Source: Candidatus Magasanikiibacteriota bacterium
Lineage (GTDB): Bacteria > Patescibacteriota > Patescibacteriia > Magasanikbacterales > UBA922
DNA length: 64,000 nt
Direction of reading: 5' to 3'
NCBI GenBank assembly: GCA_016207245.1
Contig: JACQQA010000009.1
Span: 9,165-73,164 of the forward strand
Shown here: piece after piece, positions 1 through 64,000 of the stretch
Position numbering within the stretch: the first letter of the stretch is position 1
How the letters are laid out: each line of letters starts with the position of its first letter
The notes under the pieces: model-generated
What the model saw: the letters and a program-made list of their open reading frames with translations, nothing else
Told to the model about the DNA's origin: nothing
Databases searched by the model: none
Position numbers and translations under genes: made by a program

Positions 1-412
1 CGTAGAATCTTGAACCGATATAAAACTGAACAATACCCGCAAGTATTGTTTGAATTAGTTTGCTTTGATAAGACTCGTCGCGCAAAATCATGCTCAAAAT
101 CGCGACTGGAATTGTCAAAACCAAACTGAAAATAAACTGATTTCTTTCTTTTTTAATCGCTTGCTCGTGCTGGCTCTGGTGTTCGTCCACTGTTTCCTCA
201 TCAGCTATCTGCGCGCCATAGCCGGCGCCCTTGACTGTTTTAATGATTTTTTCGCTATCGCAAGAATCACAGTCGTATTCCACTGTCGCTTTTTCCGTGG
301 CTGAATTCACCTGCGCGCTTTTTACGCCCGGTAATTTATTTAATTTGCTCTCAATCATCAAGGCGCAGGAAGCGCAATGCATGCCGGTAATATTAAATTG
401 TTCTTTTTTCAT
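1..412 (-). CDS. copA: Heavy-metal (Cu+-type) P-type ATPase, N-terminal part only; the gene runs off the window start
   Basis: Own minus-strand translation from ATG at 412: MKKEQFNITGMHCASCALMIESKLNKLPGVKSAQV...ATVEYD. This is an HMA domain with a GMxCxxC motif followed by a TM segment. It is absent from the ORF track because no stop lies in the window. Confidence 0.85.
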   Translation of the reverse strand, partial: MKKEQFNITGMHCASCALMIESKLNKLPGVKSAQVNSATEKATVEYDCDSCDSEKIIKTVKGAGYGAQIADEETVDEHQSQHEQAIKKERNQFIFSLVLTIPVAILSMILRDESYQSKLIQTILAGIVQFYIGSRFY

Positions 413-423
413 AGGTCGCACAC

Positions 424-473
424 TGTCATCCCGAGCGACACCGAGCTCGCGCGAGAGGGAGCCGAGGGATCCC
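424..473. repeat. GC-rich hairpin element (TGTCATCCCG family) in the copA leader
   Basis: tgtcatcccgagcg...cgagggatccc is an imperfect GC-rich inverted repeat in AT-rich intergenic DNA. The same TGTCATCCC start recurs at 53332 inside holA. Confidence 0.4.
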
Positions 474-567
474 TTTTAAAACAAAATAAACGCATTAAAA
501 TAATTTTCTTTCAAGAATAAATAATAATATTAAAAAGGGATTCCTCACCCATTTGGGGGGTTCGGAA

Positions 568-933
568 TTATTGAACGACGAGCTTCCCCTGATACATCCC
601 CATGTCGCAAGTAAATTTATATTCTCCGGCTTTGGGAGTGAATTCTACCGGCACAATTTGATCGCGTGGCAATTCTTTGCGGATATTCAAGGCGTCAAAC
701 ACCACGAAACGCGAACATTCAGTATCTTCTTGACGCAAAAAATTTATCCGCACCGGCCGACCGGCTTTGGCTTTAATCACGCTCGGTGAATAAACGCCTT
801 TTACTTTAATCTCAAATTCCTGCGTCCCGCCGGTTTCTTTGGCGCTGGCGCCGGTTTGTTTCTTGGTCCAATAAAGCCAAGCGAGGAACAAGCCGATGAT
901 TAGTAAAATTAGAACGCTGCCGATGATTTGCAT
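568..933 (-). CDS. Membrane-anchored cupredoxin-like domain protein
   Basis: N-terminal TM helix, then FEIKVKG...YKFTCDMGMYQGKLVV (C-x-M-x-M end typical of Cupredoxin_1-type proteins). Adjacent to copA. Confidence 0.7.
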   Translation of the reverse strand: MQIIGSVLILLIIGLFLAWLYWTKKQTGASAKETGGTQEFEIKVKGVYSPSVIKAKAGRPVRINFLRQEDTECSRFVVFDALNIRKELPRDQIVPVEFTPKAGEYKFTCDMGMYQGKLVVQ

Positions 934-942
934 ACAATTTAA

Positions 943-1611
943 TTAATACTTAATAGCTTTGGCGATAAAAAATGTGCCAAAATTTAAATTTTTAATTTCT
1001 AAATTGCCGAATATGGCTCTAATTTTTTCCGGAATATTTTTAGACGGATCCCAGGCCGCCAAGCGCGAGTAAATTAATTTTACCAAAGGATTTAAAAAAC
1101 GCAAACCGCCGTCAAACAAACGCGCGTCGCACACTACCAATGTTCCGCCCGGCTTTAATGCCTCATAACACCTTTGCAAAGCGCTTTCCCAGCCCGGAAT
1201 GGCGCTAATTCCCAACACGCTGATGATTGCGTCAAAATTGCTCTCGCCGATTTTCAACTCGGCCGCGTCGCCTTGCAGCAATTTCACGCTGTTCCACTCT
1301 TTTTGTCTGCATAACTTTTTCGCCGCGTCAAGCATCTTTTGGCTATAATCAAAACCGAACAATTTGCCTTCCGGGCCAATCGCTTGCATTATAAAAGAAA
1401 AATTCCGGCCTGAACCGCAAGCCACCTCCAGCACCCTATCTCCCAGCCGCAAATTCAATCGCTTGACCGCCAACCCGCGGATAAACTTCGGCCGGCCCAT
1501 AAAAGTAAAATAATCCTGCCACGCGTAAAGCCAGGGAAGCCGACCCCAAAACGAATAAACTGTTTTTACTTTATTCAATTGTCTGTCTGTATTTTTATCT
1601 TTAACTGGCAT
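943..1611 (-). CDS. Class I SAM-dependent methyltransferase
   Basis: VLEVACGSGRN glycine-rich SAM motif and UbiE/COQ5-like layout. Confidence 0.85.
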   Translation of the reverse strand: MPVKDKNTDRQLNKVKTVYSFWGRLPWLYAWQDYFTFMGRPKFIRGLAVKRLNLRLGDRVLEVACGSGRNFSFIMQAIGPEGKLFGFDYSQKMLDAAKKLCRQKEWNSVKLLQGDAAELKIGESNFDAIISVLGISAIPGWESALQRCYEALKPGGTLVVCDARLFDGGLRFLNPLVKLIYSRLAAWDPSKNIPEKIRAIFGNLEIKNLNFGTFFIAKAIKY

Positions 1612-1655
1612 AAAAACAAACGGAGCAGAGGGACGCCTGCTCCGTCCGATTAAAA

Positions 1656-1937
1656 TTACTTATGTTCGCACTCTACTCCGCTTTTGAGGCAACAGCCGAC
1701 CAAAAACCACAAACCCAGTCCGATATAAGCGTAGATATAGCTTTGGATTAAACCGAGAACAAAACTGACAAAATTCATGCCGGAAAAACCAAAGAAAGCC
1801 ATCTGGAACAATTTAACGCGCAATTCCGCGTCCACCGGACGAAAATAATGAACCGTAAAACAAAGAATAAACAAAAGCGCCAAAAATAGACCGATGCGAT
1901 TGGCACAGCGCCAATAATTGCATTTTACGCCTTCCAT
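1656..1937 (-). CDS. Small integral membrane protein, unknown function
   Basis: 93 aa with 2-3 hydrophobic helices and Cys at both ends. Confidence 0.5.
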   Translation of the reverse strand: MEGVKCNYWRCANRIGLFLALLFILCFTVHYFRPVDAELRVKLFQMAFFGFSGMNFVSFVLGLIQSYIYAYIGLGLWFLVGCCLKSGVECEHK

Positions 1938-1979
1938 ACTTTTTCACCCCCTTTCTATGAATATAAGTTAACATTTTTT

Positions 1980-2636
1980 TCACAATTTAGCCAGCTCTCC
2001 AACCAATTGATCGTTGTGTATGGCCATGTTCGGATCATCAAAAACGTGCTGGATTATCCCTTGTTTATCAATCACTATATAAGTGTGTCCGGGCAAAGAA
2101 CCGTAGTGCATTGATGACGGTGTGGTCAACAAACCCAATCTGCTGGCTAGCGCGGCGTTCTTATCAAACCCGACCAGCGCCAATCCCAATTCCGGCATTT
2201 TGTCAATCGCCCTTTGCCAGTCTTTGGCCGGATCCACCACCACGGAAAAAATTATTTCATCATCGGTTTTCAAACGCTCATCTTTTGCCAACGCCGCGAT
2301 TTGATTCCAACAAGCCGGATAGCACATCAATCCTTCGTTGAAAAACATCGCCACTTTCTTGCCCTGTAAATCTTTCATTGTATACTCCTTGCCACTGATG
2401 TCAGTCAAAGAAAAATCCGGCATGGGTTTGCCCACCAAATCACCAAGGGCGCTCGCCGACGGCGTTGGTTGAGAACCTCCTCCGTGGTGGCCGGACATGT
2501 CGTCGCCGGCGGCCGTTGTCGCCTGTTCGCCCGACGCGGAACGGCGGGAAATCGCGGACACCAAACCGAATATGACCAGCATGATAACCGCCGTGGTAAC
2601 TACCGCCACCGCTGTGTTCCTATTGTTTTTCGTCAT
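1980..2636 (-). CDS. Membrane-anchored thioredoxin-fold redoxin (AhpC/TSA/TlpA-like)
   Basis: N-terminal TM, then PMPDFSLTDISGKEYTMKDLQGKKVAMFF and a CYPAC (CxxC) motif. Confidence 0.75.
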   Translation of the reverse strand: MTKNNRNTAVAVVTTAVIMLVIFGLVSAISRRSASGEQATTAAGDDMSGHHGGGSQPTPSASALGDLVGKPMPDFSLTDISGKEYTMKDLQGKKVAMFFNEGLMCYPACWNQIAALAKDERLKTDDEIIFSVVVDPAKDWQRAIDKMPELGLALVGFDKNAALASRLGLLTTPSSMHYGSLPGHTYIVIDKQGIIQHVFDDPNMAIHNDQLVGELAKL

Positions 2637-3498
2637 ATTGTTGTTTTTCTTTTTTAAATAAATAAAACACTTTGATAGTCAGTCCGATTAAAATCGCCAA
2701 AAAAAACAAAGCCCATGCCCATTCGGGAACAACCACTACCGCGAACTTGATGACATTGAACAGTTTTGCGGAAAAAATATTAATATCAATTTGAAAAGAC
2801 GAACGCATTTGTAATTTATTGGTGAAGGCCAAGATGACTGTCAACAAACCCATAACCACAAACATCGCGCCGGCGATAATTTCGGCGATGGTCGCGGAAA
2901 TCCGGCGGCCGAACATAGAATATTTCACCTGCTTCTTCGCGCCCGTTAGTTTGCGCATAATGTTCGTTTTGTCCAAAAAAATGGAAATGAAAAAAAGCGG
3001 CGCCACCATACCGAGAACATAGCTCAAGGTGTAAGCCGCGCCCAAAAAAATTGAACCGGGCAAGACCGCCAAAGCCAAAACACCGGCCAAAACCGGAGCG
3101 CAGCAGGTGGTCGCGATGCCGGAAAATATGCCGAGAATAAATACTGAAATAGCATGATGATTTTTCAGGGCGGGATTAACGTGAAAAGGCAAAGAATAAT
3201 GTTTTCCCATAAGCAAAACTAAACCGGAAAATAACAAAAATGCTCCGCCAACAATAAAAATCGCGTTATGATACTTGCTCAAAAGCTGGCCGAAAAACGC
3301 CGCTCCCAGGCCGAGCGGCAGAAAGACCAAGAGAATCCCCAAAAAGAAAATAAAAGTCATCAAAAAAACCGTTCTCTTTTCACGGAAAACCGAAGCCAAG
3401 TAAGATGGCAGCAAAACCGTAATGCAACATGGAGCAAACAAAGCCGCCAAACCGGCGATAAACGCCGCCACCATGGATGTGCTGACTAATAAATCCAC
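2620..3498 (-). CDS. ccdA: CcdA/DsbD-family transmembrane thiol-disulfide electron transporter
   Basis: FAPCCITVLLPSYL and TTCCAPVLAG motifs in a polytopic membrane protein. Overlaps the redoxin gene by 17 nt. Confidence 0.8.
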   Translation of the reverse strand: MDLLVSTSMVAAFIAGLAALFAPCCITVLLPSYLASVFREKRTVFLMTFIFFLGILLVFLPLGLGAAFFGQLLSKYHNAIFIVGGAFLLFSGLVLLMGKHYSLPFHVNPALKNHHAISVFILGIFSGIATTCCAPVLAGVLALAVLPGSIFLGAAYTLSYVLGMVAPLFFISIFLDKTNIMRKLTGAKKQVKYSMFGRRISATIAEIIAGAMFVVMGLLTVILAFTNKLQMRSSFQIDINIFSAKLFNVIKFAVVVVPEWAWALFFLAILIGLTIKVFYLFKKEKQQYDEKQ

Positions 3499-3503
3499 AA
3501 GGT

Positions 3504-3740
3504 TTAAACTAAATCTTTCTTTTTTTCCTCAAATTCTTTTTTGTCAATCTCGCCTTTGGCATAGCGCTCCTTCAAAACATCCAAAGCGCGGCCGGCGCTA
3601 ACGCTGTTATTGCCGCCAGTCAAAGACTTTACCAACAACACAATGCCCGCGATCACCAGCGCCCAGAAAAGAATCATAAAAATCCAGCCAAAAAACATCG
3701 TTCCGTAACCAAAATTACTTCCCCAGAAATAACTCATCAT
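3504..3740 (-). CDS. SHOCT-domain small membrane protein
   Basis: TM helix plus C-terminal [22 protein letters not shown] (SHOCT signature). Confidence 0.75.
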
Positions 3741-3772
3741 ATGATTTGAATTTAGAATAAATAAATAAAAAA

Positions 3773-4954
3773 TTAATGAACACGGCCAAACACCTCATCG
3801 TCTGGTCGTAAAATTTTATTTTTCAAAAAATACGCGGCAATGAGCGATGTCAAGGGCACGGCCACCACAAGCCCCATGCTCCCCACCACAGTCCGGACAA
3901 TCTCGGTGGCGATGGCTTCATTGTTTATAATTTGCGCGGCTGACAGAACGGGCGGCGAATCCAGAGAAAACAAAAGCAGGAGTGGAAGCGAAGCGCCGGC
4001 GTAAGCCAAAACCAGAGTATTTACTATGGAACTGACATGATCAACTCCGACTTTCATCGCCCGCCGATAAATTTCCCACGAACTTAACTTGGTGTTGGCC
4101 AAATAGATTTGTTCCACGACCGATGCCTGGCTAATGGTAATATCGTCAAGTACGCCCAAAGCGCCAATTATCATGCCGGCCAAGAGAATGCCTTTCATGT
4201 TAAAAACATTCTGCCCCAAACTGACCAAAAAAACCGCGCTCTCATCGCCAAAACCGGTCAAGCGAGTGAACTGAACGAACACTGACGACAAAATGCCGGT
4301 AAACACCAGGCTCAAAAAAGTCCCGGTCAAGGCTACGCTGGTTTTAGCGTTAAAGCCATGCACTAAATACAATGATATGATAAGAATAACAAAAGAACCG
4401 ATGATGCTAATAACAATCGGATCCGATCCGGCAAGAATTCTCGGTATAATAAACTTCATTAAAACCAAAAAAGTAAATCCCAAGCCGACAATCGCTTTGC
4501 CGCCCTGTCTTTTACCGACAAGCAAAATTAAGCCGAAAAAAAGCGCCAGTAAAAAATATAACCGGTTCGTGCGCGCGTAATCCGTGACGTAGAAAGTTTC
4601 CCCGCCCTCTGCATCCACGTTTCTATTCATCACTACTTTATCTCCGACCTTAAAGGCCGGCAAACCAATAATATCCGCTGTCAAATTCATGCCGTCATAG
4701 TTTATTTCTTTATTTTTCCATTCTCCTTCCAATCCTTTCAACCTCAAAACTTGCGCGGTGTATTCCTTGCCGTTTTCATCGGTTTTTTTCTGCTCGCTCA
4801 CCACCGCTGTCACTTTGGCAAAAAACGGCTTTTCCGCTGGAGCGGAGTTTTCTTCGGCAGAAACAAATTTAGGAAGCGCTAAAATCGCCAAAAATATTAA
4901 TGCCAATAAAAATGGACGATAAATAAAATTCATACGCGCTTTAATTAATGCCAA
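3773..4954 (-). CDS. YibE/F family membrane protein
   Basis: Signal/TM, extracellular N-domain, then multi-TM with [14 protein letters not shown], typical of YibE/F. Confidence 0.8.
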
Positions 4955-5446
4955 CTATTCTTTGCAACAATCCAACAGCCGGCTCATTACTTCTTCTTGA
5001 CTCATTGGGATGTCGGCATCCGATGATTGGTTGTTTGGCAAGCTGACAAGCTTTAGCCGCAGACTCCAAAATAACAAATAAACTTCATAAGCTTTTTTAA
5101 ACATTGCTTCCGCTTCGCTCTTTTTGTTACTGCCCAAAAGCTTAGTCCCAACCTCAATCATCCGCATGCTGGCCGCGAGCAAATGTTTGGCCACACACCA
5201 GGTTTCGCCCTCATGCTGATCTATCATCTTGCCTAAAAGTTCTTTTCTCATTGTCCGAACCTGATTTAACAAATCAAAATACTCTTTTTTACCGGTCTTT
5301 TCCGCGGTAAAGAAAAAATGCTCTTCCAAACTTATTAGATTCATCACCGCGATGCTCAAATCTTCTTCCAACGACAAATCCATCGTTCCGCTCGCTTTTA
5401 ATTTTTCCACTTTGGCCAAAAATTCCTCCAGGCTGGGTTTAGACAT
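4955..5446 (-). CDS. Hypothetical helical cytoplasmic protein ending DCCKE
   Basis: 163-aa ORF abutting its neighbours with no gap. No motif recognised. Confidence 0.5.
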   Translation of the reverse strand: MSKPSLEEFLAKVEKLKASGTMDLSLEEDLSIAVMNLISLEEHFFFTAEKTGKKEYFDLLNQVRTMRKELLGKMIDQHEGETWCVAKHLLAASMRMIEVGTKLLGSNKKSEAEAMFKKAYEVYLLFWSLRLKLVSLPNNQSSDADIPMSQEEVMSRLLDCCKE

Positions 5447-5455
5447 AATAAAAAA

Positions 5456-6718
5456 TTAGGTGAACCAAACTAAAATCATAACACCGAGAATAAGCATAAC
5501 CGCGGCTGACAAAATCTTCATATTCCGGCTTTCATTCTGCTCCCACGCCGTTATTTTCTCCACCGCGTATTTATTCGCTGACAAAAGCAAAATAATCACG
5601 AGCGGCATGACAAACATTAAATTATACAAGAACAAATAACCGACGCCGGAAAAATAGGTGGTCTTAACAGCGAGCAAGCCGATTATTGCCACGTAAATTC
5701 CGCCGGAACACGGAAAAGTGCAGAGCCCAACGAGAAATCCGGCCACAAACGCGGCCGGCATGGTCGCCTTGGTAATCCACTGGCGCAAAGTTTCCTTGCT
5801 AAACATGGGAATGCGAAATTTTATCGGAAATTTGGGGAAAACCAGACCGACAATATTTATCACGCCCAAAACAATCACCAGCCAAGCTCCGAGCTTGGCC
5901 ATCAGGTGCGGCGAATTGGTAAAGACCAACGCTTTCATCAGACCAAAACCGATTAGAACATAAGCCAAAAAAATCGCCGCGATATAAATTACGCCCATTT
6001 TCCCGATGTTAGCTCTGGTTCTTTTGAGAGAAAAAAGAAAAGCAATAAACAAGAGCAGAACGGCAAAAGCGCAAGGATTGATGCCGTCCAAAAAACCGGA
6101 AACTAATACCACCGGCAGAAGCGATTTATATTTTTCCGCCTGTCCGCCCACCCTATCATCCAGGCTAAACTGACTTTTATTATCATTTAAATATTTGAAA
6201 TACTCGCTGACCGGCGTGTTAATCGGATAAATTTTGATTTCGCCGACAAAATTATCGGCGTAAGCGGGAATGGCAAAAATTTTATATTCCTTCGCGTCAG
6301 TGTGCATTTCATCCTGCGATACCACCACTAGTTTGAATTGGTGACTGATTTCTTCGCTGAACAAATCTTCAACTATTTTGTTTGGCACATGCCCGCCTAA
6401 AATAAACTTATTGCCCACAAAAGCCATAATATGGCTCTGCAAATCAATCGGAATTTTATATCGCGTTAAAAGTTGATTCATTTCCGCTCTCACTCCCTGC
6501 TGACTGATATAGTCCTTTTTAATAATTTCACCCACGCCGTGCTCATTCAAAAGCGCCGGCAAATCAGTATTCACGTGAACAGCGCAGGCGCCGCAGGCTT
6601 CGTTATAATAAATAACGGCCTTGGCTCCGGCCACATCGCCGTGCGCGAATGCCAAATGCAATGGCGACAAAATCGCGGTGATAATAACAGTAAAAATAAA
6701 AAACTTCTTTAATTTCAT
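5456..6718 (-). CDS. CcdA/DsbD-like membrane domain fused to an N-terminal extracytoplasmic CxxC domain
   Basis: Signal peptide, CGACAVH motif, then GINPCAFAVLLLF and CTFPCSGG motifs in TM helices. Confidence 0.7.
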   Translation of the reverse strand: MKLKKFFIFTVIITAILSPLHLAFAHGDVAGAKAVIYYNEACGACAVHVNTDLPALLNEHGVGEIIKKDYISQQGVRAEMNQLLTRYKIPIDLQSHIMAFVGNKFILGGHVPNKIVEDLFSEEISHQFKLVVVSQDEMHTDAKEYKIFAIPAYADNFVGEIKIYPINTPVSEYFKYLNDNKSQFSLDDRVGGQAEKYKSLLPVVLVSGFLDGINPCAFAVLLLFIAFLFSLKRTRANIGKMGVIYIAAIFLAYVLIGFGLMKALVFTNSPHLMAKLGAWLVIVLGVINIVGLVFPKFPIKFRIPMFSKETLRQWITKATMPAAFVAGFLVGLCTFPCSGGIYVAIIGLLAVKTTYFSGVGYLFLYNLMFVMPLVIILLLSANKYAVEKITAWEQNESRNMKILSAAVMLILGVMILVWFT

Positions 6719-7188
6719 ACTTTGGGCATGTCCGCGCAGTGGGCCTTAATTTTTTTATACTTATAAACCATATAAACCAATCCGCCAAAAGAAAACAAAA
6801 TGCTGATTAAAAAAATATAATTTTGATAGGCGGCAAAGAAAACCGCCAAACCGCTGATGCCGGCGATTGACATAACGCCGACAAAATTATGCATACAACA
6901 CGCTATCATCGCGCTGGTGGAAACCCCGCCCGACGCGGCCACGGGCTTGCCACGCCGAAGTGAAACGAAGGCGGGGCTGCTGCTAATTTTAACAACTTCT
7001 CTCATCCTCTGCCACAAACCGACCTGAATCGCGAACAAAATTATCAACGGCGAAATAAAATACCAATTCTTTTGAAAAAAATAGTACGGTCCGGACAAAC
7101 TCTGCATCCCCAGCGCCTGAACTGAATAAAAAACTAAAATAATCCCGCCAGCCCCCAGCAATCCCCAAATGTACGCGGAGCGATTCAT
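6715..7188 (-). CDS. Integral membrane protein with ACCMHN and HCADM motifs
   Basis: 157 aa, 4 predicted TM helices, Cys/His/Met clusters. 4-nt overlap with the next gene. Confidence 0.5.
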   Translation of the reverse strand: MNRSAYIWGLLGAGGIILVFYSVQALGMQSLSGPYYFFQKNWYFISPLIILFAIQVGLWQRMREVVKISSSPAFVSLRRGKPVAASGGVSTSAMIACCMHNFVGVMSIAGISGLAVFFAAYQNYIFLISILFSFGGLVYMVYKYKKIKAHCADMPKV

Positions 7189-7189
7189 A

Positions 7190-7678
7190 TCATTTTATAT
7201 CAAATTCAAACTGCAAATCGCTTTTTAATCCCACCAACAGCCTGCCGTATAATTCTCCCGGAAAAACTAGACTGACTTCCAAATGATGCCCGCCTTGCTG
7301 CGCTACAGGCGAGGCAGGCCCGCCGACTTGATCGCCTTCTATGTTATAACCATCCGGCTGAACGCCGTTTAAACTGGAAAAATCTTTGACGGCAAAATCC
7401 GCCAGATTATAAACATGATTATCCATCGCCAGTTTTATTATAGTTCGATTATTTTCACGCTTCACTTCTTCAACCGCGACTTGAATCCCGTCTTTTTCCA
7501 CCGTCAACTGATCCGGCGATTGGCTGCCCTGCTCAGGCGAATTCGAACTCGATTCTACCGACCCATTGGTCTGCGGCTTGGTCCCAGCCCGCGTATAAAC
7601 GAACGCGCCAATTATAAACATCGTCACTATTATCGCTAAAATAACTAAATTTTTCTTCATATGGATTTGGGTTGACAA
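7190..7678 (-). CDS. Membrane-anchored extracytoplasmic protein, unknown function
   Basis: N-terminal TM, Ser/Gln-rich linker, then a beta-rich domain with a QQGGHH motif. Confidence 0.5.
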   Translation of the reverse strand: MSTQIHMKKNLVILAIIVTMFIIGAFVYTRAGTKPQTNGSVESSSNSPEQGSQSPDQLTVEKDGIQVAVEEVKRENNRTIIKLAMDNHVYNLADFAVKDFSSLNGVQPDGYNIEGDQVGGPASPVAQQGGHHLEVSLVFPGELYGRLLVGLKSDLQFEFDIK

Positions 7679-8199
7679 ACCAATTGTTTTTTAATATTTT
7701 CCACCAATAAATTAACAGATAATAGCAGCAGAGTCACGCTTAATGCTTTCAATTCCAAACCGTGAAACGGCAAAGAAAAAAGCGCTAACGGCGCGCCGAA
7801 CAAAGCGAACAGCGGCGCTCCGCAAGTCGGACAGCCGGCGGCGAAAAGTCCGGCGGCCATTCCGCTGACGCCGGACAATTTGTTTTTCCCGCCCGAGGCG
7901 AGTCCTCCTTTGGTGGATATTTCTTTGCTTTTAATTATCCGCCGCCTCGCTAAAAATAAAGACGAGTAGACGCCTGCCAAAACTGAAATAATTAAACTCA
8001 AAAATAGAGAAAATAAAGTGAATGGCCAGCCGCTCATCGCCGCGTAAGCGCTTAGACTTTTGCCGGTAATATTCCAAACTGTCAAAATATAAGACAAAAT
8101 AAACGTTACCGTCGCCGTCAGCAAAACTGAAACAAAATACCGCCGTCTCTTAAGTATCAAAGGAATCGTAATCAACATAATTCCTGATTCATCCCTCAT
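7657..8199 (-). CDS. Integral membrane protein with an intramembrane CPTC motif
   Basis: AAGCPTCGAPLFALFG (CxxC inside a TM helix, MerT-like style), 180 aa. Confidence 0.5.
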   Translation of the reverse strand: MRDESGIMLITIPLILKRRRYFVSVLLTATVTFILSYILTVWNITGKSLSAYAAMSGWPFTLFSLFLSLIISVLAGVYSSLFLARRRIIKSKEISTKGGLASGGKNKLSGVSGMAAGLFAAGCPTCGAPLFALFGAPLALFSLPFHGLELKALSVTLLLLSVNLLVENIKKQLVCQPKSI

Positions 8200-8723
8200 T
8201 TAGTTACATTGCCGCTAAAATTAATCGTTGACTGCGTGCCGTCTTGCCCGCCGTCATTGCTAAAAATATCAATCGTGCGAGTAATCAAACCCGTCGCGTT
8301 CGGCCCATGCGCGTTTGGATCAAAAATTATCTCCAGTTCCCCGCTCTCGCCCGGTTTGATAACTTGCGACCAGCCCGATGCGCCGCCCCCATGCCCGGGC
8401 ATGCCAAACTCCGGGCTTTGTTTTCCTCCGGCATCTAAAGTTACTTTAGTGCACATGCACGAAGTTTGCATTCGGCTGATTTTCAAATCACCATCGCCGA
8501 TGTTGGTTATTTTAACTTTTTTTTTCGCCAAACCATTGGCCATGGACACGTCGCCAAAATCAAACTTATTAATCTCCAGCGCCAATTTCGGCGTCCCCTT
8601 GCTTTCGCTCCCCGCGCTCTCGCTTTTTATCGCCCAAATTATCCCCGCGAAGCCCAAAACCAGCACCGCGACAGCAATACCTAAAAAAATTTTAATTCTC
8701 GGGTCGGTATTGTTTGTTGTCAT
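8196..8723 (-). CDS. DUF1573-like domain protein, membrane-anchored
   Basis: FDFGDV...ITNIGDGDLKI...TSCMCT pattern of DUF1573. Confidence 0.7.
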   Translation of the reverse strand: MTTNNTDPRIKIFLGIAVAVLVLGFAGIIWAIKSESAGSESKGTPKLALEINKFDFGDVSMANGLAKKKVKITNIGDGDLKISRMQTSCMCTKVTLDAGGKQSPEFGMPGHGGGASGWSQVIKPGESGELEIIFDPNAHGPNATGLITRTIDIFSNDGGQDGTQSTINFSGNVTK

Positions 8724-8733
8724 AAAAATAGAA

Positions 8734-9222
8734 TTATTTTTTAATCACTGTCGCGCTAAATTCCGCCTCAATTTCCGGATTGCCAGGCTCATCGGTGCCA
8801 ATATAAACGACCCGCTTAATTTCCCCCACATCAGTATCATCTTTGTGAACAGCCGGATCAAATGTAACTTCTATTTTCACCACCTGCCCGGGAGCGACTT
8901 CTTTATCTTTTTCATCCATAACCGCTTTGGTGCAACCGCAAGAGGTGGAAAGCCTCAAAATTTTAACTGATATGTCGCTGACATTTTTAACTTGCAAAGT
9001 ATATTTACCGATTTCGCCGTAAATCACGGTACCCAAATTATAATCTTGCGGTTCAACTACCAATGAAGACGCGGCGGATGGTTGCTGATTATTTTGCGCG
9101 ACCGGCAACGGCTCTGGCAAAGCAGTCTGATAATTATAAACTGCCGCGCCGGCTATCACCAGCAAAATCACGGCTAAAAAAATTAAAACGGTATTTTTAT
9201 TATTCATAATATCAACAGCCAC
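8734..9222 (-). CDS. DUF1573-like domain protein, membrane-anchored
   Basis: YNLGTV...VKNVSD...LSTSCGCTKAV pattern. Paralog of the previous gene. Confidence 0.7.
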   Translation of the reverse strand: MAVDIMNNKNTVLIFLAVILLVIAGAAVYNYQTALPEPLPVAQNNQQPSAASSLVVEPQDYNLGTVIYGEIGKYTLQVKNVSDISVKILRLSTSCGCTKAVMDEKDKEVAPGQVVKIEVTFDPAVHKDDTDVGEIKRVVYIGTDEPGNPEIEAEFSATVIKK

Positions 9223-9228
9223 TCACAA

Positions 9229-10080
9229 TTACTGCGAGGCAGACGTGGTTGCCTCTGGTTTCACTACCATTCCTGTCATCATATTTTTATACGCGCCCAT
9301 CTGCTTCACGCCTTCGCGGAAAACATAGGCGCCGTCTTTTTCTATCGTGCCGACTTTAGACCAGATATTGACCAGACCGCCATAAACATCTACCTCGCCC
9401 TTTAACACAAATGTTGGCATCATTTTGATGTTATATTTATTTTTCATCATCATTCCTTCGCCGCTGGCGATTGATAATACTTTGATATTCTCCGTTGGAA
9501 TGCCAAAACCGCCGCCCAAAATCTGCTTATGCCCCATTACATCATAGCACTCGCCGCAAGAATCGTCGGTCAGAAAAAACACTTCCACTTCGCCTTTTGT
9601 CTTTCCAGTGGCGACTTCAACATACGGCGCGCCGGTTTGGCGTAAAACAAAATTGCCGTCAATTGTCTCTCCAATTCCGGGCCACGCATTTTTTAATTTA
9701 ACATTTTTATTTATCTCTCCGCTTAAAATTACGGTTGGAATTTTTTCAATTTTATATTTCTCCACCAGCGCTTTTCCTTCATCGCTTTTCCAATCAACAT
9801 TTTTTTGTTCAACAAATTTAACGTTCTCTTTCTTCACCGCCGCCAAAAAACCGTCTAATTTAAAACAATCGGTGCAATCAAGCGCGTCCACTAGGGTGGC
9901 TTTAAACTCCGCCGGCCGCACCGCCTCCGCCGCTTCGGCCACTTTCTTGCCGACAAAAGCATTAGTCTTAAAAGAGATCACCAAACCGACCACCAAGGCG
10001 AGAATTAATACGCCGCCAAAAATGTAAAACAGTTTGGAGTCAAGATGAATTGTGTTTTTTGATTGTGGCGCCTCATCCAT
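9229..10080 (-). CDS. Membrane-anchored protein with two thioredoxin-like CxxC domains
   Basis: CTDC...KIPTVIL and CGEC...MMPTFVL. Each is a CxxC followed by a cis-Pro-like motif of the Trx fold. Confidence 0.6.
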   Translation of the reverse strand: MDEAPQSKNTIHLDSKLFYIFGGVLILALVVGLVISFKTNAFVGKKVAEAAEAVRPAEFKATLVDALDCTDCFKLDGFLAAVKKENVKFVEQKNVDWKSDEGKALVEKYKIEKIPTVILSGEINKNVKLKNAWPGIGETIDGNFVLRQTGAPYVEVATGKTKGEVEVFFLTDDSCGECYDVMGHKQILGGGFGIPTENIKVLSIASGEGMMMKNKYNIKMMPTFVLKGEVDVYGGLVNIWSKVGTIEKDGAYVFREGVKQMGAYKNMMTGMVVKPEATTSASQ

Positions 10081-10136
10081 ATAAAATAGAGGTTATTCGT
10101 TTGTTAGTTGTTAATTGTTCATTGTTAATTTACCAA

Positions 10137-10475
10137 TCAGCATCCTCCTACCATATCCGGCGCGTCTTGCACGCTGGCTGCCGGAGCGCTGCCGCCCAAG
10201 TTCACATTTCCGCTCTTAATTTTGCTTAATAAGATTGCTGATTGCGCGGTTTGAACAACCGATAATAAGGTTAAGAGCGCCAGAACAATCGTCACTGACA
10301 AACTGCCCCACGGCAATTTTGGTTTTTCCGCTTTATTTTCCAAGGTGCTCAAAATCTCCGCCTTTAACTGCTGAATTTCGTTGGGTGTTTCTCTCGCCTC
10401 CGCCGACTGATGTTCGTGATTTTCACAACAATTATTATTTTCGTCGTGATGTTCTTCATTGTGTGTTTGGGTCAT
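10137..10475 (-). CDS. Single-pass membrane protein with a His/Cys-rich N-terminus and C-terminal DAPDMVGGC
   Basis: MTQTHNEEHHDENNNCCENHEH..., one TM helix, and the tail ...SVQDAPDMVGGC*. Confidence 0.55.
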   Translation of the reverse strand: MTQTHNEEHHDENNNCCENHEHQSAEARETPNEIQQLKAEILSTLENKAEKPKLPWGSLSVTIVLALLTLLSVVQTAQSAILLSKIKSGNVNLGGSAPAASVQDAPDMVGGC

Positions 10476-10515
10476 ATTTACTATTAAGAAATTAGTTTGA
10501 AAATTGAAAATTTCG

Positions 10516-11274
10516 TCAGCAACCTCCCACCATCCCCGGCGCGTCTTTGATTGAGCTCGGCAGCGGGGCGTCGCCGGACTGTCCGCTATATTTCGGAACT
10601 TCTAACTCCAATAAAAGCGCCGCCATATCCGGAGTATATTGTCCGTTTTGCAATTGTTCGGTCATTTTCTTGGTCATCTGTTTCGGAAAATATCTCCCTT
10701 TCCAGCGCGCCAATTCGCGCAAAATCTGGTCATCGGTGTATTCCGCGCCGTGATTTTGAATTAAATAGGCCGCCAACCCGCGCATCGCCTGGGAGTGGGC
10801 GCAGCCGCAGGCGGCTTCGCCGTTGGGAAAAACCAAAGATTTCGCTCCGCAGCAATACTCGCACGCGATTCTTGAACCGATATCCACGTATCTTTTTAAA
10901 TCCGCGCCTTGCAAAACAATTTTTTTATTGCCATAAGTCGGATCATAGGCTTTCATGGCCGTCATTGACGGCACGACCTGATCAAAACTTACATTAAGTT
11001 CCTGGCCATAAATACCCGGTACTCCGCTGGCAATTGCCAATTTCACCGCGTCTTCGCCCAGATTGCCGCTTAATTTAATCGCGCCGCCGCCCGCGCCGCT
11101 GAAAAACGATAAGGGAGACAAACGATCAAACAACCCCTTGCTGTTCAAACCGAGCTTATCTTTTGTTTCTCCCATTATCCAGCCGTTAGCAATCATGGAC
11201 ACCGCCACCACCCCAAGTAGCGCGAAGTTAACAACTTTTAATTTTGGATTAAAACCCGTTAAATCCTTTGGCAT
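10516..11274 (-). CDS. Membrane-anchored Cys-rich domain protein (CEYCCG...CGCAHS) with C-terminal DAPGMVGGC
   Basis: N-terminal TM. The Cys cluster is reminiscent of the PCYCGC-motif family (uncertain). The tail ...SIKDAPGMVGGC* matches the neighbouring gene. Confidence 0.55.
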   Translation of the reverse strand: MPKDLTGFNPKLKVVNFALLGVVAVSMIANGWIMGETKDKLGLNSKGLFDRLSPLSFFSGAGGGAIKLSGNLGEDAVKLAIASGVPGIYGQELNVSFDQVVPSMTAMKAYDPTYGNKKIVLQGADLKRYVDIGSRIACEYCCGAKSLVFPNGEAACGCAHSQAMRGLAAYLIQNHGAEYTDDQILRELARWKGRYFPKQMTKKMTEQLQNGQYTPDMAALLLELEVPKYSGQSGDAPLPSSIKDAPGMVGGC

Positions 11275-11290
11275 AATTTAAAAATTTAAA

Positions 11291-11315
11291 AACCTACTAC
11301 ATAGTATAGTAGGTT
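11291..11315. promoter_or_regulatory. 9-bp-arm inverted repeat AACCTACTA-N7-TAGTAGGTT (candidate operator or M56-gene terminator)
   Basis: Arms paired by hand. It lies between a TATAAT (minus strand) and the start of the 252-aa gene, and a T-run follows on the minus strand. Confidence 0.45.
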
Positions 11316-11347
11316 CTTTTATTATAGTAAATAGTAGTTATCCACAC

Positions 11348-12478
11348 CTACTTCTCGCACGCCTGCGCGTGGTTTAGATAGCTGTCCTCGCAAACTTGCT
11401 TGCTATTGCTTTCCGCCGCGCATTTATTATCCGCCGCTGTCATTTCTTGCATCTGGCAAGAACCTAATTCTTGATGTGTCGCTAAAGCGGCCGAACTATC
11501 CTTGAATAAAACCATGATTGACAGCAAAATTACTGCCAAAATCGCCGCGGCCGCAAAAAACTGACGATTAAAAATCTTAAACACCGGGGCATAAGAGGCG
11601 TCTGACAAACGATTTACCCGCTCTTCAATCACTGAGTTGAAAAACGACAACGCCAAACCATTCCTCAATATTGTCTGTTCCTCTTGATTGATGATTTTAA
11701 ACAACGCGCCAGCCAAACTGATTTTTTCATTATCGCCGGCACCAACCTCTTCGTCCGCCGCCATTTCTGAATAAGTAATATACTGTTTGACCAAAGCTTT
11801 AAAACCCGGAACGAAAAAGAAAAAACCTTCTCCCAATTTAAGACAAAATAGTTTCAATGGATCGCGATTTAACAAATGACGACGCTCATGGCGTAATACC
11901 GCTCGCAGTTCCTCCTCGCTCAAAGCCAAAATCAAACCGTCGGAAACGCAAATTTTGGTCTGAAAAAATCCGTAACAAAATACTGTCGGCGACTGTTCCC
12001 GAATTTCAACCACCTTCCCGGCCAAACCCAGTTCATCGGCAATTTTACGCAAATTCGCGCGCAATGTCGGCCTCGCTCTTTTCAAATGCGCTCTGACGAA
12101 TCTGTGATTTAATTTTTTAAATTTTATTGTTTTGTAAATCAGGAGCCCCGCGCCCGCAAACAATCCCAGTCCCAAGACAACAAAAGTGGAGATAATAAAC
12201 GGATGCATGGAAAAAGACAAATGTTCGGTACAGCCGCAAGCAGATTTAATTTTATCCAAAAGCATTCCGCTGAAAAAAAACAGCCGCTGGTAAACAAAAA
12301 AACCAAAAATCAAAAGACCGACCAAAACCGCCGTTGCTAATATGACAATGTTCCTTAATACTTGCTGGGATTTTGTCGTAAAGTTGTTCGACATACAGAT
12401 TTGAACGACTAGATTTCCTTTTCCAAGGGAATGACAAAAGAGAATTATCTTACCAGCTCTTTTAATTTCTTCTTCCAC
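11348..12478 (-). CDS. M56 (BlaR1-like) membrane metallopeptidase / signal transducer with a Cys-rich C-terminal tail
   Basis: HERRHLLNRDPL (HExxH) after TM helices. The C-terminus has 4 Cys (SCQMQEM..KCAAE..VCED..ACEK). Alternative start at 12394 (MSNNF). Confidence 0.8.
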   Translation of the reverse strand: MEEEIKRAGKIILFCHSLGKGNLVVQICMSNNFTTKSQQVLRNIVILATAVLVGLLIFGFFVYQRLFFFSGMLLDKIKSACGCTEHLSFSMHPFIISTFVVLGLGLFAGAGLLIYKTIKFKKLNHRFVRAHLKRARPTLRANLRKIADELGLAGKVVEIREQSPTVFCYGFFQTKICVSDGLILALSEEELRAVLRHERRHLLNRDPLKLFCLKLGEGFFFFVPGFKALVKQYITYSEMAADEEVGAGDNEKISLAGALFKIINQEEQTILRNGLALSFFNSVIEERVNRLSDASYAPVFKIFNRQFFAAAAILAVILLSIMVLFKDSSAALATHQELGSCQMQEMTAADNKCAAESNSKQVCEDSYLNHAQACEK

Positions 12479-12846
12479 TCTTTTGACTGTTTAGAATCGG
12501 AACTTTCCACGATGTCAACAAATTGCGCCACCGCCACGTCGCCATATTCGCGAATAAATGATTGCAGCGCCAGTTTGGATGCCGCGGCCAGAAACGATTC
12601 GCGACAACGAGTCGGCTGATAAACATAAGCGCCGCCCTCATCCATTTTTCGCTTCAAAATTCCTTTATCAAACAATCGCGACATCACTGTCATTATCGTG
12701 GTATAGGCGATTTGCTTCTTTTGTTTAATAACAGCCAAAACCTCCCGCACTGACGCGTTTTTTAATTTCCAAACGACTTCCATTACCTCTGCCTCCAGCT
12801 CGCCCATGGCATAATTAAGTTTTGACTGTGGTTTCATAATATGCAT
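12445..12846 (-). CDS. BlaI/MecI/CopY-family winged-helix repressor
   Basis: MGELEAEVMEVVWKL...YTTIMTVMSRLFDKGILKR is typical of BlaI/CopY. It sits immediately upstream of the M56 gene. Confidence 0.85.
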   Translation of the reverse strand: MHIMKPQSKLNYAMGELEAEVMEVVWKLKNASVREVLAVIKQKKQIAYTTIMTVMSRLFDKGILKRKMDEGGAYVYQPTRCRESFLAAASKLALQSFIREYGDVAVAQFVDIVESSDSKQSKEWKKKLKELVR

Positions 12847-12887
12847 ACTACACAGAGTAGTATAAAAAATTCCGCGATGCTTGTCAA
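12845..12887 (-). promoter_or_regulatory. Promoter TTGACA-N17-TATACT overlapped by inverted repeat ATACTAC-N5-GTAGTAT
   Basis: -35 at 12882-12887 (overlaps the recA stop), -10 at 12859-12864. The inverted repeat at 12845-12863 covers the -10 to start-codon region. Confidence 0.6.
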
Positions 12888-13945
12888 CCTTCGTCCGCCA
12901 CCGCGTCCGCGCCCGCCACTCCCGCCTCTTCGTCCGGCGCCTCGCCTTTTTCCGCCGCTTCCCAGATTTTTTCTCTGATTTCTTTCATCAGTTTTGGATT
13001 CTCGCGCAAATACTGCTTGGCTTTCTCGCGCCCCACGCCTAATTTTTCCTCGCCGAATGAGTAGCTGTTGCCGAGTTTAGTCACAATTTTATGGATAACG
13101 CCGGTATCCAGCAAATCCCCGCTGACAGAAATGCCCTCATTATACATGATATCAAACTCGGTCGTCCGAAATGGCGCCGCCACTTTATTTTTTACTACTT
13201 TTGCTTTCACGCGATTGCCAATAATTTTTTCGCCCTGTTTGATTTGCGCCGCGCGCCTAACCTCAATTCTTACTGAGCAATAAAATTTCAAAGCATTACC
13301 CCCGGGCGTAGTTTCCGGATTGCCGAAAAATACGCCGATCTTGTGGCGAATTTGGTTGATAAAAATCGTTACGGTTTTTGTCTTGCTCACAATGCCGGTG
13401 AGTTTGCGTAAAGCTTGGCTCATCAAACGCGCCTGCAAACCCATGTGCGAATCCCCCATTTCGCCTTCAATTTCCGCTTTCGGCACTAACGCGGCGACAG
13501 AATCAACCACCACCACGTCAACCGCATTGGAACGAACCAGGGTTTCAAGAATTTCCAGCGCCTGCTCGCCGGTGTCCGGCTGGGAAATTAATAGATTGTC
13601 AACATCAACCCCGATTTTGCGCGCGTAATCAGGATCCAGCGCGTGTTCCGCGTCAATGAAAGCCGCGATGCCGCCCAATTTCTGCACTTCCGCGATAATG
13701 TGCTGGGCCAAAGTGGTTTTGCCGCTGGCTTCCGGCCCAAAAATTTCAATTATCCTCCCGCGCGGCACTCCGCCAACACCCAAAGCCATATCCAATGACA
13801 CTGAGCCGGTTGATACTGCGTCAACTTCCATGGCTTTTGATTCGCCAAATCGCATAATCGCGTTATCGCCAAAACGTTCTTTTATCTGCGCGATTGCCGT
13901 TTCCGCCACCGCCAATTTTGCTTTTTCTTCGTCTTTTTTAGACAT
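12884..13945 (-). CDS. recA: Recombinase RecA
   Basis: [11 protein letters not shown] Walker A plus full-length RecA-like sequence. Confidence 0.98.
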
Positions 13946-14008
13946 AATAAAGAGTTAAAAAGGAGGGGTTTAATTCCCCTACCCAGTCATAGAATAATAT
14001 TTTTTGTT

Positions 14009-14692
14009 TTAACTGTCAACCTCCTTATACACCACATATCTCGTCTCGCTCGTCGTCTTGCCATGCTTCTTCTTCGCCAGAATAATAATGGTGTTAACGC
14101 CGGATGATAAATTGATTTCTTCCTTAAACATGCCTTTCTCATTGGTCATTATTTTTTGGCCATTGATCAGCACTTCAACCTCCGGATTTGTTTCGCCCTG
14201 TATAACCACCGCTGGTTTGTCCACCACCAAGCCGTCGGGCGGATAATAAATCAACAGCCGCGGCACTTCCACGATTCTTTTAACTTGCAATCCCAAATAA
14301 AAAACTATTGCCAGTAATAAAATCGCAATGAAGCCATAACGCGCTATCGTCGGCACCCACTGCCAATACTGGCCGGTGAATTTTTTAAAAGAGTAGCGCG
14401 GTTTGTTTTCTCCGGTTTTTTCTTCAACCAAATATTGTTCCAAAAACGGAATCGGATCAATCCCCAGCGCTTCCACATAGCGCCGCAAATAATTTTTTTG
14501 ATAAATTTCCGCCGCCGGCAAATCGCAGAACCTGCATTCTTCCAACGCCAGCAAATATTTTTTTATTATTTTAGTCTTAATCACCAAATCATCCAAACTT
14601 ACTTTCTTTTTCTCCCTTTCTTCCTTAAGACGCAAACACACCCGACGAGGCGTTTCTAGATTTTTCTGCTGAAAAACACTCTTTGATAACAT
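14009..14692 (-). CDS. RodZ-like HTH membrane protein
   Basis: N-terminal XRE-type HTH, central TM helix, extracytoplasmic C-domain. Confidence 0.6.
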   Translation of the reverse strand: MLSKSVFQQKNLETPRRVCLRLKEEREKKKVSLDDLVIKTKIIKKYLLALEECRFCDLPAAEIYQKNYLRRYVEALGIDPIPFLEQYLVEEKTGENKPRYSFKKFTGQYWQWVPTIARYGFIAILLLAIVFYLGLQVKRIVEVPRLLIYYPPDGLVVDKPAVVIQGETNPEVEVLINGQKIMTNEKGMFKEEINLSSGVNTIIILAKKKHGKTTSETRYVVYKEVDS

Positions 14693-14714
14693 AAAAATCG
14701 TTAGGTCAAACGCA

Positions 14715-14770
14715 AAATAAAAATGAAAAAAATATGAAACAAATACGACTTCGCAATATCTGTTTCATAT
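14715..14770 (-). terminator. Rho-independent terminator after ftsK
   Basis: ATATGAAACA ... TGTTTCATAT 10-bp stem followed by a T-run on the minus strand. Confidence 0.6.
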
Positions 14771-14805
14771 TTGTCTCGTATCTGTTTTATATTCTTCTGA
14801 TATTT

Positions 14806-17238
14806 TTATCTATCCTCAGCCCTGTCTTCCTCTGCTCCCTCAACCTCTTCTTCAATGGCTCCAACGTCTTCCTCATCTTCTTCACTATTTTCATCGTCTT
14901 CATCACTATCTCCGTTATCTCCACTATCTCCATTTTCCTCGCCGCTCTCTCCATCATCAAACACATTAAACTCGCCGCCGGAATCAGTGCCGGAAACTTC
15001 TACCTCGGTCGTTAAAATTTCGCGCGGTTTCGCGCCATCAGCCGGGCCGATAATTCCCGCCGCCTCCATCTCATCCAAAATTCGCGCCGCGCGGGCGTAG
15101 CCGACTTTCAAACGGCGCTGTAATAATGACGCGCTGGCTTTGCCGGCTTGTAAAACCGCTGTTTTCGCTTCATCAAACATCGCGTCATGGTCATCGCTCG
15201 GCCCGCCGAACATATTCGCGGTTCCGCCGACAGCTTTCCCCACGATTGCTTCATCATATTCCGGCTCTTCATCGCCTTTCAAATAATTACCCACATTATT
15301 AACTTCCCCTTCGGAAATATAGGCGCCCTGAATCCGTTTTGGTTTGCTTAATTCCGCGGTTAAAAACAGCATATCGCCGCGGCCAAGCAGTTTTTCCGCG
15401 CCGGGACAGTCAAGAATCGTGCGCGAATCAATCAGCGACGCCACGGAAAACGCGATGCGAGCCGGAATGTTCGCCTTCATCAAGCCGGTGATAATATCAA
15501 CGCTCGGCCTCTGTGTGGCGACGATTAAATGAATGCCGACCGCGCGCGCCATCTGCGCCAGACGGATAATGCCGGCTTCAACTTCGCTCGCCGCGGATGC
15601 CATTAAATCCGCCAGTTCGTCAATGATAAACACAATGTGGGGTAATTTGGTTTCCGGATGTTTTTCATTATATGAATGAATATCGCGCGAACCGGCTTGC
15701 GCTAAAATTTCAAACCGCCGATCCATTTCGCCGGTTGTCCACTTCAGCGCGTTCACGGTTTTCTGCACATTGGTAATCACCGGCGCCAACAAGTGCGGGA
15801 TGCCATTATATAAAGTAAGCTCAACTCGTTTCGGGTCAACCATAATAAACCGCAAAGTTTCCGCGGTGTTCTGATACAACAAACTCATGATAATTGTGTT
15901 GATGCACACGGTTTTTCCCGAACCGGTCGCGCCGGCAACCAATAAATGCGGCATTTTCGGCAAATCCGCGAACCACACTTTGCCCGCGACATCTTTCCCC
16001 AACGCGATCATCAGATTGTGTTCGCGCTCGGCAAATTCCCGGCTTTCCAAAAGCTCTTTCAATGTTACCAGCGCGGCTTTGAAATTTGGCACTTCAATTC
16101 CGACCAAGGATTTCCCCGGAATCGGAGCTTCAATACGAATCGGATGCGCGGCCAAAGCCAAAGCCAAATCATTTGAAAGCGAGGTAATGCGGGAGAGTTT
16201 GACACCCTTCGCCGGTTTCAAAGAATATTGGGTAACCGCCGGACCAACTCTGATTTCCCCCATTTCCACTTCGATGCCAAACTCAGACAACATGCTCTGG
16301 ATCGCCTGTGCGTTCGCCTCAATGTCTCCGCTCGTCGGCTTGTCCCGTTTCGTGGTTAACAAAGAAAGCGGCGGCAAATTTTTTATAATCACTCTCTTTG
16401 TCCACGGCGAAGAATTTTTTTCTTTACCCTGAGCTTGCCGAAGGGCTTCCTCCTCTTCTGTTTCCGCGCCTTCTTCCTCGCCGTTGTTGTTCCCAGCCAT
16501 GGCTTTTTTAACAAACGCCCGCTGTTTATTCACATCCACTTCATCATCTTCATCACCTTCCCCGCCATAGACGGGTCCGCCTTGGGCGGAAACATTATCA
16601 TCATCTTCGCTTTCATATCCTTCAAACTCGCCGTTAACTTTAACGCCACCACTCCCGGTCTTAACGAATAATTTAAACAAATTAATTACTGTCTGTCCGG
16701 CCAAGCCCAAGCCCGCGAATAATTTTTTATTCAACAAAACAAAATGGGCAAGCGCAGTGTTGAAAATTAAAAATACGGATACGGCCGCCATTCCGACCAG
16801 AACCACCACGCTCGCGATTGAACCCAAATATGTTTTCATCGGCCAAGCCAGCATTCCGAACACGCCGCCACCGCTTCCTTCTAGCGCCATACTCCACATT
16901 TCCGTTGGATTAAAACCGATATGGAACAAGCTGGAGAGCGAAAGAAAAAATAAAATCGCGCCAATGCCATGCGTCTTGCGATAGTTGTATTCAATGTCTT
17001 TAAAATAAAACCAGGCGAGGATTAAAATAATCGCCGGCGCCGCATAACGCATTGAACCAAACAAAAAACTCAAAATATACTCGTCCAGCATAATGCCGAC
17101 CGCGCCCGCTTTTCCCAAAAAACTCAAAACAAAAAGAATGGCGGCAATCACCAAAACAATGCCGATAATCCCGCGGGATAATTCCGGGTCAAAGCGTTGG
17201 GAATGGTGATGGTATGGGCGGGGCATAAAAAACAACAA
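14806..17238 (-). CDS. ftsK: DNA translocase FtsK/SpoIIIE
   Basis: N-terminal TM helices, acidic linker, AGATGSGKT Walker A, and C-terminal gamma winged helix. Confidence 0.97.
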   Translation of the reverse strand: MLFFMPRPYHHHSQRFDPELSRGIIGIVLVIAAILFVLSFLGKAGAVGIMLDEYILSFLFGSMRYAAPAIILILAWFYFKDIEYNYRKTHGIGAILFFLSLSSLFHIGFNPTEMWSMALEGSGGGVFGMLAWPMKTYLGSIASVVVLVGMAAVSVFLIFNTALAHFVLLNKKLFAGLGLAGQTVINLFKLFVKTGSGGVKVNGEFEGYESEDDDNVSAQGGPVYGGEGDEDDEVDVNKQRAFVKKAMAGNNNGEEEGAETEEEEALRQAQGKEKNSSPWTKRVIIKNLPPLSLLTTKRDKPTSGDIEANAQAIQSMLSEFGIEVEMGEIRVGPAVTQYSLKPAKGVKLSRITSLSNDLALALAAHPIRIEAPIPGKSLVGIEVPNFKAALVTLKELLESREFAEREHNLMIALGKDVAGKVWFADLPKMPHLLVAGATGSGKTVCINTIIMSLLYQNTAETLRFIMVDPKRVELTLYNGIPHLLAPVITNVQKTVNALKWTTGEMDRRFEILAQAGSRDIHSYNEKHPETKLPHIVFIIDELADLMASAASEVEAGIIRLAQMARAVGIHLIVATQRPSVDIITGLMKANIPARIAFSVASLIDSRTILDCPGAEKLLGRGDMLFLTAELSKPKRIQGAYISEGEVNNVGNYLKGDEEPEYDEAIVGKAVGGTANMFGGPSDDHDAMFDEAKTAVLQAGKASASLLQRRLKVGYARAARILDEMEAAGIIGPADGAKPREILTTEVEVSGTDSGGEFNVFDDGESGEENGDSGDNGDSDEDDENSEEDEEDVGAIEEEVEGAEEDRAEDR

Positions 17239-17308
17239 TTTAGCAATTTAATAATTTAACAATTCAACACCCCAATATTTTATCACAATTCCATAAAAAG
17301 CCAAAGTC

Positions 17309-17337
17309 TTGACAATTAAAGAAAAAAGTGATTTAAT
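17309..17337 (+). promoter_or_regulatory. Sigma70-type promoter TTGACA-N17-TTTAAT
   Basis: Hexamers and 17-nt spacer counted by hand, directly upstream of GC-rich island 1. Confidence 0.55.
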
Positions 17338-17356
17338 TCGCCGCAAGGAGGTGCCC

Positions 17357-17581
17357 ATGAGTTTCAAATTGACAGCAGAAATGAGACGAAGCGCTATGCC
17401 GCTCAACATTACCATAACTGAGGATGGCAAGTTTCGAGCATGGACAAGTTGCGAGGGTACAAGAAAGGCGGGAATCATGTTTCTTGAGGACTTCGCCCAG
17501 AGGCTCGTTCTGACAGATGACCAGTTGGTCGCTCTCGTTGGCGAGCTCTGCCAACAACTGCCGGATCTCCCGCCCCGCTGA
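17357..17581 (+). CDS. GC-rich island 1: 74-aa hypothetical protein
   Basis: AAGGAGG SD 6 nt before the ATG at 17357. Sequence MSFKLTAEMRR...ELCQQLPDLPPR; no family recognised. Confidence 0.55.
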   Translation: MSFKLTAEMRRSAMPLNITITEDGKFRAWTSCEGTRKAGIMFLEDFAQRLVLTDDQLVALVGELCQQLPDLPPR

Positions 17582-17625
17582 ATGCCACACCGCTCACCCG
17601 CCGAATCGGTGACGCAGGGAAACCC

Positions 17626-17708
17626 AAAACCCGCTCGCGCCACCATCTATCTTTCTAACTGAATTAGAAAAATAGATGGGAGGAATCCGCGAGCGGGTTT
17701 TGTTTTTT
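17626..17708. terminator. Nested double hairpin, bidirectional terminator
   Basis: Outer stem AAAACCCGCTCGCG/CGCGAGCGGGTTTT encloses CCATCTAT...ATAGATGG. A T-run follows. It sits between convergent genes. Confidence 0.7.
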
Positions 17709-18429
17709 ACACTCTCTCCCACAAATTTTCAAACATCGCCATCTCCATATCAGCTAATTCTTTGCTTTCAATAACAACGGCAACAAAATCGCCGGTAAAA
17801 GAAAACATGGCGATTTTATTTTTCCATATATATTTTAATCCGTGAAAAGGATAATCGTCTTTGACTAACTTCATCTGCCGCAATTCTTTTGGAGCGAGAG
17901 CCTGTCTCTCCCTGGCCGCGGCTGAATCTCGGGCAATTACCCTGACTGGAATTTTCTTTTCCATTCTTTTCATCAAAAATTTCCGATGGCGCTCGCCTAA
18001 CTCACTCAAATAATCGCCGGCAGAGGCAAAACACGTTATGGCTTCCGCTTCGCTCACGATTTCATTCAAAATCAACCCCATCTCTTCCTTGCCTTGATAA
18101 AAACGGACGGTCGGACGCTTTCTGGCGCGTCCGGCAATCGCGTTCAGTTCCGGCAATGCGTCTTTTAGAGTCGCCGCGCGGCTTTCGGCCAAACGAATAA
18201 TCTGACCCGGGTCTTCGGCGCTAAAATAATGGATCTGTTTTTTATTATAAGTGCTAACAAACCCTTCATCAACCAAGTGTTCTAAAACTTCATAAACTGT
18301 GGAGCGCGACAATCTTGCTTTTTGCGCTATTTTGACTACCGGCCCTGAGCCAAGCTCTAAGCAGGCTAAATATACTTTGGCTTGTTTTTCCGATAAACCA
18401 TAAGTTTGGAGAATCTTGGGTAGGTTCAT
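17707..18429 (-). CDS. TrmB-family transcriptional regulator (paralog 1)
   Basis: LSEKQAKVYLACLELGSGPVVKIAQKARLSRSTVYEVLEHLVDEGFV, an N-terminal TrmB-type wHTH. Confidence 0.8.
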   Translation of the reverse strand: MNLPKILQTYGLSEKQAKVYLACLELGSGPVVKIAQKARLSRSTVYEVLEHLVDEGFVSTYNKKQIHYFSAEDPGQIIRLAESRAATLKDALPELNAIAGRARKRPTVRFYQGKEEMGLILNEIVSEAEAITCFASAGDYLSELGERHRKFLMKRMEKKIPVRVIARDSAAARERQALAPKELRQMKLVKDDYPFHGLKYIWKNKIAMFSFTGDFVAVVIESKELADMEMAMFENLWERV

Positions 18430-18467
18430 ATTATTGTCGGCAAAAGCGACGATATTTTTATATCAAT

Positions 18468-18508
18468 ATTTTAGCATAGATAAGCTAATTTGTCAAGGGT
18501 GTGGATAA
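18468..18508 (-). promoter_or_regulatory. Promoter TTGACA-N17-TAAAAT with an abutting perfect DnaA-box 9-mer
   Basis: -10 at 18468-18473, -35 at 18491-18496, TGTGGATAA at 18500-18508. Confidence 0.55.
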
Positions 18509-18524
18509 CAAACTGTCGTTAATA

Positions 18525-18553
18525 TTGGCAAACATAAAAAAATTTCTTATACT
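18525..18553 (+). promoter_or_regulatory. Promoter TTGGCA-N17-TATACT for GC-rich island 2
   Basis: Spacer counted by hand. It is followed by the leader hairpin TCCACT-CCACGG...CCGTGG-AGTGGA. Confidence 0.5.
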
Positions 18554-18622
18554 GCCCTGTTCCACTACCACGGTACAGTGCCGTGGAAAGTGGACGCTCG
18601 TTCAAAACAAAGGAGACAGACA

Positions 18623-19153
18623 ATGAAACACACGGTATTCGTCATCGTTCGCCACGCCGAGGTGGACAAGAAACACCCTCTGGGCGAAAGCGCCCCGCTC
18701 ACCGAGAATGGGGTGAAGCAGGCGAAGGAATTGGCCCGAAAGTGTAAGAACGCGGGAGTAGGCCTGGCCGTTCTCCCCACCGAAGACCTGCCGAGGTTCA
18801 GTCAGGCCGCGGCCGAGATGGAGGCGGTCGGGATCAGGGTGAAACGCGTGGACGGCATCAGCTTCAAGAACATGAAGGGCCAGATCCCAATCCGCGAAAT
18901 CGCCGCGAAGTACCGCGAAGCTGGGCTGACTCTCGTGTTCAAGCTGTTGAACCTCGGCACCGTGGCCAAGGGCGAGAAGGTCGTCATCATCGGATCCTAT
19001 CCGCTCATCGCCGGCCTGCGCTACGATCCGGCCACAGCCACGGACGAAGAGCTGGAAACCAAGCCGGACTTCTGCACCGGCATTGTGGTTGAAATCGCCA
19101 GCAACGGCATGGTGACAGTCACCTCACATGACTTCTGCCCTCTGGATGACTAG
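18623..19153 (+). CDS. GC-rich island 2: histidine-phosphatase-like (SixA/PGAM-type RHAE motif) protein
   Basis: AAAGGAG SD. VFVIVRHAEVD...PLTENGVKQAKELA resembles the N-terminal RHG motif region. The second catalytic His is not evident (GSYP). Confidence 0.45.
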   Translation: MKHTVFVIVRHAEVDKKHPLGESAPLTENGVKQAKELARKCKNAGVGLAVLPTEDLPRFSQAAAEMEAVGIRVKRVDGISFKNMKGQIPIREIAAKYREAGLTLVFKLLNLGTVAKGEKVVIIGSYPLIAGLRYDPATATDEELETKPDFCTGIVVEIASNGMVTVTSHDFCPLDD

Positions 19154-19284
19154 TCTCTCTGATCTCCTTTCTTTTTTGCGCGACCTCTCCTGATGCACAT
19201 CAGGACTGAGACCACCGCGCAATTCCCTTTTGCTTATCAATTTGGTAATCAGGATGGAGGAAATAACTTTTAAACTAAAAATTT

Positions 19285-19950
19285 ATGCTGTACAAAAATA
19301 TCAGTGTGGAAAAAATTTTTCATGCCGGAATAAAAATCAAAAATAATTCTACTGTCATTTATGTTGACCCGCTCAATCTGCCGACTGATTCTGAATCTGC
19401 TGATTTTGTTTTAATCACACATGAACATTTAGACCACCTCAGTCCAAACGATATCAAAAAAATTTCCGGTAAAAATACAGTCATAATTACAACCCCGCTC
19501 TGTGCGAAAAAAATATCTGGAATTGAAAATAAACAAATTTTACATACTAAACCTGGAAAAATTTTTGATTTTGGCAATCTAAAAATATCCGCTGTTCCAG
19601 CCTATAACACCAACAAATTCCGCTCCCCAGGCGTTCCTTTTCATCCAAAAGAACACGGCGGAGTTGGTTTTGTTTTGGGGATTGACGGTGTAAAAATTTA
19701 TCACGCGGGCGACACTGATGTTGTTCCTGAAATGAGTGATTTAAAAGATGTTGATGTCGCGCTTCTGCCTGTTTCCGGGATCTTTGTTATGACACCGGAA
19801 GAAGCGGCCGAAGCCGCTGGAACTATCAAGCCCGCTCTTGCCATACCCATCCACTATGGCGATTTTGAATTTAACGGCCAAATAGTCGGCGCTAAAGAAA
19901 ACGGCGCCAAATTCAAATCTCTCTGTAATTTTCCAACAAGTATTGTATAG
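19285..19950 (+). CDS. MBL-fold metallo-hydrolase
   Basis: ITHEHLDHL (HxHxDH) motif. Confidence 0.85.
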   Translation: MLYKNISVEKIFHAGIKIKNNSTVIYVDPLNLPTDSESADFVLITHEHLDHLSPNDIKKISGKNTVIITTPLCAKKISGIENKQILHTKPGKIFDFGNLKISAVPAYNTNKFRSPGVPFHPKEHGGVGFVLGIDGVKIYHAGDTDVVPEMSDLKDVDVALLPVSGIFVMTPEEAAEAAGTIKPALAIPIHYGDFEFNGQIVGAKENGAKFKSLCNFPTSIV

Positions 19951-21439
19951 CTATATGAAATGGGAAAAATTCGTCGGGGCCGGCATTCGTTTACCCTACT
20001 ATATGCACTTGTATATGTTAGGTAAATTGATCGACGCTCCGAAGGTCGGCGGGTGGAAACACAGCCCTTGGTTGCTACAGGTTGAAAAACAATTATCAAC
20101 CATATATTTTAATCCTGATGAAATTGAGTTGGCCGCCCAGTGGTTTAAAGATAATATCCACGATGCCAAATTTTTGGAAAACTTTCTAAGCGCTATCCAT
20201 CAAATTGAAAATCGGCTTTTGGTATTTTCCCAGCGGTTGCTTTTCGTCAACTTCAAAAAGGCAAGCGACCAAAAACTAATTGATATTTTAAATTACTTCT
20301 CCCTGTTATTCCGGATAAAATTCGGAGTCTATGGCTTTCCCAAAATTATTGACGCGGCTTTTACCGGTCTGCTCACAGAGATTCTCGCTGTCGTTCCTGC
20401 CAAAAAAGACTACGCATTGCTGGTGGAGAATCTTGAGCTTAGCGAGTACCAAAAAGAGCGGCTTTCGCACTTAAAAATAGTTAAAAAAATTATCGACGAG
20501 AATCTCCGGCCGCTATTTGAAGAAACCTCTCAAGAAATAATAGAAAAGACCGGACGTTTCCACCCGGGACTTTACCACCAATTGGAAAAACACACACAAA
20601 ATTTCGCGTGGCTCACCACCGGCCACCATGTACAGCCAATGAATATTGATCGGACAATTTTATCAATCAAAAATTCTTTGAGAGACAGCGCGGCGCTGGT
20701 TGAATTGGATAATTTATTGGAACGAAATGAAAAAATAATTTCCGCGCACAATCAACTGATTAAAAAATATCAATTCGGCGCGAAAGATTTAAAAATCATT
20801 GAATTCTTGCGCCAAATCAATCATTATAGCGAAACGCGAAAGGCCGGAATGAGCAAGGCGGTTTTATGGTCTTATCCATTGTTTCAAGAAATCGCCGAAC
20901 GTTTAAACACAGATATCGTTTCCTTGCGCCAACTCACGGTCAAACAAATCACCGCGTCGCTCCGCGCTGGCAGTATCAACCCAAAACATCAGACAATAAT
21001 TAAAAAAAGGCTGGAATATTATTTGTGCCTATTGCATCAAAATAAAATTTATGAACTAAACGGCGATGAAGCAAAAAAGTATTTTGAACAGCGGTTCTCA
21101 TCTGTCAACCAAGATATTAAAGAGTTAAAAGGGGTCGTAGCCCATCCTGGCAAAGCTGCTGGCAAAGCCAGATTAATATTAATTGAACATCAGGTGGAAA
21201 AACTGCAAGAAGGAGAAATCTTAATTTCTTCCATGACTGACCCGCAAATGCTGCCGGCCATGAAAAAAGCCGCGGCGATTGTTACTGACGAAGGCGGCAC
21301 CCTCTGCCATGCCGCGATCGTCGCCCGCGAACTGAAAAAACCCTGCCTCATTGCCACAAAAATCGCCACCAAGGTTTTCCATGATGGCGATTTGATTGAG
21401 GTGGACGCGGATGCTGGAGTGGTAAAAAAACTGAGTTAA
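19943..21439 (+). CDS. Protein with a C-terminal PEP-utilising-enzyme mobile (swivel His) domain and an N-terminal helical region of unknown function
   Basis: C-terminus GGTLCHAAIVARELKKPCLIATK...GDLIEVDADAGVV. Overlaps the MBL gene by 8 nt. Confidence 0.7.
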   Translation: MYSYMKWEKFVGAGIRLPYYMHLYMLGKLIDAPKVGGWKHSPWLLQVEKQLSTIYFNPDEIELAAQWFKDNIHDAKFLENFLSAIHQIENRLLVFSQRLLFVNFKKASDQKLIDILNYFSLLFRIKFGVYGFPKIIDAAFTGLLTEILAVVPAKKDYALLVENLELSEYQKERLSHLKIVKKIIDENLRPLFEETSQEIIEKTGRFHPGLYHQLEKHTQNFAWLTTGHHVQPMNIDRTILSIKNSLRDSAALVELDNLLERNEKIISAHNQLIKKYQFGAKDLKIIEFLRQINHYSETRKAGMSKAVLWSYPLFQEIAERLNTDIVSLRQLTVKQITASLRAGSINPKHQTIIKKRLEYYLCLLHQNKIYELNGDEAKKYFEQRFSSVNQDIKELKGVVAHPGKAAGKARLILIEHQVEKLQEGEILISSMTDPQMLPAMKKAAAIVTDEGGTLCHAAIVARELKKPCLIATKIATKVFHDGDLIEVDADAGVVKKLS

Positions 21440-21513
21440 AAACGCTTCGCTATTATTATTGACACCCGCCAAAAAACACGATATACTCTACTCGTAGAAA
21501 CAATAACAATAAT

Positions 21514-21927
21514 ATGACGATAAACATTAAAAAATTATTTAACTACTGGCTGTCAGACGCAGAGGAAAGCTGGAGCGTGGCGGAGTCCTTAATGGAAAAA
21601 AATAAATACCCTGAAGCGTTATTTTTTGGACATCTGGCGCTAGAAAAAACACTGAAAGCGATAGTTGTCGCCAAACACAATGCTCACGCTCCGCCTATAC
21701 ATAATTTATTAGAATTGTGCAAAAAAACCGATATCGTCCTAGATAATAGACTCGTTGCGGAATTGCGCTTGTTCAGCGGCTTCTACATGGCCGGAAGATA
21801 CGATGAAGAAAAAATGGACTTCCGCAAAAAATGCACGAAAAAATTCAGCGAGGAAAATTTGAAAAAGATAAAAAAGTGTTATCTATGGCTAAAAGACGAA
21901 GCAAAAAAAATCTCCCGCTTGCTGTAA
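21514..21927 (+). CDS. HEPN domain protein (TA toxin-like)
   Basis: HEPN-like helices and a MAGRYDEE (R-x4-6-H-like) region. Paired with a nucleotidyltransferase. Confidence 0.7.
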   Translation: MTINIKKLFNYWLSDAEESWSVAESLMEKNKYPEALFFGHLALEKTLKAIVVAKHNAHAPPIHNLLELCKKTDIVLDNRLVAELRLFSGFYMAGRYDEEKMDFRKKCTKKFSEENLKKIKKCYLWLKDEAKKISRLL

Positions 21928-22220
21928 GCTCTTACATCTGGGGATACTTGACGATGCTGGAGAAGCAGGGCGTTCCGATCAAAAACGCCTATCTTTTTGG
22001 TTCGTGGGCAAAAGGCGCGCAACACAAAGATAGCGATATTGATCTGGCGATTGTTTCGTCCGCGTTTACTACCTGGTCTAAAAAAACAGAAAAATTAAGC
22101 CGAGCCATGCGAATGGACTTTAGTTTAATTGAATCGCACGGATTCCATCCCAAACAATTTGATCCTGAAATAAATCCCGTAGCGCACGAAATATTAAAAT
22201 ACGGAATAAAAATAATATAG
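21885..22220 (+). CDS. Minimal nucleotidyltransferase (MNT) domain protein
   Basis: YLFGSWAKGAQHKDSDIDLAIVS (GS...DxD). Start chosen at MAKRRSKK; 43-nt overlap with HEPN. Confidence 0.7.
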   Translation: MAKRRSKKNLPLAVSSYIWGYLTMLEKQGVPIKNAYLFGSWAKGAQHKDSDIDLAIVSSAFTTWSKKTEKLSRAMRMDFSLIESHGFHPKQFDPEINPVAHEILKYGIKII

Positions 22221-22302
22221 TATAAAAATACCCCGACAAACTGCCGGGGATATTTTTTTGTTGCCGCTTGCAAATCGTTGGTTGTTAGTTGCTAATTTTT
22301 AA

Positions 22303-22827
22303 TTATTCCACAATTATCGCTCCAAACTCGCTCGGGTTCAGATGATTGTGATACTTCCAATTGCCGACAATATTAAATTGAAATAACCAGCTACTGCCCG
22401 GCTGGATGTTTTGACAGGCATCAAAAGTACTACCGATGCATCCGCCGGTGGTCGGATAGACGGCATGGGTCGGATGCATAGCCGATGCCGGCCACATTGA
22501 TTCCGCGCTTTGATTTTTGAAAATAACCGTTTCTCCTTTTTTAATTTTTAACATCGCCGGCGAAAAACCTGAACCAGTGTAAGTTATTGTTTTTTTCTCA
22601 ACGACTGGAATGACTGTCGCTTCCGCTTCCACCGCCAGTTGGGCGATTGATGGTTGAGCCAACACTTCCACGGCGGACGCTTCAGAAACCGGCGATGATT
22701 CAGCTGTTGCCTGTTGATTTACAGCCGGGACAGCCGATGATGCCGGCTGGCTCTTTTCCCGAAAAATAAAATATCCGCCCAGCGCCACAACGACGATAAC
22801 AGCGGCGGTAATGGCTATTTTGTTCAT
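22303..22827 (-). CDS. Secreted or anchored cupredoxin-fold-like protein (uncertain)
   Basis: N-terminal TM, then LKIKKGETVIFKNQS...MHPTH...C..C...WKYHNHLNP, a His/Cys/Met ligand-like pattern. Confidence 0.45.
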   Translation of the reverse strand: MNKIAITAAVIVVVALGGYFIFREKSQPASSAVPAVNQQATAESSPVSEASAVEVLAQPSIAQLAVEAEATVIPVVEKKTITYTGSGFSPAMLKIKKGETVIFKNQSAESMWPASAMHPTHAVYPTTGGCIGSTFDACQNIQPGSSWLFQFNIVGNWKYHNHLNPSEFGAIIVE

Positions 22828-22853
22828 ATGACTATAAATTAAAAATAAAAGAA

Positions 22854-23234
22854 TTATTTTTTAAAAAAACCAATCCGATTAATGATTGATTGCGGCAGAG
22901 AATCAAGAAACAGCGCCAATGTACCGGCCAAAAGCCCGATATCCCGCACGGTTATATCGCTAATACCGCTCACCGTGAGCACAATAATCAGATGAACAGC
23001 GCCAATAAACGCCGCGAGCCAGGTAAAAATATCCACTAACAAAAATACGCCGATGACAATGTCCAAAATTGCCGTGCCGATCATGGCCTGCTCAATTGGA
23101 ACCAGCAAAAGCCTATCCGCCCATGGCTGAATATACCCGCCCCAGGTCTCCGGATTTTTCAAAATCAAAACCCCAATCCACAAAAACGTAATCGCCAATC
23201 CGACTCGTAAAATATGAAAGCTGATTTTTTTCAT
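22854..23234 (-). CDS. DoxX-like small membrane protein
   Basis: Start at MKKISFHILRVGLAITFLWIGVLILK, 4 TM helices. Confidence 0.5.
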   Translation of the reverse strand: MKKISFHILRVGLAITFLWIGVLILKNPETWGGYIQPWADRLLLVPIEQAMIGTAILDIVIGVFLLVDIFTWLAAFIGAVHLIIVLTVSGISDITVRDIGLLAGTLALFLDSLPQSIINRIGFFKK

Positions 23235-23635
23235 ATAGAAATTAAAATTATTACTCCCATCAACCACACGGTAAAAGCTGACATCAAACACCAAAAGCAC
23301 CATGCTTTAATTACTTTCCATTGCAGATAAGTAAAGACTAGCGACAAAAGCGACCCAACCGCGATTGCAAATTTAAAAATAAAATCCCAGAACGCGAGCG
23401 GCGCAACGCCGATTACCAAAAATCCGGAGATAAACAAAGCCGTGAAGTAGAATAGCAAACCCAAAATATCATTATGAATGCCGAAAATTTTGCTGTATTT
23501 GCTCTCTAAAACCAAATTACAACTGCCGCCAATCAAACAAACCGGTTTTTCCGCGGACACTCTTTTGCGAATAAGATAAACCGTTTCGCTGGCGCCAATG
23601 GCAGCCAAAGTGAAAAGCAAAGCGTAAACCGTCAT
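23231..23635 (-). CDS. Vitamin K epoxide reductase (VKOR) family protein
   Basis: CLIGGSC loop cysteines and a CFWC (CxxC) in the last TM helix. Start at MTVYALLF, just after the DoxX stop. Confidence 0.75.
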   Translation of the reverse strand: MTVYALLFTLAAIGASETVYLIRKRVSAEKPVCLIGGSCNLVLESKYSKIFGIHNDILGLLFYFTALFISGFLVIGVAPLAFWDFIFKFAIAVGSLLSLVFTYLQWKVIKAWCFWCLMSAFTVWLMGVIILISI

Positions 23636-23636
23636 A

Positions 23637-24020
23637 TTATTGAAGCCCGATTGTCCCTCCGCCGCCAAACAGAATGACTATGCTCGCGGCCAACAAAATC
23701 AAATCAAACTCCCAGCCGTTCTTATCCATCGCGCTAAATGGAATATGCCACTTCACGGTCTTCATCCAAATTGCGCCGATCATCACAATTGCCAGAAGAA
23801 ACGCGGCGAGCTGAATGTAGACACCGAATATCAATCCGACTGACGATAAAAACTCCGCCGCGCCGAGGACAAGCACCGCCCCTGCCGGCATCCCCATTCC
23901 CTGCGCCATGCCTTTCGCGTTCTTAAATTTCGGCAGAGCGTGATAAATAAAAATTATCGCCACCACTAAACGGAGAATGAAAAACCCGATGTCGTTGTAT
24001 TGTGTTAATTGCGCGAACAT
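23637..24020 (-). CDS. DoxX family membrane protein
   Basis: LRLVVAIIFIYHALPKF and overall DoxX topology. Confidence 0.75.
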   Translation of the reverse strand: MFAQLTQYNDIGFFILRLVVAIIFIYHALPKFKNAKGMAQGMGMPAGAVLVLGAAEFLSSVGLIFGVYIQLAAFLLAIVMIGAIWMKTVKWHIPFSAMDKNGWEFDLILLAASIVILFGGGGTIGLQ

Positions 24021-24121
24021 AGTTTTATGGATTAATTAATAAATTTGAACTACGGCCTTTTAGCCTTTCTTTTTATAGTATACCGGATTAGTCTGACTTG
24101 CGCAATAATTTTTTCAGCTTG

Positions 24122-24898
24122 TCAATGCTTTGAAACGTACTTCTTTCCTTGCTTCCAAAGATACTCAAAATGAGTGCGGTAGCTGGTGGCGATAGCTTTG
24201 TTCCAAATCTGGATAATGACTGTTTCCGCGTCGTAAATTTCAATCGTAGCCAGTTCCGGAGTAATACGCGTCTGGGTCAAACTGGAAAAATCCGGCGGCA
24301 TGATTTTTAAAATAGTATTTTTTTCCCGCGCGAAATTATCTTTAAACTCGGTGGCGGTATTTTCCGGAGAAATCTGCCATTTACTCACTTTCTTGCGCGT
24401 CAGCAACTCAACATAGTTGGGATACCAATCGCCGATAACCCGATAAAAATCTTTCGCCGCCGCGCCGCCGATCACTCGCATCACGTGGTCATAACGGGCG
24501 GCTGATTCAACCACATCCTGCAAGTTGTCAATAAATCCCTCATGTCCATACAAAATTTTGACCTGCAAACGGTCACTTCCTGTCTTCTGCAATTCTTTCA
24601 ACCGAGGTATCAGCGCTTGCGCGACATTTTCCATCTTGCGCACACTGTCTAACAAACCGGAGGGCGCGGAAGCTTGAAAATGCTTGCGTCCTCGCTTGAA
24701 AATAAAGCTAGTTAAATTGCGGGCCAACAAACTTTCTAACGCTTGATAAACTAGCTGGCCATGCAAACCGGTTTTTTTGATAATTGGACCGGTGGTGGTC
24801 AGTCCCAAACCCAGCAGCGCGCCATACACCACCGCCTCGTTGGCCGATAAACCAACGACCTGTAATTGTGACAACAAAGTGGATGAAATTTTAGTCAT
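24122..24898 (-). CDS. TrmB-family transcriptional regulator (paralog 2)
   Basis: GLSANEAVVYGALLGLGLTTTGPIIKKTGLHGQLVYQALESL. Confidence 0.75.
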   Translation of the reverse strand: MTKISSTLLSQLQVVGLSANEAVVYGALLGLGLTTTGPIIKKTGLHGQLVYQALESLLARNLTSFIFKRGRKHFQASAPSGLLDSVRKMENVAQALIPRLKELQKTGSDRLQVKILYGHEGFIDNLQDVVESAARYDHVMRVIGGAAAKDFYRVIGDWYPNYVELLTRKKVSKWQISPENTATEFKDNFAREKNTILKIMPPDFSSLTQTRITPELATIEIYDAETVIIQIWNKAIATSYRTHFEYLWKQGKKYVSKH

Positions 24899-24971
24899 AG
24901 ATTAAATTTTAAAGCCCAAAACTATTATACCGCCCCAAAATTACCCTGTCAATAACTATCATCAAAAATTG

Positions 24972-25000
24972 TTGACAAAATTTAAATGGTGTGCTATACT
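24972..25000 (+). promoter_or_regulatory. Promoter TTGACA-N17-TATACT
   Basis: Counted by hand, upstream of yjbQ. Confidence 0.6.
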
Positions 25001-25024
25001 ACGGAATAATCCTTAAATGACCAT

Positions 25025-25465
25025 ATGAAAACAGCCAATACGACCACAGTCATCGCGACCGCGCAAAAAATCCAGACGATAGATATTACCCAACAAGTAA
25101 CTTCGGTCGTGTACCACAGTGGAGTTAAAAACGGCTTGGCTTCGGTTTTCTGCCGCCATACTACCGCCGCGGTGATAATCAACGAGTGCGAACCCGGACT
25201 TAGTCAGCATGATATACCAAAAATACTGGAACAGCTTGTTTCCGCCGGCCAATACCGGCATGATAAAACCGCGGCTGGCCACACCATGGTGGGAGAAAGA
25301 GAAAATGGCCGCGCCCATCTTCAATCAATAATTTTATCAACCAACCAAACTGTACCGATAAAAGACGGGGAGTTAGCGTTGGGCAAATGGCAAAATATCA
25401 TTTTTGTGGAGTTAGACGGCCCGCGCCCGCAAAGAGAAATTATGATCCAAATTATTGGGGAATAA
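25025..25465 (+). CDS. yjbQ: YjbQ/UPF0047 family (secondary thiamine-phosphate synthase) protein
   Basis: IDITQQV...GLASVFCRHTTAAVIINE is typical of UPF0047. Confidence 0.8.
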   Translation: MKTANTTTVIATAQKIQTIDITQQVTSVVYHSGVKNGLASVFCRHTTAAVIINECEPGLSQHDIPKILEQLVSAGQYRHDKTAAGHTMVGERENGRAHLQSIILSTNQTVPIKDGELALGKWQNIIFVELDGPRPQREIMIQIIGE

Positions 25466-25466
25466 T

Positions 25467-25835
25467 ATGAAACTGATTAAAAAAGAAAATTTAGCTTGGT
25501 TTGACCGCTTCACCTACCGCAAGGCGGTACCATTCATGGAAAAAGATTTTAATCAGCCGGGAACGCAATTTCAAATCGTGTGCTTCCCGTCTCACTCTTC
25601 CATCGGCGAACACTGGCACAAAAAAACCCGTGAATTATTTTTTGTGGAATCAGGACGCGGCACGGCTGTTATTAATGCGGAAAACATAGATCTGACGCCT
25701 GGCGATATATTACTGTGCGAGCCGGGCGACCATCACGCGTTCAGCAACACAAGCAACGAAGACCTGGTACTGTTGGATTTTAAAATCAACGCGCGGGAAG
25801 ATGACATTTTCTGGCAAACCCAATCGATCAATTGA
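25467..25835 (+). CDS. Cupin domain protein
   Basis: HSSIGEHWHKKTRELFFV...GDHHAF cupin motifs. Confidence 0.75.
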   Translation: MKLIKKENLAWFDRFTYRKAVPFMEKDFNQPGTQFQIVCFPSHSSIGEHWHKKTRELFFVESGRGTAVINAENIDLTPGDILLCEPGDHHAFSNTSNEDLVLLDFKINAREDDIFWQTQSIN

Positions 25836-25888
25836 CTAATTATGATAAAAACAAAATCTAGTACCGGCTAAATTTATCATCCACTGAA

Positions 25889-26158
25889 TTAATTATACGC
25901 TTCCCGCCGATGGCGAACCACCAAAATCACCAAAATTATTATTCGTCCTTTTTCAGCAAGATCAAAAATGACTCGATAGTCGCCAATACGAAAACGATAC
26001 TGCCCGCCGGAGAAATTTGTAAGTTTTTTGGCGTAATACAAGGGATTATTTTGTCGGCAATAAAAATCAACTTTATCCAAAATTCTTTGCGCTGTCATTT
26101 TTTCTATTCTTTGTAAATCTTCGGCGGCTTGTGTCGTGTAATGCGGAAAAAAGTTCAT
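25889..26158 (-). CDS. RelE/ParE-family type II toxin
   Basis: YRFRIGDYRVIFDL motif, 89 aa, 3 nt downstream of the antitoxin gene. Confidence 0.75.
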   Translation of the reverse strand: MNFFPHYTTQAAEDLQRIEKMTAQRILDKVDFYCRQNNPLYYAKKLTNFSGGQYRFRIGDYRVIFDLAEKGRIIILVILVVRHRREAYN

Positions 26159-26161
26159 ATT

Positions 26162-26413
26162 TTAATCAATCCCCAGCTGTTTTCTCATTTCTTCCGCCGT
26201 ATAATATCTCCCTTGTTTATAATCCTCGCGCGCTTTGGCAATGTCAGCATATAACTTTTCCAGGGTGGCATTTTTGCCTCTAATCGGCCTGACTTCAAAA
26301 ATCGGTTGATTGCGATTCATGATCAAAAATCGCCAATCATTTCTGATAGATTTACGGTAATAAGAAGCGATGTTTTGGCGGAACTCCCTCACGCCGATAA
26401 GTTTGGTAACCAT
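26162..26413 (-). CDS. Type II antitoxin (Phd/YefM-like)
   Basis: 83 aa, position upstream of the RelE-like gene, sequence GVREFRQNIASY... Confidence 0.65.
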   Translation of the reverse strand: MVTKLIGVREFRQNIASYYRKSIRNDWRFLIMNRNQPIFEVRPIRGKNATLEKLYADIAKAREDYKQGRYYTAEEMRKQLGID

Positions 26414-26597
26414 AAATTTTTATAATTATGTTAGAGCCTGCCCTGAGCCATAAGCTTGTCGAATGGCCGAAGGGTGTATCTTAAGTGTACACCATATTAA
26501 AATATGTGTCAACAAAACACCCCCGCGTTCGGAGGTGTTTCAATTTCAATTACCACAATCTGCGATCTGTGTTATCTGTGTCGCCAATATCTGTGGT

Positions 26598-28589
26598 TTA
26601 TTTCAACAATCCAACAATCAACAGCGCCACTATGTTCGCCACTTTTATCATCGGATTTACCGCCGGACCGGCAGTGTCTTTGTACGGGTCGCCGACTGTG
26701 TCGCCGGTAACCGCGGCTTGATGCGCGAACGAACCTTTGCCGCCGTAATTTCCGCTTTCAATATATTTCTTCGCGTTGTCCCACGCTCCGCCGCCGGCGG
26801 TCATGGAAATCGCGACAAATAAACCGGTAATAATCGTACCCACCAACAAACCGCCCAAGGCCGCGGCGCCCAAAAATAATCCGACCAAAATCGGCGCGAG
26901 AACCGGAATCAGCGCCGGCAAAACCATTTGTCCGATCGCGCCTTTGGTAACAATATCAACGCATTTCGCGTAATCCGGTTTGCCATGTCCATCCATAATT
27001 CCGGCAATTTCTTTAAACTGCGTCCGCACTTCTTCCACCACTTTGCCGGCGACTTTACCGACCGACTGCATTAAAAGCGAACCGAATAAATACGGTAATA
27101 ACCCGCCGATAAATAATCCGGCCAAAACCAACGGGTCATCAATTTTAAACACTGAAGAAATCCCGCGCTCAACCAATTTATGAGTAAAGTCCGCGAATAA
27201 AACCAGCGCGGCTAAACCGGCGGAAGCAATCGCGTAGCCTTTTGTTACCGCTTTGGTCGTATTGCCAACCGCGTCCAATGGATCGGTGACTGAACGAACT
27301 TCTTCGCCCAACTCCGCCATTTCGGCGATGCCGCCGGCGTTATCCGTAATCGGGCCATACGCGTCAATCGTTACGATTATTCCAGCAAGTGAAAGCATTG
27401 CCATCGCCGCGATCGCCACACCATAAAGTCCGGCCAAGTTAAACGCGGCCAGTACTGCCGCCACAATAAAAATTACCGGCAGCGCCGTCGCTTTCATTGA
27501 TACTGCAAGGCCGGTAATAACATTCGTCCCATGTCCGGTTTCCGACGCTTTGGCAATTGATTTAACCGGCCCGTATTTTGTTGAGGTGTAATATTCGGTT
27601 ATCCAAACCATTAGTCCGGTTAAAATTAAACCGGCTAACGCGCTTCCCAATAATTGTTTAACTGATAATCCCAAATCTCCAGCATAAGCGCGGGAGGCGA
27701 AATAAAAACCGATTAAGGCCAATACCCCCGCGGCCGCCAGTCCTTTGTACAATGCGGCCATAATTTTTTTCTTTTTGCCAAGCTTGATAAAAAATGTGCC
27801 GATGATAGAAGCGATAATTGAAATCCCGCCCAAAATCAATGGAAACATAATCGCTGATTCATTGCCTTTGAAAGTCAGCGCGCCCAGCACCATTGCCGCG
27901 ACCGCTGTCACGGCGTAAGTTTCAAACAAATCCGCGGCCATGCCGGCGCAATCACCCACATTATCGCCGACATTATCGGCAATCACTGCCGGATTTCTCG
28001 GATCGTCTTCAGGAATGCCTTTTTCAACCTTACCAACCAAATCAGCGCCCACATCAGCGGCTTTGGTAAAAATCCCGCCGCCAATTCTGGCAAAAATAGA
28101 GATTAAACTTCCACCGAAGGCTAAACCGATCAAAGAATTGATGTCTTTAAAAATTAAATAAAAACCGCCGACACCCAAAAGCCCCAAACCAACCACCAAC
28201 AAACCGGTAATTGACCCGCCTTTAACCGCCACATCAAGCGCCTGCTTCAGGCCTTTTTTAGCGGCTTCGGTTGTCCTGACATTGGCTTTAACGGAAACGC
28301 GCATGCCCAAATAACCGGCCAAACCGGAAAACGCGGCGCCGATCAAGAACCCTAAACCGGTCTTCCAGCCCAAAAACCACCATAATACCGCAAAAAATAC
28401 CACCGCGACCAGCGCGATTGTGCTAAACTGACGTTTTAAATACGCTTTCGCGCCATCTTCAATCGCCCGCGCGATCGCTTGCATCCTGTCCGTGCCAGCC
28501 GGCAACTTATTGATTAAAAAAATAAGCGTGATTCCGTAAATAATCGCCGCCACTGCCGGTATGAGGACTAAAAGCCATGTTCCTAACAT
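26598..28589 (-). CDS. hppA: Membrane-bound pyrophosphate-energised ion pump
   Basis: 663 aa polytopic with [18 protein letters not shown] and DPYKDTAGP motifs. Confidence 0.97.
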
Positions 28590-28627
28590 AATGTGTGATT
28601 AAGAGTTAATTGATTTAGATGCGGTTA

Positions 28628-28656
28628 ATTATAGGAAAACTGAAGGGAAAAGTCAA
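28628..28656 (-). promoter_or_regulatory. Promoter TTGACT-N17-TATAAT for hppA
   Basis: Counted by hand. Confidence 0.6.
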
Positions 28657-28686
28657 GATATGCCGCCTTTTTAAAAATAAACTGAC

Positions 28687-28729
28687 ATGTGGATAATGTC
28701 CTTGACAAATACAAAATTTTGTAGTATAG
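28687..28729 (+). promoter_or_regulatory. Perfect DnaA-box 9-mer (TGTGGATAA) plus promoter TTGACA-N17-TATAGT
   Basis: Box at 28687-28695, -35 at 28701-28706, -10 at 28724-28729. Confidence 0.55.
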
Positions 28730-28735
28730 TGATAG

Positions 28736-28819
28736 TAATCTGATGTGTTGCTTGGACACCACAAGCCGCACCCGAAAACAGAGTATCACAATAAGAGTCT
28801 TTGTAAAAGGACTCTTTTT
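28736..28819 (+). ncRNA. Candidate ~85-nt small RNA (promoter to terminator unit) upstream of tRNA-Ile
   Basis: No ORF. Hairpin GCTTG-GACACCA-CAAGC, then terminator AAGAGTC...GACTCTT + TTTT at 28793-28819. Confidence 0.35.
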
Positions 28820-28845
28820 GTTGTATAATTTGGCGCGGACCCGGA

Positions 28846-28916
28846 GGGCCCGTGGTGTAACAGTAACACATCAGATTGATACTCTGACTATACGGGTGCA
28901 ATTCCCGTCGGGTCCA
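28846..28916 (+). tRNA. tRNA-Ile (anticodon GAU)
   Basis: Hand-folded cloverleaf: acceptor GGGCCCG/CGGGTCC, D stem GTGT/ACAC, anticodon stem TCAGA/TCTGA with loop TTGATAC, T stem ACGGG/CCCGT. Own TTGTAA-N17-TATAAT promoter at 28801-28829. Confidence 0.8.
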
Positions 28917-29072
28917 CAAAAATCGTCTCTAAAGAGGCGGTTTTTGATTTAACAATCCATGCGGGTGGCTAGATTGTGTTTTGCAATAATCGGTGCTAAA
29001 CTTATTTTAGGTCAGAACCCAAACCGTATGAGCAAAACAAAAATAATCCCAACCGCCCGCTAACAACATTTT

Positions 29073-29582
29073 ATGCGCTTAATAAAACCCACACTAAAAT
29101 ACAAAACAAGCTTTCAAAGAGGATTGAAAGAGTTTCTTAAAATTGATAAAAGAAATCAAGAAGGCCATGGCAACGAAGGAGATCCGGCGAAAATTGAAGA
29201 ATACATTAAAAAAAGCCGGTGCTACGAAAGAGGCGTAAATTTACCCAAAGGCATTGTCCCGGCCTCCACCTTTTGGCTGATAGATAAAGGTATTTTTATT
29301 GGGCGAGTGGGCATAAGGCACAAATTAAACAAAAAACTGCGCGGCTTCGGTGGTCATATCGGCTACGCCATCCGGCCATCAAAACGCAATCGAGGCTATG
29401 GCAGTAAAATTTTGAGGCTCGCCCTGCAAAAGGCCAAACAATTGGGACTCAAAAAAGCTCTGGTCACTTGTGATGATACCAACATCGCCTCGCAAAAAAT
29501 TATTGAAAAAAACGGCGGCAAATTGCGAAGAAAAAAGAAATGGGAAAAAAAATTAATGCGGTTTTATTGGATTGAGCTTTAA
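29073..29582 (+). CDS. GNAT family N-acetyltransferase
   Basis: IRPSKRNRGYGSKILRLALQKAKQLG (acetyl-CoA binding R/Q-x-x-G-x-G/A). Confidence 0.8.
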   Translation: MRLIKPTLKYKTSFQRGLKEFLKIDKRNQEGHGNEGDPAKIEEYIKKSRCYERGVNLPKGIVPASTFWLIDKGIFIGRVGIRHKLNKKLRGFGGHIGYAIRPSKRNRGYGSKILRLALQKAKQLGLKKALVTCDDTNIASQKIIEKNGGKLRRKKKWEKKLMRFYWIEL

Positions 29583-29793
29583 CATTAACAAAAACATATC
29601 ATATACTATTTGGCATACTGTGATATACAAAATAGGATCTTATTATATTATACATAGCAGTTACCCACAAACCACCCATATTTTATGGGCGGTTTTGTTT
29701 TAAAACCAAACCTCTTAATCAACGGCTCAATCTGTGCTATACTTTAAATTGACACAAAGACAAAATGGGTAGATAATATCTACCTTCTGTTTT

Positions 29794-31161
29794 ATGCCAA
29801 TTAACCGACATAAAATTCTGCTGGTTGGCCTAAAAAGCCTGGTTTATCTAAAACGAGGCTTGATTTGGTCGTTGACGCGGATTTCTTTTTTATTTATCAA
29901 GCTCGGCCTGCTCGGAAAAAATATTTTCGGCTTTAGGGTTTTAAAAATCGGCTTTCGTTTTAAAAAATTGTTCGGCAAACTTAATTTAGGCGGCAACAAT
30001 CGCCTAACTGAATTGCTGGGGGCAAGGTGGACACTGCAAATAATTATTTTCCTTGTCATAACTTTTTTAATGGTCCCGCATAGCCGGCTTTACACGCGCG
30101 ACACGACTGAAATCGCGGGCCAAAAAACCTTGCTTTACAAAATCGTCGGCCCGGGCGAACAAGACTTTAGTCTTGACGCGATAACTTTTGAAACCGTTTC
30201 CGCTACAGTTCAAGAAAAAACCGCGCCGAACTGGAAAGAGGGCGCGGTTGGCGCGCAACCCGGCGCGACGGCCGGCGCCGCGAGCCAGCCGTTTCAACCG
30301 CAGGATATCGCGTCCATAAGTTCCGGCGGCATGGCTTTATCAAAGCCGACCATCTTGCCCGGGGCAGTTGTTCCGGGCTCAACTTCCGGCCCGACAAGAA
30401 CGCAAATTGTTTTACATACCGTGCAAACCGGCGACACCATCGGCAGTATCGCGGAAAAATATCGCGTCAGCATAGCCACCATACTTTGGGCTAATAACCT
30501 AACCGAGCGTTCTTACATCCGGCCGGGAAACGAATTAAAAATCTTGCCGGTGTCCGGACTTCTTCATACCGTTAAAAAAGGCGACACAATCGCGAAAATC
30601 GCCAAACTCTACAAAACTGACGCGGAAAAAATAATTAAATTTAATAAATTAAAAGAAGACGGATCTGATGTGGTAATCGGCGAAGGATTGGTAATTCCCG
30701 ATGGTTTGAAACCGCAGCCGGTTTACGCTCCGAGCCGCGTTTACACCCAGCTTGGCAGTGTTTCCGCGCCGCCGTATTCGGTTAACGCGCCCGCCGGCTC
30801 CGGTTATTTATGGCCGACAACCGTACGCAGAATCACGCAGTACTTTAGTTGGCGGCATACCGGCATAGATATCGCCGGCCCGGTTGGCACGCCGATTTAC
30901 GCGTCGCGCAACGGAACGGTTATCCGCTCGCAATGCGGCTGGAACGGCGGTTACGGCTGTTATATAATAATCGACCACGGCGGCGGAATCACCACTCTTT
31001 ACGGCCACAACTCGCGCTTGTATGTGAAAGTCGGCGAATCAGTTTCGCAAGGCCAGACCATCGCTCTCATGGGCTCTACCGGACGCTCAACCGGCCCCCA
31101 CTCGCACTTTGAAGTCCGCGTCAACGGCCGCCGTGTCAATCCGTTCCAATACGTAAAATAA
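29794..31161 (+). CDS. LysM-domain M23 family metallopeptidase
   Basis: Two LysM repeats (HTVQTGDTIGSIAEKY.., HTVKKGDTIAKIAKLY..) and M23 motifs HTGIDI...GSTGRSTGPHSHFEV. Confidence 0.93.
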   Translation: MPINRHKILLVGLKSLVYLKRGLIWSLTRISFLFIKLGLLGKNIFGFRVLKIGFRFKKLFGKLNLGGNNRLTELLGARWTLQIIIFLVITFLMVPHSRLYTRDTTEIAGQKTLLYKIVGPGEQDFSLDAITFETVSATVQEKTAPNWKEGAVGAQPGATAGAASQPFQPQDIASISSGGMALSKPTILPGAVVPGSTSGPTRTQIVLHTVQTGDTIGSIAEKYRVSIATILWANNLTERSYIRPGNELKILPVSGLLHTVKKGDTIAKIAKLYKTDAEKIIKFNKLKEDGSDVVIGEGLVIPDGLKPQPVYAPSRVYTQLGSVSAPPYSVNAPAGSGYLWPTTVRRITQYFSWRHTGIDIAGPVGTPIYASRNGTVIRSQCGWNGGYGCYIIIDHGGGITTLYGHNSRLYVKVGESVSQGQTIALMGSTGRSTGPHSHFEVRVNGRRVNPFQYVK

Positions 31162-31163
31162 AT

Positions 31164-32684
31164 ATGTTTACAAAAATAAACTCGTCCACCACTGTCGGTC
31201 TGGATTGCGCGCCGATTACCGTGGAAATTGATCTTGGCAAAGGTTTTCCTAATTTTCAAATCGTCGGCTTGCCTGATACCGCGATACAAGAAGCCAAAGA
31301 AAGAATCCGAGCGGCGTGGAAAAACAGTGAATTGCATTTTCCCAACGGCCACCGGATTTTAATTAACCTCGCGCCCGCAGATGTGCGCAAAGAAGGGTCG
31401 GCTTTTGACTTGCCAATGGCTGTCGGCATGTACACCGCGCTGGAATTGCCGGAATTGGATTTGAATAATTCAATTTTTATCGGCGAATTGGCGCTGGATG
31501 GAAAACTCCGGCGCACTACCGGAATTTTGCCGCTGGCGATTTACGCGAAACAAGCCGGCTACCAAAAAATTTTTGTGCCGGCGAGCAACGCGAAAGAAGC
31601 CGGACTGATTTCCGGCATTGAAATTTATCCGGTGGAATCTTTTCGCGCGATAGTAAATCACTTGTCTGAATTTGAACAAATCCCACAGCTTCCGCCGCAA
31701 GAAATCAGCAAACTATTTTCCCGCTCTGTTTACGAAATGGACATGGCATATATAAAAGGACAGGAATATGTTAAACGGGCGATGGAAATCGCGGCTTCCG
31801 GCGCGCATAACATCTTGCTCTCCGGCCCGCCCGGGTCTGGCAAAACTTTGCTGGCGAGAACTTTGCCGTCAATCTTGCCGCAAATGACCGCGGATGAAGC
31901 GATTGAAGTAACAAAAATTTATTCGGTTGCCGGCATGTTGCCGGAAGAAATGCCGTTAATCACTGAACGCCCTTTTCGCGCCCCGCATCACAGCGCGTCA
32001 GATGTGGCTCTGGTCGGCGGCGGCAAGTTTCCGCGCCCCGGAGAAATTTCTCTCGCCCACCGCGGCGTTTTATTTTTAGATGAATTTCCGGAATTTCCGC
32101 GCACGGTTTTGGAAAGTCTGCGCCAACCCCTAGAAGACGGCGTCGTCACCATCTCCCGCGCCCAGGGAACAATTACCTTTCCCGCCAGTTTCACATTAGT
32201 CGCGAGTCAAAATCCCTGTCCTTGCGGCTATGCCACTGATCCGGATCGAACCTGCTCGTGTTCGCCGATGCAGGTCTCGCGTTATCAAAAAAAAATCAGC
32301 GGCCCATTGTTGGACCGCATTGATTTGCACGTGGAAGTGCCGCGAGTGAAATTTGAAAAACTCGCGAAAGAAGAGTTGGCGGAATCTTCGGAAAAAATCC
32401 GCGAGCGGGTTGAGGCCGCGCGCGAACGGCAAAGAAAAAGATTGAAAGATTCGCCGTATCAAGCGAACAGCGAAATGAAAAACAAAGACATCAGAGAATT
32501 TTGCAAATTAAACGACCAATCAATTGATTTGCTCCGCCAGGCCGTAACCCAAATGCATCTCTCCGCCCGCGGTTATCATCGCATCTTAAAACTCGCCCGC
32601 ACCATCGCCGACCTCGGCGGGTCTGACGACATTGCCACCGAACATGTGGCCGAAGCTTTGCAGTATAGAGCGAAGGTGGAATGA
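31164..32684 (+). CDS. comM: YifB/ComM family Mg-chelatase-like AAA+ ATPase
   Basis: Lon-like N-domain, GPPGSGKT Walker A, full-length YifB-like sequence. Confidence 0.93.
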   Translation: MFTKINSSTTVGLDCAPITVEIDLGKGFPNFQIVGLPDTAIQEAKERIRAAWKNSELHFPNGHRILINLAPADVRKEGSAFDLPMAVGMYTALELPELDLNNSIFIGELALDGKLRRTTGILPLAIYAKQAGYQKIFVPASNAKEAGLISGIEIYPVESFRAIVNHLSEFEQIPQLPPQEISKLFSRSVYEMDMAYIKGQEYVKRAMEIAASGAHNILLSGPPGSGKTLLARTLPSILPQMTADEAIEVTKIYSVAGMLPEEMPLITERPFRAPHHSASDVALVGGGKFPRPGEISLAHRGVLFLDEFPEFPRTVLESLRQPLEDGVVTISRAQGTITFPASFTLVASQNPCPCGYATDPDRTCSCSPMQVSRYQKKISGPLLDRIDLHVEVPRVKFEKLAKEELAESSEKIRERVEAARERQRKRLKDSPYQANSEMKNKDIREFCKLNDQSIDLLRQAVTQMHLSARGYHRILKLARTIADLGGSDDIATEHVAEALQYRAKVE

Positions 32685-32830
32685 GATGACGTGAAATGGA
32701 GTATAGAACACGTAACTTAGGAACAAATTAGACAATTTAATTTTTTACAACTCCCTCACCACAATAATTTGCAACGAAAGAGATGTGCCCTGCGACTTCC
32801 GAGTGCCGGAAGTCCAAGGCTCGCCTTCCG

Positions 32831-33052
32831 TTACCCGTGCGGAAGGAACACGTTTTTGGGACCTTCGGGCCCGAAGAACTTCTCCGTGGCCCAAAAGATC
32901 CACGTCCAGTGGATCGTGGCAACAATGACGGCCGCCAAGGCCGCTATTATCGCCCCGGTGCTCTGGATAAGCACCAAAAATACAGAAAGTGGGCCAGCGC
33001 CGGCCCACAACACTGCCGCGACAAACAGTACCACAAAAAATACACTTTTCAC
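32831..33052 (-). CDS. GC-rich island 3: 73-aa two-TM membrane protein
   Basis: TAGGAGG SD 6 nt before GTG at 33052. VKSVFFVVLFVAAVLWAGAG...IIAALAAVIVATIHW. Followed by hairpins GACTTCCG/CGGAAGTC and CCTTCCG/CGGAAGG. Confidence 0.5.
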   Translation of the reverse strand: MKSVFFVVLFVAAVLWAGAGPLSVFLVLIQSTGAIIAALAAVIVATIHWTWIFWATEKFFGPEGPKNVFLPHG

Positions 33053-33123
33053 TTCTCGCCTCCTATTTAAAGAACACTTTCGGGTACTCTCTGCCACCAT
33101 GACAGTTCATTCCCGAACAATTA

Positions 33124-33152
33124 AGTATATTCTATTTTTACAATTTTGTCAA
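33124..33152 (-). promoter_or_regulatory. Promoter TTGACA-N17-TATACT for island 3
   Basis: Counted by hand. The leader contains a TTCGGG...CCCGAA stem. Confidence 0.6.
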
Positions 33153-33177
33153 GACCTATGACGAAAATATATATGAC

Positions 33178-33206
33178 TTGACACAATAGTTCAAATTAAC
33201 TATAAT
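33178..33206 (+). promoter_or_regulatory. Promoter TTGACA-N17-TATAAT for the TrmB paralog
   Basis: Counted by hand. Confidence 0.6.
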
Positions 33207-33256
33207 ATTAAATATAAAAATGACGAAAAGTTTGTCAAATATTACTTATCAACAGT

Positions 33257-34003
33257 GTGGTCAAAGAAAAACTAAAATCCGCCCTACGGGGGTATGGCTT
33301 AAACGACAGAGAAACCGGTGTGTATCTTGCCTTATTGGAGTTGGGTGTGGCCAATGGCCACGAGGTGGCGGAAAAATCCGGAATGATTAGAACAACAACT
33401 TACAGCTTGCTGGAAGAGTTAAAAAGAAAAGGCTTGGTAACCGAAGTCGAAAAAGGGAAGATAAAACACTACTCAATAGAAAACCCGCAAAAAATAATTA
33501 CTGAAATGGAAGAAAGAAACAAGTTAATAAAAGAAACGCGAGGGGAGCTCTTGTCTTTATATCAAGCCGCGGAACATCGGCCGATAGTGCGATTTTATAA
33601 AGGTTTGGAAGCGATAAAAAAATTGCACGATGACATTCTGAAAGAACGCGGACTTAAACAATATGATATTCTGACTGCCGAAGCTGACTGGCTGAATCTG
33701 GATAAAGAATTTTTCTCATCTTTTTTGCAGCGTCGCGCTGACCGCGGCATCCATACTCGCCTGATTCTTGACAGTAAATCTAAGGGGTTAGAGCATCAAG
33801 AAAAAAACAAACAACTGAACAGGGAGGTGAGGTTTTTGCCGCCCGAATACCAGGACGCTTACACTTCTGAAGTCTATATCATGCCACGCAAAGTGATTTT
33901 CATCGCGGAAAAAAAAGAATTGCTGGCCGTGGAAATTGAAAGCATGGATATTGTTGAGGCACAGCAATTCTTGTTTAATTTTTTGTGGAATAATACAAAA
34001 TAA
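33257..34003 (+). CDS. TrmB-family transcriptional regulator (paralog 3), GTG start
   Basis: GLNDRETGVYLALLELGVANGHEVAEKSGMIRTTTYSLLEELKRKGLV. Confidence 0.8.
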   Translation: MVKEKLKSALRGYGLNDRETGVYLALLELGVANGHEVAEKSGMIRTTTYSLLEELKRKGLVTEVEKGKIKHYSIENPQKIITEMEERNKLIKETRGELLSLYQAAEHRPIVRFYKGLEAIKKLHDDILKERGLKQYDILTAEADWLNLDKEFFSSFLQRRADRGIHTRLILDSKSKGLEHQEKNKQLNREVRFLPPEYQDAYTSEVYIMPRKVIFIAEKKELLAVEIESMDIVEAQQFLFNFLWNNTK

Positions 34004-34102
34004 ATGCTCCACAAATGGAAACAGCCGCTGCTCTTTCCTGGTTTCAATTTTGTTATATTATAACCCCCAACCCCTCATCATTATTCTCATATGAAGATAG
34101 TT

Positions 34103-34588
34103 TTATAATGCTTGCCCAATCTTTTTCTTTTTTGTCCTTGTCAGTTCTCCAAAAACAATCGTTGTCGCTCCCACCACAATCATCACATCCGCCAAATTTA
34201 TCACCCCAGTCAAAATCCGCAAGTAATCAATCGTGGCGCTGAAGAGAACTCTGTCTATAAAATTAGATAACGCACCAGAGATAATTAAACAATTAGCAAT
34301 TAACAAATAACAATCGGCCGCTTTGTCAGCAAATAATTTAATTAACCAAACAACCAGTCCAAAAATAATCAACGGCGTGATTAAAACCAACAGCCAATTC
34401 GGAAACGGTAAAGAAAACGCGATGCCGGGATTGGCCATATACTCCCATCCCAGCCACTTGCCAATAATATGATACTCAAAATCCTGATTGCTCCGCGCGA
34501 AAAATTTTAATAACTGGTCCACCAACAAAAAAATTCCGCCCATGCCCACTAATACGCAGACCCTCGGACGGAATTCTTTAATAAACAT
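34103..34588 (-). CDS. lspA: Lipoprotein signal peptidase II
   Basis: NPGIAFS, ALSNFIDR and INLADVMIVVG motifs. Confidence 0.9.
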   Translation of the reverse strand: MFIKEFRPRVCVLVGMGGIFLLVDQLLKFFARSNQDFEYHIIGKWLGWEYMANPGIAFSLPFPNWLLVLITPLIIFGLVVWLIKLFADKAADCYLLIANCLIISGALSNFIDRVLFSATIDYLRILTGVINLADVMIVVGATTIVFGELTRTKKKKIGQAL

Positions 34589-34652
34589 ATTTCTCTATCT
34601 CTATATCTCTATTTATCTCCGTTATCTCAACCATCTCCCATCTCAAATCCCT
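34589..34652. repeat. ~8-nt-period degenerate tandem repeat (ATCTC on plus strand, GAGAT on minus strand) in the lspA leader
   Basis: tctctatctctatatctctatttatctccgttatctcaaccatctcccatctc. Related tract at 40561-40596. Confidence 0.6.
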
Positions 34653-34696
34653 CAATAACAATTTTAAAAATAGAACAATTCAACAACAATCACTCA

Positions 34697-35089
34697 CTAT
34701 ATCTCATCCGTCAACGCCTTCTTGCAACTCACGCACGCGCCGGATGTCGGCCGAGCCAACAAACGTTTCTCGTCAATCGGCTTATCGCAATACTTGCAAA
34801 TTCCATAACCGCCCTTTTTCAAGCGCTCCAAAGATTTATTTACATCGCGTAATTCTTTTTCCAACGCGATCTCCATCGGCTTGTCCGCGGTGTATTGCGC
34901 GATCTCTTGGGCGTTCTCATCTTCTTTGTCGCCATATTCAGGAAACTCAGCGTCATAATCATCTTTGATATGTTTGTTTTTTGTGGTAAATTTTGCCAGC
35001 TCGCTTTCCAGTCTGGTTTTTTCCGACAATAATAATTTCTTTATTTTGTCTAAAAACTCTGGGCTGAACGCATTAATCTTTTTAGCCAT
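34697..35089 (-). CDS. TraR/DksA-family C4 zinc-finger protein
   Basis: CKYCDKPIDEKRLLARPTSGACVSCK four-Cys finger after a coiled-coil region. Confidence 0.8.
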   Translation of the reverse strand: MAKKINAFSPEFLDKIKKLLLSEKTRLESELAKFTTKNKHIKDDYDAEFPEYGDKEDENAQEIAQYTADKPMEIALEKELRDVNKSLERLKKGGYGICKYCDKPIDEKRLLARPTSGACVSCKKALTDEI

Positions 35090-35190
35090 ATAATTAACAT
35101 TACTCCATTATTATAAATAAAATCACTAATCAATGCAAGGGGAGATAGTATAAAACACAAAACTCGCGCTGTCAAGCATAACAACAAAAT

Positions 35191-35660
35191 AAAAAAGGCG
35201 GTCAAGCGCCCTAGGTAAATAACTTAACGGCGTGCCGCCTCAGTATCCCCAGGATACGCCTTTCAGGTAATCTAAAGGTGTTTTCCTCGCCACGCCGTAG
35301 TCCGCCCGAGGCGGACGAAGGCAGGCAAAAATACACTTAGAATACCTGAAACGCGACTGTCCTTGGGGACAGTAGTCTCCTTTCTACCGCCATAAGGTGG
35401 ACATTCCCGGCGATTCGGCCCGAAGGCACAAAACGCATAATGGGAAGTCACCGTTTCGAGCTAGCCATTAATTTTTGGCTTTTATTTTTGTTTCTTCGTC
35501 ACGCCGTAGTCCGCCCGAGGCGGACGAAGGCGGACACCCGATTGAGTCGGGAGCTAACGAATGGTAAGCTCGAAATTTGAGGTAGTAAAAAGGGAAGTGC
35601 TCCACCTGAATAAATTCAGAAGGAACAAATCCTGACTTTTAAAGAACAATTTTAAAGTAT
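35191..35660 (-). ncRNA. Candidate ~470-nt structured RNA of unknown class
   Basis: ORF-free region with a consensus promoter at 35667-35695 and a GGCG..CGCC + T6 end at 35191-35210. Many hand-paired helices, for example ACUGUCC-CCAA-GGACAGU, CCCGA-CUCAA-UCGGG, GUAUCC-UGGG-GAUAC, GGCGU...ACGCC. A ~36-nt hairpin module is duplicated. Confidence 0.6.
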
Positions 35661-35666
35661 ATTAAT

Positions 35667-35695
35667 AGTATAGCACATTTTTTAACTCTTGTCAA
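35667..35695 (-). promoter_or_regulatory. Promoter TTGACA-N17-TATACT driving the candidate ncRNA
   Basis: -35 at 35690-35695, -10 at 35667-35672, 17-nt spacer counted by hand. Confidence 0.65.
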
Positions 35696-35734
35696 GGGCA
35701 TTATGATGCTTTTTTAATTTTTTGCTAATTTTAG

Positions 35735-35771
35735 ATAAAAAATAATAAAACTTGTCCGCCGAAGAGGCGGA
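35735..35771 (-). terminator. Rho-independent terminator after ychF
   Basis: Minus strand TCCGCC-TCTTC-GGCGGA followed by CAAGTTTTATTATTTTTT. Confidence 0.6.
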
Positions 35772-35796
35772 ATAGTATACACTAGTGTATACTATT
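35771..35796. promoter_or_regulatory. Perfect 26-bp palindrome AATAGTATACACT|AGTGTATACTATT
   Basis: All 13 pairs checked by hand. Candidate dimeric-protein binding site. Confidence 0.5.
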
Positions 35797-35812
35797 GGGC
35801 TAAAAAATAGAA

Positions 35813-35857
35813 AGTTATCCACAATTTAGCCAAGTTTTCCCCAGAGTTATCCACAAT
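35813..35857 (+). promoter_or_regulatory. Two identical 13-mers AGTTATCCACAAT, each with a perfect DnaA box TTATCCACA, 32 bp apart
   Basis: Boxes at 35815-35823 and 35847-35855, upstream of the ncRNA promoter and next to an AT-rich tract (35712-35752). Confidence 0.55.
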
Positions 35858-35882
35858 AGTATAGAGTGTTGTATACTTTCGG

Positions 35883-36959
35883 CTATGTCGCGACATGAAA
35901 ATAGACCACATCTCCATCTCTCACCACATAATCTTTCCCTTCCAACCTCAACTTGCCAGAAGTTTTGATCCCGCTCCAGCCGCCAAACAGGATGAAGTCC
36001 TGCCAGCTACAAACATCGGCTTTGATAAAGCCCTTGATAAAATCGGTATGAATCACTCCTGCCGCTTGGGGGGCGGATGCCCCCCGTTTTACTGTCCAGG
36101 CGCGAGTTTCCGGCTCGCCGGAAGTAAGAAAAGTAATTAAATCTAAAAGCTTATAACTGGCCAAAATTAGCTTATCTAAGCCGGTTTGCTCAATCCCCAA
36201 CTCTTTCAAATACTGCTTCGCCTCTTCCGGCGACAACTCCGCCACCTCGGCTTCCAGCTTCGCGCAAACATGTGTTTGGTCCGTTCGTTCGCCAAGATTT
36301 AGGATTTCTGATTTAGGATTTAGAGTTTCGTCATCATTTATGACGTAAAGCACTGGTTTCATCGTCAACAAATGCAAGTCTTTCACAACCACCACTTCAT
36401 CCTCTGTAAATTCAAGCGCCCGCGCGGGTTTTTCGCTTTCTAAACACAATTTAATTTTTTCCAAAACTTCAATCTCTATTTTAATTTTATCATCAATTTT
36501 GCCTTTGGCGCCTTTTTTTGTTGTGTTTAATTTTTTTTCAACCGTCTGTAAGTCCGCTAAAATAAGCTCTAAATTTATTATCTCCGCGTCTTCTTTCGGA
36601 TCAACGCGGTTTTGCACGTGAACCACATTGCTGTCGGAAAACGCGCGCACGACCTGAACAATCGCGTCAACTTCTCTGATGTGAGATAAAAACTTATTGC
36701 CTAAACCGGCGCCTTCAGAGGCGCCCTTAACCAGGCCGGCAATATCAACAAACTGAATCGCGGTCGGAATTGTTTTTTTTGATTTTGAAACTTCGGCAAG
36801 CTGTGCCAAACGCTCATCTGGGACCTCTACAATGCCCACGTTGGGCTCAATCGTGCAAAAAGGATAATTCTGCGCGTCCGCTTGTTTACTGCGCGTCAGA
36901 GCGTTAAAAAGCGTTGATTTGCCGACGTTAGGAAGACCGACTATTCCGATGGAAAGCAT
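35883..36959 (-). CDS. ychF: Redox-regulated ATPase YchF
   Basis: True start MLSIGIVGLPNVGKSTLFNALT. The longer ORF-track N-terminus reads through the tRNA-Ala gene. Confidence 0.93.
   Translation of the reverse strand: MLSIGIVGLPNVGKSTLFNALTRSKQADAQNYPFCTIEPNVGIVEVPDERLAQLAEVSKSKKTIPTAIQFVDIAGLVKGASEGAGLGNKFLSHIREVDAIVQVVRAFSDSNVVHVQNRVDPKEDAEIINLELILADLQTVEKKLNTTKKGAKGKIDDKIKIEIEVLEKIKLCLESEKPARALEFTEDEVVVVKDLHLLTMKPVLYVINDDETLNPKSEILNLGERTDQTHVCAKLEAEVAELSPEEAKQYLKELGIEQTGLDKLILASYKLLDLITFLTSGEPETRAWTVKRGASAPQAAGVIHTDFIKGFIKADVCSWQDFILFGGWSGIKTSGKLRLEGKDYVVRDGDVVYFHVAT
36296..36323. repeat. Four tandem heptamers (minus strand AAATCCT-type) inside ychF, in frame
   Basis: Plus strand GATTTAG GATTTCT GATTTAG GATTTAG. 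Encodes LNPKSEILNL in YchF. Confidence 0.7.
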
Positions 36960-36962
36960 ACG

Positions 36963-37035
36963 TGGACCTGAAGGGAATCGAACCCTTAGTCTCCTCCATG
37001 CCATGGAGGCGCGATAACCGTTACGCTACAGGCCC
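36963..37035 (-). tRNA. tRNA-Ala (anticodon GGC)
   Basis: Hand-folded: acceptor GGGCCTG/CAGGTCC with G3:U70, anticodon loop ATGGCAT, T arm GGGTTCGATTCCC. Confidence 0.85.
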
Positions 37036-37049
37036 GTTTTTATTTAAAA

Positions 37050-37078
37050 ATAGTATCATTTCCCTCAAAACTTGTCAA
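37050..37078 (-). promoter_or_regulatory. Promoter TTGACA-N17-TACTAT for tRNA-Ala(GGC)-ychF
   Basis: Counted by hand. Confidence 0.55.
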
Positions 37079-37338
37079 CAAAACACCCTGACATCCTGTT
37101 TTATTATACTAAATATTCTACGACACTGTTTATGTGCTTTGTATAAATATATTTTTAATACTTTATTAATATCCCGTAAATATTTTCTTTTTTTGTCCAT
37201 CTTTCCAGTTTCATAAGGAACTGATCACTTTCCCGCCCAATTCTCATAGTCGCTGCTCCATGTTACGTGTTTTATATTTCATGCTTCTCGCCTCACTTTT
37301 GTCATGAAAGTATACAACACTCTACACTTTCGTGCTGT

Positions 37339-37359
37339 TTTGTGGACCCACCGGGAATC
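37339..37359 (-). repeat. Orphan copy of the 3' end of tRNA-Ala(CGC) (21-nt direct repeat)
   Basis: tttgtggacccaccgggaatc at 37339-37359 is identical to 37417-37437 (tRNA 3' acceptor/T arm plus 4 nt). Confidence 0.75.
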
Positions 37360-37420
37360 TCCGCCCAAGGCGGATGCGCCTCGGGCGCAGAACCCCTGCT
37401 TCACTATATTCAAAAATTTG

Positions 37421-37491
37421 TGGACCCACCGGGAATCGAACCCGGACCTCGGCAATGCGAATGCCGCGTAATACCGTTTTACTATGGGCCC
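37421..37491 (-). tRNA. tRNA-Ala (anticodon CGC)
   Basis: Hand-folded: acceptor GGGCCCA/TGGGTCC with G3:U70, anticodon stem CGGCA/TGCCG with loop TTCGCAT, T arm CCGGGTTCGATTCCCGG. Confidence 0.85.
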
Positions 37492-37500
37492 TTTTAATAG

Positions 37501-37572
37501 TGCCCTCGGAGGGAATTGAACCCCCATTTCGTCCTTAGGACGGACTTGTTCTATCCGTTGAACTACGAGGGC
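37501..37572 (-). tRNA. tRNA-Arg (anticodon CCU)
   Basis: Hand-folded: acceptor GCCCTCG/CGAGGGC, D stem GTTC/GAAC, anticodon loop GTCCTAA, T arm GGGGGTTCAATTCCCTC. One mismatch at the top of the anticodon stem. Confidence 0.75.
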
Positions 37573-37777
37573 CAAAGCCGTGGCGGGCAGGTATCCGTTG
37601 CCATGCACCGCGTGGGGCGCATGGTCCGCCTCTGGCGGAAACTACGAGGGCTTATTTCGCGATATGACAATCTTCTGACCACCAAAAATAATGGACAAAA
37701 GATTGTTGGGGCGGTGTGAATGATAGTCGCCCCAAAGAAAAAGAACGGGTGGGCCATGGTTTCAACGCGCCGGCGTT

Positions 37778-37981
37778 TTACTCCACTGCTAGAGGTGGGG
37801 CGACAAAGGATGTTGTGGAAGCCGAAGGCGGGGATTGTGAGCCGTTGTCAGGAGTCTCCCCACAACAGCGCGGACAACAATGCCCTTCGCAGGTGTGTTC
37901 GTTGCCATGGTCTGGCTTTCCTGCGCAACAGCCCGATTGACCACGACAGGACGGTGGAGAAAGTGTATTGGAAAGATTCAC
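37778..37981 (-). CDS. GC-rich island 4: 67-aa Cys-rich peptide (8 Cys, 3 His)
   Basis: AAAGGAGG SD 5 nt before GTG at 37981. (M)NLSNTLSPPSCRGQSGCCAGKPDHGNEHTCEGHCCPRCCGETPDNGSQSPP...; consensus promoter upstream. Confidence 0.5.
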   Translation of the reverse strand: MNLSNTLSPPSCRGQSGCCAGKPDHGNEHTCEGHCCPRCCGETPDNGSQSPPSASTTSFVAPPLAVE

Positions 37982-38051
37982 TCTTACCTCCTTTTGGATT
38001 TTCCGCCTTGAACATTCAGGGCGGTACCGCATTTGCATACGGATGGCCGGT

Positions 38052-38080
38052 AGTTTACTGACAAAAATAAATTTTGTCAA
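38052..38080 (-). promoter_or_regulatory. Promoter TTGACA-N17-TAAACT for the Cys-rich peptide gene (and possibly downstream tRNAs)
   Basis: Counted by hand. Confidence 0.55.
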
Positions 38081-38095
38081 ATTAGTTGTTAACTC

Positions 38096-38124
38096 TTGAC
38101 AAGATACTTAACATATGTTAATAT
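38096..38124 (+). promoter_or_regulatory. Promoter TTGACA-N17-TAATAT for the HTH-Doc operon
   Basis: Counted by hand. Confidence 0.6.
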
Positions 38125-38148
38125 ACTAAGTGTACTTAACAGAGCACT

Positions 38149-38406
38149 ATGGCGGACAAAAATCAAATTTCTACAGCCGAGCTGGCCAAAATGCTCAGAA
38201 TCAGCCGGGTGGCGATTTTTTATAAAATCAAACGCGGAGAAATACCGGCGATTAAGGTTGGACGAAATTATGTTATCAACACTTTTGATTTGCCGTATTT
38301 ATTTGGTCATGAATTAAATGCGGATAATAAGCGCGAGGTTGTCGGCGCGGTAAGACGAACAGTCAAACAATACCGCAAAACCCTGGAATTGCTGGGACGA
38401 GAATAA
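38149..38406 (+). CDS. Excisionase/MerR-type HTH protein (likely antitoxin of Doc)
   Basis: LAKMLRISRVAIFYKIKRGEIPAIKVGRNYVI (HTH_17-like). 5 nt upstream of the Doc gene. Confidence 0.7.
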   Translation: MADKNQISTAELAKMLRISRVAIFYKIKRGEIPAIKVGRNYVINTFDLPYLFGHELNADNKREVVGAVRRTVKQYRKTLELLGRE

Positions 38407-38411
38407 TTTTT

Positions 38412-38828
38412 ATGCGCAAAATTTATATTCAAGAGGTAGAATTCGTCGCGCATACCTTGGCGAAAGAAACCGTGGCTTGGAATGAACCAATCCCGCCTTT
38501 TGATACCCGTTTCCCTGGTGTTTTGGAAGGATGTCTCGCCACGCCTTTTGGCGCCTTCAGCAGACATCCGTTTTATCCCGGCCTTACCGGCAAAGCCGCC
38601 ATGCTTTTTTATTTGTTGATAAAAAACCACCCTTTCCAAAACGGCAACAAAAGAATCGCTGTGGTCGCCCTGTTGTTTTTCTTGTTAAAAAACAAAAAAT
38701 GGATTAGAGTTGATAGTGTAGAATTCTACAATTTCGCCCGGTGGGTGGCGGAAAGCAACCCTAAACTAAAAAACGAAACTGCGGCGGCGATAAAAAAATT
38801 CATTGATACTTACCTAACTGACACCTAA
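38412..38828 (+). CDS. doc: Fic/Doc family toxin (death-on-curing)
   Basis: HPFQNGNKRIAVVAL is the Fic motif HxFxxGNKR. Confidence 0.85.
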   Translation: MRKIYIQEVEFVAHTLAKETVAWNEPIPPFDTRFPGVLEGCLATPFGAFSRHPFYPGLTGKAAMLFYLLIKNHPFQNGNKRIAVVALLFFLLKNKKWIRVDSVEFYNFARWVAESNPKLKNETAAAIKKFIDTYLTDT

Positions 38829-38831
38829 TCT

Positions 38832-39917
38832 ATGCAAACATTCTTAATCATTTTCCTGTCCGCCCTTTCAATCGCCCTGCTGATCGGTTTTGTTTTGCTA
38901 TACAAAAAACTCTCAACTCTGCAAAAACCAAAAGAAGGCGAGCAGAATCTGTTTGTCATGCTGCAAAACCAAATTCAAGACCTCTCGCGCGTGATGGACC
39001 AGAAAATGGCTGACACGCATCGGGTTGTCAATGACACGCAGGCAAATCTGCACAAAACCATCCAAACGCAATTCGGCCAAAGCATGAGAATCATTACTGA
39101 TGTCACGGAAAAACTTGCCAAACTGGATGAAACCAACCGGCAGGTGGTCGGGGTCGCGGAACAATTGCAGGGGTTGGAAAATGTTTTGAAAAACCCCAAA
39201 CACCGCGGGGTTTTGGGCGAGTATTATTTGGAGAACGTGCTGAAAAACGTGATGCCGCCGGGCGCGTATGAGATGCAATATAAATTCTCCGACGGTGATA
39301 TCGTTGATGCGGCGATTTTTATCAAAGACAAAATCGTCCCGATTGATTCCAAATTCAGTTTGGAAAACTACAACCGCGTTGTTGAGGAAAAGGATGAAAC
39401 CCACCGCGCCGAGTTGGAAAAATTGTTTAAACAAGATTTAAAAAATCGGATTGACGAGACAGCAAAATACATTAAGCCGAAAGAAAACACCATGGATTTC
39501 GCGTTTATGTTTATTCCGGCCGAGGGGATTTATTATGATTTATTGATTAACAAAGTCGGGGCGATTAAAATCAACACCCAGGATTTAATTGAGTACGCGT
39601 TCAAAGACAAGCATGTGATTATTGTTTCTCCCACCTCGTTTTTCGCTTACCTGCAAACCGTAATGCAGGGTTTGCGCGCCCTGCAGATTGAAGAATCAGC
39701 CAAAGAAATCCGCAAACAAGTGGAACAGCTCGGCAAACATCTGCTGTCTTACGAGGAATATATGAAAAAACTCGGTGTAAGCCTCGGCACAGTCGTAAAC
39801 CACTATAATACTTCTTACAAAGAGTTTGCTAAAATTGAAAAAGATGTGGTGAAAATCACCGAAGGCGAACGGCGAGTTGAGCCGCTGCAATTGGAGAAGC
39901 CGGCGATTGATGAGTAA
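38832..39917 (+). CDS. rmuC: DNA recombination protein RmuC
   Basis: N-terminal TM, coiled coil, C-terminal RmuC nuclease-like region (FAFMFIPAEGIYYD). Confidence 0.88.
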   Translation: MQTFLIIFLSALSIALLIGFVLLYKKLSTLQKPKEGEQNLFVMLQNQIQDLSRVMDQKMADTHRVVNDTQANLHKTIQTQFGQSMRIITDVTEKLAKLDETNRQVVGVAEQLQGLENVLKNPKHRGVLGEYYLENVLKNVMPPGAYEMQYKFSDGDIVDAAIFIKDKIVPIDSKFSLENYNRVVEEKDETHRAELEKLFKQDLKNRIDETAKYIKPKENTMDFAFMFIPAEGIYYDLLINKVGAIKINTQDLIEYAFKDKHVIIVSPTSFFAYLQTVMQGLRALQIEESAKEIRKQVEQLGKHLLSYEEYMKKLGVSLGTVVNHYNTSYKEFAKIEKDVVKITEGERRVEPLQLEKPAIDE

Positions 39918-40013
39918 CAGAACACAGAATGCAAATAACAGAATACTTTTGTGAACGATTTTTGTCACTGTCGTCAAATCGTTGTATTCTGTTATTTGTG
40001 TCCTGCATTTTGA
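39916..40013. repeat. P1 palindromic element, alpha core
   Basis: Arms cagaacacagaatgcaaataacagaatac / gtattctgttatttgtgtcctgcattttg around the core ttttgtgaacgatttttgtcactgtcgtcaaatcgtt. Confidence 0.8.
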
Positions 40014-40020
40014 AAAAATT

Positions 40021-40251
40021 ATGTTCCAAATAATAAAAATCAAGGTCATTCCCCGCGCTGGCAAAAATGAAATTGTCGGCAAGCTGGCGGACGGAACATT
40101 TAAAATAAAACTAAAAGCCCCGCCGGTGGATGGCAAGGCGAATGAAGAGTTGGTGAAATTTTTGAGTAAAGAGTGGGGTGTTGCCAAGTCAGAAGTCTGT
40201 ATAGTAAGCGGACAAAAAACCAGAACCAAGCTTGTCCAAATTGCCAATTAA
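40021..40251 (+). CDS. yggU: DUF167 (YggU) family protein
   Basis: IKVIPRAGKNEIVG...IKLKAPPVDGKANEELVKFLSK. Confidence 0.8.
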   Translation: MFQIIKIKVIPRAGKNEIVGKLADGTFKIKLKAPPVDGKANEELVKFLSKEWGVAKSEVCIVSGQKTRTKLVQIAN

Positions 40252-40253
40252 AA

Positions 40254-40517
40254 TTACGGCAAATCTACCCCGCCCTTTCCCCATGGATTACATTTTGCTA
40301 TTCTCCACATCGCTTTCGGAATCCCCACAATGATTCCTCTTTTTTTTATTACCTGATAGGCATATTCGGAACAGGTGGGATAAAAGCGGCAGTATCCGCG
40401 CGGGTGCCGAAATTTAAACCAACCGTGGTCGGGTGAGAGGGTCTTCTGATAAAAGTAAATTAAACAAAGAAAAAAACGGCGAGGTAAAACTAAAATTATT
40501 TTAAAAATCCTCTTCAT
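40254..40517 (-). CDS. yidD: Membrane protein insertion efficiency factor YidD
   Basis: CRFYPTCSEYAYQVIKKRG...CNPWGKGGVD. Confidence 0.9.
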   Translation of the reverse strand: MKRIFKIILVLPRRFFLCLIYFYQKTLSPDHGWFKFRHPRGYCRFYPTCSEYAYQVIKKRGIIVGIPKAMWRIAKCNPWGKGGVDLP

Positions 40518-40584
40518 AAATTTCTAATTGGAAATTTTATTAGAAATTACTGCCCACCACTCTTATCTCCTATCTCCATCTATC

Positions 40585-40968
40585 TCAATCTATTTTCATC
40601 ACTCCTGCTTTTCCCAAAACAAAATTTATATCTTTTTCAATCTCCCCATACTCCGCCCCCACCACTCCCGGCTTGGCCATAACAGAAACATGAAAACCGG
40701 TTTTCAGTTTCCCATCCTTCAATAATAAACGAACAACCTCGCGCATTTGCCGTTTAATCCGGTTGCGTTTAACCGCGCTCTTGCTAACTTTGACGCTAAC
40801 AACAAAAGCAATCTTTAAGTCGTCTGTCATATATTTCCGCCGCGGATATTTTTCCAGATTTATTTTCCAAATCTTCGCGGTAATGAATTTGCCGACAAAA
40901 AATCCACTCTCTTTAAAGAGAATATCAAAATCTTTCATGTGTTTTAGGCGATTTTCTTGCGGAAGCAT
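40585..40968 (-). CDS. rnpA: Ribonuclease P protein component
   Basis: Start MLPQENRLKHMKDFDILF, then KSAVKRNRIKRQMRE. Sits downstream of rpmH. Confidence 0.85.
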   Translation of the reverse strand: MLPQENRLKHMKDFDILFKESGFFVGKFITAKIWKINLEKYPRRKYMTDDLKIAFVVSVKVSKSAVKRNRIKRQMREVVRLLLKDGKLKTGFHVSVMAKPGVVGAEYGEIEKDINFVLGKAGVMKID

Positions 40969-41064
40969 AAAAACATCCAAACATATTAACATTCTAACAT
41001 ATTGGCACAAAAACAAAAGCGGCTGTTGCCGCTCGTGTTTCAATGTTAAAATGATTGTTTGTTT

Positions 41065-41241
41065 TTAGTGCGTTCTCTTGGTTCTCTTACCCTTGCGCTC
41101 ATCGCTTACAGTTAATTTCTTTCTGCCTTTAACTCGGCGTCTTTTTAATACCCCGCGGCCGTCCTGGGTCTTCATCCTGGCGCGGAAACCATGTTTTTTC
41201 GCTCTCTTGCGCTTATTTGGTTGGTAAGTTCGTTTAGACAT
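41065..41241 (-). CDS. rpmH: 50S ribosomal protein L34
   Basis: Own translation: [45 protein letters not shown]... (58 aa, below the ORF-track cutoff). Confidence 0.93.
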
Positions 41242-41312
41242 AAAATTAAATTTAGTGTGGAATAACTATATCATTGCCGTGTTTTATTGTCAAATTTGGC
41301 ATTTTCGCCTCT

Positions 41313-41351
41313 TTATCCCCACTATCCACAGTTTATCCCCAATTTACCCAC
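41313..41351 (+). promoter_or_regulatory. Four tandem DnaA-box-like 9-mers upstream of dnaA
   Basis: TTATCCCCA (41313), CTATCCACA (41322), TTATCCCCA (41333), TTTACCCAC (41343), all in the same orientation. Confidence 0.7.
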
Positions 41352-41418
41352 TTTTTGGCTGGTTTAAGCCATTTTTGCTTTATAAAAAGTGTGGTAGAAT
41401 AGGACAAAAGAGAAAATT

Positions 41419-42819
41419 ATGACTAATCACGAAATATGGCAAGCAGTGTTAGCAGAGTTTGAATTAAAGCTAACTAAAGCCAATTTTACCACATGGTTCC
41501 ACCACACCGGCATATCTGAATATGAAAACAATCAGGTGGTGATTTGTGTTCCCAGCGCTTTTGCCAAAAACTGGCTAGAAAAAAAACACCACTCTGAAGT
41601 GGTAAAAATACTGGAAAAAGTGACTGGGAAGCCTTTAAAAAGGGTGGAATATCGAGTGGAAAACATAAAAAACATCGCGGAGCATGAGTGTGTTGTTGCC
41701 ACAACAAAAACAACACCTGCTCCGACTAGTGCTTTGGTGGCGCCCCAAAACATTCCAACACCCAAAACAAGCGGCCAAAACGGCGTTAGGTTTGGCCTTA
41801 ACCAAAACTACCTCTTTGATACTTTTGTTGTTGGCAAAGGTAATGAGTTGGCGCACGCCGCGGCTCAAGCGGTTGTAAATAGGCCGGGAGAAGCTTACAA
41901 TCCTCTCTTTATATATGGCGGAGTGGGTTTGGGAAAAACCCATCTTTTGCAAGCGATTGGACATGGTCTTTTGGAAAAAAACCCGCAAACCAAGATTCTT
42001 TATGTGAGTTCCGAGCGTTTTACCAATGATTTTGTATCTTCGGTTAAAGAGGGCCGAGCCAAAGAGTTTAAAGATCGGTACCGCAATGTTGATTTATTAT
42101 TAATTGATGATATTCAGTTCATTGGCGGCAAAGAACAGACACAAGAAGAGTTTTTTCACACCTTTAACGAACTACACCAACAACACAAACAGGTGGTAAT
42201 GACGTCTGATCGTCCGCCAAAAGCTATTCCGTCGCTGGAAGACCGTTTGCGCAGCCGTTTTGAGTGGGGAATGATTGTTGATGTGGCGGCGCCAGATCTT
42301 GAGACTCGCGTAGCTATTTTACAAACAAAGTGCCAAGAAAAATCTTTTATTTTAGACCAAAAACTCGTTCAAATGGTCGCGGTTGCCATCCAAAGCAATA
42401 TCCGTGAACTTGAGGGGGTTCTAAATAAAATAATCGCGGTCCACCAACTAAAAAACATGTCACCAAACGAAGAGTCGGTCCGGTCAGTCTTGTCCACATT
42501 GGAAGCGCAAAACCTGAGGCGTTCGGCAACACCAAAAGATGTTGTTGGTGTTGTTTCCGAGTTTTATGGTGTCGGACTTGACGATATTGTTGGCAAAAGC
42601 AGGGAAAAACGCTTGGCCGGACCGCGGCAGGTTGTCATGTTTTTGTTGCGCAACGAGCTAAAGATGTCTTATCCCGCAATTGGCGATGAGTTGGGCGGCA
42701 GAGACCACACCACGGCCATGCACGCGCACACCAAGGTCGGCACAGAAATGGAAAACGACCTTAAACTAAAACAGGATATTGAGGCAATCAAACAAAAATT
42801 ATATATTGGCGCCAGCTAA
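41419..42819 (+). CDS. dnaA: Chromosomal replication initiator DnaA
   Basis: GGVGLGKTHLLQAIG Walker A and C-terminal DHTTAMHA DNA-binding motif. Confidence 0.98.
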   Translation: MTNHEIWQAVLAEFELKLTKANFTTWFHHTGISEYENNQVVICVPSAFAKNWLEKKHHSEVVKILEKVTGKPLKRVEYRVENIKNIAEHECVVATTKTTPAPTSALVAPQNIPTPKTSGQNGVRFGLNQNYLFDTFVVGKGNELAHAAAQAVVNRPGEAYNPLFIYGGVGLGKTHLLQAIGHGLLEKNPQTKILYVSSERFTNDFVSSVKEGRAKEFKDRYRNVDLLLIDDIQFIGGKEQTQEEFFHTFNELHQQHKQVVMTSDRPPKAIPSLEDRLRSRFEWGMIVDVAAPDLETRVAILQTKCQEKSFILDQKLVQMVAVAIQSNIRELEGVLNKIIAVHQLKNMSPNEESVRSVLSTLEAQNLRRSATPKDVVGVVSEFYGVGLDDIVGKSREKRLAGPRQVVMFLLRNELKMSYPAIGDELGGRDHTTAMHAHTKVGTEMENDLKLKQDIEAIKQKLYIGAS

Positions 42820-43067
42820 CAACATGTGGAGAACGTGCGCGAATCCTGTTTAAATATGGTTGATATCAACGAACATTAATCACAGTTTTTCCACCGACAA
42901 AAATTTTTTACGAAAAATAACAACAATTTCTTAACAGACAAACAACAAAAGCTTTAACACAAAATTCATTAAAACTAAGCGATAAATATCGTTTTTACAC
43001 CAAAAACACAGCCCCTACTATCTATTACTATATATTTATATAATTCGATTAGTAACACGATAATAAT
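42820..43067. other. AT-rich dnaA-dnaN spacer, candidate oriC/DUE
   Basis: 248 bp, strongly AT-rich (ctatctattactatatatttatataatt), with the degenerate box TGTGGAGAA at 42825-42833. Confidence 0.4.
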
Positions 43068-44192
43068 ATGAAGTTTATTTGCACCAAAGAAAACTTGTCT
43101 TATTCGTTGGATTTGGTTAGCGGGGTGGCGGGAAGGCATGCAAGCCTGCCCATCCTATCGAACATCCTTGTGCAGGCCGAGACGTCCGGCGTCAGGTTGG
43201 TGTCCACAAACCTTGAGATGGCCACAAAAGCGAACCTGCGCGCCAAAGTTGATGAAACAGGGTCTTTCACTGTGCCGGCAAAAACATTAACCGACTTTGT
43301 GCATCTTTTGCCGGACGAACAAGTGGAGATTTCTCTACAAGAGAACGAGCTGTCTATAAAATGCGGAAACTCTTCCACAAAAATAAAAGGCGCGCCAGCG
43401 GATGAATATCCGGTAGTGCCGGAAATTGAAGAACAACACGCGTACGCGATAAACGCGGACAAGTTTAAGGACGCGCTGTCTCGCGTGGTTTTTGCCAGCG
43501 CGAAAAACGAGATCAGGCCGGAGCTTTCCGGTGTTTATTTTGGTTTGTTTACGGAGAGACACGCAGGAATGATACTGGCGGCGACAGACTCTTTTCGTTT
43601 GGCGGAAAAGAAGCTTGAAGTTGAACAAGGAAGCGATGAGGCGCGGGCGATTGTTCCAGCCAGAACCGCTTATGAAATGTCGCGGCTGGTTTCTTTGGCA
43701 AAGAACAAACAGGGAGAAGCGCAGATTAGGTTGTGGCTGAGCGACGGGCAGATTGCCATGCGCTACGATGATTTTGAGGTTAGTTCTCGTTTGGTTGAGG
43801 GGAAGTATCCAGATTACGCGCAGATTATTCCGACAAAAACAAAAACCACCGCGAGTTTTCCTGTGGGCGTTATGGTAAACAAAATAAAAGCCGCGAGTTT
43901 GTTTACCGCCACGGGCGTAAACGCGGTTTCGTTTGATTTAAACGCGGGGCAAGGAACAATCGGACTGTCTTCCACCAGCACACAAACCGGCGAACACTCA
44001 TCGGAAATAGAATCCGAAGTGGTTGGCGAGGAAAACTCAATTTTATTAAACCACCGCTATGTTTTGGATGGCTTACAAAATCTTAACAACGAAGACGGCG
44101 AGCTTGGGGTGAACAGCAGCGACACACCCTGTGTGTTTAAAGCAAAAAGCAAAGACGATTATGTTTATGTGGTGATGCCGATTAGGCAGTAA
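43068..44192 (+). CDS. dnaN: DNA polymerase III beta sliding clamp
   Basis: Full-length DnaN-like, 374 aa, directly after dnaA. Confidence 0.96.
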   Translation: MKFICTKENLSYSLDLVSGVAGRHASLPILSNILVQAETSGVRLVSTNLEMATKANLRAKVDETGSFTVPAKTLTDFVHLLPDEQVEISLQENELSIKCGNSSTKIKGAPADEYPVVPEIEEQHAYAINADKFKDALSRVVFASAKNEIRPELSGVYFGLFTERHAGMILAATDSFRLAEKKLEVEQGSDEARAIVPARTAYEMSRLVSLAKNKQGEAQIRLWLSDGQIAMRYDDFEVSSRLVEGKYPDYAQIIPTKTKTTASFPVGVMVNKIKAASLFTATGVNAVSFDLNAGQGTIGLSSTSTQTGEHSSEIESEVVGEENSILLNHRYVLDGLQNLNNEDGELGVNSSDTPCVFKAKSKDDYVYVVMPIRQ

Positions 44193-44216
44193 TTGGGGGA
44201 GGGAGGAGAGGTGGGA

Positions 44217-44717
44217 TTAGGGCAGAGAGACAATTGACATGCGAAGGTCTTCCGCCATAGCCAATTCTTTCGCGCAGCCGGTAGATCCAGGGAGATCTTC
44301 CTTGAAGTGGTAGAGTGTCGCGCCTCTTTTGCTAAGCGCCACAATCACCCACACCCAAAAGACCATGTGCTCGGTTGGTCCCCAATGGGTCGACGGCATT
44401 TTGTCGGCGGCAGGATTGATCGTGTTTGAAGGAAGGTGTTTTGCGCGCCACTTACCGAGCAGGATGTTTTTTTGGTACGTCCAGCCAAGAGTGCCGTTGT
44501 CACCAATACGAGTGGACAAGTAGTGTTCAGCCGACAAGAGTTTGCGCAGGAAACAGCAGACTTCTCTTGGACTAAGCATGATTCCAAGAATGAAAGCGGC
44601 CGGACGGAACGGACGATAGCCGTTCGTGGTGCGGAGCTTCAGAATTTCGTAGCGGCGCAGAAGATGAAGCGTGGTGCGGATAGTGTGGGGGGAGAACAGC
44701 GCCAGATACCTCTGCAT
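44217..44717 (-). CDS. GC-rich island 5: 166-aa hypothetical protein
   Basis: GAGGAGG SD 5 nt before the ATG at 44717. MQRYLALFSPHTIRTTLHLLRRYEILKL...; no family recognised. Confidence 0.5.
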   Translation of the reverse strand: MQRYLALFSPHTIRTTLHLLRRYEILKLRTTNGYRPFRPAAFILGIMLSPREVCCFLRKLLSAEHYLSTRIGDNGTLGWTYQKNILLGKWRAKHLPSNTINPAADKMPSTHWGPTEHMVFWVWVIVALSKRGATLYHFKEDLPGSTGCAKELAMAEDLRMSIVSLP

Positions 44718-44784
44718 CACAGCCTCCTCTCTGTGTGTGTTGAGAACCTCTCCGTTATTGATAAAAAGAACCAAATGAATTTTA

Positions 44785-47763
44785 TCAGATAACATTTATT
44801 TCCACAACATCGCTTTTGGTTTTATCCCCAGTCTTTGTCTCCGGTTCCGCGATTAGACTCCAAGCGCCTGTTTCCGGCGCGGAATTCCAGGTAAAAATAA
44901 TTTGATTATTAAAAAGATTTGAAAAGTCTGATATTGTTGCGAGAATAGTTTTTTCTCCGCCGGGTTTTTGTTGATAAATTATTACCTCTTTAATTTGTTC
45001 TAATTTAAACGGCTCCAGCGCGAACTGAATCGGAAAATTGTTTTGCGAAACAGTTTTATTTTTTTCCACCCACGAAACACTCGGCGGCTCCTCTCCGGCC
45101 TGCAAAGTAAAATTTATTGTCTGTTCGGTTTTGTTGCCAATATCATCTTCAACTAAAACCAACAGTGTGTGCGCGCCCGGCTCTAACCACTTAGCATAGT
45201 AATTTAAATTAAATGGGCTGGTTTTTATCACACCAACATAGCGATCCTCAATTTTGTAAGTTACCCGACTCACTCCGCGTGGAGCGCGGAAAATAAAATT
45301 GGTGTCAATTTGGCGAGAGTATAATATTGCTCCGTCGGTTGGAAAAACAAATTCTATTGTCGGCGCCAGTTCCGCGGAATGTTCGCTGTCATATTCTGTT
45401 GGCGGGTCGGCAAAACTTATCTGCCAGTCCGGATTTTTTTCTTTGGTCCTTTTTATCCAGTCTTGAATCGCGTTTTCCCAGATTTGATATTGCGGGTCAT
45501 CGGCGGGGTTTTCCGGCGCCGGTCCGCGCGGGTCGTCTTTATTCACGTAATGCAAAATGGAATGCGCCGGCAAGTAAGAACGCTGAACAATATATTTTTC
45601 CGGTGTTGAGCTGGAAGCGATTTTGCCGGTCAGTTTATCAATTGACAAGGTGATCGCGCCGTTGGTTGAGCCGCGTAAAATCGGCTTCTGCGCGTCGTTT
45701 GGCGGCGGTTCCGGAAAAACCTCCACCGGCGAATTTTTTAACGCCTCGCGCATAAATTTGTTCCAAATAACGCCGGCTACTTTGCTGCCGCCATACCCCT
45801 GCTTCATTTGGGTATTATCCGTATTACCGGCCCACACGCCGGCGACAAAGCTTGGGGTATATCCGATTGTCCACGCGTCAACATAATTATTCGTGGTGCC
45901 GGTTTTTGCCGCCACCGGCCGATCAGGCAAAGTTAAAGTTCCGCCGGCGCCGAACATATAAGCCCGCGCCGCGTCATCGCTTAAAACATTGGAAATCGTC
46001 GCGGTGATTTTTTCATCCAAAACTTTTTCGCCTTTGGTTTTTTTCCATTCAAACAAAGTGTCGCCGGCGCTGTCTTCCACGCGCAAAATGCTAACCGACT
46101 CAAACTTATTTCCGTTATCAGCAAAAACAGAATAAGCGCGAACATGATCAAGTAATTTTATTTCTCCGCCGCCCAGCACGAGAGTTAAACCAAACTCGCC
46201 GTCGCTTAAAGTCGTATAACCCATTCTTTTGGCAAACTCCACAGACTTATCCTGCCCGACCAAATACATAGTCTGCACCGCCGGAATATTCAGCGAGCCC
46301 TGCAATGCCTGCCGCATACTCACCGGTCCGCGCTCTTTGGAATCATAATCAACCGGCTGGTAAGGTTTTCCGGAAACCGCGAAATTAGTCAACACATCAA
46401 AAAGCACCGTATCCGGAGTGTAGCCTTTTTCAAATGCCGCGGCGTAAATAATCGGTTTGAAAGACGAACCCGGCTGGCGCTTGCCCAAGGTCGCGACATT
46501 AAATTGGCCATCAATGGTTTCATCAAAAAAATCTCGCGAGCCGATCATTGATAAAATTTGCCCATTTTTTGGATCCATTGCCACCAGCGCGGCATTGTTC
46601 GCGCCGGCTTCCAGCAAACTTTTTTCATTTTCTTTTATCGCCAGTTCAGCGGCCTGTTGTTTTTCCCAATCTAATGTGGTAATTACTTTCAAACCGCCGG
46701 TGTCAACCAACTGTTCGCCGAACAAACCCACCAGCTGTCCTTTAACATAAAGCACAAAATGCGGAGCCTGTATATTTTCAATTTTCTGCTTGATTTTCAG
46801 CGGCTCGGCCTGCGCCGTGTCAGCTTCGGCGCGCGAAAGATAGCCTTCGGCGACCATTCTTTCCAAAACAAAATCGCGCCGATTTTTTAATTTATCCGGG
46901 TCGTTTAAATAGAGCGATGGCGCTTTCGGCAGACCGGCGAGCGTCGCGGCCTCGGCGAGCGTTACGTCAGAAACATGTTTGCCAAAATAACTTTGCGCGG
47001 CGGACTCAACACCATAATTGGTTGATCCGTAAGGAATTTCGTTAAAATAAATTTTCAGAATCTGCTCTTTGGTATATTTTTGTTCCAAACGGACGGATAA
47101 AATAATTTCTTTGATTTTGCGGGTAATTTTTCTTTCATTGGTCAGCACCGCGTTTTTCACCAACTGTTGCGTCAAAGTTGATGTGCCGCCAATGCGCTTG
47201 CTGGTGAACACGCCATAGAAAATCGCGCGCAACATGCTTAGGGGCCGGATGCCCTTGTGTTGGAAAAATTCCGTGTCTTCTGTCGCGATTACACCGTTGA
47301 CTAGATATTGCGGAACCTGATCAAGCTCAACCAGAGTTCTTTTTTCCTGCGAGTAAACCTCATAAAGCAAATGCTCGCCGGTGCGGTCAAAAATTTTTGT
47401 GCTTTGCGCCACCTTGCGGTCCGTCAGTTTATCAGGATCCGGCAGGTCTCGGCTGGCCCAGGCAACCATAATGGTACCAGCCAGAAAGATAAATATAAGC
47501 CCAACCAGTGTCAGCCAACAGGCTTTTTTCCAGAGATATTTTTTTGTTTGCGGGTTTGGTTTGGGCAGTTTTTTCCAAACCCAAAACAAGGTTTTTAAGA
47601 CAAAAAAGGCAATAATCATGGGCGACAAAAGGAGCTTGATAATAAATTTTTGCCGTCTTGTCCAGCCACCGCGGTTTTGCGCGTATACGCGAGTTTTGGG
47701 CTCAATCGGATTGGTTTTGCCGGTATAACCGTAAGTCCGGCGATAGTTATCCCCATTGCTCAT
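44785..47763 (-). CDS. Class A penicillin-binding protein (glycosyltransferase + transpeptidase) with a long C-terminal Ig-like extension
   Basis: EDTEFFQHKGI (GT51), SSFKP (SxxK), KTGTT motifs, 992 aa. Confidence 0.93.
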   Translation of the reverse strand: MSNGDNYRRTYGYTGKTNPIEPKTRVYAQNRGGWTRRQKFIIKLLLSPMIIAFFVLKTLFWVWKKLPKPNPQTKKYLWKKACWLTLVGLIFIFLAGTIMVAWASRDLPDPDKLTDRKVAQSTKIFDRTGEHLLYEVYSQEKRTLVELDQVPQYLVNGVIATEDTEFFQHKGIRPLSMLRAIFYGVFTSKRIGGTSTLTQQLVKNAVLTNERKITRKIKEIILSVRLEQKYTKEQILKIYFNEIPYGSTNYGVESAAQSYFGKHVSDVTLAEAATLAGLPKAPSLYLNDPDKLKNRRDFVLERMVAEGYLSRAEADTAQAEPLKIKQKIENIQAPHFVLYVKGQLVGLFGEQLVDTGGLKVITTLDWEKQQAAELAIKENEKSLLEAGANNAALVAMDPKNGQILSMIGSRDFFDETIDGQFNVATLGKRQPGSSFKPIIYAAAFEKGYTPDTVLFDVLTNFAVSGKPYQPVDYDSKERGPVSMRQALQGSLNIPAVQTMYLVGQDKSVEFAKRMGYTTLSDGEFGLTLVLGGGEIKLLDHVRAYSVFADNGNKFESVSILRVEDSAGDTLFEWKKTKGEKVLDEKITATISNVLSDDAARAYMFGAGGTLTLPDRPVAAKTGTTNNYVDAWTIGYTPSFVAGVWAGNTDNTQMKQGYGGSKVAGVIWNKFMREALKNSPVEVFPEPPPNDAQKPILRGSTNGAITLSIDKLTGKIASSSTPEKYIVQRSYLPAHSILHYVNKDDPRGPAPENPADDPQYQIWENAIQDWIKRTKEKNPDWQISFADPPTEYDSEHSAELAPTIEFVFPTDGAILYSRQIDTNFIFRAPRGVSRVTYKIEDRYVGVIKTSPFNLNYYAKWLEPGAHTLLVLVEDDIGNKTEQTINFTLQAGEEPPSVSWVEKNKTVSQNNFPIQFALEPFKLEQIKEVIIYQQKPGGEKTILATISDFSNLFNNQIIFTWNSAPETGAWSLIAEPETKTGDKTKSDVVEINVI

Positions 47764-47862
47764 ATTTGGCTTATTTAAGCTGGTTTTTTGTTAGTTTGAC
47801 CAATGTAAATATTATATCACACTATTGACAAAAGCGCATTTTTATGATATAATGTCGCGGTT

Positions 47863-48369
47863 ATGAGTTTACTTAACAAAAGTCAAAAAATTTGGGTAAA
47901 AAGAACTGTCGCCATATTGGCCATAATCAGTTTTATTGTGTCTGCCGGCAGGCCGCAGATGGCCGAAGCCGTGTCTTTGGCCGACTTGTTTAGTTTGGAT
48001 TTTGTAAACGCGGTTGAGCCATCTGAATTGCCAACCTCTTCTGACCGCGAGCCGGTAAGGATGGTTTGGGTGGTAGTAACGGCCTATTCCAGCACTTCTG
48101 ACCAAACTGACAACACACCTTGCATTGCCGCCAAAGGTTTTGATTTGTGCAAAGCGCATGCGGAATTCGGCGAGGGCAACACGATCGCCGCCAACTTTTT
48201 GCCGATAAACAAACAAATTAAACTGCCGGAACTGTTCGGCGACAAAACTTTCGTGGTTCGCGACCGCATGAACGAACGCTACGGCAACGGCCGGATTGAT
48301 GTCTGGATGCCGACGCGGGAAATGGCGAAAGAGTTTGGGGTGAAGAGGGTGAAGATGGAGATTTATTAA
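47863..48369 (+). CDS. 3D-domain (MltA/YuiC-like) cell-wall protein
   Basis: VVVTAYSSTSDQTDNTPCIAA...VVRDRMNERYGNGRIDVWM. Confidence 0.8.
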   Translation: MSLLNKSQKIWVKRTVAILAIISFIVSAGRPQMAEAVSLADLFSLDFVNAVEPSELPTSSDREPVRMVWVVVTAYSSTSDQTDNTPCIAAKGFDLCKAHAEFGEGNTIAANFLPINKQIKLPELFGDKTFVVRDRMNERYGNGRIDVWMPTREMAKEFGVKRVKMEIY

Positions 48370-48370
48370 T

Positions 48371-48400
48371 CAGAATGCAAAATTCAGATAACAGAATACA
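48371..48400. repeat. P1 element, isolated left arm
   Basis: cagaatgcaaaattcagataacagaataca. Confidence 0.65.
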
Positions 48401-48404
48401 TACG

Positions 48405-48430
48405 AAACCCGCCGATGAGGCGGGTTTTAG
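48405..48430 (+). terminator. Rho-independent terminator
   Basis: AAACCCGCC-GATGA-GGCGGGTTT followed by TAGTTT. Confidence 0.7.
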
Positions 48431-48434
48431 TTTG

Positions 48435-48506
48435 AGGTACCGGCGAGAATTGCACTCGCGCATAGAGGTTTTGCAGACCTCTGCCTTACTGCTTGGCTAC
48501 GGTACC
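48435..48506 (-). tRNA. tRNA-Cys (anticodon GCA)
   Basis: Hand-folded: acceptor GGTACCG/CGGTACC, anticodon stem GAGGT/ACCTC with loop CTGCAAA, T arm GCGAG-TGCAATT-CTCGC. Confidence 0.8.
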
Positions 48507-48556
48507 GCGAATGTGGATATTCTAACATTTTTTTCAAATTAGTCAACCGGCAGCCG

Positions 48557-48660
48557 CAGAAATCAGAAGACAGATAACAGGATACATTTTTGTGAACGAT
48601 TTTTATCACTGTCGTCAATTCGCTGCATTTTGTTATCTGTATTCTGAATTCTGACATCTG
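48557..48660. repeat. P1 palindromic element, alpha core
   Basis: Arms cagaaatcagaagacagataacaggataca / tgcattttgttatctgtattctgaattctg. The core is near-identical to the copy at 39947-39983. Confidence 0.8.
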
Positions 48661-48662
48661 TC

Positions 48663-48691
48663 TTGACTTTTTTTTCGCCAACAAATATAAT
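48663..48691 (+). promoter_or_regulatory. Promoter TTGACT-N17-TATAAT for island 6
   Basis: Counted by hand. Confidence 0.6.
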
Positions 48692-48893
48692 TAACCCCAT
48701 CGTCTCGGCGAACCGAGGCAGACACAGCTCGTATGCGACGGGTTGCCGCATTTCGCGGTCTTTTCTCTACCTTGGCTGTCGTATTAAGGAGGACGGCAGA
48801 CGAATTTGGTGAATCCAAGGAATGAGACAAGAGCGTCTGGTTTGGCGAGTCGGACAGTGACAACACTGGTTCTCAACCAACAGAAAGGACAAG
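48692..48893 (+). promoter_or_regulatory. ~200-nt GC-rich structured 5' leader (candidate cis-regulatory RNA)
   Basis: Hand-paired stems GTCT-CGG-CGAA-CCG...AGAC, ATGCG...CGCAT, and CCTTGG...CCAAGG enclosing CTGTCGT-ATTAAGGAGG-ACGGCAG. Confidence 0.4.
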
Positions 48894-49325
48894 ATGAAGA
48901 AGATTCTCGGAATTGCAGCGGTTCTGCTCCTTTGTGGGGCGACCGCCTCTGCCAAGGCGACCGGTGTCGGTCCGCCTTCCAACGCGCGGGACTGTATCAG
49001 TATATGCTTCGGCGACATGGCGATCGGCGTGCAGGTCAATGGCGACCAGGCAGCCGACATCGGCGTGATCTTCAACGACACCGCGATCTTCATGGGCGCG
49101 ACTGACGGCGGCTTACAAGAGTACCTGCACGTCATACACATCGCGGCGACACAGCTCGAGGCCAACTCTGGCTCGGCAACGGGGGTGGACCTCCTGGGCG
49201 CCGGGAAGATTGACGCGGCCTTCTTCATGAGCGAGGATGAGGCGCAGCCTGTGTCCACGGCTGTCATTCACTCTCCGCCACCCGACCCCAACACCGGATT
49301 CCGTGGCATCACCAGCGTCGGCTGA
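48894..49325 (+). CDS. GC-rich island 6: secreted 143-aa hypothetical protein
   Basis: Signal peptide MKKILGIAAVLLLCGATASA. No family recognised. Followed by GGGAGGGC...GCCCTCCC and a CGCCC...GGGCG + T6 terminator. Confidence 0.55.
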   Translation: MKKILGIAAVLLLCGATASAKATGVGPPSNARDCISICFGDMAIGVQVNGDQAADIGVIFNDTAIFMGATDGGLQEYLHVIHIAATQLEANSGSATGVDLLGAGKIDAAFFMSEDEAQPVSTAVIHSPPPDPNTGFRGITSVG

Positions 49326-49580
49326 ACTGCTGCGTATCCTCGGGGGCGGTCGCCTCCGCTGTTCTTTCACACACCACGGGAGGGCTGAACAGACATGCTC
49401 TGACTTCGCCCTCCCAAACTCCCATAAAATCAAACCCGCCCCAAGCTTGCCGAAGGGCGTTTTTTATTTCGCCGACTTCCAACCATTCGTTGTTAATTGT
49501 TAGTTGCTCATTGCTAATTGTATTGTTAAGATGTAAAATTGTTTTAGTTAACAAGCAGGCTGTATGGTAATAATTCGTGT

Positions 49581-49613
49581 CCCCTCCCCTATGAGGGGAG
49601 GGTGAGGGTGGGG
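49581..49613. repeat. G/C hairpin CCCCTCCCC-TATG-AGGGGAGGG plus G4-type tract
   Basis: GGGG-A-GGG-TGA-GGG-T-GGGG on the plus strand. Left flank of the DUF559 gene. Confidence 0.6.
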
Positions 49614-49636
49614 TTTTCAAAGCACAATTTTTAATT

Positions 49637-50038
49637 ATGAAATTTGTTCCTTACTCAAACCAGAAAGAATACAAAAGTTTGCGAGTCGCTCTGAGAAAAA
49701 CACAGACGGATGCTGAAGAATTATTATGGGCATACTTGAGGAACAAGAGAGCAGGCTTTAAATTTCGCAGACAGCACGGGATTGGTAATTATATTGTTGA
49801 TTTTTATTGCCACCGCTCAAAAGTAATAATTGAGATAGACGGTTTTGTGCATGAAGATGACGGTGTGTTTGAAAAAGACAAAATTAGACAAGGTGAGCTT
49901 GAAAGATTGGGTTTTAAAGTTTTACGTTACACCAATAAGCAAGTTTATAAAAATTTAAGAGGTGTCTGGTATCACATAATTGAAGAGTGTAAACAGAGAT
50001 GTGGGCCATTAACCCCCTCCCGAACCTCCCCCTCATAG
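49637..50038 (+). CDS. DUF559 (Vsr-like endonuclease fold) protein
   Basis: TDAEELLWAYLRNKRAGFKFRRQHGIGNYIVDFYC...IEIDG...LRYTN is typical of DUF559. Confidence 0.8.
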   Translation: MKFVPYSNQKEYKSLRVALRKTQTDAEELLWAYLRNKRAGFKFRRQHGIGNYIVDFYCHRSKVIIEIDGFVHEDDGVFEKDKIRQGELERLGFKVLRYTNKQVYKNLRGVWYHIIEECKQRCGPLTPSRTSPS

Positions 50039-50046
50039 GGGGAGGG
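50025..50046. repeat. G/C hairpin CCTCCCCCT-CAT-AGGGGGAGG (right flank of the DUF559 gene)
   Basis: Paired by hand. Same type as the element at 49581-49602. Confidence 0.6.
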
Positions 50047-50061
50047 ACTGTGTCCGACCGT

Positions 50062-50748
50062 ATGAATCAAAAAAAATTTGTCATTATTGACGGCAACGCC
50101 ATCATCCATCGCGCTTACCACGCCTTGCCGCCGATGACGGTCAAGGGCACGATGGTGAACGCGGTGTATGGCTTCACATCAATGCTGTTGAAAGTGATTA
50201 AAGATTTAAAACCGGATTATTTGGCCGTTAGTTTTGATGTGGCGGGCGGAACTTTTCGCGATAAAGTTTTTGACGGTTATAAAGCCAAGCGCGTGAAAGC
50301 GGACCAAGAATTATATGATCAAATTCCGCTCGTGCATAAAGTTGTTGAGGCATTTGGTTTGCCGATTTTGAAAAAAGAAGGTTTTGAAGCTGACGACGTC
50401 ATTGCCACTGTTGTGGCTAAAATTAAAAATGAAAAAATCAAAATGAAAAATGTTGTAGTGAGTGGCGATATGGACTTACTACAACTCGTTGACGATGACA
50501 CGAGCGTTTACGCGTTAAGAAAGGGCATGAGCGATATTGTGATGTATGACGCGGAAGAAGTCCAAAAGAAATATGGTTTTGGGCCGGAGCATATTGTTGA
50601 TTACAAGTCTTTGCGCGGGGATCCGTCGGATAATATTCCGGGCGTGCCGGGGATTGGGGAGAAGACGGCGACGGAGTTGATACAGAAAGTTGGAGGGATT
50701 TATGAGATTTACAAACAAATCCGAAATCCGAAATCAAAAATCTACTGA
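50062..50748 (+). CDS. polA: DNA polymerase I, 5'-3' exonuclease (FEN) portion; the frame ends inside a heptamer repeat
   Basis: MNQKKFVIIDGNAIIHRAYHALPP...GIGEKTATELI. Stop at 50746 directly after the AAATCCG repeats. Confidence 0.9.
   Translation: MNQKKFVIIDGNAIIHRAYHALPPMTVKGTMVNAVYGFTSMLLKVIKDLKPDYLAVSFDVAGGTFRDKVFDGYKAKRVKADQELYDQIPLVHKVVEAFGLPILKKEGFEADDVIATVVAKIKNEKIKMKNVVVSGDMDLLQLVDDDTSVYALRKGMSDIVMYDAEEVQKKYGFGPEHIVDYKSLRGDPSDNIPGVPGIGEKTATELIQKVGGIYEIYKQIRNPKSKIY
50717..50744. repeat. Heptamer tandem repeat AAATCCG AAATCCG AAATCAA AAATCTA at the polA frame break
   Basis: Read directly. Removing the first two units (14 nt) fuses both polA frames. Confidence 0.85.
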
Positions 50749-50795
50749 GCGAAAATATTATAAGAAAACTTACTGACGGGGAGGAGAGCGCGAGG

Positions 50796-52745
50796 ATGAG
50801 CCAGAAGCTGGCAACGGTAGTGAACGATGTGCCGGGATTGAATTTTAAATTGGAAGACTGCGCGATGAAAGATTTTGACCGGCAGAGCGTGGTGGAGTTG
50901 TTGAGGAAGTTTGATTTTTTTTCGCTGATTAAACGCCTCCCCGGAGGCGACGATTCACTTCATCACACCACCACACCACCACACCATCACCGGAAACACG
51001 TGGATTTTGAGTTGGTTGAAACTGATGAGAATAATGTTAAAGAATTTGAAAAGGCATTATCAACAACAAACGTTTTTGCTTGTAAGGAAATTTTGAGCGG
51101 AACGGATATTTTGAACAGCGATTTGCTGGGTCTGGTTTTCGTCGTTGGAGATAAATCGTTTTACTTTAAAAATCCGCAACAATTTGTGGGGTCTGTGTTT
51201 CACCAAAAAGACAAGACATTGGTTGGTCATAATTTGAAACAATTAGTCAAGATACTTACACACTTACACACTTACACACTTACACACTTATTCGACACCA
51301 TGATCGCTTCCTATCTCCTCAACTCCAGCACTCGCGCCCATGACGCGAAAAGCGTGATTTTGCGCGAATTGGGGCAAGAGATCCATGGTAGCTCAGATCA
51401 AAGCAGCTTGTTCGGCGCTAATCCAAGACAGGTTGCCGAAGAATTAAAATTGATTTTGCAAGCGCATGAAACACAAAAGAAAAAATTGGCGGATTTGGAA
51501 GACTTCGGTTTGTTTGAAAAAGTTGAGATGAAATTGATACCGGTTTTAGCCGAGATGGAATTAAACGGTGTGGCAATTGATTCTGGTGTGCTAAAAAAAT
51601 TATCCAAAGATGTTGGCGAAGAAATAAATAAAATTGACAAACAAATTCAAAAAGAGGCGGGCGAGGAATTTAATGTCGCTTCGCCCACGCAGCTGCGCGA
51701 TATTTTATTTGATAAATTAAAATTGCCGAGCGAGGGAGTTAAAAAGGGCAAGACCGGATATTCCACGGCCGACGCGGAATTGGAAAAGTTGATTGACGCG
51801 CATCCGATTATCAGTCTGATTCGCGACTATCGCGAGCTGGCGAAGTTGCAAAACACTTATGTGGATGTTTTGCCAACGCTGGTAAATAAAAAAACCGGAC
51901 GCATCCACACAACTTTTAATCAGGCGGTAACAACAACCGGCCGGCTTTCCAGTTCGGAGCCGAATCTGCAAAATATTCCAATCAGAACAGACTTGGGCAA
52001 AGAAATTCGCAACGCGTTTATCGCCGAGGCCGGAAATAATTTAATCGCCGCGGATTATTCTCAAATTGAACTGCGCATTGTCGCTTCGCTGGCCAAAGAC
52101 CAGACAATGATTGACGTATTTAAGCGTGGTGAGGATATTCATCAAGCCACGGCCGCGGTTATAAATGATGTGCCGTTGGAAAAAGTAACGAAAGAAATGC
52201 GCTACGCGGCCAAAGCGGTAAATTTCGGCGTGCTATATGGCATGGGTTCTTATGGATTGGCGTGGCGGACAAAAATGCCGCAATGGCAGGCGAAAGATTT
52301 TATAAAAAAATATTTTGAAAAATTTTCCAGCGTGAAAAAATATATTGATCAGACTTTGGAATTCGCCAAAAAAGAGGGCTATGTGGAAACTTTGTTTGGC
52401 CGTCGGCGTTATATTCCGGAATTAAAATCCGACAATTTTCAACTGCGTTCGGCCGGCGAGCGGATGGCGATCAATATGCCGATTCAAGGCACAGCCGCGG
52501 ATTTGATGAAAATGGCGATGATTGCCGTTCATGACCAAATCCGAAATCCTAAATCCGAAATCCTAAATCACGACGATACAAAAATGATTTTGCAGGTGCA
52601 TGATGAGTTGGTATTAGAAGTTAAAAAGGGTTTGGAAAAAGAAGTGTCAAAATTAGTGAAAGACGCGATGGAGAATGTGGTGAAATTAAACGTGCCGGTG
52701 GAGGCGCATGTAAGTGTTGGGAAAAGGTGGGGAGAGTTGAAATAG
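50796..52745 (+). CDS. polA: DNA polymerase I, 3'-5' exo-like and polymerase domains (frame open from 50706, first ATG at 50796)
   Basis: TGRLSSSEPNLQNIP, DYSQIELR and QVHDELVLEV motifs. The pre-ATG in-frame codons encode LLSENIIRKLTDGEESAR, which is homologous to the Pol I linker. Confidence 0.93.
   Translation: MSQKLATVVNDVPGLNFKLEDCAMKDFDRQSVVELLRKFDFFSLIKRLPGGDDSLHHTTTPPHHHRKHVDFELVETDENNVKEFEKALSTTNVFACKEILSGTDILNSDLLGLVFVVGDKSFYFKNPQQFVGSVFHQKDKTLVGHNLKQLVKILTHLHTYTLTHLFDTMIASYLLNSSTRAHDAKSVILRELGQEIHGSSDQSSLFGANPRQVAEELKLILQAHETQKKKLADLEDFGLFEKVEMKLIPVLAEMELNGVAIDSGVLKKLSKDVGEEINKIDKQIQKEAGEEFNVASPTQLRDILFDKLKLPSEGVKKGKTGYSTADAELEKLIDAHPIISLIRDYRELAKLQNTYVDVLPTLVNKKTGRIHTTFNQAVTTTGRLSSSEPNLQNIPIRTDLGKEIRNAFIAEAGNNLIAADYSQIELRIVASLAKDQTMIDVFKRGEDIHQATAAVINDVPLEKVTKEMRYAAKAVNFGVLYGMGSYGLAWRTKMPQWQAKDFIKKYFEKFSSVKKYIDQTLEFAKKEGYVETLFGRRRYIPELKSDNFQLRSAGERMAINMPIQGTAADLMKMAMIAVHDQIRNPKSEILNHDDTKMILQVHDELVLEVKKGLEKEVSKLVKDAMENVVKLNVPVEAHVSVGKRWGELK
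51254..51290. repeat. 8-nt tandem repeat ACTTACAC x4.6 inside polA
   Basis: Encodes LTHLHTYTLTHL. Confidence 0.75.
52537..52571. repeat. Five heptamers AAATCCG/AAATCCT inside the polA polymerase domain, in frame
   Basis: Encodes QIRNPKSEILNH in the loop before QVHDELV. Confidence 0.8.
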
Positions 52746-52746
52746 T

Positions 52747-53775
52747 ATGCTTATTTTTCTCTATGGCACGGATACGTTCCGTAGCCGGCAACAATTAAAA
52801 AAAATGATTGCCAAATTCAGGCAAGACCGCGATCCTGGCGGATACAACGTGGCGGTTTTGGATTGTCAAAAAGAAGAAGGCGGGAAAATAATGGAACAGA
52901 TTTTGTCCGCGCCATTTTTGGCAGAAAAAAGAATGGTGGTTTTGGAAAATTTTTTGTCTGCCACAGGCCGCGGTGATTTACAAGAAGAGATTTTAAAAAG
53001 AATAACAAACAAGACATTGCCGGAATCAACAGTGCTTGTTTTTTATGAAAGCCCTTCGGCTCCTTCGACAAGCTCAGGACGAGTCGCTCAGGGCAAGCCC
53101 AAAACAAAAGTTGCTAAAGAATTGTTTGATATATTAAGTAAAGAAAAATTTAGCCAGCAATTTGATTTATTGATCGGGGTGAAGTTAATCAGCTGGATTT
53201 TACAAGAAGTAAAAGATCATGGCGGCAAGATTAATCAGCCGGCGGCACAATATCTGGCGCAAAATGTTGGTGGAGACATGTGGAGGTTGAGTTCATTGGT
53301 GAAACAGTTGATTGCCTTCAAACAATCGTCTTGTCATCCCCGTGAAAACGGGGATCCAGAAATCGCGCTGTCCGATGTCCAACTCTTTCTTGACGAAAAA
53401 GCAGATGACAGCATTTTCAACCTCGTTGATGCGGTTGTCGGCGGGCAAGCGAAAAAAGCCTTTGAAATGATTCGCGAACAATACAGAATCGGCGAGGACG
53501 CGCAGTTTGTTTTTGCCATGCTATTGAGGCAATTCAGAATTTTGCTGGAATTGCGGGATTTGTACGACCGTGAGGATAATTTATCGAGCGAACAGTTGGC
53601 GAAAAAATTAAACCTGCATCCATTTGTGGTAAAAAAATCTTTGGTATTCGTCAAAAAATATTCTTTGGCTAAATTAAAAACAGTTTATCAGCGGTTGTTG
53701 GATTTAGATGTAAAAACAAAGACCGGCCAAGGAGACCAGTCGTTATTGTTGGATGTTTTTGTGGGAACCGTTTAG
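52747..53775 (+). CDS. holA: DNA polymerase III delta subunit
   Basis: MLIFLYGTDTFRSRQQLKKMI... with a HolA-like layout. Carries two GC-hairpin insertions (53053-53099, 53336-53355). Confidence 0.75.
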   Translation: MLIFLYGTDTFRSRQQLKKMIAKFRQDRDPGGYNVAVLDCQKEEGGKIMEQILSAPFLAEKRMVVLENFLSATGRGDLQEEILKRITNKTLPESTVLVFYESPSAPSTSSGRVAQGKPKTKVAKELFDILSKEKFSQQFDLLIGVKLISWILQEVKDHGGKINQPAAQYLAQNVGGDMWRLSSLVKQLIAFKQSSCHPRENGDPEIALSDVQLFLDEKADDSIFNLVDAVVGGQAKKAFEMIREQYRIGEDAQFVFAMLLRQFRILLELRDLYDREDNLSSEQLAKKLNLHPFVVKKSLVFVKKYSLAKLKTVYQRLLDLDVKTKTGQGDQSLLLDVFVGTV

Positions 53776-54329
53776 GACAACCTTCTGTCATTGGATAGTT
53801 CGGCGGCTGCTTCAGCGGCCTCTTTTTGTTTTTGATATTCAGGATCTTTTTCCGGGTCAAAACGAGTGGTTTGGCGCAGCTCATTGAAGTCTTTTATTAA
53901 TTCACCAGCTTCTTTAGCTAAAGCTAATGATTCGTTTTTTTCCGATGATAGCCGGTCATGAATATCATCCAGTTGGCGTTGAAAAAATTCTCGCAAATAA
54001 TCGGCGTATTCAAGGCATTCTTTCAGCTCGGGGATATTTTCAACAATTTTTAGGCAATCCACTTCCGAACCTTCCGGGAGTGTTTCCGCCGTCTTCCCAA
54101 ACTGTTCCGGCAGGTTTTTTTCAACCCAGCTTTTTAACAGCCAATTTTTAGCGCCACAGGTTCCATACGACTCGTCAAATTTTGGGAGCTGCCAATCTTT
54201 TGGCTGCAGCGATTCGGTATCATCATCATTTAAGCAGTCTCGCAAAAAAGAAATGGGGACGCCAACTCCGTTCGGCAAGTAATCTCCGCGGGTTATGTCA
54301 GTGAGAAAACTTTCTTTTAATTTTGACAT
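53772..54329 (-). CDS. Hypothetical acidic protein
   Basis: 185-aa ORF, no recognised motif. 4-nt convergent overlap with holA. Confidence 0.45.
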   Translation of the reverse strand: MSKLKESFLTDITRGDYLPNGVGVPISFLRDCLNDDDTESLQPKDWQLPKFDESYGTCGAKNWLLKSWVEKNLPEQFGKTAETLPEGSEVDCLKIVENIPELKECLEYADYLREFFQRQLDDIHDRLSSEKNESLALAKEAGELIKDFNELRQTTRFDPEKDPEYQKQKEAAEAAAELSNDRRLS

Positions 54330-54375
54330 ATAATATAAAATCCCAGCCTTAACCGGGATTTATTGTATACTATTT

Positions 54376-54642
54376 TTACTTTTTTGCAACCTTGTTGATC
54401 TGCGCCATAATGCGGGAGAGCCGCCGGCCGGCGGTATTTTTTTTGATGACCCCGCGTTTGGCCGCTTTGTCCAGCGCCTTTTGGGCGAGACGGAGTTTTT
54501 CTTTTAATTCCGTTTCTCCGGCAACCACCGCTTTTTTTACTGTTTTCACCGCGGTTTTGTATGTCTTGGCGGCAACAACATTGCCGATTGCTCTTTTTTT
54601 CGCTCGGCGCAAGGCTTTTTTGGCGTTTTTTAGATTTGGCAT
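54376..54642 (-). CDS. rpsT: 30S ribosomal protein S20
   Basis: MPNLKNAKKALRRAKKRAIGN... is a typical S20. Confidence 0.92.
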   Translation of the reverse strand: MPNLKNAKKALRRAKKRAIGNVVAAKTYKTAVKTVKKAVVAGETELKEKLRLAQKALDKAAKRGVIKKNTAGRRLSRIMAQINKVAKK

Positions 54643-54698
54643 AGTGTTTTAAGAGGAAATTAAGTGTGGGTAGAGTATATTATAGCGCAGAAGAAAAG

Positions 54699-55976
54699 TC
54701 AAGCCGCCGCACCCTTCATCCACTGTATAGCTTTTTTATTTTGCAAGGAGACAGCGATGGCCCCGCGTACTTCCGGAAGCTTCAACCGTTCCAGATACTC
54801 TTTATTATCTTTATACATTCTCTCCATTGTTTTTATTTCTTCGTCAATTTCTTCATTTTCAACTTTAATATTATTTTCCTTCGCGATTTGGCGGGAGACC
54901 AGCGCGGCTTTGGCGCGTTTTTCCGCCTGCGCGCGGAAGCCCTCAAACATTTCTTGCTCGGTTTTTTTGATATCTTCCAAATATTGCTCAATTGTAATGC
55001 CATGGTGTTCAAGATCAGTTTTTAATTCATAAAACATTTTTTGCCGTTCGGCGTTAAGCAAAACTTCCGGAATTTCGCCAAACTCTGATTGAGCGACCAC
55101 GGTGTCTAACAATTCAATCTCATATTTTTGCTCGGCGTGTTTTTCCGCTTCTTCGGTCAAATTTTTGCGGAGCAGTTCTTGAAGCTTGACAAAATTTTCC
55201 TGTCCAAGATTTTTAGCGAATTCATCATCGGCCGGCGGCAATTGTCTTTCAAAAACATCTTTAACTTTTACTTTAAAATTAACTTTTTTGCCGGCGAGAT
55301 TTTTTTGATAATGCGTTGGCGGAAAATCCAGCGCGAATTCTTTTTCATCGCCTTTTTGCAATCCGGCAACCTGCTGATTAAATCCTGGCACGTAGTGATC
55401 TTCGCCCAAATACACGCGATAATCTTTTGCTTGCCCGCCTTCAACCGGTATTTTGTCTAAAAACATTTCCAAGTCAATCAATAGCATGTCGTTGCCAATG
55501 GCCGCGCCGGTTTTTATTGCTTCTTTTGCCCGCATTTCGCGCAGACTGTCCAAAGTTTTTTCTATATCTTTGTCTTCAACCGGTTTGGTCTCTTTTTTAA
55601 TTTTTACTTTTTTAATATCAGCCAAACCAACTTTTGGCATCAGCGCCACAGTTGCTTTGAAAACAACATCATTGCCCGGAGCCATTTTTTCCACGCTGAT
55701 TTGCGGCATGCCGACAGTTTCCACGCCTTCGGATTTTATCGCTTCAAAAAAACCGCTCTGCATGATTGTTTCCAGCGCTTCCTGCATTATTTTCATCTCG
55801 CCGATTTCTTTTTTTATTATTTCATACGGCGCCTTGCCCGGGCGGAAGCCCTTGATCGCGGCTCGCTCCGATATTCTCTGCGCCGCCTTTTCCAAATGTT
55901 TTTGGTATTCAGCCGGCGGGACGGTAATGGTTAGTTCAATTTGCGATTTTTCCAGTTTTTTTGTAGTGTGGGACAT
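54699..55976 (-). CDS. tig: Trigger factor
   Basis: True start MSHTTKKLEKSQIELTITV...GFRPGKAP. The longer ORF-track N-terminus reads into the P1 repeat. Confidence 0.9.
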   Translation of the reverse strand: MSHTTKKLEKSQIELTITVPPAEYQKHLEKAAQRISERAAIKGFRPGKAPYEIIKKEIGEMKIMQEALETIMQSGFFEAIKSEGVETVGMPQISVEKMAPGNDVVFKATVALMPKVGLADIKKVKIKKETKPVEDKDIEKTLDSLREMRAKEAIKTGAAIGNDMLLIDLEMFLDKIPVEGGQAKDYRVYLGEDHYVPGFNQQVAGLQKGDEKEFALDFPPTHYQKNLAGKKVNFKVKVKDVFERQLPPADDEFAKNLGQENFVKLQELLRKNLTEEAEKHAEQKYEIELLDTVVAQSEFGEIPEVLLNAERQKMFYELKTDLEHHGITIEQYLEDIKKTEQEMFEGFRAQAEKRAKAALVSRQIAKENNIKVENEEIDEEIKTMERMYKDNKEYLERLKLPEVRGAIAVSLQNKKAIQWMKGAAA

Positions 55977-56041
55977 AAGATGGGTGATAAATAAAGTTGC
56001 TATATTATGGCAGAAAAAGTAGAGCAAGTCAAGTCCGCTGT

Positions 56042-56145
56042 CAGAATACAGAAGGCAGATAACAGAATGCACTTATGATTTGTGTTTGTTCTGCTCGCCA
56101 ATCATCCGCTCGTTGCATTTTGTTATCCGTATTCTGCATTCTGTG
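56042..56145. repeat. P1 palindromic element, beta core
   Basis: Arms cagaatacagaaggcagataacagaatgca / tgcattttgttatccgtattctgcattctg. The core contains ctcgccaatcat. Confidence 0.8.
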
Positions 56146-56180
56146 TCCGTTTGTGATATAATACCTCCAAACCACCGCAG

Positions 56181-57971
56181 ATGATTAGCAAAACAAAACA
56201 CAAAGGTTTCACTCTGGTCGAGATCGTCGTCGCGCTCGGCGTGTTTTTATTATTCGTGAGCGGGATTTATTCCGGCATTCAATTTGTTTTCAAATCGGTT
56301 TATTATTCTCGCCTGAAAATTTTGGAGACCGGAATTTTGAATGAACAATTGGAAATCATCCGCAATCTGCCGTTTGAAGACGTCGGCATTATCAACGGCA
56401 GTCCGTCTGGTGTTTTAGAAAGAACAGCCACAACAACCCGCAACAACATTGATTTTGAAATTACGCGCACAATCAGAAATATTGACGACCCGTTTGACGG
56501 CACTATCGGCGGCGCGCCGAACGATCTCGCGCCGGCGGACTATAAAATGGCTGAAGTGGAAATAATCTGTACAAATTGTAATCAGACAAAAAAAGTCAGC
56601 GAGGTTACTTATGTCTCGCCAAAACTTTTGGAAGGCGACCCGACTCACGGCGCGCTGTTTATTGAAGTGTTTGACGCTAACGGAGATCCGGTTTCCGGCG
56701 CCGATGTTCATGTGGTCGCGACTGAAACCGATCCGAGTATTGATTTGACCGACACCACGGACAATGACGGCATGTTAAAATTGGTTGATTTGGGCGCGGG
56801 CATCGGTGTTTATAATATTACCGTCTCTAAAGATGGATACACGACTGATCAGACAGTTATTCCAACCGAAGCAAACCCGAACCCAACAAAAGGTTCGGCA
56901 TCGGTTGAAGCGCAAAATGTTACCGAAATCAGTTTTTCCATTGATCATGTTTCACAGCTTGATTTGTCAACCATAAATAGCGCTTGCAACGCGGTCGGCA
57001 ATGTTGGTGTCCGCGTGATGGGAACAAAATTGCTTGGCACAGACCCGGATGTATTAAAAGTGGATGAGAATGTTTCTACTGACAGCGGCGGCAATTACAG
57101 TTTAGCTGATTTGGAATGGGATGCTTATGCTTTGCCGATTTTGTCCAGCTATGATTTGATTGGGTCAATTCCGATTTTGCCGATTAGTTTGCCGCCCGGA
57201 GTTACTCAGCCGGTTCAGCTTTTGGTTGGCGCCAACACCAACAATTCTTTATTAGTTAATGTTTCCGACAACATGACAAACCAGCCGATTTCCAACGCGA
57301 GCGTGCGCGTTTATGCCGGAAGCTACGACCAGACCAAGACAACCGGAATCGGTTTTACCCGGCAGACCGACTGGTCGGGAGGTTCCGGCCAGGAAAGTTT
57401 CGTCAATGAAACAAAATATTGGGATGACGACGGCAAAGTTAATGTGACCGGAAGCGCCGGCAGTATTACTTTAAAAAAAGTTGGGCAAGATTATTTATCA
57501 AGCGGAGAATTGGAATCTTCCACTTTTGATTTAGGTTCCGCGGTTAATTTTGTTAATTTAATTTGGGAACCGCTGGGTCAGCCCGCCGAGGCGGGCGCTG
57601 ATCCGGTTCGCTGGCAGATTGCTACGAGCAATCTCGCTAATCCTGCTTCTTGGGATTATCTGGGGCCGGACGGCACGACAGCGACGTATTATGACGCGGA
57701 CGATATCGCGATAAACAGCGCGCATAATGGCGATAGATATTTTCGTTATAAATTATTTTTAAGCACCGCGTCAGACGAGGTTACGCCGACAGTTTCCGAT
57801 TTGATGGTAACTTACACCAATGCCTGCACCCCGCCCGGCCAATCATATTTTGGCGGTTTATCAGAGACAGATTACACGGTTGAAATTACAAAAACCGGCT
57901 ATCAGATCAACACTCAGACTGTCAGCGTTTCCGGAGATATGGTATTTGGAGCGGAGATGGCGAGTGAATAA
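56181..57971 (+). CDS. Large pseudopilin with a prepilin-type N-terminal methylation domain
   Basis: KGFTLVEIVVALGVFLL N-terminus. CarboxypepD_reg-like repeats (GDPVSGADVHVV..TDNDGMLKL). Confidence 0.8.
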   Translation: MISKTKHKGFTLVEIVVALGVFLLFVSGIYSGIQFVFKSVYYSRLKILETGILNEQLEIIRNLPFEDVGIINGSPSGVLERTATTTRNNIDFEITRTIRNIDDPFDGTIGGAPNDLAPADYKMAEVEIICTNCNQTKKVSEVTYVSPKLLEGDPTHGALFIEVFDANGDPVSGADVHVVATETDPSIDLTDTTDNDGMLKLVDLGAGIGVYNITVSKDGYTTDQTVIPTEANPNPTKGSASVEAQNVTEISFSIDHVSQLDLSTINSACNAVGNVGVRVMGTKLLGTDPDVLKVDENVSTDSGGNYSLADLEWDAYALPILSSYDLIGSIPILPISLPPGVTQPVQLLVGANTNNSLLVNVSDNMTNQPISNASVRVYAGSYDQTKTTGIGFTRQTDWSGGSGQESFVNETKYWDDDGKVNVTGSAGSITLKKVGQDYLSSGELESSTFDLGSAVNFVNLIWEPLGQPAEAGADPVRWQIATSNLANPASWDYLGPDGTTATYYDADDIAINSAHNGDRYFRYKLFLSTASDEVTPTVSDLMVTYTNACTPPGQSYFGGLSETDYTVEITKTGYQINTQTVSVSGDMVFGAEMASE

Positions 57972-57972
57972 A

Positions 57973-58057
57973 CATGCGAAATGCGAAAGATTGCGAAAAT
58001 GCGAACAACCGCTACAATTCGCTTTTCGCAATTTCGCAATCTTTCGCATTTCGCATG
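57973..58057. repeat. P2 palindromic element built from ATGCGAA heptamers
   Basis: catgcgaaatgcgaaagattgcgaaaatgcgaa ... ttcgcttttcgcaatttcgcaatctttcgcatttcgcatg. The outer 26 nt are perfectly complementary. Confidence 0.8.
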
Positions 58058-58066
58058 TATACTATT

Positions 58067-58687
58067 ATGTTTAAATTACAACTGCCAACAAAACATTACG
58101 GCTTTACCATCGTGGAGCTCTCCGTCGCTCTCGGTATTTCCGCCATGATTGCCGTAACCGTGGTTTGGCTTATTATTGACGGCTTGCGTTACAGCAATAT
58201 TATTTTTGATCAACTGCAAACGCAAAACGACGGCCGTCGGGTTTTACAACAGGTGGTTGATGTGGTGAGAAAGACGGAAGAATCCAGCATCGGCGGCTAT
58301 CCGCTGGTTTCTGCCGGAGAATATGAGCTGATAGTTTACGCCAATGTTGACAGCGACAGTTTGCGCGAGCGGGTCAGATTTTGGCTGGATGGAACCACGC
58401 TAAAAAAAGGCGTAATAAAACCCAGCGGCAGTCCGTTGAGCTATTCCGGCGCGGAACAAACGGTTGAAATAGCCCATGATGTTGTTAATTTTTCTGAAAA
58501 CAAGCCGTTGTTTTTATATTATGATGAAAATTACACCGGCACTGAAGAGGCGCTGGTTCAGCCGGTGGAAGAAGTTGGTGTGCGAATGGTGCGCGTGCGG
58601 CTGGAGTTGGAAGAAGATCCTGACAAGAGTCCGGTGCCGCTGGAAGTGGAAAGCGCGGCGATGATACGCAACCTGAAAGCGAATTGA
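58067..58687 (+). CDS. Minor pseudopilin (PilW/GspJ-like) with a prepilin N-terminal domain
   Basis: MFKLQLPTKHYGFTIVELSVALGISAMIAV. Confidence 0.75.
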   Translation: MFKLQLPTKHYGFTIVELSVALGISAMIAVTVVWLIIDGLRYSNIIFDQLQTQNDGRRVLQQVVDVVRKTEESSIGGYPLVSAGEYELIVYANVDSDSLRERVRFWLDGTTLKKGVIKPSGSPLSYSGAEQTVEIAHDVVNFSENKPLFLYYDENYTGTEEALVQPVEEVGVRMVRVRLELEEDPDKSPVPLEVESAAMIRNLKAN

Positions 58688-58691
58688 CGAA

Positions 58692-58832
58692 CAGAATGCA
58701 GCCACCAGATAACAGAATGCAACGAACGGGTGATTGGCGAGTAGAACAGACACCAATCGTAAATGTATTCTGTTATCTGTATTCTGGTAACTGTTCGTTG
58801 TAATTGCATTCTGTTATTTGTATTCTGCATTC
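58692..58832. repeat. P1 palindromic element, beta core, with a duplicated right arm
   Basis: cagaatgcagccaccagataacagaatgca ... ggtgattggcgagtagaac ... tgtattctgttatctgtattctg ... tgcattctgttatttgtattctgcattct. Confidence 0.8.
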
Positions 58833-58840
58833 TAAAAAAT

Positions 58841-60247
58841 ATGTTATTCAAAAAAACCAAACAACTCATCGCAGATAATCATTGCAAACGAAAGGGCAGC
58901 ATCTTGATGTTTGTTTTGGTTTTCGGCGCGGTGGCGAGCATGATGATAATTTCCGGCGTGGCGAGCTACGCGATTTTTGAGAATAAAGCGTCAAACCGCA
59001 AACATAATCGCGATTTAGCGTTTCAAATCGCCGAAGCCGGAGTAAATTATTATAAGTGGCATTTGGCGCATTCGCCCACCGACTATTGGGACGGCACCGG
59101 CGGTCAACCCGGACCGTATCAGCATGATTATGAAGATAAAAATGGGACAATAATAGGATATTATTCTTTGGAAATTGACGAACCGTTAGCCGGCAGCAGC
59201 GTAGTGGTAATGCGTTCAACAGGCTGGACTGTCGCCGAGCCGGAAACCAAACGAACACTTCAAGTCAGACTGGGCTTCGCGGCTTTGACTGATTACACCT
59301 TTCTTTCCAACGCCAACATGAATTTCAGTTTTACCACGGATGTTCACGGCACGGTTCATTCCAATGGTGGAATCAGGTTTGACGGCACGACCGACTCTTG
59401 GGTTAAAAGCGCTAAGGAAACATATACCTATTTAAATCAAACCCACAAAGGCGTTTGGGGCGCCGGCGGGCCGAAATCTTTTTGGCAATATCCTGTGCCA
59501 TGGATAGATTTTTTTGCCGTAACCTCTGATTTATCGAATATCAGCGATATGGCTGATGAATCAAACACCCACTACACATCTTCCGGCAAAGAAGGGTGGC
59601 ACATTGTTTTCACCGGGACGACTTACAAACTTTACAAAGTTACCAGCCGCGAGTGCCATTATGGCGAAGGGAGTTGGAAATATAAAAAGAAAACAGGTTG
59701 GTATTGGGTTGGGAGCACCTATTGTTATGATATTGGCGCGGAACAATTAGTCGGCACATATTCAATACCAACCACGGGCGCGATTTTTGTTGAGGATGAT
59801 GTGTGGATAGAGGGCACGGTTGATGGTAGAGTGAGTGTTGGCGTCGGTAAATTTCCCGTGCAGGAGCCGTATAAAACCGCGTATATCAGCAACAACCTGC
59901 TTTATACGGAAAAATCCAGCGATGATGTTATTGGCATCTTGGCGCAAGGCAATGTTGTTGTTCCGTATGATGTGCCTGATGATATGGAAATTAACGCCGC
60001 CATGCTGTCGCAGTTTGGCCAGCTTTACCGTCCGTATTATTACGATGATTTAAAAGACGATTTGACGATATTCGGTTCGCAGATTTCTTATCAGGGCGGC
60101 GGTTGGAAGTATGTCAATGGTTGGGGCAATGTAGTTTCCGGTTTCGTGGACACTCACCATGTTTACGATGGCAACCTGAAATACTACCCGCCCCCGGGCT
60201 TTCCGGTGGGAACGGTGTACGATTTGATTAGTTGGGAAGAGTTGTAG
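58841..60247 (+). CDS. PilX-like minor pilin / pilus-associated protein
   Basis: Start MLFKKTKQL..KGSILMFVLVFGAVASMMIISGVASY (PilX_N-like hydrophobic segment). Confidence 0.65.
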   Translation: MLFKKTKQLIADNHCKRKGSILMFVLVFGAVASMMIISGVASYAIFENKASNRKHNRDLAFQIAEAGVNYYKWHLAHSPTDYWDGTGGQPGPYQHDYEDKNGTIIGYYSLEIDEPLAGSSVVVMRSTGWTVAEPETKRTLQVRLGFAALTDYTFLSNANMNFSFTTDVHGTVHSNGGIRFDGTTDSWVKSAKETYTYLNQTHKGVWGAGGPKSFWQYPVPWIDFFAVTSDLSNISDMADESNTHYTSSGKEGWHIVFTGTTYKLYKVTSRECHYGEGSWKYKKKTGWYWVGSTYCYDIGAEQLVGTYSIPTTGAIFVEDDVWIEGTVDGRVSVGVGKFPVQEPYKTAYISNNLLYTEKSSDDVIGILAQGNVVVPYDVPDDMEINAAMLSQFGQLYRPYYYDDLKDDLTIFGSQISYQGGGWKYVNGWGNVVSGFVDTHHVYDGNLKYYPPPGFPVGTVYDLISWEEL

Positions 60248-60248
60248 A

Positions 60249-60407
60249 CAGAATACAGAGTGCAGATAACAGAATGCACACGACAAAAACAGCTACCAGA
60301 TAACAGAATGCAACGAGTTGGCATTGGTGAGTAAAATCGGTCGCGGATGTATTCTGCTATCTGTATTTTGGTAATTGCTCGTTTTGTTATCTGCATTCTG
60401 CATTCTG
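60249..60407. repeat. P1 palindromic element, beta core, nested double arms
   Basis: Outer arms at 60249-60278 and 60383-60407, inner arms at 60296-60311 and 60349-60375. Core is ggcattggtgagtaaaatc. Confidence 0.8.
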
Positions 60408-60450
60408 AAAAGCTGGTCAACCCACCCAAGTTTTGTTATAATAACGGCGT

Positions 60451-61290
60451 ATGAAAAAATCTTCAATAGTGAAAAAAGGTGTCATCCTCGCCGCGGGTTT
60501 GGGAACACGTTTTTTGCCAATCACCAAGTCCGTTCCCAAGGAAATGCTGCCGGTTTTGAATAAGCCGGTTTTGCAGTATATCGTGGAAGAAATGGCGGAC
60601 AGCGGGATTAAAAATATTACCATCGTCATCAGCCGCGAGAAGCAGGCGATCAAACATTATTTCACTCGCGATTTGAGATTTGAAAAAGAATTAAAAAAAT
60701 GCGGGAAGTATGATAGAATAGAGGGGCTGGTAGATTTGTTTAAAAAAGTTAAATTCAGTTTCGTGTATCAGGAAAGACCGTTGGGAAACGGTCACGCATT
60801 GCTGATGGCGCGCGGGTTAATTGGAAAAGATCCATTTGTCTGTTCCGATGCCGACAGTATTATCAGCGGCAAGATACCGGCGGTTAAACAATTATTGGAA
60901 GTGCATAATCAAACTTCGGCATCGGTGATCGGCGTGCAAAAAATTACTGACAAAAACATGATGACAAAATATGGCAATGTGTATGGAGAGCGAACTGCGG
61001 ACAAGCGGATTTATAAAGTAAAAGAATTTGTTGAAAAGCCGACGCTGGACGCGGTAACGCCGCTGGGACTGATTGTCGGCGGAATGCGGTATGTTTTTAC
61101 CGCGGACATCTGGCCGATTTTATTAAAACAAAAAAAGGGGCGGAGCGGGGAAATCTGGCTGGCGGAAGCGGCCAACACATTGGCGCGCCAAAAAGATTTT
61201 TTTGCTTACGAGTATGAGGGAAAATATTTAGACACCGGCAATCAGGACGCTCTATTAGACGCCGCGTCGTTTTTCAAGAACAAGTTATAG
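60451..61290 (+). CDS. galU: UTP-glucose-1-phosphate uridylyltransferase
   Basis: GVILAAGLGTRFLPITKSVPKEMLPV. Confidence 0.93.
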   Translation: MKKSSIVKKGVILAAGLGTRFLPITKSVPKEMLPVLNKPVLQYIVEEMADSGIKNITIVISREKQAIKHYFTRDLRFEKELKKCGKYDRIEGLVDLFKKVKFSFVYQERPLGNGHALLMARGLIGKDPFVCSDADSIISGKIPAVKQLLEVHNQTSASVIGVQKITDKNMMTKYGNVYGERTADKRIYKVKEFVEKPTLDAVTPLGLIVGGMRYVFTADIWPILLKQKKGRSGEIWLAEAANTLARQKDFFAYEYEGKYLDTGNQDALLDAASFFKNKL

Positions 61291-61310
61291 GCGATTGTTC
61301 GAACACACCC

Positions 61311-61372
61311 CCTGCCCCTCTCCGAGAGGGGAGGTTGCGAGTTCCCTCCTCAGAGGAAGGCGAGGGAGGTGT
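61311..61372. repeat. G/C-rich hairpin element (CCCCTC-TCCGA-GAGGGG type)
   Basis: Same CCCCTC/GAGGGG style as the hairpins flanking the DUF559 gene. Confidence 0.5.
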
Positions 61373-61391
61373 TCGGGTGAACACGAGAAGT

Positions 61392-62111
61392 ATGAAACAC
61401 AAGAACATTTTACTTTCATTACCATTCATATTTTCAGCATTTGGTTTTTTGTTTTTTAAGGCGGATTTCGCGTTTGGGGCGGACGGTATGTGCACCTGCG
61501 ACATTGTCCATACGGACACCGGGGAAAAAGAAACAGACGACGTGAGCGATAAGTCGCAAGCAGTGTGCTATGCGCTGGAGGGGACAGCGCCTTTTGAGAA
61601 TCAGCTTTATAAAAACTGCCTTTGGCAGGATACCGGCGGAACCTGCCAATGCAAAGTTAAAAACACACTGAACCAAGAAATAACTTTTGAAAAGATTGAC
61701 GGTATTGGGACAGAAGAGAAATGCAAGAATTTAGTAACGGAGACATCTGGTGGAGAAACAGATGTTTTAGTAAATGAAAGCTGTGAGTGGGTGGGGGGGG
61801 CGGCGCCACAACCAATTACTACCGAAGGATCCGAATCAGCTATTGATCTGCCTTCGGTCGCGGGTTTAAACAAACTAAAAAATACCGACGTAAAAGCCGT
61901 GTTTGGCAATATTATTTCTGTCGCCATGGGATTGCTGGGAAGTATCGCTTTGGCATTGTTCGCCTACGCCGGCGTGCTCTGGATGCTGGCCGGCGGCAAC
62001 GCCGAAAGGTCAACGCAAGCAAAAAATATTGTGGTCTGGGCGACGCTGGGTCTGTTTGTTATTTTCGCGAGTTATACTATAGTGAGTTTTATATTTAGCG
62101 CGGTAGAGTGA
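61392..62111 (+). CDS. Secreted Cys-rich protein with a C-terminal two-TM T4SS-pilin-like (TrbC/VirB2-style) segment
   Basis: Signal peptide MKHKNILLSLPFIFSAFG. The C-terminus GLLGSIALALFAYAGVLWMLAGGNAERSTQAKNIVVWATLGLFVIFASY resembles the T4SS_pilin family. Confidence 0.6.
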   Translation: MKHKNILLSLPFIFSAFGFLFFKADFAFGADGMCTCDIVHTDTGEKETDDVSDKSQAVCYALEGTAPFENQLYKNCLWQDTGGTCQCKVKNTLNQEITFEKIDGIGTEEKCKNLVTETSGGETDVLVNESCEWVGGAAPQPITTEGSESAIDLPSVAGLNKLKNTDVKAVFGNIISVAMGLLGSIALALFAYAGVLWMLAGGNAERSTQAKNIVVWATLGLFVIFASYTIVSFIFSAVE

Positions 62112-62112
62112 T

Positions 62113-62236
62113 AATACAGAACACATAACACAATTAACAAAACACACACGATTCAAAACACATAACCCAATAAACATAACACAACAAACCCAATCGCCAA
62201 TCCACTGTGTTCTGTTATCTGCATTCTGTATTCTGC
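62113..62236. repeat. P1 element, degenerate left arm and intact right arm
   Basis: Right arm tgtgttctgttatctgcattctgtattctg, core caatcgccaatcc (beta type). The left side has decayed to a CA-rich tract. Confidence 0.6.
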
Positions 62237-62242
62237 AAAACT

Positions 62243-63619
62243 ATGAAGCACAAAAAAATTATTTCCGTTGCAATACTATCTTTAGCTCTGCTAACTCTCG
62301 GTTTCGGCTGCAAGGGTCTTTCCGCCGAGCAAGCCGCCGCGGTCAAGCCGGTCAAGTTGAATTATTGGACGGTTTATAACGACTTGGATCAGCTTGAAGC
62401 GTTCAAAAAAGAATACGAGGCAAAGCGGCCGTATGTGAAAATAAATATCCGCAAAGTGCGCGGGGAAGAGCTTGAGCAATTATTATTGCGCGCGCTGGCC
62501 GACGATGTTCCGCCGGATATTATTTCCGTGAGTCCGCGCGACTTGCGGCGCTATGCCTCCTGGCTCGCGCCAATGCCGGCGAGCGTGAAAGTCGCGAATG
62601 TTTACATCAAGAGCCAATACACCAAAGAACAGGTCGTTACTATTGAAGAGAACAAAATGCCGTCGGTGAGCGCGGTGAAATCAAATTTTGTCAGCGCGGT
62701 TTATGATGACGCGGTGATTGACGGAAAAATTTACGGCCTTCCTTTGGCGTTTGATACCATGGCCATATACTATAACAAAGAACTGTTGGACAAGTCCGGA
62801 GTCGCGGAAACGCCGAAAACCTGGGATGAATTTATGGCCGCGGTTAAGCTCGGTACGCGATTTAATGAAAAGGGCGATATTGTTCAATCCGGCGTTGCTT
62901 TGGGCACCGGAAATAATATTGATCGCGCGTTTGATGTTCTTTCTTTGTTTATGCTGCAAAGCGGAGCCAAGATGGCGCAAGGCAATTCAGTTAGTTTTGC
63001 CAACGGTTTGACCCCGGGCAAGCCGAACCACCCCGCATTAGTCGCTCTCCGTTTTTACACTGATTTTGCTCGGCCCACCAAAGAAGTTTACAGCTGGAAT
63101 GAAACCATGAAAGACGCATTGGAAAATTTCGCATCCGGCAAAAGCGTATTTTATTTCGGCTTTGCTTATGACTATCCGCTCATCAAAGCTCGCGCTCCGC
63201 AAATGGATTTGGAAATTATGCCGATGCCGCAGTTGAACGAGGCCGCGCCGGTGAATGTGGCGAATTATTGGTTGGAAACAGTTATTAAAAAATCTAAACA
63301 TCCGGATGAGGCCTGGGACTTTGTCCGTTTTATGACCACGCCGGATAATATAAAGAAATACACTGACGCGACCAAACGGCCGACCCCTTTGCGTTCGCAA
63401 ATTAAAGACCAGGAAGCGGATGAGATGCTGAAGTCGTTTGTCAGCACGATTTTGCAGGCGGAGAATTGGTATAGAGGTAGAAACAAAGAAGCGGCCGCGA
63501 AAGTGTTTGCGGAAATGCTGCACAATAGTTTACAGCCATCCGGCTCCGCTAAGAGCGAGAATCAAAAAGACGTTCAATTATTAACCAACGCGGCGAAGTT
63601 AATTCAACAGACGATGTAG
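62243..63619 (+). CDS. ABC transporter substrate-binding lipoprotein (family-1 sugar-type SBP)
   Basis: Lipobox LTLGFGC. SBP_bac_1-like sequence (LNYWTVYND..., YNKELLDKSGV). Confidence 0.8.
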   Translation: MKHKKIISVAILSLALLTLGFGCKGLSAEQAAAVKPVKLNYWTVYNDLDQLEAFKKEYEAKRPYVKINIRKVRGEELEQLLLRALADDVPPDIISVSPRDLRRYASWLAPMPASVKVANVYIKSQYTKEQVVTIEENKMPSVSAVKSNFVSAVYDDAVIDGKIYGLPLAFDTMAIYYNKELLDKSGVAETPKTWDEFMAAVKLGTRFNEKGDIVQSGVALGTGNNIDRAFDVLSLFMLQSGAKMAQGNSVSFANGLTPGKPNHPALVALRFYTDFARPTKEVYSWNETMKDALENFASGKSVFYFGFAYDYPLIKARAPQMDLEIMPMPQLNEAAPVNVANYWLETVIKKSKHPDEAWDFVRFMTTPDNIKKYTDATKRPTPLRSQIKDQEADEMLKSFVSTILQAENWYRGRNKEAAAKVFAEMLHNSLQPSGSAKSENQKDVQLLTNAAKLIQQTM

Positions 63620-63628
63620 GTATATTGA

Positions 63629-64000
63629 TATGGGGAATAGTATAAAATATTTTGTCATTATCAGCATCAGCGCTGGTTTTGCTGGTATATTGGCATACGC
63701 GCAAAGTGTGCAAGCATCGGAAAATGCGGCGTTTTTAACCTATTATAACAAGTGTTCTTGTAAATATTCTCAACAAACTTCAGGTGGCGGGTGTTATTAT
63801 AGCGAGGAGGAATTGGAGATTGGTTTGGGGGAAACTCAGGATATAACATTTCAAGGAAATGATGAGAGCATTAAATTTTCAAAAGCTGAAGACTGTGAAG
63901 ATTTGTTGCAGTTTGCGGTTGATCAAAAGAAAGTTTGCGTTACCGCCACCACGCCCAAATGCCAGCTGTATCATGCCGTAACATACACAGATACCAACGG
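63629..64000 (+). CDS. Secreted Cys-rich protein, partial (runs off the window end)
   Basis: Own translation: MGNSIKYFVIISISAGFAGILAYAQSVQA SENAAFLTYYNKCSCKYSQQTSGGGCYY... Resembles the N-terminal domain of the 61392 protein. Confidence 0.55.

Follow-up and report, generated by a model that had tools for sequence, protein, structure and literature searches.

In Candidatus Magasanikbacteria, the same loops of core enzymes appear to be repeatedly overwritten by varied arrays of 7- or 8-nt units, a lineage-wide habit, as read from sequence, in which loop length is kept despite the frameshift that comes with every change of unit number. The explanation that we favor, with a probability of roughly 65%, is that the arrays are heptameric (and octameric) simple-sequence repeats (SSRs), an AT-rich Magasanikbacteria version of this class, generated by slippage or short-patch template switching and shaped by selection. 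The window, meaning the whole 64-kb stretch of DNA that was analyzed, is part of a Candidatus Magasanikbacteria (CPR) genome and contains the following genes and AAATCCK arrays.

35883..36959, minus strand: ychF, 358 aa, start MLSIGIVGLPNVGKST, matching the TIGR00092 profile with 456 bits
36294..36328, minus strand: ychF array, (AAACTCT) AAATCCT AAATCAG AAATCCT AAATCTT, peptide T-LNPKSEILNL-G
50062..50748, plus strand: 5' part of polA, 5'-3' exonuclease domain, Pol I profile positions 1-220
50706..52745, plus strand: 3' part of polA, in the -1 frame, Pol I profile positions 235-889
50717..50744, plus strand: polA site 1 array, AAATCCG AAATCCG AAATCAA AAATCTA
52537..52571, plus strand: polA site 2 array, (AAATCCG AAATCCT) x2.4, perfect at period 14, peptide QIRNPKSEILNH

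The ychF product is 100% identical to a protein of a Candidatus Magasanikbacteria MAG (P0001). Its minus-strand codons across the array are GAA ACT CTA AAT CCT AAA TCA GAA ATC CTA AAT CTT GGC, encoding ETLNPKSEILNLGE; the array is imperfect (TRF 36296-36323, period 7, 4.0 copies, 80% matches). At polA site 1, the units AAATCCG AAATCCG AAATCAA (50717-50737) give the peptide QIRNPKSKIY, followed by a stop, and at site 2 positions 52537-52569 translate as DQIRNPKSEILNHDD. The 7-nt units lie head to tail at all three sites, where TRF reported period 7 with 4.0, 2.7, and 4.7 copies, respectively. A 14-mer search of the window allowing at most 1 mismatch returned 7 matches (0.29 expected), and a 21-mer search allowing at most 3 mismatches also returned 7 (0.04 expected), all within the three array sites. 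Chance does not account for the AAATCCK arrays, and direct reading together with these counts bore out the initial annotation, which had placed an in-frame AAATCCK heptamer in ychF and twice in polA. Its further remark that the arrays always encode NPKSEIL-like peptides is arithmetic and no finding: because three 7-nt units traverse all three frames, the peptide of any in-frame AAATCCK array read in the sense direction must be K-S-E-I-R/L-N-P in circular permutation, and strand orientation alone is informative. When the flanks of the three window arrays were compared, nothing in common was found outside the array.

Arrays recurred at the same loops in orthologs. Seventeen of the 120 YchF orthologs contained 9-aa windows that back-translate to a perfect 7- or 8-nt array (about 1 expected by chance), nearly all of them in the one loop that follows G4, with at least nine different heptamer units. 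The DNA of that loop is (CAGAATT)x3 in one ortholog (P0022) and (CAGAATG)x3 in another (P0006). In a third, 75% identical (P0035), the peptide NPKSEI recurs and is encoded by (AAATCCA AAATCTG)x2. The earlier claim of a DNA repeat had been staked against an ordinary conserved peptide written in different codons. This is not what the orthologs contain: the loop differs among them, and where NPKSEI recurs its DNA is still heptamer-periodic, so this candidate was rejected.

In polA, five hot spots bear 7- or 8-nt arrays, from perfect to decayed, with units that differ by species, among them (AAGTCCG)x4.3, (AACTCAG)x4.4, (TGTCAGT)x4.4, (GAAAGATT)x4, (ACTTTCAA)x4.2, and (AAGTGCTC)x5.2. In the closest relative (L005, 88% identical), site 1 holds a 9-mer array, and the octamer ~1200 nt into the gene is that of the window. 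Site 1 units AAATCCG, AAGTCCG, AAGTCAA, and AAATCAA are one substitution apart, the change being spread through all copies. The idea that one and the same heptamer invades these genes did not hold, since the three window sites have no common flank and the orthologous loops bear many other 7- or 8-nt units.

It is highly improbable that all this reduces to loop sequence of the ordinary kind, to low complexity by chance, or to an artifact of assembly. The genome is AT-rich and Lys-rich, so that loops like KSKIK (AAATCAAAAATCAAA) are near-periodic by nature, and the frameshift at 50717, described below, is known from a single MAG assembly, exact look-ups having returned neither a second assembly nor gene calls for the contig; however, array matches far exceed the shuffled expectation, and perfect 7- or 8-nt arrays stand at identical loops in dozens of MAGs that differ in study and assembler. 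With 20-35 nt, moreover, an array fits within one sequencing read, so that assembly would be unlikely to have collapsed its copy number.

The loops of all three window arrays are surface loops and hypervariable among orthologs. In YchF, the array loop lies immediately C-terminal to the G4 NxxE motif (NDDE), and the array segment is a coil between two strands with pLDDT <50; polA site 2 occupies the loop that leads from helix Q to the motif C strand (QVHDE), i.e. before motif C. These positions agree with the initial proposal of a short-period repeat that acts at the DNA level in coding sequence and is tolerated as peptide in loops or linkers. Coding arrays were restricted to a few structurally unconstrained loops, of which YchF has one and Pol I five, and their peptides (NPKSEIL, QNAECRM, QNSEFRI, and HLHTYTL) are alike only in being tolerable. 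Array-bearing loops and their array-free orthologous counterparts measured 30.5/30, 41/40, 24/21, 39/35, and 29/27 aa, a lengthening of just 0-4 aa, although the arrays cover ~10 aa. The loop lengths suggest that the arrays overwrite the loops with little lengthening, and the term "peptide insert" used at first does not fit them.

Further arrays in the window are as follows.

50419..50452, plus strand: polA site 0 array, decayed heptamer AAAATGA x4.9, 74% matches, peptide KIKNEKIKMKNV
50964..50990, plus strand: polA linker octamer array, ~900 nt into the gene, CACACCAC x3.4, peptide HTTTPPHHH
51254..51290, plus strand: polA octamer array, ~1200 nt into the gene, ACTTACAC x4.6, perfect, peptide ILTHLHTYTLTHL
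34283..34314, minus strand: lspA array, heptamer of another family, TTGTTAA on the coding strand, x4.4
10101-10130 and 49490-49529: intergenic TTGTTAA arrays, unit identical to that of the lspA array

The octamer array at ~1200 nt lies in the vestigial 3'-5' exonuclease domain of polA and stands where other orthologs have an xGIEVxNK hairpin. Between genes, the window also holds inverted convergent array pairs at 58688-58840 and 60248-60420. We ran TRF on the 64-kb window and compared the result with 40 third-order Markov simulations. Period 7 was represented by 20 arrays against 1.8 expected (~11-fold), or 8 against 0.07 at scores of 36 or more, and period 8 by 14 arrays against 2.9 expected (~5-fold); periods 5, 10, and 11, checked by TRF in the window, showed no enrichment. 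In all, the analysis covered the window and 1.26 Mb of related loci. Heptamer arrays (n = 75) had a median of 4.4 units and a span of 31 nt, the lower bound being fixed by the TRF score threshold. Octamer arrays had a median of 4.0 units and spanned 31-32 nt, as for heptamers. Array units overall were 76% A+T. G tracts were sought in the AAATCCK, CAGAATN, and TTGTTAA units, and none was found, where a G-quadruplex takes at least four.

Under the SSR explanation, misaligned replication within an array, by slippage or by template switching among adjacent units, would copy a unit onto its neighbor or onto nearby unique sequence. Such copying would give homogenized arrays that spread across the loop with no net change in length (concerted evolution), and point mutation would then decay them. 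Selection would retain the outcomes that preserve the frame, are free of stops in all three frames, and are hydrophilic and compatible with a loop; we propose that the sense orientation with its K-S-E-I-R/L-N-P peptides reflects this filtering of frame, stops, and peptide character. Neither 7 nor 8 is divisible by 3, so the gain or loss of a single unit is a frameshift.

Period-7/8 specificity, arrays of ~4 units, loop turnover, near-constant loop length, unconserved flanks, the intact polA ORF of the orthologs, and the prevalence of sense orientation count for SSRs; against them counts that stepwise slippage in an essential catalytic domain needs frameshifted intermediates, and site 2 adjoins motif C. 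Judging by the loop lengths, overwriting may have been length-neutral and completed in one step. Slippage alone leaves unexplained why 7 and 8 are favored over 5, 10, and 11 and why arrays end at ~31 nt. The sole published idea on heptamer preference that PMC4692102 passes on is the footprint of the polymerase active site (Mrazek 2007, cited in PMC4692102).

Alternatively, ready-made arrays of ~30 nt could be copied between coding and intergenic loci, each genome tending to reuse its own units, an explanation that we regard as possible if on the improbable side. Ectopic gene conversion or template switching mediated by microhomology would overwrite a loop in a single frame-preserving step, which would avoid lethal frameshift intermediates and leave loop length unchanged. 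Consistent with such transfer, AAATCCK recurs at three loci of the window and TTGTTAA at two intergenic loci and in lspA, and CAGAATT and CAGAATG, the YchF-loop heptamers of other species, form intergenic arrays in the window. In one relative (L011), polA sites 1 and 2 match at 29/32 positions, the odd last unit ATAAGATT included, and the corresponding peptide at site 2 occurs in L011 only. In another (L004), an AAGTC core is present at ychF, polA site 1, and polA site 2, and the window has AAATC at all three.

The presence of one unit at three window loci, together with the identity in L011, fits inter-locus copying better than independent origins, and we counted the comparison between L004 and the window against slippage. 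This two-genome, three-locus concordance could, however, reflect sorting of mixed ancestral arrays. Against transfer, moreover, similarity stops at the array edges, and a search of the 64-kb window for an intergenic AAATCCK donor array found none. Sharing of units is significant only through the window: among arrays more than 500 nt apart in the same genome, identical pairs numbered 4 against 0.57 expected (p = 0.0035) when the window was included and 1 against 0.26 (p = 0.24) when it was not. As a general rule, unit sharing within genomes was rejected, because its significance vanishes once the window is removed.

The distribution of arrays was uneven. Across 65 polA loci, 33 of the 35 arrays in the flanks were intergenic or at gene edges, and just 2 coding-like arrays occurred in all flanks combined (~988 kb); polA itself held 24 arrays (0.14 per kb), a density 4 times that of the flanks. 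The 24 against 2 exceed the expectation that any loose loop would serve as a host, a point that weighs against the SSR explanation.

The polA gene of the window is out of frame. The frame change is located inside the 50717 array, where three units stand and an in-frame polA needs four; both frames are open over 50706-50748, and one extra 7-nt unit gives a single uninterrupted Pol I. As assembled, the array reads as one unit short and polA as split into a putative 5'-nuclease ORF, which arrives at its TGA via the array, and a putative Klenow-like ORF. QIRNPKSKIY is thus followed by a stop that does not mark a natural gene end; polA is frameshifted within the array. The 3' frame is open from 50706, with ATG first occurring at 50796. 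Conserved LSENIIRKLTDGEESAR is still encoded by 50749-50795, and the shift is therefore either recent or not real. The frameshift, unlike the arrays, could have arisen by error or represent a minority allele. All 65 polA orthologs that were read end to end (65/65) are single ORFs, which puts 1 of 66 out of frame when the window is counted. A second candidate for a frameshifted polA (L079) was rejected, as it contains a scaffold gap of Ns instead.

It is distinctly unlikely, in our estimation, that the loops are adaptively hypervariable or serve as contingency switches, changeable Pol I and YchF loops being useful in themselves, e.g. for a fused or split Pol I or for escape from inhibitors. Unit lengths indivisible by three are a hallmark of phase-variable loci, nearly all coding arrays lie in polA at the density given above, and one of them has apparently switched off or split the gene. 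Furthermore, the split falls at the nuclease/polymerase boundary, and both halves could be made, because GGAGG lies 11 nt upstream of ATG 50796. On the other hand, an out-of-frame polA was seen just once among the 66, arrays of ~4 units fall far below well-known phase-variable tracts, and the hosts (YchF, Pol I, and LspA) are all housekeeping genes, none of them acting at the surface or in host interaction. The array peptides have no common property except tolerability, and long persistence of the five sites could alone account for the excess in polA.

Haemophilus influenzae hmw1A is reportedly a phase-variable contingency locus with 7-bp repeats. Phase-variable tracts of pathogens often have 10 or more units, lie in surface or virulence genes, and are polymorphic within populations. 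The arrays resemble such loci in being SSRs within ORFs with a unit not divisible by three, and a frame switch is visible in the window polA; they differ in having ~4 units, housekeeping hosts, and 65 of 66 polA genes in frame.

A stronger proposal, which we consider unlikely, is that the arrays are more than passive microsatellites and that a dedicated, length-specific process writes ~4 units (~31 nt) of 7- or 8-nt repeat over loops in one frame-preserving step, drawing on arrays of the same genome. Pol I (five sites) and YchF may then be preferred targets, whether by mechanism or because changeable or switchable loops are useful. If true, CPR bacteria would possess a targeted, repeat-templated form of protein diversification of a new kind, and the four-unit preference of bacterial heptamers would be mechanistic and not a G-quadruplex requirement.

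Heptameric SSRs, the class to which our preferred explanation assigns the arrays, are known as GGGAATC in Xanthomonas and GGGGA(T/C)T in Nostoc/Calothrix, the cyanobacterial STRR heptamers (Rehm et al. 2015, PMC4692102). [quoted passage not shown] According to works cited there, heptamers are over-represented in many bacteria (Mrazek et al. 2007, cited in PMC4692102), and three tandemly repeated heptanucleotides were reported in Calothrix (cited in PMC4692102). The opinion that the arrays have no described equivalent must be given up in view of these SSRs. Shared with Xanthomonas and Nostoc are 7-nt units, a period-7 excess, a mode of ~4 units, many scattered loci with related units, inverted convergent intergenic pairs, and marked variation in length and sequence per locus between species. 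Unlike those SSRs, however, the units here are 76% A+T without G tracts, so the four-unit mode appears without G-quadruplex potential; octamers act alike; and the three AAATCCK arrays stand in frame within conserved enzymes, at fixed orthologous loops.

Rickettsia palindromic elements (RPE), as Ogata et al. reportedly described in 2000, are tolerated in frame in housekeeping genes, and small dispersed repeats (SDR) of Nostoc are said to have been described by Elhai et al. in 2008 (Genome Res 18:1484, cited in PMC3116915). RPE and SDR are defined palindromic elements of 21-150 nt that have conserved sequence and ends and add length, and in Nostoc SDRs are inserted within heptamer repeats. The likeness lies in repetitive DNA that is in frame in conserved proteins and there adds to or alters the peptide of surface loops, and a small palindromic insert within a heptamer array was found in two polA orthologs (L012 and L017), as with the Nostoc SDRs. 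In contrast to RPE and SDR, the arrays have no conserved ends, flanks, or hairpin of their own, comprise many unrelated units, and replace loop sequence, leaving loops only 0-4 aa longer. As a source of the 7- and 8-nt units, transposon footprints or target-site duplications were rejected, with just two interrupted arrays in 1.3 Mb being too few.

Borgs carry perfect tandem repeats, A-rich, fast-evolving, and specific to each genome, which arise independently both within ORFs and between genes and give disordered peptide; all of their ORF-borne units have lengths divisible by three, the repeated units are longer, and for the most part the hosts are membrane or extracellular proteins (Schoelmerich et al. 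2023, PMC9879509). Our arrays are likewise fast-evolving, genome-specific, A-rich, and present in both settings, but their units measure 7 or 8 nt, three units encode one 7- or 8-aa peptide period, and the hosts are core enzymes. A literature search in a limited collection found no account of 7- or 8-nt repeats in CPR coding sequence, and heptamers are not mentioned in Lin and Kussell 2012. The behavior of these arrays at coding hot spots looks undescribed.

To our knowledge, there is no accepted cause of heptamer over-representation in bacteria, a trait known since 2007 whose best-studied cases were put down to G-quadruplex formation. The same signature (period 7 and also 8, arrays of some four units, inverted pairs between genes) is present here in AT-rich units that are unable to form a G-quadruplex, which speaks for a mechanistic origin. 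Orthologs that bear different arrays at matching codon positions offer a natural system for array birth, homogenization, and replacement, and their alignments also permit movement of arrays between loci to be tested. In CPR genomes the arrays are predictable frameshift sites, e.g. in polA, with annotation as pseudogenes or split genes as the consequence, and the peptides that they encode produce spurious similarity among unrelated proteins.

Beyond the window, exact (AAATCCK)x3.7 arrays stand in frame on metagenome contigs in genes for GatA, SecA, PNPase, LeuRS, DNA ligase, an ROK kinase, a 5'-3' exonuclease, and others. AAATCCG arrays were present on at least 120 metagenome contigs, whose median GC was 0.57, the unit itself having 43% GC. 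Among 21 reliable host ORFs, the AAATCCK arrays were sense in 17 and antisense in 4; four contigs carried both orientations, three of them as close inverted pairs. The 30 nt to the left of 131 metagenome and viral AAATCCK arrays were without information content, and to the right a continuing partial unit, CGAAA, was followed by nothing else conserved. AAATCCG occurred on 12 viral contigs, compared with 11, 5, 2, and 0 for four control heptamers of the same composition, and GCAATCC on 32. Since the control heptamers are about equally common, the AAATCCK unit is not special, and with GCAATCC commoner and the flanks unconserved we rejected AAATCCG as a special disseminated element. A few of the AAATCCG matches were eukaryotic subtelomeric repeats (L099 and L158).

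Direct reading confirmed the three AAATCCK stretches (K = G or T) that the initial annotation had reported in ychF and in polA, where site 1 and site 2 lie ∼650 and ∼2470 nt into the gene:

36294–36328, minus strand: ychF array, AAATCCT AAATCAG AAATCCT AAATCTT, peptide LNPKSEILNL
50717–50744, plus strand: polA site 1 array, AAATCCG AAATCCG AAATCAA AAATCTA, peptide QIRNPKSKIY, then TGA
52537–52571, plus strand: polA site 2 array, (AAATCCG AAATCCT)x2.4, perfect period 14, peptide QIRNPKSEILNH

A window search with an AAATCCK 21-mer (up to three mismatches) returned seven overlapping matches versus 0.04 expected, only in these three places. Both gene names were also right: the ychF product matched TIGR00092 with 456 bits, and the two polA ORFs matched the Pol I profile (positions 1–220 and 235–889). 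The window YchF is identical to the protein of a Candidatus Magasanikbacteria MAG, and its close homologs all come from the Candidatus Magasanikbacteria CPR lineage.

The AAATCCK arrays are members of a genome-wide class of period-7 and period-8 arrays. Compared with third-order Markov simulations, TRF found 20 period-7 arrays (1.8 expected) and 14 period-8 arrays (2.9 expected) in the 64-kb window, and at scores of at least 36 there were 8 versus 0.07 expected for period 7 and 6 versus 0.3 expected for period 8; periods 5, 10, and 11 showed no enrichment in the window. Array size was tightly distributed, with medians of 4.4 units (heptamers) and 4.0 units (octamers) and a span of 31–32 nt for both. 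Chance or artefact was ruled out as the source of the arrays, an exclusion that does not extend to the single frameshift in polA. The class also includes the following:

50419–50452: decayed heptamer array in polA, site 0 (∼350 nt), from TRF
50964–50990: octamer array CACACCAC in polA, ∼900 site, from TRF
51254–51290: perfect octamer array ACTTACAC x4.6 in polA, ∼1200 site, from TRF
10101–10130 and 49490–49529: TTGTTAA arrays, intergenic
34283–34314: TTGTTAA array in lspA, in frame, peptide DCYLLIANCLI
17234–17269: octamer AACAATTT, related to TTGTTAA
48540–48670, 57974–58056, 58688–58840, 60248–60420, and 62110–62240: inverted heptamer pairs, intergenic

Since TTGTTAA occurs at intergenic sites and in lspA, one unit is used in coding and non-coding places of one genome. 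The inverted pairs lie between same-strand genes, with CAGAATN facing NATTCTG and ATGCGAA facing TTCGCAT, and resemble the convergent inverted heptamer pairs of Xanthomonas. Two of them folded into long hairpins of −51.9 kcal/mol (z −6.3) and −67 kcal/mol (z −7.8); they could act as terminators or as regulatory elements.

The proposal that a single heptamer invades coding sequence did not hold up, because control heptamers were about as frequent, no flank was conserved, and relatives carry differing units. Exact (AAATCCK)x3 followed by AAATC was found in at least 120 metagenome contigs, with GC ranging from 0.32 to 0.70 among the matches listed. On contigs of low GC, whose ORFs can be trusted, the pattern occurs in frame within GatA, SecA, PNPase, and LeuRS, as well as in ATP-dependent DNA ligase, ROK kinase, and a 5′–3′ exonuclease (polA site 0), and in antisense orientation in a class-V aminotransferase. 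Orientation in ORFs was 17 sense versus 4 antisense, an excess that agrees with selection for the hydrophilic KSEIRNP over FGFRISD. Among viral contigs with exact (unit)x3.7, AAATCCG occurred in 12 and four controls of the same composition in 11, 5, 2, and 0, whereas (GCAATCC)x3.7, encoding QSAIRNP, occurred in 32 (L235–L266), often several times per contig, exceeding AAATCCG and every control heptamer tried. No conserved sequence flanked the AAATCCK arrays in metagenome or viral contigs, and AAATCCK was dismissed as a special unit. Because the controls were similar and the flanks unconserved, heptamer arrays of about four units are a general trait of prokaryotic and viral sequence.

What recurs is the position of the arrays. 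Tolerance of coding repeats in loops was borne out, since the sites are hypervariable loops in orthologs. An alignment of 45 YchF orthologs with a mean column identity of 72% shows 16 columns in a row, following the G4 motif NxxE, in which no residue reaches a majority. The array segment, which stands in for NPYLDQVREIAAKEG of E. coli YchF, is a coil between strands 203–208 and 228–231 in the AlphaFold model, with pLDDT below 50 at residues 213–221 and 223–225. Loop DNA in relatives reads (CAGAATT)x3 in ortholog P0022, (CAGAATG)x3 in P0006, and (AAATCCA AAATCTG)x2 in P0035. When a protein was scored as positive if any 9-aa window could be translated from a perfect 7- or 8-nt array (one mismatch allowed), 17 of 120 YchF orthologs were positive versus ∼1 expected by chance, nearly all in the post-G4 loop and with at least nine distinct units. 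A second YchF hot spot lies near residue 171 in the coiled-coil domain (orthologs P0002, P0004, P0007, P0008, and P0067), where the peptide SLQVGKFAS back-translates to the octamer array (AGTTTGCA)n.

In 80 polA loci from GTDB genomes, arrays occupy five positions, ∼350, 650, 900, 1200, and 2470 nt from the gene start, and the window polA arrays lie at exactly these five. The units vary by species and include (AAGTCCG)x4.3, (AACTCAG)x4.4, (GAAAGATT)x4, (AAGTTAC)x4.1, (TGTCAGT)x4.4, (ACTTTCAA)x4.2, (AAGTGCTC)x5.2, and (AAACAAG)x4.1. Locus L005, the closest relative at 88% identity, carries a 9-mer array at site 1 and another heptamer at site 0; its octamer at the ∼1200 site is that of the window. 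Site 1 units across species (AAATCCG, AAGTCCG, AAGTCAA, and AAATCAA) differ by single substitutions present in each copy, the pattern that concerted evolution within an array produces. Site 2 is the loop joining helix Q to the strand with motif C, where Taq polymerase is 8 residues shorter. Although the arrays span ∼10 aa, loops with and without them are nearly equal in length: 24 versus 21 aa at site 0, 30.5 versus 30 at site 1, 39 versus 35 at the ∼900 site, 41 versus 40 at the ∼1200 site, and 29 versus 27 at site 2. The arrays thus overwrite loop sequence and are not the inserts they had been taken for. At the ∼1200 site they take the place of the conserved xGIEVxNKLFD hairpin of the vestigial 3′–5′ exonuclease domain.

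The TGA after QIRNPKSKIY at 50717 is present as described, but polA is frameshifted within that array. Two ORFs, one stopping at 50748 and the other having its first ATG at 50796, make up a single polA divided between frames into a 5′-nuclease ORF and a Klenow-like ORF. The split region is 50706–50796, and the shift lies inside the site 1 array. Both frames are open over 50706–50748, and in the second the array reads NPKSEIKNLLSENIIRKL and runs on into conserved Pol I sequence. Lengthening the array by one 7-nt unit yields a Pol I without stops, alignable with orthologs from end to end. A −1 slip at a CAAAAAT run (∼50735–50741, read by eye) would likewise fuse the ORFs. Both parts share one frame in 65 of 65 orthologs readable end to end; an apparent second frameshifted ortholog was a scaffold gap. 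A gene index look-up had neither half on record as a gene product, and exact look-ups found no second assembly of the genome, so the frameshift rests on a single assembly and may be a real mutation, a minority allele, or an error. If real, it is recent, because the stretch between stop and ATG still encodes conserved residues. Adaptive, phase-variable arrays are possible but have little support, given the short tracts, the housekeeping hosts, and polA genes in frame in 65 of 66.

From the period-7/8 specificity, the ∼4 units, the few loops, the differing units, the constant loop length, and the one frameshift, we infer that the arrays arise by misalignment and overwriting. Neighboring units would misalign in replication or repair, and the misaligned copying would write units onto neighbors and onto adjoining unique sequence; point mutation would wear arrays down, and selection would discard outcomes that break frame, contain stops, or are hydrophobic. 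A published hypothesis ties the preference for 7 to the length of DNA that the polymerase active site accommodates (Mrazek 2007, as cited in PMC4692102). Because each single-unit step shifts the frame, it is difficult to see how arrays could grow stepwise within a catalytic domain. The model leaves the ∼31-nt ceiling without explanation and is strained by the load in polA, with 24 arrays (0.14 per kb) versus 35 in ∼988 kb of flanks, only 2 of them coding-like.

A serious alternative is that whole arrays are copied from locus to locus. At polA locus L011, octamer arrays at sites 1 and 2 (nt 656–687 and 2498–2529), 1.8 kb apart, are 29/32 identical and share the variant last unit ATAAGATT. Their peptides are RKIERLKDYKI and EKIKRLKDYKI, the latter found at site 2 in no relative. 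This suggests copying of one array onto the position of the other. In genome L004 the core is AAGTC at ychF and at polA sites 1 and 2, three loci whose core in the window is AAATC, and two window units are each reused at three loci. However, a permutation test for unit sharing within genomes was significant only with the window included, and no array that could have served as donor is visible.

Rickettsia RPEs and Nostoc SDRs, both selfish elements that sit in frame, have a defined sequence; the arrays here have none. An equivalent, which the initial annotation did not know of, exists: the nearest published parallels are heptameric SSRs in Xanthomonas (GGGAATC) and Nostoc (GGGGA(T/C)T), in which period 7 alone is in excess, four is the modal number of units, convergent inverted pairs occur, and related species vary (PMC4692102). 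The window arrays share this signature but lack G tracts, whereas those heptamers are G-rich, attributed to G-quadruplex formation, and reported to be under-represented in ORFs (PMC4692102). Borg tandem repeats also create peptide repeats, but their ORF unit lengths are divisible by three (PMC9879509), unlike the 7- and 8-nt units here. The literature searched held no report of 7/8-nt arrays at orthologous loops of CPR core enzymes. Heptamer SSRs themselves are already described; what looks new is that heptamer and octamer SSRs have hot spots in coding sequence.

holA contains a perfect small in-frame hairpin, ATCCCCGT-GAAA-ACGGGGAT (53332–53361, peptide CHPRENGDPE), and similar palindrome-coded peptides occur in polA loops at L056 site 2, L017 site 0, and the L039 ∼1200 site. 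These look like a family of their own, made up of short palindromic elements that coding loops tolerate. In polA orthologs L012 (10484–10560) and L017 (9888–9960), heptamer arrays are broken by palindromic inserts of ∼27 and 36 nt, with frame kept and array units on either side. Small dispersed repeats of Nostoc are inserted within heptamer repeats, which these interrupted arrays recall; a link between palindromic elements and arrays could exist. Next to a tRNA-Ala/tRNA-Arg cluster, ∼700 nt (∼37573–38300) without a convincing ORF and with G+C seemingly above its surroundings (by eye) gave no Rfam match at E ≤ 0.01 and could represent either a decayed gene or a structured RNA not yet described. 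Immediately upstream of polA, and overlapping its extended ORF, is a gene encoding a DUF559 (Vsr-like endonuclease) domain (49637–50038), and related contig L003 carries a DUF559 gene (6314–6703) ∼4.4 kb downstream of ychF.

Follow-up and report, generated by a model that had tools for sequence, protein, structure and literature searches.

What does an untranslated, structured leader of about 200 nt do in front of a gene for a fast-evolving secreted protein? The locus that raises this question lies in G000, a groundwater bacterium with a genome of 687 kb (45% GC, 12 contigs, 84% complete), whose relatives are annotated as Candidatus Magasanikbacteria, within the candidate phyla radiation (CPR). 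It was analysed within a 64-kb window, i.e., the whole stretch of DNA under study (G000:C9:9165-73164), and positions below refer to this window unless a contig or a locus is named. We consider it likely, with a probability of roughly three in four, that positions 48699-48862 form a functional cis-acting RNA leader, which probably controls the stability or the translation of its mRNA. As to how it acts, our tentative preference, drawn by analogy, is for a stabilising or ribosome-docking element resembling the STAB-SD of Bacillus thuringiensis.

The leader and its gene are flanked on one side by the gene of a 168-aa secreted protein and by tRNA-Cys, and on the other side by a DUF559 gene and polA; a class A PBP is also encoded nearby. 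The initial annotation had pointed to copper and thiols as candidate ligands given the context, and none of these neighbours, i.e., the class A PBP, the small secreted 168-aa protein, tRNA-Cys, the DUF559 gene and polA, bears this out. The same cassette, with the same promoter and the same leader, stands in the same neighbourhood in the congener Candidatus Magasanikbacteria RIFCSPLOWO2_12_FULL_43_12 (G145), which provides the sole homologous leader locus compared here. The tRNA-Cys gene is inverted between the two congeners (48434-48506 in the window and 2026-2098 of L004 in G145): in G000, it lies on the strand opposite to the cassette and has its own promoter-like site at 48546-48519, and in G145, it lies on the strand of the cassette, directly upstream of the cassette promoter, and has its own terminator. 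A genomic island inserted at the 3' end of the tRNA gene was considered and rejected, as the end of the tRNA-Cys gene nearest to the cassette is the 5' end in G000 and the 3' end in G145, no integrase is present and the cassette is syntenic across the genus. The DUF559 gene (a Vsr-like endonuclease, 49581-50062), which separates the cassette from polA, occurs only in G000, and polA directly follows a C-rich/G-rich hairpin in both the third congener, G146 (L013 240-300), and G145 (L004 1100-1200); thus, the DUF559 gene looks like an insertion beside this hairpin. Between 48900 and 49400, the GC content climbs to 62-64%, a peak that is not special on its own, since about 30 such patches of 60-70% GC are scattered over the genome, in which 33 windows of 400 nt reach at least 58% GC. 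These patches hold assorted genes, e.g., two histidine-phosphatase-like genes and large secreted proteins at C5:153-158 kb, and have no single obvious origin. Two segments at the edges of the cassette, 48588-48654 and 49423-49468, behave as repeats in groundwater runs, in which several other contigs, of higher summed depth, match them with 3-10 differences.

The consensus promoter reported in the initial annotation was found again in G145, where hexamers, spacing and relative place are the same, within a segment that is 75% identical overall. Its spacer contains a T8 run in G000 (48668-48675), which reads T5-G-T3 in G145, and no length variants of this run were seen among matching contigs. No further promoter-like site lies between this promoter and the ATG in either species. 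From the predicted transcript start near 48698 to the ATG at 48894, the leader measures approximately 196 nt, in agreement with the roughly 200 untranslated nucleotides first proposed, since an in-frame TGA at 48858-48860, 11 codons ahead of the ATG, rules out an earlier start of the ORF. The features of the locus are collected in Table 1.

Table 1. Elements of the leader, the secreted protein gene and its 3' region (window positions; helices P1 to P5 are predicted)
Feature	Positions	Strand	Remarks
Sigma-70-type promoter	48663-48691	+	TTGACT-17-TATAAT, 11/12 consensus positions
Conserved structured core	48699-48862	+	164 nt; covariance model R1, 195 and 193 bits at the two loci
P1, 5' strand, or local 5'-terminal hairpin	48702-48724	+	Identical in G145; pairs with 48836-48856 in both minimum-energy folds
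P2, variable hairpin region	48725-48759	+	G000: two hairpins; G145: one of 12 bp
Pyrimidine tract: P3, 5' strand, and candidate anti-SD	48759-48768	+	Pairs with the purine strand 48823-48832
P4 (CCUUGG/CCAAGG) and P5 hairpin	48770-48820	+	All pairs invariant in G145, sequence nearly identical
SD-like AAGGAGGA	48786-48793	+	Apical loop of P5, 101 nt upstream of the ATG
P1, 3' strand	48836-48856	+	Substitutions at 48834 and 48846, at predicted unpaired positions
Linker	48863-48893	+	Invariant CAACCAACAG at 48874-48883; the gene's own SD AGAAAGGA at 48882-48889
Secreted protein gene	48894-49325	+	143 aa; Sec signal peptide, short repeat units, conserved C-terminal motif
3'-UTR element	49361-49425	+	About 65 nt: 8-bp G/C stem, conserved 22-nt loop, conserved tail
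Terminator-like hairpin, then T6 run	49431-49468	+	Hairpin listed on the minus strand

The gene behind the leader is truly coding. Aligned with its only full orthologue, P0002 of G145 (116 aa, 38% protein identity), it shows identities of 0.73, 0.77 and 0.51 at codon positions 1, 2 and 3, all indels keep the frame, and the start, the signal peptide, the C-terminal motif and the stop all coincide. The divergence is unevenly spread, with 52% identity in the signal peptide, 24% in the mature middle and 78% in the last 18 codons. A clear signal peptide and no recognisable family had been noted from the sequence, and Pfam and NCBIfam indeed give nothing for the product, but the product does belong to a small family without a name. 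When 1.84 billion representatives were searched with a profile, about a dozen relatives were recovered, and a second search brought three more; this unnamed hypervariable secreted family (P0002-P0016) amounts to about 15 clusters among billions. Its members have in common a signal peptide, the motif TGPP and, close to the C-terminus, the motif AFIH, as well as short repeats that end in FMG and vary in number. They were seen only in metagenome contigs of the Magasanikbacteria/Uhrbacteria type, the named ones coming from Magasanikbacteria and Uhrbacteria, and include NCBI MBI5222560.1 and the HYV69 protein of Uhrbacteria. Among the species representatives searched (240 genomes of the order and 401 of the class), the gene itself occurs in G000 and G145 only; a protein match in G052 was discarded, as the family profile did not recover it. 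No protein relatives were found in viral contigs, and the structural models are unusable (AlphaFold2 pLDDT 45, ESM Atlas 0.33).

Downstream of the gene, the 3'-UTR element is present in all three genomes of the genus (in G145 at approximately 1225-1290 of L004, minus strand, and in G146 at 75-154 of L013) and is non-coding, as shown by a 1-nt indel in G145. In G146, it is the only part of the cassette found and lies at the start of a short contig, after the end of a different ORF, suggesting that an assembly gap accounts for the missing variable body of the gene. Copies of the terminator module that follows occur at G000:C3:26949-26994 and 27856-27896, and several other contigs match it in groundwater reads.

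The comparison with G145 shows strong purifying selection on the leader. In the flanking genes, about 62-69% of synonymous sites agree between the two species, and the identity at four-fold synonymous sites is 0.59-0.69. The leader blocks 48700-48726 (26 of 27 positions, 96%) and 48763-48860 (91 of 98, 93%) lie far above this level (binomial P < 1e-10), which indicates strong constraint on both. Between and behind them, identity falls to 58% in the variable patch (48727-48762) and to 67% in the SD region (linker 48863-48893). The best 60-nt window of the leader, at 48786, is identical at 59 of 60 positions and ranks second among the non-coding stretches of the 82-kb contig (median 26/60), behind an orphan structured RNA at approximately 35190. 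Conserved and variable pieces of the leader alternate every 30-100 nt, which fits selection on RNA rather than a recombination tract. Conservation upstream of homologues, on which the earlier reading had been made to depend, is thus found at the one locus compared, where conservation of the leader far exceeds that of the gene. Coding was rejected as a cause of this conservation, since the short frames within the leader differ in phase and in end between the species, and an antisense 166-aa ORF (48767-49267) and a 77-aa ORF over the leader, neither of them conserved in frame, were set aside as by-products of high GC. Within G000, contigs from four groundwater DNA runs contained no variants inside the leader; two small groundwater runs have no cover over the gene, and this absence of cover is not evidence. 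Among RNA runs, none was found that contains the locus.

Searches for further copies returned little beyond G145. The initial annotation could not match the leader to any riboswitch class, and a search of 48500-49600 against Rfam 15 agrees with it, giving no match at the gathering threshold and, at E<=10, noise only, far below the gathering scores. A BLAST search with the leader in 401 genomes of the class and 107 of the family found nothing beyond G145, and the covariance model R1 found no further copy in the 107 family genomes and the window; its weak matches in the orphan RNA (35286-35333 and 35495-35542) are mere G/C hairpins and were rejected. An exact 21-mer of the leader hit only the contig of G145 and one chance match among metagenome contigs, and an exact 20-mer searched in 185,579 species hit G145 and four chance matches in high-GC genomes, which fail the covariance model. 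Two scans of viral collections for the leader gave nothing, and the back-translated N-terminal over-extensions of four distant members of the protein family show no resemblance to the 3' part of the leader beyond that of shuffles. By these searches, the leader is a new RNA motif that is confined to one genus.

The initial annotation described the leader as structured, which holds for the 164-nt core, more stable than shuffles in both G000 (-61.2 kcal/mol, z -2.6) and G145 (-63.7 kcal/mol, z -4.3), and with the same predicted architecture in the two species, i.e., a long closing helix P1, a variable hairpin region P2 and an arm P3-P4-P5; the full 214 nt do not stand out from shuffles in stability (z -1.4). 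The substitutions within the block 48763-48860 fall at predicted unpaired positions, and the arm P4/P5 contains a conserved 15-nt one-sided bulge at 48800-48814. P2 is more structured than shuffles in both of its versions (p 0.03 in G000 and 0.004 in G145), and all three base pairs that have changed on both sides lie in it; 38 of the 45 pairs never vary, and this covariation between two sequences is not significant, as 53 of 500 shuffles reach the observed level. The helices that had been picked out by eye fared unequally. The CCTTGG/CCAAGG stem (48770-75/48815-20) with its enclosed hairpin is present and invariant in G145. The AAGGAGG assigned to that hairpin does lie in it, in a 12-nt loop, about 7 nt to the left of the 48793-48800 first given. 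The capped stem at the 5' end does exist as a hairpin (48703-48724, -9.7 kcal/mol alone), but its CGAA loop is not a true GNRA loop and the best fold contains P1 instead; enforcing this local hairpin over P1 costs 2.6 kcal/mol in G000 and 5.7 kcal/mol in G145. ATGCG and CGCAT (48733-37/48747-51) are complementary as claimed, but are not paired with each other in the best fold and are missing from G145. In the linker, five bases of CAACCAACAG are able to pair with UUGGU (48806-48810) of the conserved bulge, and this invariant sequence may be part of a pseudoknot, an A/C-rich translation enhancer or a product of chance.

The sequence in the loop of P5 bears most directly on a possible function. 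AAGGAGGA is a perfect match to the 3' end of the 16S rRNA of G000, which ends CCUCCUUUCU; the SD of the gene itself has its complement at the extreme 3' end of the same rRNA. G145 keeps AAGGAGGA but has a different sequence in the 5' half of that loop. The predicted probability that it is unpaired is 0.76 and 0.68 in the two species. The start codon nearest to it is a TTG at 48806, 13 nt away, whose frame is not conserved, as its length differs between G000 and G145 and the changes within it are not codon-like. We regard AAGGAGGA as a putative decoy or stand-by ribosome-binding sequence. Such orphan sequences are not rare in themselves, with 32 of the 47 genomic copies of AAGGAGG not followed by a start. 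G000 encodes RNase J (TIGR00649, 486 bits, over the curated cut-off, G000:C4:11783-13423).

We propose that the core is transcribed from the strong promoter at 48663-48691 as the mRNA leader of the fast-evolving secreted protein and would act post-transcriptionally in cis, mainly by setting the lifetime of the mRNA and its loading with ribosomes. Protection by 5'-terminal stem-loops is the basis for the role given here to P1, which begins 3-4 nt from the predicted 5' end and may hinder attack on that end. A 30S subunit docked on the AAGGAGG of the loop might then block 5'-to-3' decay by RNase J, serve as a stand-by ribosome, or both. With less weight, the tract at 48759-48768 could pair either within the fold, which would leave the SD of the gene free, or with that SD, which would close it, and some signal could toggle translation through this choice. 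Stabilisation or docking is favoured because the loop matches the 16S rRNA, no usable start follows it, the loop is conserved and RNase J is encoded. The conservation of 165 nt, unpaired stretches included, exceeds what a stabiliser needs and speaks against a purely STAB-SD-like element. The leader reading as a whole draws on two independent sequences only.

The size of the conserved unit is also one reason for taking a sensing function seriously. The 165-nt core could be a lineage-restricted CPR sensor RNA, responsive to a ligand or to a protein, with the P1/P3-P5 fold as the sensor and control of the hypervariable secreted protein, plausibly a factor for host-cell interaction, as the output: with the fold formed, the tract would be held in P3 and the SD would be free, and with the local 5' hairpin formed, the tract would close the SD. 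This stays a minority possibility, kept alive by the conserved size, the unpaired bulge at 48800-48814 in a multi-helix junction next to a variable peripheral hairpin, two nearly isoenergetic states (2.6-5.7 kcal/mol apart) and a 9-bp duplex of tract and SD that can form in both species (-11.0 and -11.1 kcal/mol) although both partners differ. In the local-hairpin state, the tract indeed pairs with the SD in G145; in G000, the enforced alternative state leaves the SD without clear sequestration. Pairing between a pyrimidine tract and a purine tract arises easily by chance, moreover, and the lack of an Rfam match, of a candidate ligand, of an informative gene context and of significant covariation all weigh against a switch, as does the restriction of the motif to one genus, unlike nearly all validated riboswitches. 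Attenuation of transcription, which was also suggested initially, or control by a leader peptide is unlikely, indeed the least probable of the readings considered. The only terminator-like hairpin (48745-48759, with a U-rich tail to 48768 in G000) is part of the variable patch, and the G145 leader contains nothing equivalent, so that attenuation is not supported, and no T-box was matched. Short frames that open with an ATG in the variable hairpin do occur in both species, with lengths of 30 and 24 codons, but these frames lack an SD, read the conserved 48763-48785 in different frames and end differently; nor is the TTG frame behind the loop a better candidate, given its non-synonymous-type changes and its different ends in G000 and G145.

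Two further readings, each of them improbable, dissociate the core from control of the gene. The core might be a stable small RNA, separate or dual-function, which is processed out, with the downstream gene merely sharing its promoter. Its compact closed fold with paired 5' and 3' ends would suit such an RNA, as would conservation on a par with that of the other orphan structured RNA on the contig, and a 170-nt contig from an independent groundwater study, which corresponds to 48689-48858 without a difference, points weakly to the core as a shared unit. However, the core is not followed by a terminator in G000 or G145, and the ATG is only 31 nt away, which leaves no room for a second promoter, so that transcription of the gene has to pass through the core; the limitation to one genus further argues against a housekeeping RNA. 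The leader might also have no RNA function at all, if the flanks of a hypervariable gene were kept alike by recombination between lineages, as anchors for allele exchange, or if the conserved blocks were a site acting at the DNA level. The locus is conserved at both ends, in the leader with the signal peptide and in the C-terminus with the 3' element, and hypervariable in between, which speaks for this reading and resembles the layout of variable surface-protein loci. Against this, recombination tracts are coarser than the alternation seen within the leader, each conserved block is complementary to the other, the variable patch remains a hairpin despite its divergence, and the locus is single-copy in each genome. 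A cis-acting leader that stabilises the mRNA or docks ribosomes remains the preferred, though tentative, account.

In the STAB-SD of B. thuringiensis cry3A, a bound 30S subunit blocks RNase J1 (Agaisse and Lereclus 1996; Mathy et al. 2007; both as reviewed in PMC4113751). The present leader resembles it in having a perfect SD-like sequence that precedes the start codon by about 100 nt or more, is complementary to the 3' end of the 16S rRNA and does not start translation, in an organism that encodes RNase J and in front of a strongly promoted gene for an exported or abundant protein. However, the SD-like sequence of cry3A stands at the 5' end of a stable transcript, whereas here it occupies a hairpin loop within a 165-nt fold, about 88 nt inside the predicted transcript, which tells against a STAB-SD; the two sequences are unrelated. 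In Bacillus subtilis hbs, a structured 5' UTR couples ribosome binding to the action of RNase J1 and RNase Y (PMC5737220), and the two leaders have in common their length and structure, a helix near the 5' end and ribosome occupancy as the proposed means of protection. In hbs, pairing between the 5' and 3' UTRs is used as well, whereas no such pairing above shuffled 3' UTRs was detected here. The present sequence is unrelated to hbs and similar leaders, and it is confined to one CPR genus.

Other likenesses are of a more general kind. The ompA leader and the long leaders of S-layer genes are 5'-terminal stem-loop stabilisers, and like them, the present leader is long, structured, equipped with a helix near its 5' end and placed on the mRNA of an abundant protein. 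With translational riboswitches, it shares a conserved multi-helix core, a variable peripheral hairpin and a strand with two possible partners, one in the core and the other the SD, but it differs from them in having no Rfam family and no ligand, in being represented by two sequences of very narrow range, and in the low complexity of its alternative pairing. Variable surface (lipo)protein genes of mycoplasmas have a conserved 5' UTR and signal peptide before a repeat-variable body. We note the same combination here, i.e., a conserved leader and signal peptide followed by a hypervariable, repeat-built mature protein, also in a host-dependent organism with a small genome; however, the present gene is single-copy and has neither a lipobox nor a visible switch by inversion or slippage, and its conservation is between species, not between paralogues.

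Gene regulation has hardly been explored in the Patescibacteria (CPR), and few CPR-specific regulatory RNAs have been described. The locus is a compact and well-delimited candidate, in which a consensus promoter, a 165-nt fold and an SD-like loop precede the gene of a fast-evolving secreted protein. If the element is a stabiliser only, it would be of an ordinary kind in an unusual organism, and if the proposal is true, it would offer a ready-made expression part for the genetic tools under construction for the CPR. An element that stabilises or gates its mRNA would show how reduced genomes secure high or conditional expression of surface or secreted factors.

Follow-up and report, generated by a model that had tools for sequence, protein, structure and literature searches.

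The polA gene of an uncultivated groundwater bacterium of Candidatus Magasanikbacteria is divided into two overlapping reading frames at a heptanucleotide array in the stretch of DNA analysed here (64,000 nucleotides; hereafter the window). This is probably a normally fused Pol I gene that was frameshifted by the slipped-strand loss of one 7-nt unit from a five-unit array in a loop, and the two database entries that represent it, MBI4427335.1 and MBI4427336.1, should be taken together as a single disrupted polA. On its own, the loss of frame by slippage in one gene of a MAG is ordinary. The case is noteworthy for its context: frame-breaking microsatellites occupy five conserved internal sites of a core replication and repair gene throughout a CPR lineage, as densely as is seen elsewhere only in intergenic DNA, and their units turn over while the length of the segment stays constant. 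These arrays are at odds with the general rule by which conserved proteins are kept free of mutable repeats in their middle parts, and they offer a natural system for studying the birth, homogenisation and retention of microsatellites under frame constraint.

Anatomy of the divided polA locus

Direct reading of the sequence together with a listing of its ORFs reproduced both the two-frame layout and the junction coordinates given in the initial annotation of this DNA. The features of the locus are the following:

50062-50748, forward strand: ORF1, a 228-aa N-terminal Pol I fragment (ATG at 50062, TGA at 50746-50748)
50706-50795, forward strand: stranded polA codons upstream of the ORF2 ATG, in the ORF2 (-1) frame, encoding DLQTNPKSEIKNLLSENIIRKLTDGEESAR
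50717-50744, forward strand: heptanucleotide array of 4 units, AAATCCG AAATCCG AAATCAA AAATCTA
50780-50786, forward strand: Shine-Dalgarno-like GGAGGAG, read from the sequence, with 11 nt from GGAGG to the ATG at 50796
50796-52745, forward strand: ORF2, 649 aa from the ATG at 50796, in the -1 frame, which is open from 50706

ORF1, deposited as a 'hypothetical protein' (MBI4427335.1, locus tag HY569_02560), comprises the resolvase-like domain of the 5'-nuclease and the first half of its H3TH/SAM-fold domain, followed by an out-of-frame tail, KIY and the stop; its C-terminus reads ...EIYKQIRNPKSKIY. It retains the acidic-residue motifs and the GIGEKTA H3TH motif. ORF2 contains an intact family-A polymerase domain, the remainder of the 5'-nuclease domain and what is probably a vestigial 3'-5' exonuclease-like domain, and its NCBI version (MBI4427336.1) is 670 aa long with an ATC start at 50733. 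The two frames overlap by 41 nt (50706-50746), and PolA is not encoded in the window by a single uninterrupted ORF, the reading ending at the stop at 50746-50748 and resuming in the -1 frame. The GGAGGAG motif could permit independent translation of ORF2, or re-initiation past the ORF1 stop, which lies 48 nt upstream.

The components expected of a fused three-domain PolA, namely the 5'-nuclease (PF02739 and PF01367) and the polymerase (PF00476), are all present. Pfam searches recovered PF02739 in ORF1 (1.4e-53) and PF00476 in ORF2 (1.1e-156), the family-A polymerase motifs DYSQIELR and QVHDE being visible in the translation and alignment, while PF01367 (97 positions) is divided, with positions 3-52 in ORF1 and 52-96 in the upstream extension of ORF2. 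The 3'-5' exonuclease region gave sub-threshold matches only (PF22619 at 24.6 bits with a cut-off of 27, and PF01612 at 20.4 with a cut-off of 23.6), and the fold is probably present in vestigial form. The break aligns with approximately residues 221-225 of the Taq enzyme, in which the domain extends to about 283-290, and the stranded codons correspond to about residues 225-283. The nearest intact relative, as modelled by AlphaFold, has the position of the break in the 221-225 surface loop, with six more helices of the domain downstream. The break sits within the 5'-nuclease domain, away from any linker. The initial annotation had assigned the stranded codons to the Pol I interdomain linker, and this is wrong: they encode the C-terminal half of the H3TH/SAM-fold domain of the 5'-nuclease (PF01367 positions 52-96). 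Its broader point, that the codons ahead of the ORF2 ATG are genuine polA coding sequence lying out of frame, is borne out by the same Pfam match and by their conservation in relatives (LLSEGVIKKLVDGEKSAR in P0004 against DLQTNPKSEIKNLLSENIIRKLTDGEESAR here).

The ancestral gene was fused. Of the 120 protein matches listed, nearly all are fused, measure 860-980 aa and contain each of the three Pfam domains, and the fused polA of relatives encodes about 890-900 aa. Every related locus is one fused ORF, with the exception of L080 and the very distant L089 (97 % covered). We considered L080 as a second broken polA and rejected it, as its ORF stops at a run of N marking a scaffold gap and there is no repeat at that point. 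The initial annotation had named separate FEN and Klenow genes in relatives as the pattern that would speak against a split gene, and the opposite is observed. Among all genomes examined that of the window is the only one with polA out of frame. An exact-protein look-up found no contig encoding the 670-aa form of ORF2, look-ups by cluster placed the ORF1 and ORF2 proteins each on one contig only, and a scan of JGI metagenomes yielded no locus of the same species; in a scan of GTDB species representatives the best identity was 84-87 %. Within the window itself there is no other split gene. A general problem of assembly or pseudogenisation was considered and discarded, since the other adjacent or overlapping ORF pairs encode complete and distinct domains (HEPN/NTase, DoxX/VKOR/DoxX and UPF0047/cupin).

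The junction array and the direction of the change

At the junction a non-triplet tandem unit lies inside the coding sequence, where a change by a single unit shifts the frame. TRF calls it as AAATCCG x2.7 at 100 %, and at most 26 nt of it are perfectly periodic. The repeat is beyond chance expectation, because perfect period-7 arrays with 2.5 or more copies number 2 in the window and 0.03 in a dinucleotide shuffle; for all period-7/8 arrays the figures are 20 observed and 0.83 in shuffles (~24-fold). Removal of 14 nt opens one stop-free ORF of 889 aa, and addition of 7 nt opens one of 896 aa. The proposal that polA is split at this heptanucleotide repeat is supported. At the corresponding site the relative L003 carries five units (C AAATCCT AAATCCT AAATCTA AAATCAA AAATCTA), and L001 carries AAGTCCG x4 and a degenerate fifth unit. 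The 7-nt addition restores the exact length of the closest relatives, whereas the product of the 14-nt deletion is 7 aa shorter, and against a profile of relatives the two repairs score 1583 and 1568 bits respectively, the latter being the lowest full-length score among the repairs tested. The junction peptide would read QIRNPKSEIKNLL in the repaired polA and SKNLL in the product of a -1 slip.

Because the closest relatives carry five units and the +7 repair scores 15 bits higher, the change in the window is the loss of one unit, and on comparison of the sequences the allele is a one-unit (7-nt) slippage contraction from a five-unit array. The suggestion that repeat slippage was the cause is thereby supported. 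Both frame repairs offered in the initial annotation do restore the ORF; the one it placed foremost, deletion of two units, is the less likely history in terms of length and bit score. The corresponding reading, in which the ancestral array had two units, two were gained in the window and the 14-nt deletion recovers the true gene, draws on the open 889-aa ORF and on a few relatives that are 2-3 residues shorter in the junction loop. With five units in the closest relatives, a product 7 aa too short and the lowest full-length score, it is very improbable.

On the favoured account, one unit would have been lost by slipped-strand mispairing from a five-unit array that lies in a 5'-nuclease loop. 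The frameshift would be recent, because neither the two halves nor the 30 stranded codons show other damage, and it would be reversible by regain of one unit. As assembled, the allele would yield a 228-aa 5'-nuclease fragment lacking the last six helices and a 649-aa Klenow-like protein, possibly starting at the ATG at 50796. The junction array belongs to a set of five non-triplet (7-8 nt) microsatellites whose positions in tolerated loops are conserved. Their homogenisation over time at constant length implies cycles of -1 and +1 unit slippage, and the split allele is best seen as an intermediate stage of this turnover. The comparison establishes the anatomy of the locus, its ancestral state, the direction of the change and the pattern of arrays across the clade; that the four-unit allele is genuine and predominates in the population sampled is inferred, as is its expression. 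If the 5'-nuclease of Pol I is indispensable here and a paralogue is absent, it would be surprising for a broken allele to dominate.

Conserved microsatellite sites in the polA of Magasanikbacteria

TRF arrays mapped to alignment columns define site clusters, which we designate 120, 220, 305, 400 and 828. Besides the junction array, the window carries the following arrays at these sites, and a related one in ychF:

50419-50452, forward strand: site 120, AAAATGA-like x4.9 with 74 % matches, encoding KIKNEKIKMKN
50964-50990, forward strand: site 305, CACACCAC x3.4, encoding HHTTTPPHHH, in a disordered interdomain linker
51254-51290, forward strand: site 400, perfect ACTTACAC x4.6, encoding LTHLHTYTLTHL, in a loop segment
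52537-52569, forward strand: site 828, (AAATCCG AAATCCT) x2.4, in frame, encoding QIRNPKSEILNH
36296-36323, reverse strand: ychF array of the AAATCC[T/G] family, encoding LNPKSEILN

In relatives, 50 of 52 period-7/8 polA arrays fall in the five clusters, which make up 9.6 % of polA (binomial P = 1e-48). The five sites are loops in which the units are lineage-specific and the segment length is conserved; around site 305, pLDDT is below 50 at residues 299-316 of P0001. The repeat tracts are retained across related lineages beyond neutral expectation: compared with neighbouring coding sequence, 29 arrays are observed in the polA of relatives against 1.56 expected (~19-fold, P = 1e-26), and the polA of the window shows a 9-15 fold excess (P = 1e-4). 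The idea that such arrays are a neutral feature tolerated throughout the genome is ruled out by their density in relatives, which is 0.192 per kb in polA against 0.010 per kb in other coding sequence, and the few arrays of neighbouring genes are weak and terminal. A literature search on SSRs and heptanucleotide repeats in CPR/Patescibacteria found nothing relevant.

Site 400 illustrates how the arrays change. Its segment measures 33-39 nt in nearly all relatives, with or without an array, and 45 nt in L001, which rules out that the array there is an insertion. The units are ACTTACAC in the window and ACTTGCAC in every copy of L003, both within 33 nt, and the change is thus a concerted one at constant length. 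At site 120, L004 has a perfect CAAGATA x4.4 array equal in length to that of the window. Homogenisation at constant length implies cycles of loss and gain of single units. Between near-identical strains of one relative, which agree at 99.84 % over 10.7 kb, the arrays do not differ, and slippage is therefore too rare for consensus alleles to differ commonly. Array copy number could mark population heterogeneity in Patescibacteria metagenomes.

Alternative readings and comparison with known systems

Several other readings of the divided gene have to be weighed against the loss of one unit. The allele might be an artefact of assembly or consensus, or a minority allele in a population whose functional polA has five units. 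The source is a MAG contig, tandem repeats are classic sites of population heterogeneity, the polA of relatives is intact, and the 5'-nuclease of Pol I is important in many bacteria. Yet an array of 28-35 nt fits well inside a short read and is probably too short to form a cycle at typical assembly k-mers, a 7-nt indel is atypical of sequencing error, and the window has no other genes that look frameshifted; we regard this reading as unlikely. A stable functional split, in which a FEN-like protein and a Klenow-like polymerase would work separately, is suggested by the motifs retained in ORF1, by the GGAGG and ATG of ORF2, by the predicted placement of the break in a surface loop and by the fact that Klenow-type fragments are active alone. 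The arrangement also resembles pairs formed with stand-alone FEN/Xni/FenA nucleases (PDB 3zd8, 6c33), in which a 5'-nuclease-like ORF precedes a polymerase ORF. In contrast to such natural pairs, the break here is intra-domain and off any domain boundary, stranded codons are present, and the relatives are fused and never split; moreover the 228 aa of ORF1 fall short of the stand-alone 5'-nucleases whose structures have been solved (251 aa for Xni, 319-331 aa for others). Because the break lies inside a domain and about 19 residues (50739-50795) would be encoded by neither product, a design of two polypeptides, which the initial annotation had also entertained, is very unlikely. Its further suggestion of expression by frameshifting would require that a -1 ribosomal shift or transcriptional slippage makes full-length Pol I from the four-unit sequence. 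The -1 frame of ORF2 and the 41-nt overlap are compatible with this, and the A AAA A run at 50733-50737 could allow P-site slippage to a product that scores 1577 bits, 6 below the best repair. Against it, the overlap has no X XXY YYZ heptamer, the downstream RNA is not unusually stable (MFE -23.4 kcal/mol, z = +0.86, with 160 of 200 shuffles folding at least as well), transcriptional slippage would lack an A or T run of at least 8, and the shift is absent from the relatives, whereas programmed shifts are conserved. Recoding of this kind is unsupported and scarcely credible.

Selected phase variation presents a different kind of alternative, in which polA would be a contingency gene toggling ON and OFF at five non-triplet arrays and the window genome would have been caught in the OFF state. 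The clade-wide conservation of array positions, the excess of arrays over neighbouring coding sequence in relatives and in the window, and the few, weak and terminal arrays of neighbouring genes all accord with it. The arrays moreover lie in mid-protein, where coding regions generally suppress SSRs (Lin & Kussell, PMC3315296, in which heptanucleotide and related words have no match). Heptanucleotide coding repeats have a direct precedent as ON/OFF switches in neuO of E. coli K1 and phage CUS-3, which undergoes phase variation through an AAGACTC repeat of 3-53 copies and is OFF in 65.6 % of genomes (PMC13001214). As cited in PMC12721329, inactivation of polI raises the instability of repeat tracts in H. 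influenzae (Bayliss et al. 2002, 2005), which would provide a feedback loop. On the other side, no copy-number polymorphism was observed, the near-identical strains of a relative being identical in their arrays, a single genome is out of frame among all those examined, and a trap for microsatellites of constrained length could give the enrichment without selection for switching. It also counts against this reading that slippage is far rarer in arrays of 3-5 copies than in classical contingency tracts, and we consider it doubtful. Equally doubtful is the extended proposal that polA of Magasanikbacteria is a self-sustaining, reversible and repeat-specific mutator switch, of which an OFF-state intermediate would be found in nature for the first time in the window genome. 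In this proposal a replication and repair gene, dispensable under some conditions, would have five 7-8 nt microsatellites trapped in its tolerated loops at a fixed length; a single-unit slip would turn polA off, and the Pol I deficiency would raise repeat instability as in the H. influenzae polI mutants; selection for re-expansion would then restore the frame, each cycle homogenising the arrays and renewing their units. If this were true, Pol I activity and genome-wide repeat stability might be switched reversibly in these episymbionts.

Comparison with known systems brings out what is distinctive in the polA arrays. Like neuO, polA has a 7-nt repeat within the ORF, makes full-length protein only at in-frame counts and changes in single-unit slippage steps. 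The neuO repeat, however, lies at the 5' end of an accessory gene for surface modification and leaves about two thirds of genomes OFF, whereas that of polA has 4-5 copies in mid-protein of a core gene and is out of frame in one genome among those examined, with switching only a possibility. Slippage-prone non-triplet repeats and reversible frame shifts are also shared with the classical SSR contingency loci of Haemophilus, Neisseria and Campylobacter. Those loci have units of 1-5 nt in many copies near the N-termini of surface or host-interaction genes, unlike the 7-8 nt units at five internal loops of polA, where segment length is conserved across species. The H. influenzae work, in the account of PMC12721329, links polA function to repeat instability, which makes a polA frameshift at a repeat potentially self-referential; the effect described there is on other loci, repeats inside polA form no part of it, and the organism is not one of the Patescibacteria. 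The tandem repeats of Borgs, archaeal extrachromosomal elements, have in-ORF units that are all divisible by three and add length (PMC9879509). Both they and the polA arrays are perfect, fast-evolving, lineage- and genome-specific in-ORF repeats in flexible protein segments; those of Borgs keep the frame and lengthen the protein, whereas the 7-8 nt units of polA break the frame and replace loops at constant length.

The STRR (short tandemly repeated repetitive) sequences of heterocystous cyanobacteria are families of heptanucleotide repeats found mainly in intergenic DNA, and we know of no link between them and polA or coding loops. They form tandem heptamer families at many loci of a genome, and in the window the families TTGTTAA, AAATCCG/T and TCTGNAT recur. 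The term STRR occurs in PMC4748335 and elsewhere. Units are identical in 3.0 % of within-genome and 0.6 % of between-genome pairs, the pairs being few and non-independent, and this weakly supports a sharing of units within a genome that might stem from a common template. The array at site 828 has the unit family and reading phase of the junction array, and 27 of 29 nt of it are matched by the ychF array, which is read in that phase too, so that three AAATCC[G/T] arrays, at two polA sites and in ychF, share one phase. The occurrence of identical units in the same phase at unlinked coding loci hints at an exchange of array sequence between loci.

Layout of the split gene and position of the break

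The polA gene of the window is read as two frames meeting at a heptamer array, with the following components:

50062-50748: ORF1, from ATG 50062, with the C-terminal end ...EIYKQIRNPKSKIY and the stop codon TGA at 50746-50748
50706 onward: open -1 frame, encoding DLQTNPKSEIKNLLSENIIRKLTDGEESAR ahead of ATG 50796
50796-52745: ORF2, 649 aa from ATG 50796
50717-50744: junction array, AAATCCG AAATCCG AAATCAA AAATCTA (sequence reading and repeat listing)

Sequence reading and the ORF listing bear out this layout as first described in the initial annotation, as well as the claim that the frame can be restored in either of two ways: removal of 14 nt yields a single stop-free ORF of 889 aa, and addition of one 7-nt unit a single stop-free ORF of 896 aa. 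Perfect period-7 arrays of the size of the junction are not expected by chance, there being 2 in the window versus 0.03 per dinucleotide-preserving shuffle. In GenBank ORF1 is the "hypothetical protein" MBI4427335.1 (HY569_02560) and ORF2 the 670-aa "DNA polymerase I" MBI4427336.1, which is started at a non-canonical ATC at 50733 (MKNLLSEN...); these entries are the halves of one frameshifted polA. ORF2 is followed by holA, whose start lies 2 nt past the polA stop (52745-52747). In the nearest intact relatives (L001, 8868-10998; L002, 3544-5674) three additional genes, encoding proteins of 392 aa, 201 aa and a 78-aa PDDEXK_3 protein, lie between polA and holA.

By Pfam, ORF1 carries the N-terminal domain of the 5'-nuclease (PF02739, 1.4e-53) and ORF2 the family-A polymerase domain (PF00476, 1.1e-156). 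The C-terminal H3TH/SAM-fold domain of the 5'-nuclease (PF01367), whose profile has 97 positions, is bisected: the end of ORF1 matches positions 3-52, and the extension upstream of ORF2 matches 52-96. In alignments with solved Pol I structures the break corresponds to Taq residues ~221-225, short of the end of the H3TH/SAM-fold domain at ~283-290. In the AlphaFold model of P0001, the Pol I of the nearest intact relative (mean pLDDT 85.4), the break falls in the 221-225 loop flanked by helices 213-220 and 226-230, and six more helices of the 5'-nuclease domain lie downstream of it. Hence, the stranded codons are not the interdomain linker of Pol I, as had been proposed, but the second part of the H3TH/SAM-fold domain (PF01367 positions 52-96), and the split lies off the domain boundary.

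Origin and status of the four-unit allele

The source organism is a groundwater MAG of Candidatus Magasanikbacteria (CPR/Patescibacteria). Of the 120 homologues listed, nearly all have the three Pfam domains in a protein of 860-980 aa; only two contig-end fragments and ORF2 itself depart from this. Likewise, polA is one unbroken ORF in all but two of the 89 fetched loci: L080, which has a run of N at the ORF stop, and L089, a distant homologue (26 % identity, 97 % covered). Separate FEN and Klenow-like genes in relatives, which would have refuted the reading as a disrupted polA, are thus not what is seen, and the fused state is ancestral.

In the DNA of the closest relatives the junction site comprises five units. 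In L003 it reads C AAATCCT AAATCCT AAATCTA AAATCAA AAATCTA, and in L001/L002 there are four copies of AAGTCCG and a degenerate fifth unit. The last two units of the window are identical to those of L003, and one of the first three of L003 is missing. The product of the +7 repair, QIRNPKSEIKNLLSE, equals in length the corresponding segments of the intact Pol I proteins P0004 (QILNPKSKIKNLLSE) and P0001 (QVRSPKSEVRKFFTE). With a profile built from 50 intact relatives the +7 repairs scored best at 1583 bits, ahead of a hypothetical -1 slip product (1577) and of the -14 repair (1568). Taken together, the five-unit relatives, the length match and the best profile score identify the allele as a one-unit contraction. 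A two-unit expansion, implied by the repair through deletion of two units that the initial annotation had put foremost, is rejected on the same unit counts and its lowest score.

We favor a genuine, if unproven, four-unit allele over an artefact. Frameshifts are not widespread on the contig, as the remaining pairs of overlapping ORFs in the window encode complete, unrelated domains. The two halves of polA, and the stranded codons with them, match the remaining gene in conservation, implying a recent event. The junction array is also much shorter than a sequencing read. A metagenome search found no same-species contig, and protein look-ups found no second assembly of the strain. That full-length Pol I might still be made by programmed recoding is very unlikely. 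Within the 41 nt where the two frames overlap there is no slippery heptamer of the form X XXY YYZ, and only the run A AAA A (50733-50737) is present; downstream RNA folding is no better than in shuffles (z = +0.86); homopolymer runs are too short for transcriptional slippage; and the frameshift is not conserved among relatives. ATG 50796 is preceded at 11 nt by a GGAGG and lies 48 nt past the ORF1 stop. A Klenow-like protein could plausibly be produced from this start, in which case the residues of 50739-50795 are absent from both products. ORF1 keeps the acidic motifs and GIGEKTA; at 228 aa it falls below the size of stand-alone 5'-nucleases of known structure (251-331 aa), and its activity is doubtful.

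Heptamer and octamer arrays in polA

A census of the window (TRF, period 7-8, at least 2.5 copies) recovered 20 arrays at score at least 30 versus 0.83 in shuffles, and 7 versus 0.07 at score at least 40, with no enrichment of periods in multiples of three. Five of these arrays lie within polA (50419, 50717, 50964, 51254 and 52537). When the period-7/8 arrays of 83 polA genes were mapped to alignment columns, 50 of the 52 fell into five clusters (residues 119-131, 215-232, 301-318, 397-413 and 824-843), which make up 9.6 % of the protein (binomial P = 1e-48) and in the P0001 model all correspond to helix ends and surface loops or disordered linker. The units differ between relatives: CAAGATA, AAAGAAC and AAATCAA at the site near residue 120; AAGTCCG, AAATCCT, AACTCAG, AAGCAAT and GAAAGATT at the junction site; and ACTTGCAC, ACTTTCAA, AATCTTTC, AAGTGCTC, TGTCAGT and CAATGAAA at site 400. 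Many of these arrays are 100 % perfect with 4-5 copies.

In Magasanikbacteria-like loci (period 7/8, at least 3 copies) array density per kb is 0.192 in polA, 0.010 in other ORFs (at least 150 aa, defined stop-to-stop) and 0.146 in intergenic DNA. At the density of the other ORFs, 1.56 arrays would be expected in polA versus 29 observed (P = 1e-26), for related genomes that are not independent and a limited set of comparison genes flanking polA together with those of the window. The window independently gives 1.5-1.9 per kb in polA versus 0.1-0.2 per kb (P ~ 1e-4). Periods 7, 8 and 9 predominate. Arrays in neighboring genes are few, weak and nearly all at ORF termini, the usual placement of prokaryotic coding SSRs (PMC3315296). 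In more distant Patescibacteria arrays are almost absent; one strong array (AAAGGCA x5.9) near site 220 at 3039-3079 of L074, a Saccharibacteria-labelled MAG, is an indication that Magasanikbacteria may not be the only carriers. The minus-strand ftsK of the window has repeats at 14869-14932 and 16151-16168 whose periods of 21, 9 and 6 nt preserve the frame, unlike the 7-8 nt periods in polA.

At site 400 the segment delimited by conserved anchors measures 33-39 nt in nearly all relatives (45 nt in L001). Distant relatives have an ordinary loop here, e.g. LKYNFEIEVKNN, and the nearest subclade has arrays of equal length. Between the window and L003 every copy shows the identical A to G change (ACTTACAC versus ACTTGCAC) with length unchanged, which amounts to concerted evolution under a constraint on length and frame. 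We propose that selection on the length and frame of the loops holding these non-triplet arrays keeps the arrays from being lost by drift, the fate of neutral ones. Homogenization at constant length would need paired -1/+1 unit slips, or conversion, proceeding via frameshifted intermediates, which would survive solely in a gene that the cell can do without for a time. The window allele matches a turnover intermediate of this kind. As polI inactivation destabilizes H. influenzae repeat tracts (Bayliss 2002, 2005, as cited in PMC12721329), a polA-off state could hasten its own reversion. A less probable alternative is that the switching itself is under selection; polA would then be a true contingency gene comparable to neuO, a heptanucleotide switch (PMC13001214). 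Frequent switching is disfavored by two observations: strains of a relative that are nearly identical (99.84 % over 10.7 kb) share the same arrays, and the window genome is the sole out-of-frame one among those examined. Slipped-strand frameshifting at a coding heptanucleotide repeat is a known mechanism, and the within-ORF units of Borg repeats are all divisible by three (PMC9879509), the opposite of the polA arrays. In the literature on SSRs and heptanucleotide repeats in CPR/Patescibacteria we found no account of five-site polA arrays. The apparently undescribed aspect is thus the combination of five conserved internal sites in a core polymerase gene of a CPR lineage, with lineage-specific units and constant length.

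Array families and other loci of the window

Three unit families recur in the window:

36296-36323, minus strand: AAATCC[T/G] array in ychF (gene 35883-37004), encoding LNPKSEILN, of the family and phase of the junction
10101-10130, 49490-49529, 34283-34314 (reverse complement, lspA), 17234-17269 (reverse complement), 26603-26623: TTGTTAA(A) family, four or five loci
58764-58834, 62205-62237, 60390-60407, 48636-48654, with an inverted copy at ~58693-58724: TTCTGTTATCTGCATTCTG family (TCTGNAT heptamers)

The AAATCC[G/T] array occurs in one common reading phase at two polA sites and in ychF, encoding NPKSEI(L/K)N. Site 828 (52537-52569) has 27/29 nt in common with the ychF array, suggesting that array sequence was exchanged between these unlinked coding loci or has a single origin; sharing of units within the genome is weakly supported statistically. 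As pure AAATCCT would hold an in-frame TAA, alternating G and T is a sign of stop avoidance where arrays are translated. The TTGTTAA(A) arrays form a dispersed heptamer/octamer family, mostly intergenic or at gene ends, whose unit includes TAA and so permits no read-through on that strand. TCTGNAT arrays lie directly upstream of the likely true starts of genes for a large unknown protein (ATG 58841) and a solute-binding lipoprotein (ATG 62244), and also near a pilin-like gene; they could be regulatory or promoter-spacing repeats.

Immediately upstream of polA is a DUF559 gene (Vsr-like endonuclease fold, 49637-50038), flanked by similar GC-rich hairpins at 49581-49602 (CCCCTCCCC-TATG-AGGGGAGGG) and 50025-50045 (CCTCCCCC-TCATA-GGGGGAGG). 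No DUF559 gene is listed in the syntenic region of L001/L002, and the hairpin-bracketed gene may accordingly be a small mobile cassette. A GC-rich island at 48760-49470 (58.5 % versus 44.9 % for the window), adjoining tRNA-Cys (48434-48506) and containing an ORF for a 143-aa protein with a signal peptide (48894-49325), looks like foreign DNA inserted next to a tRNA gene. The overlapping ORFs at 21514-22220 encode a HEPN and minimal nucleotidyltransferase pair, predicted to be a typical toxin-antitoxin or defence module.
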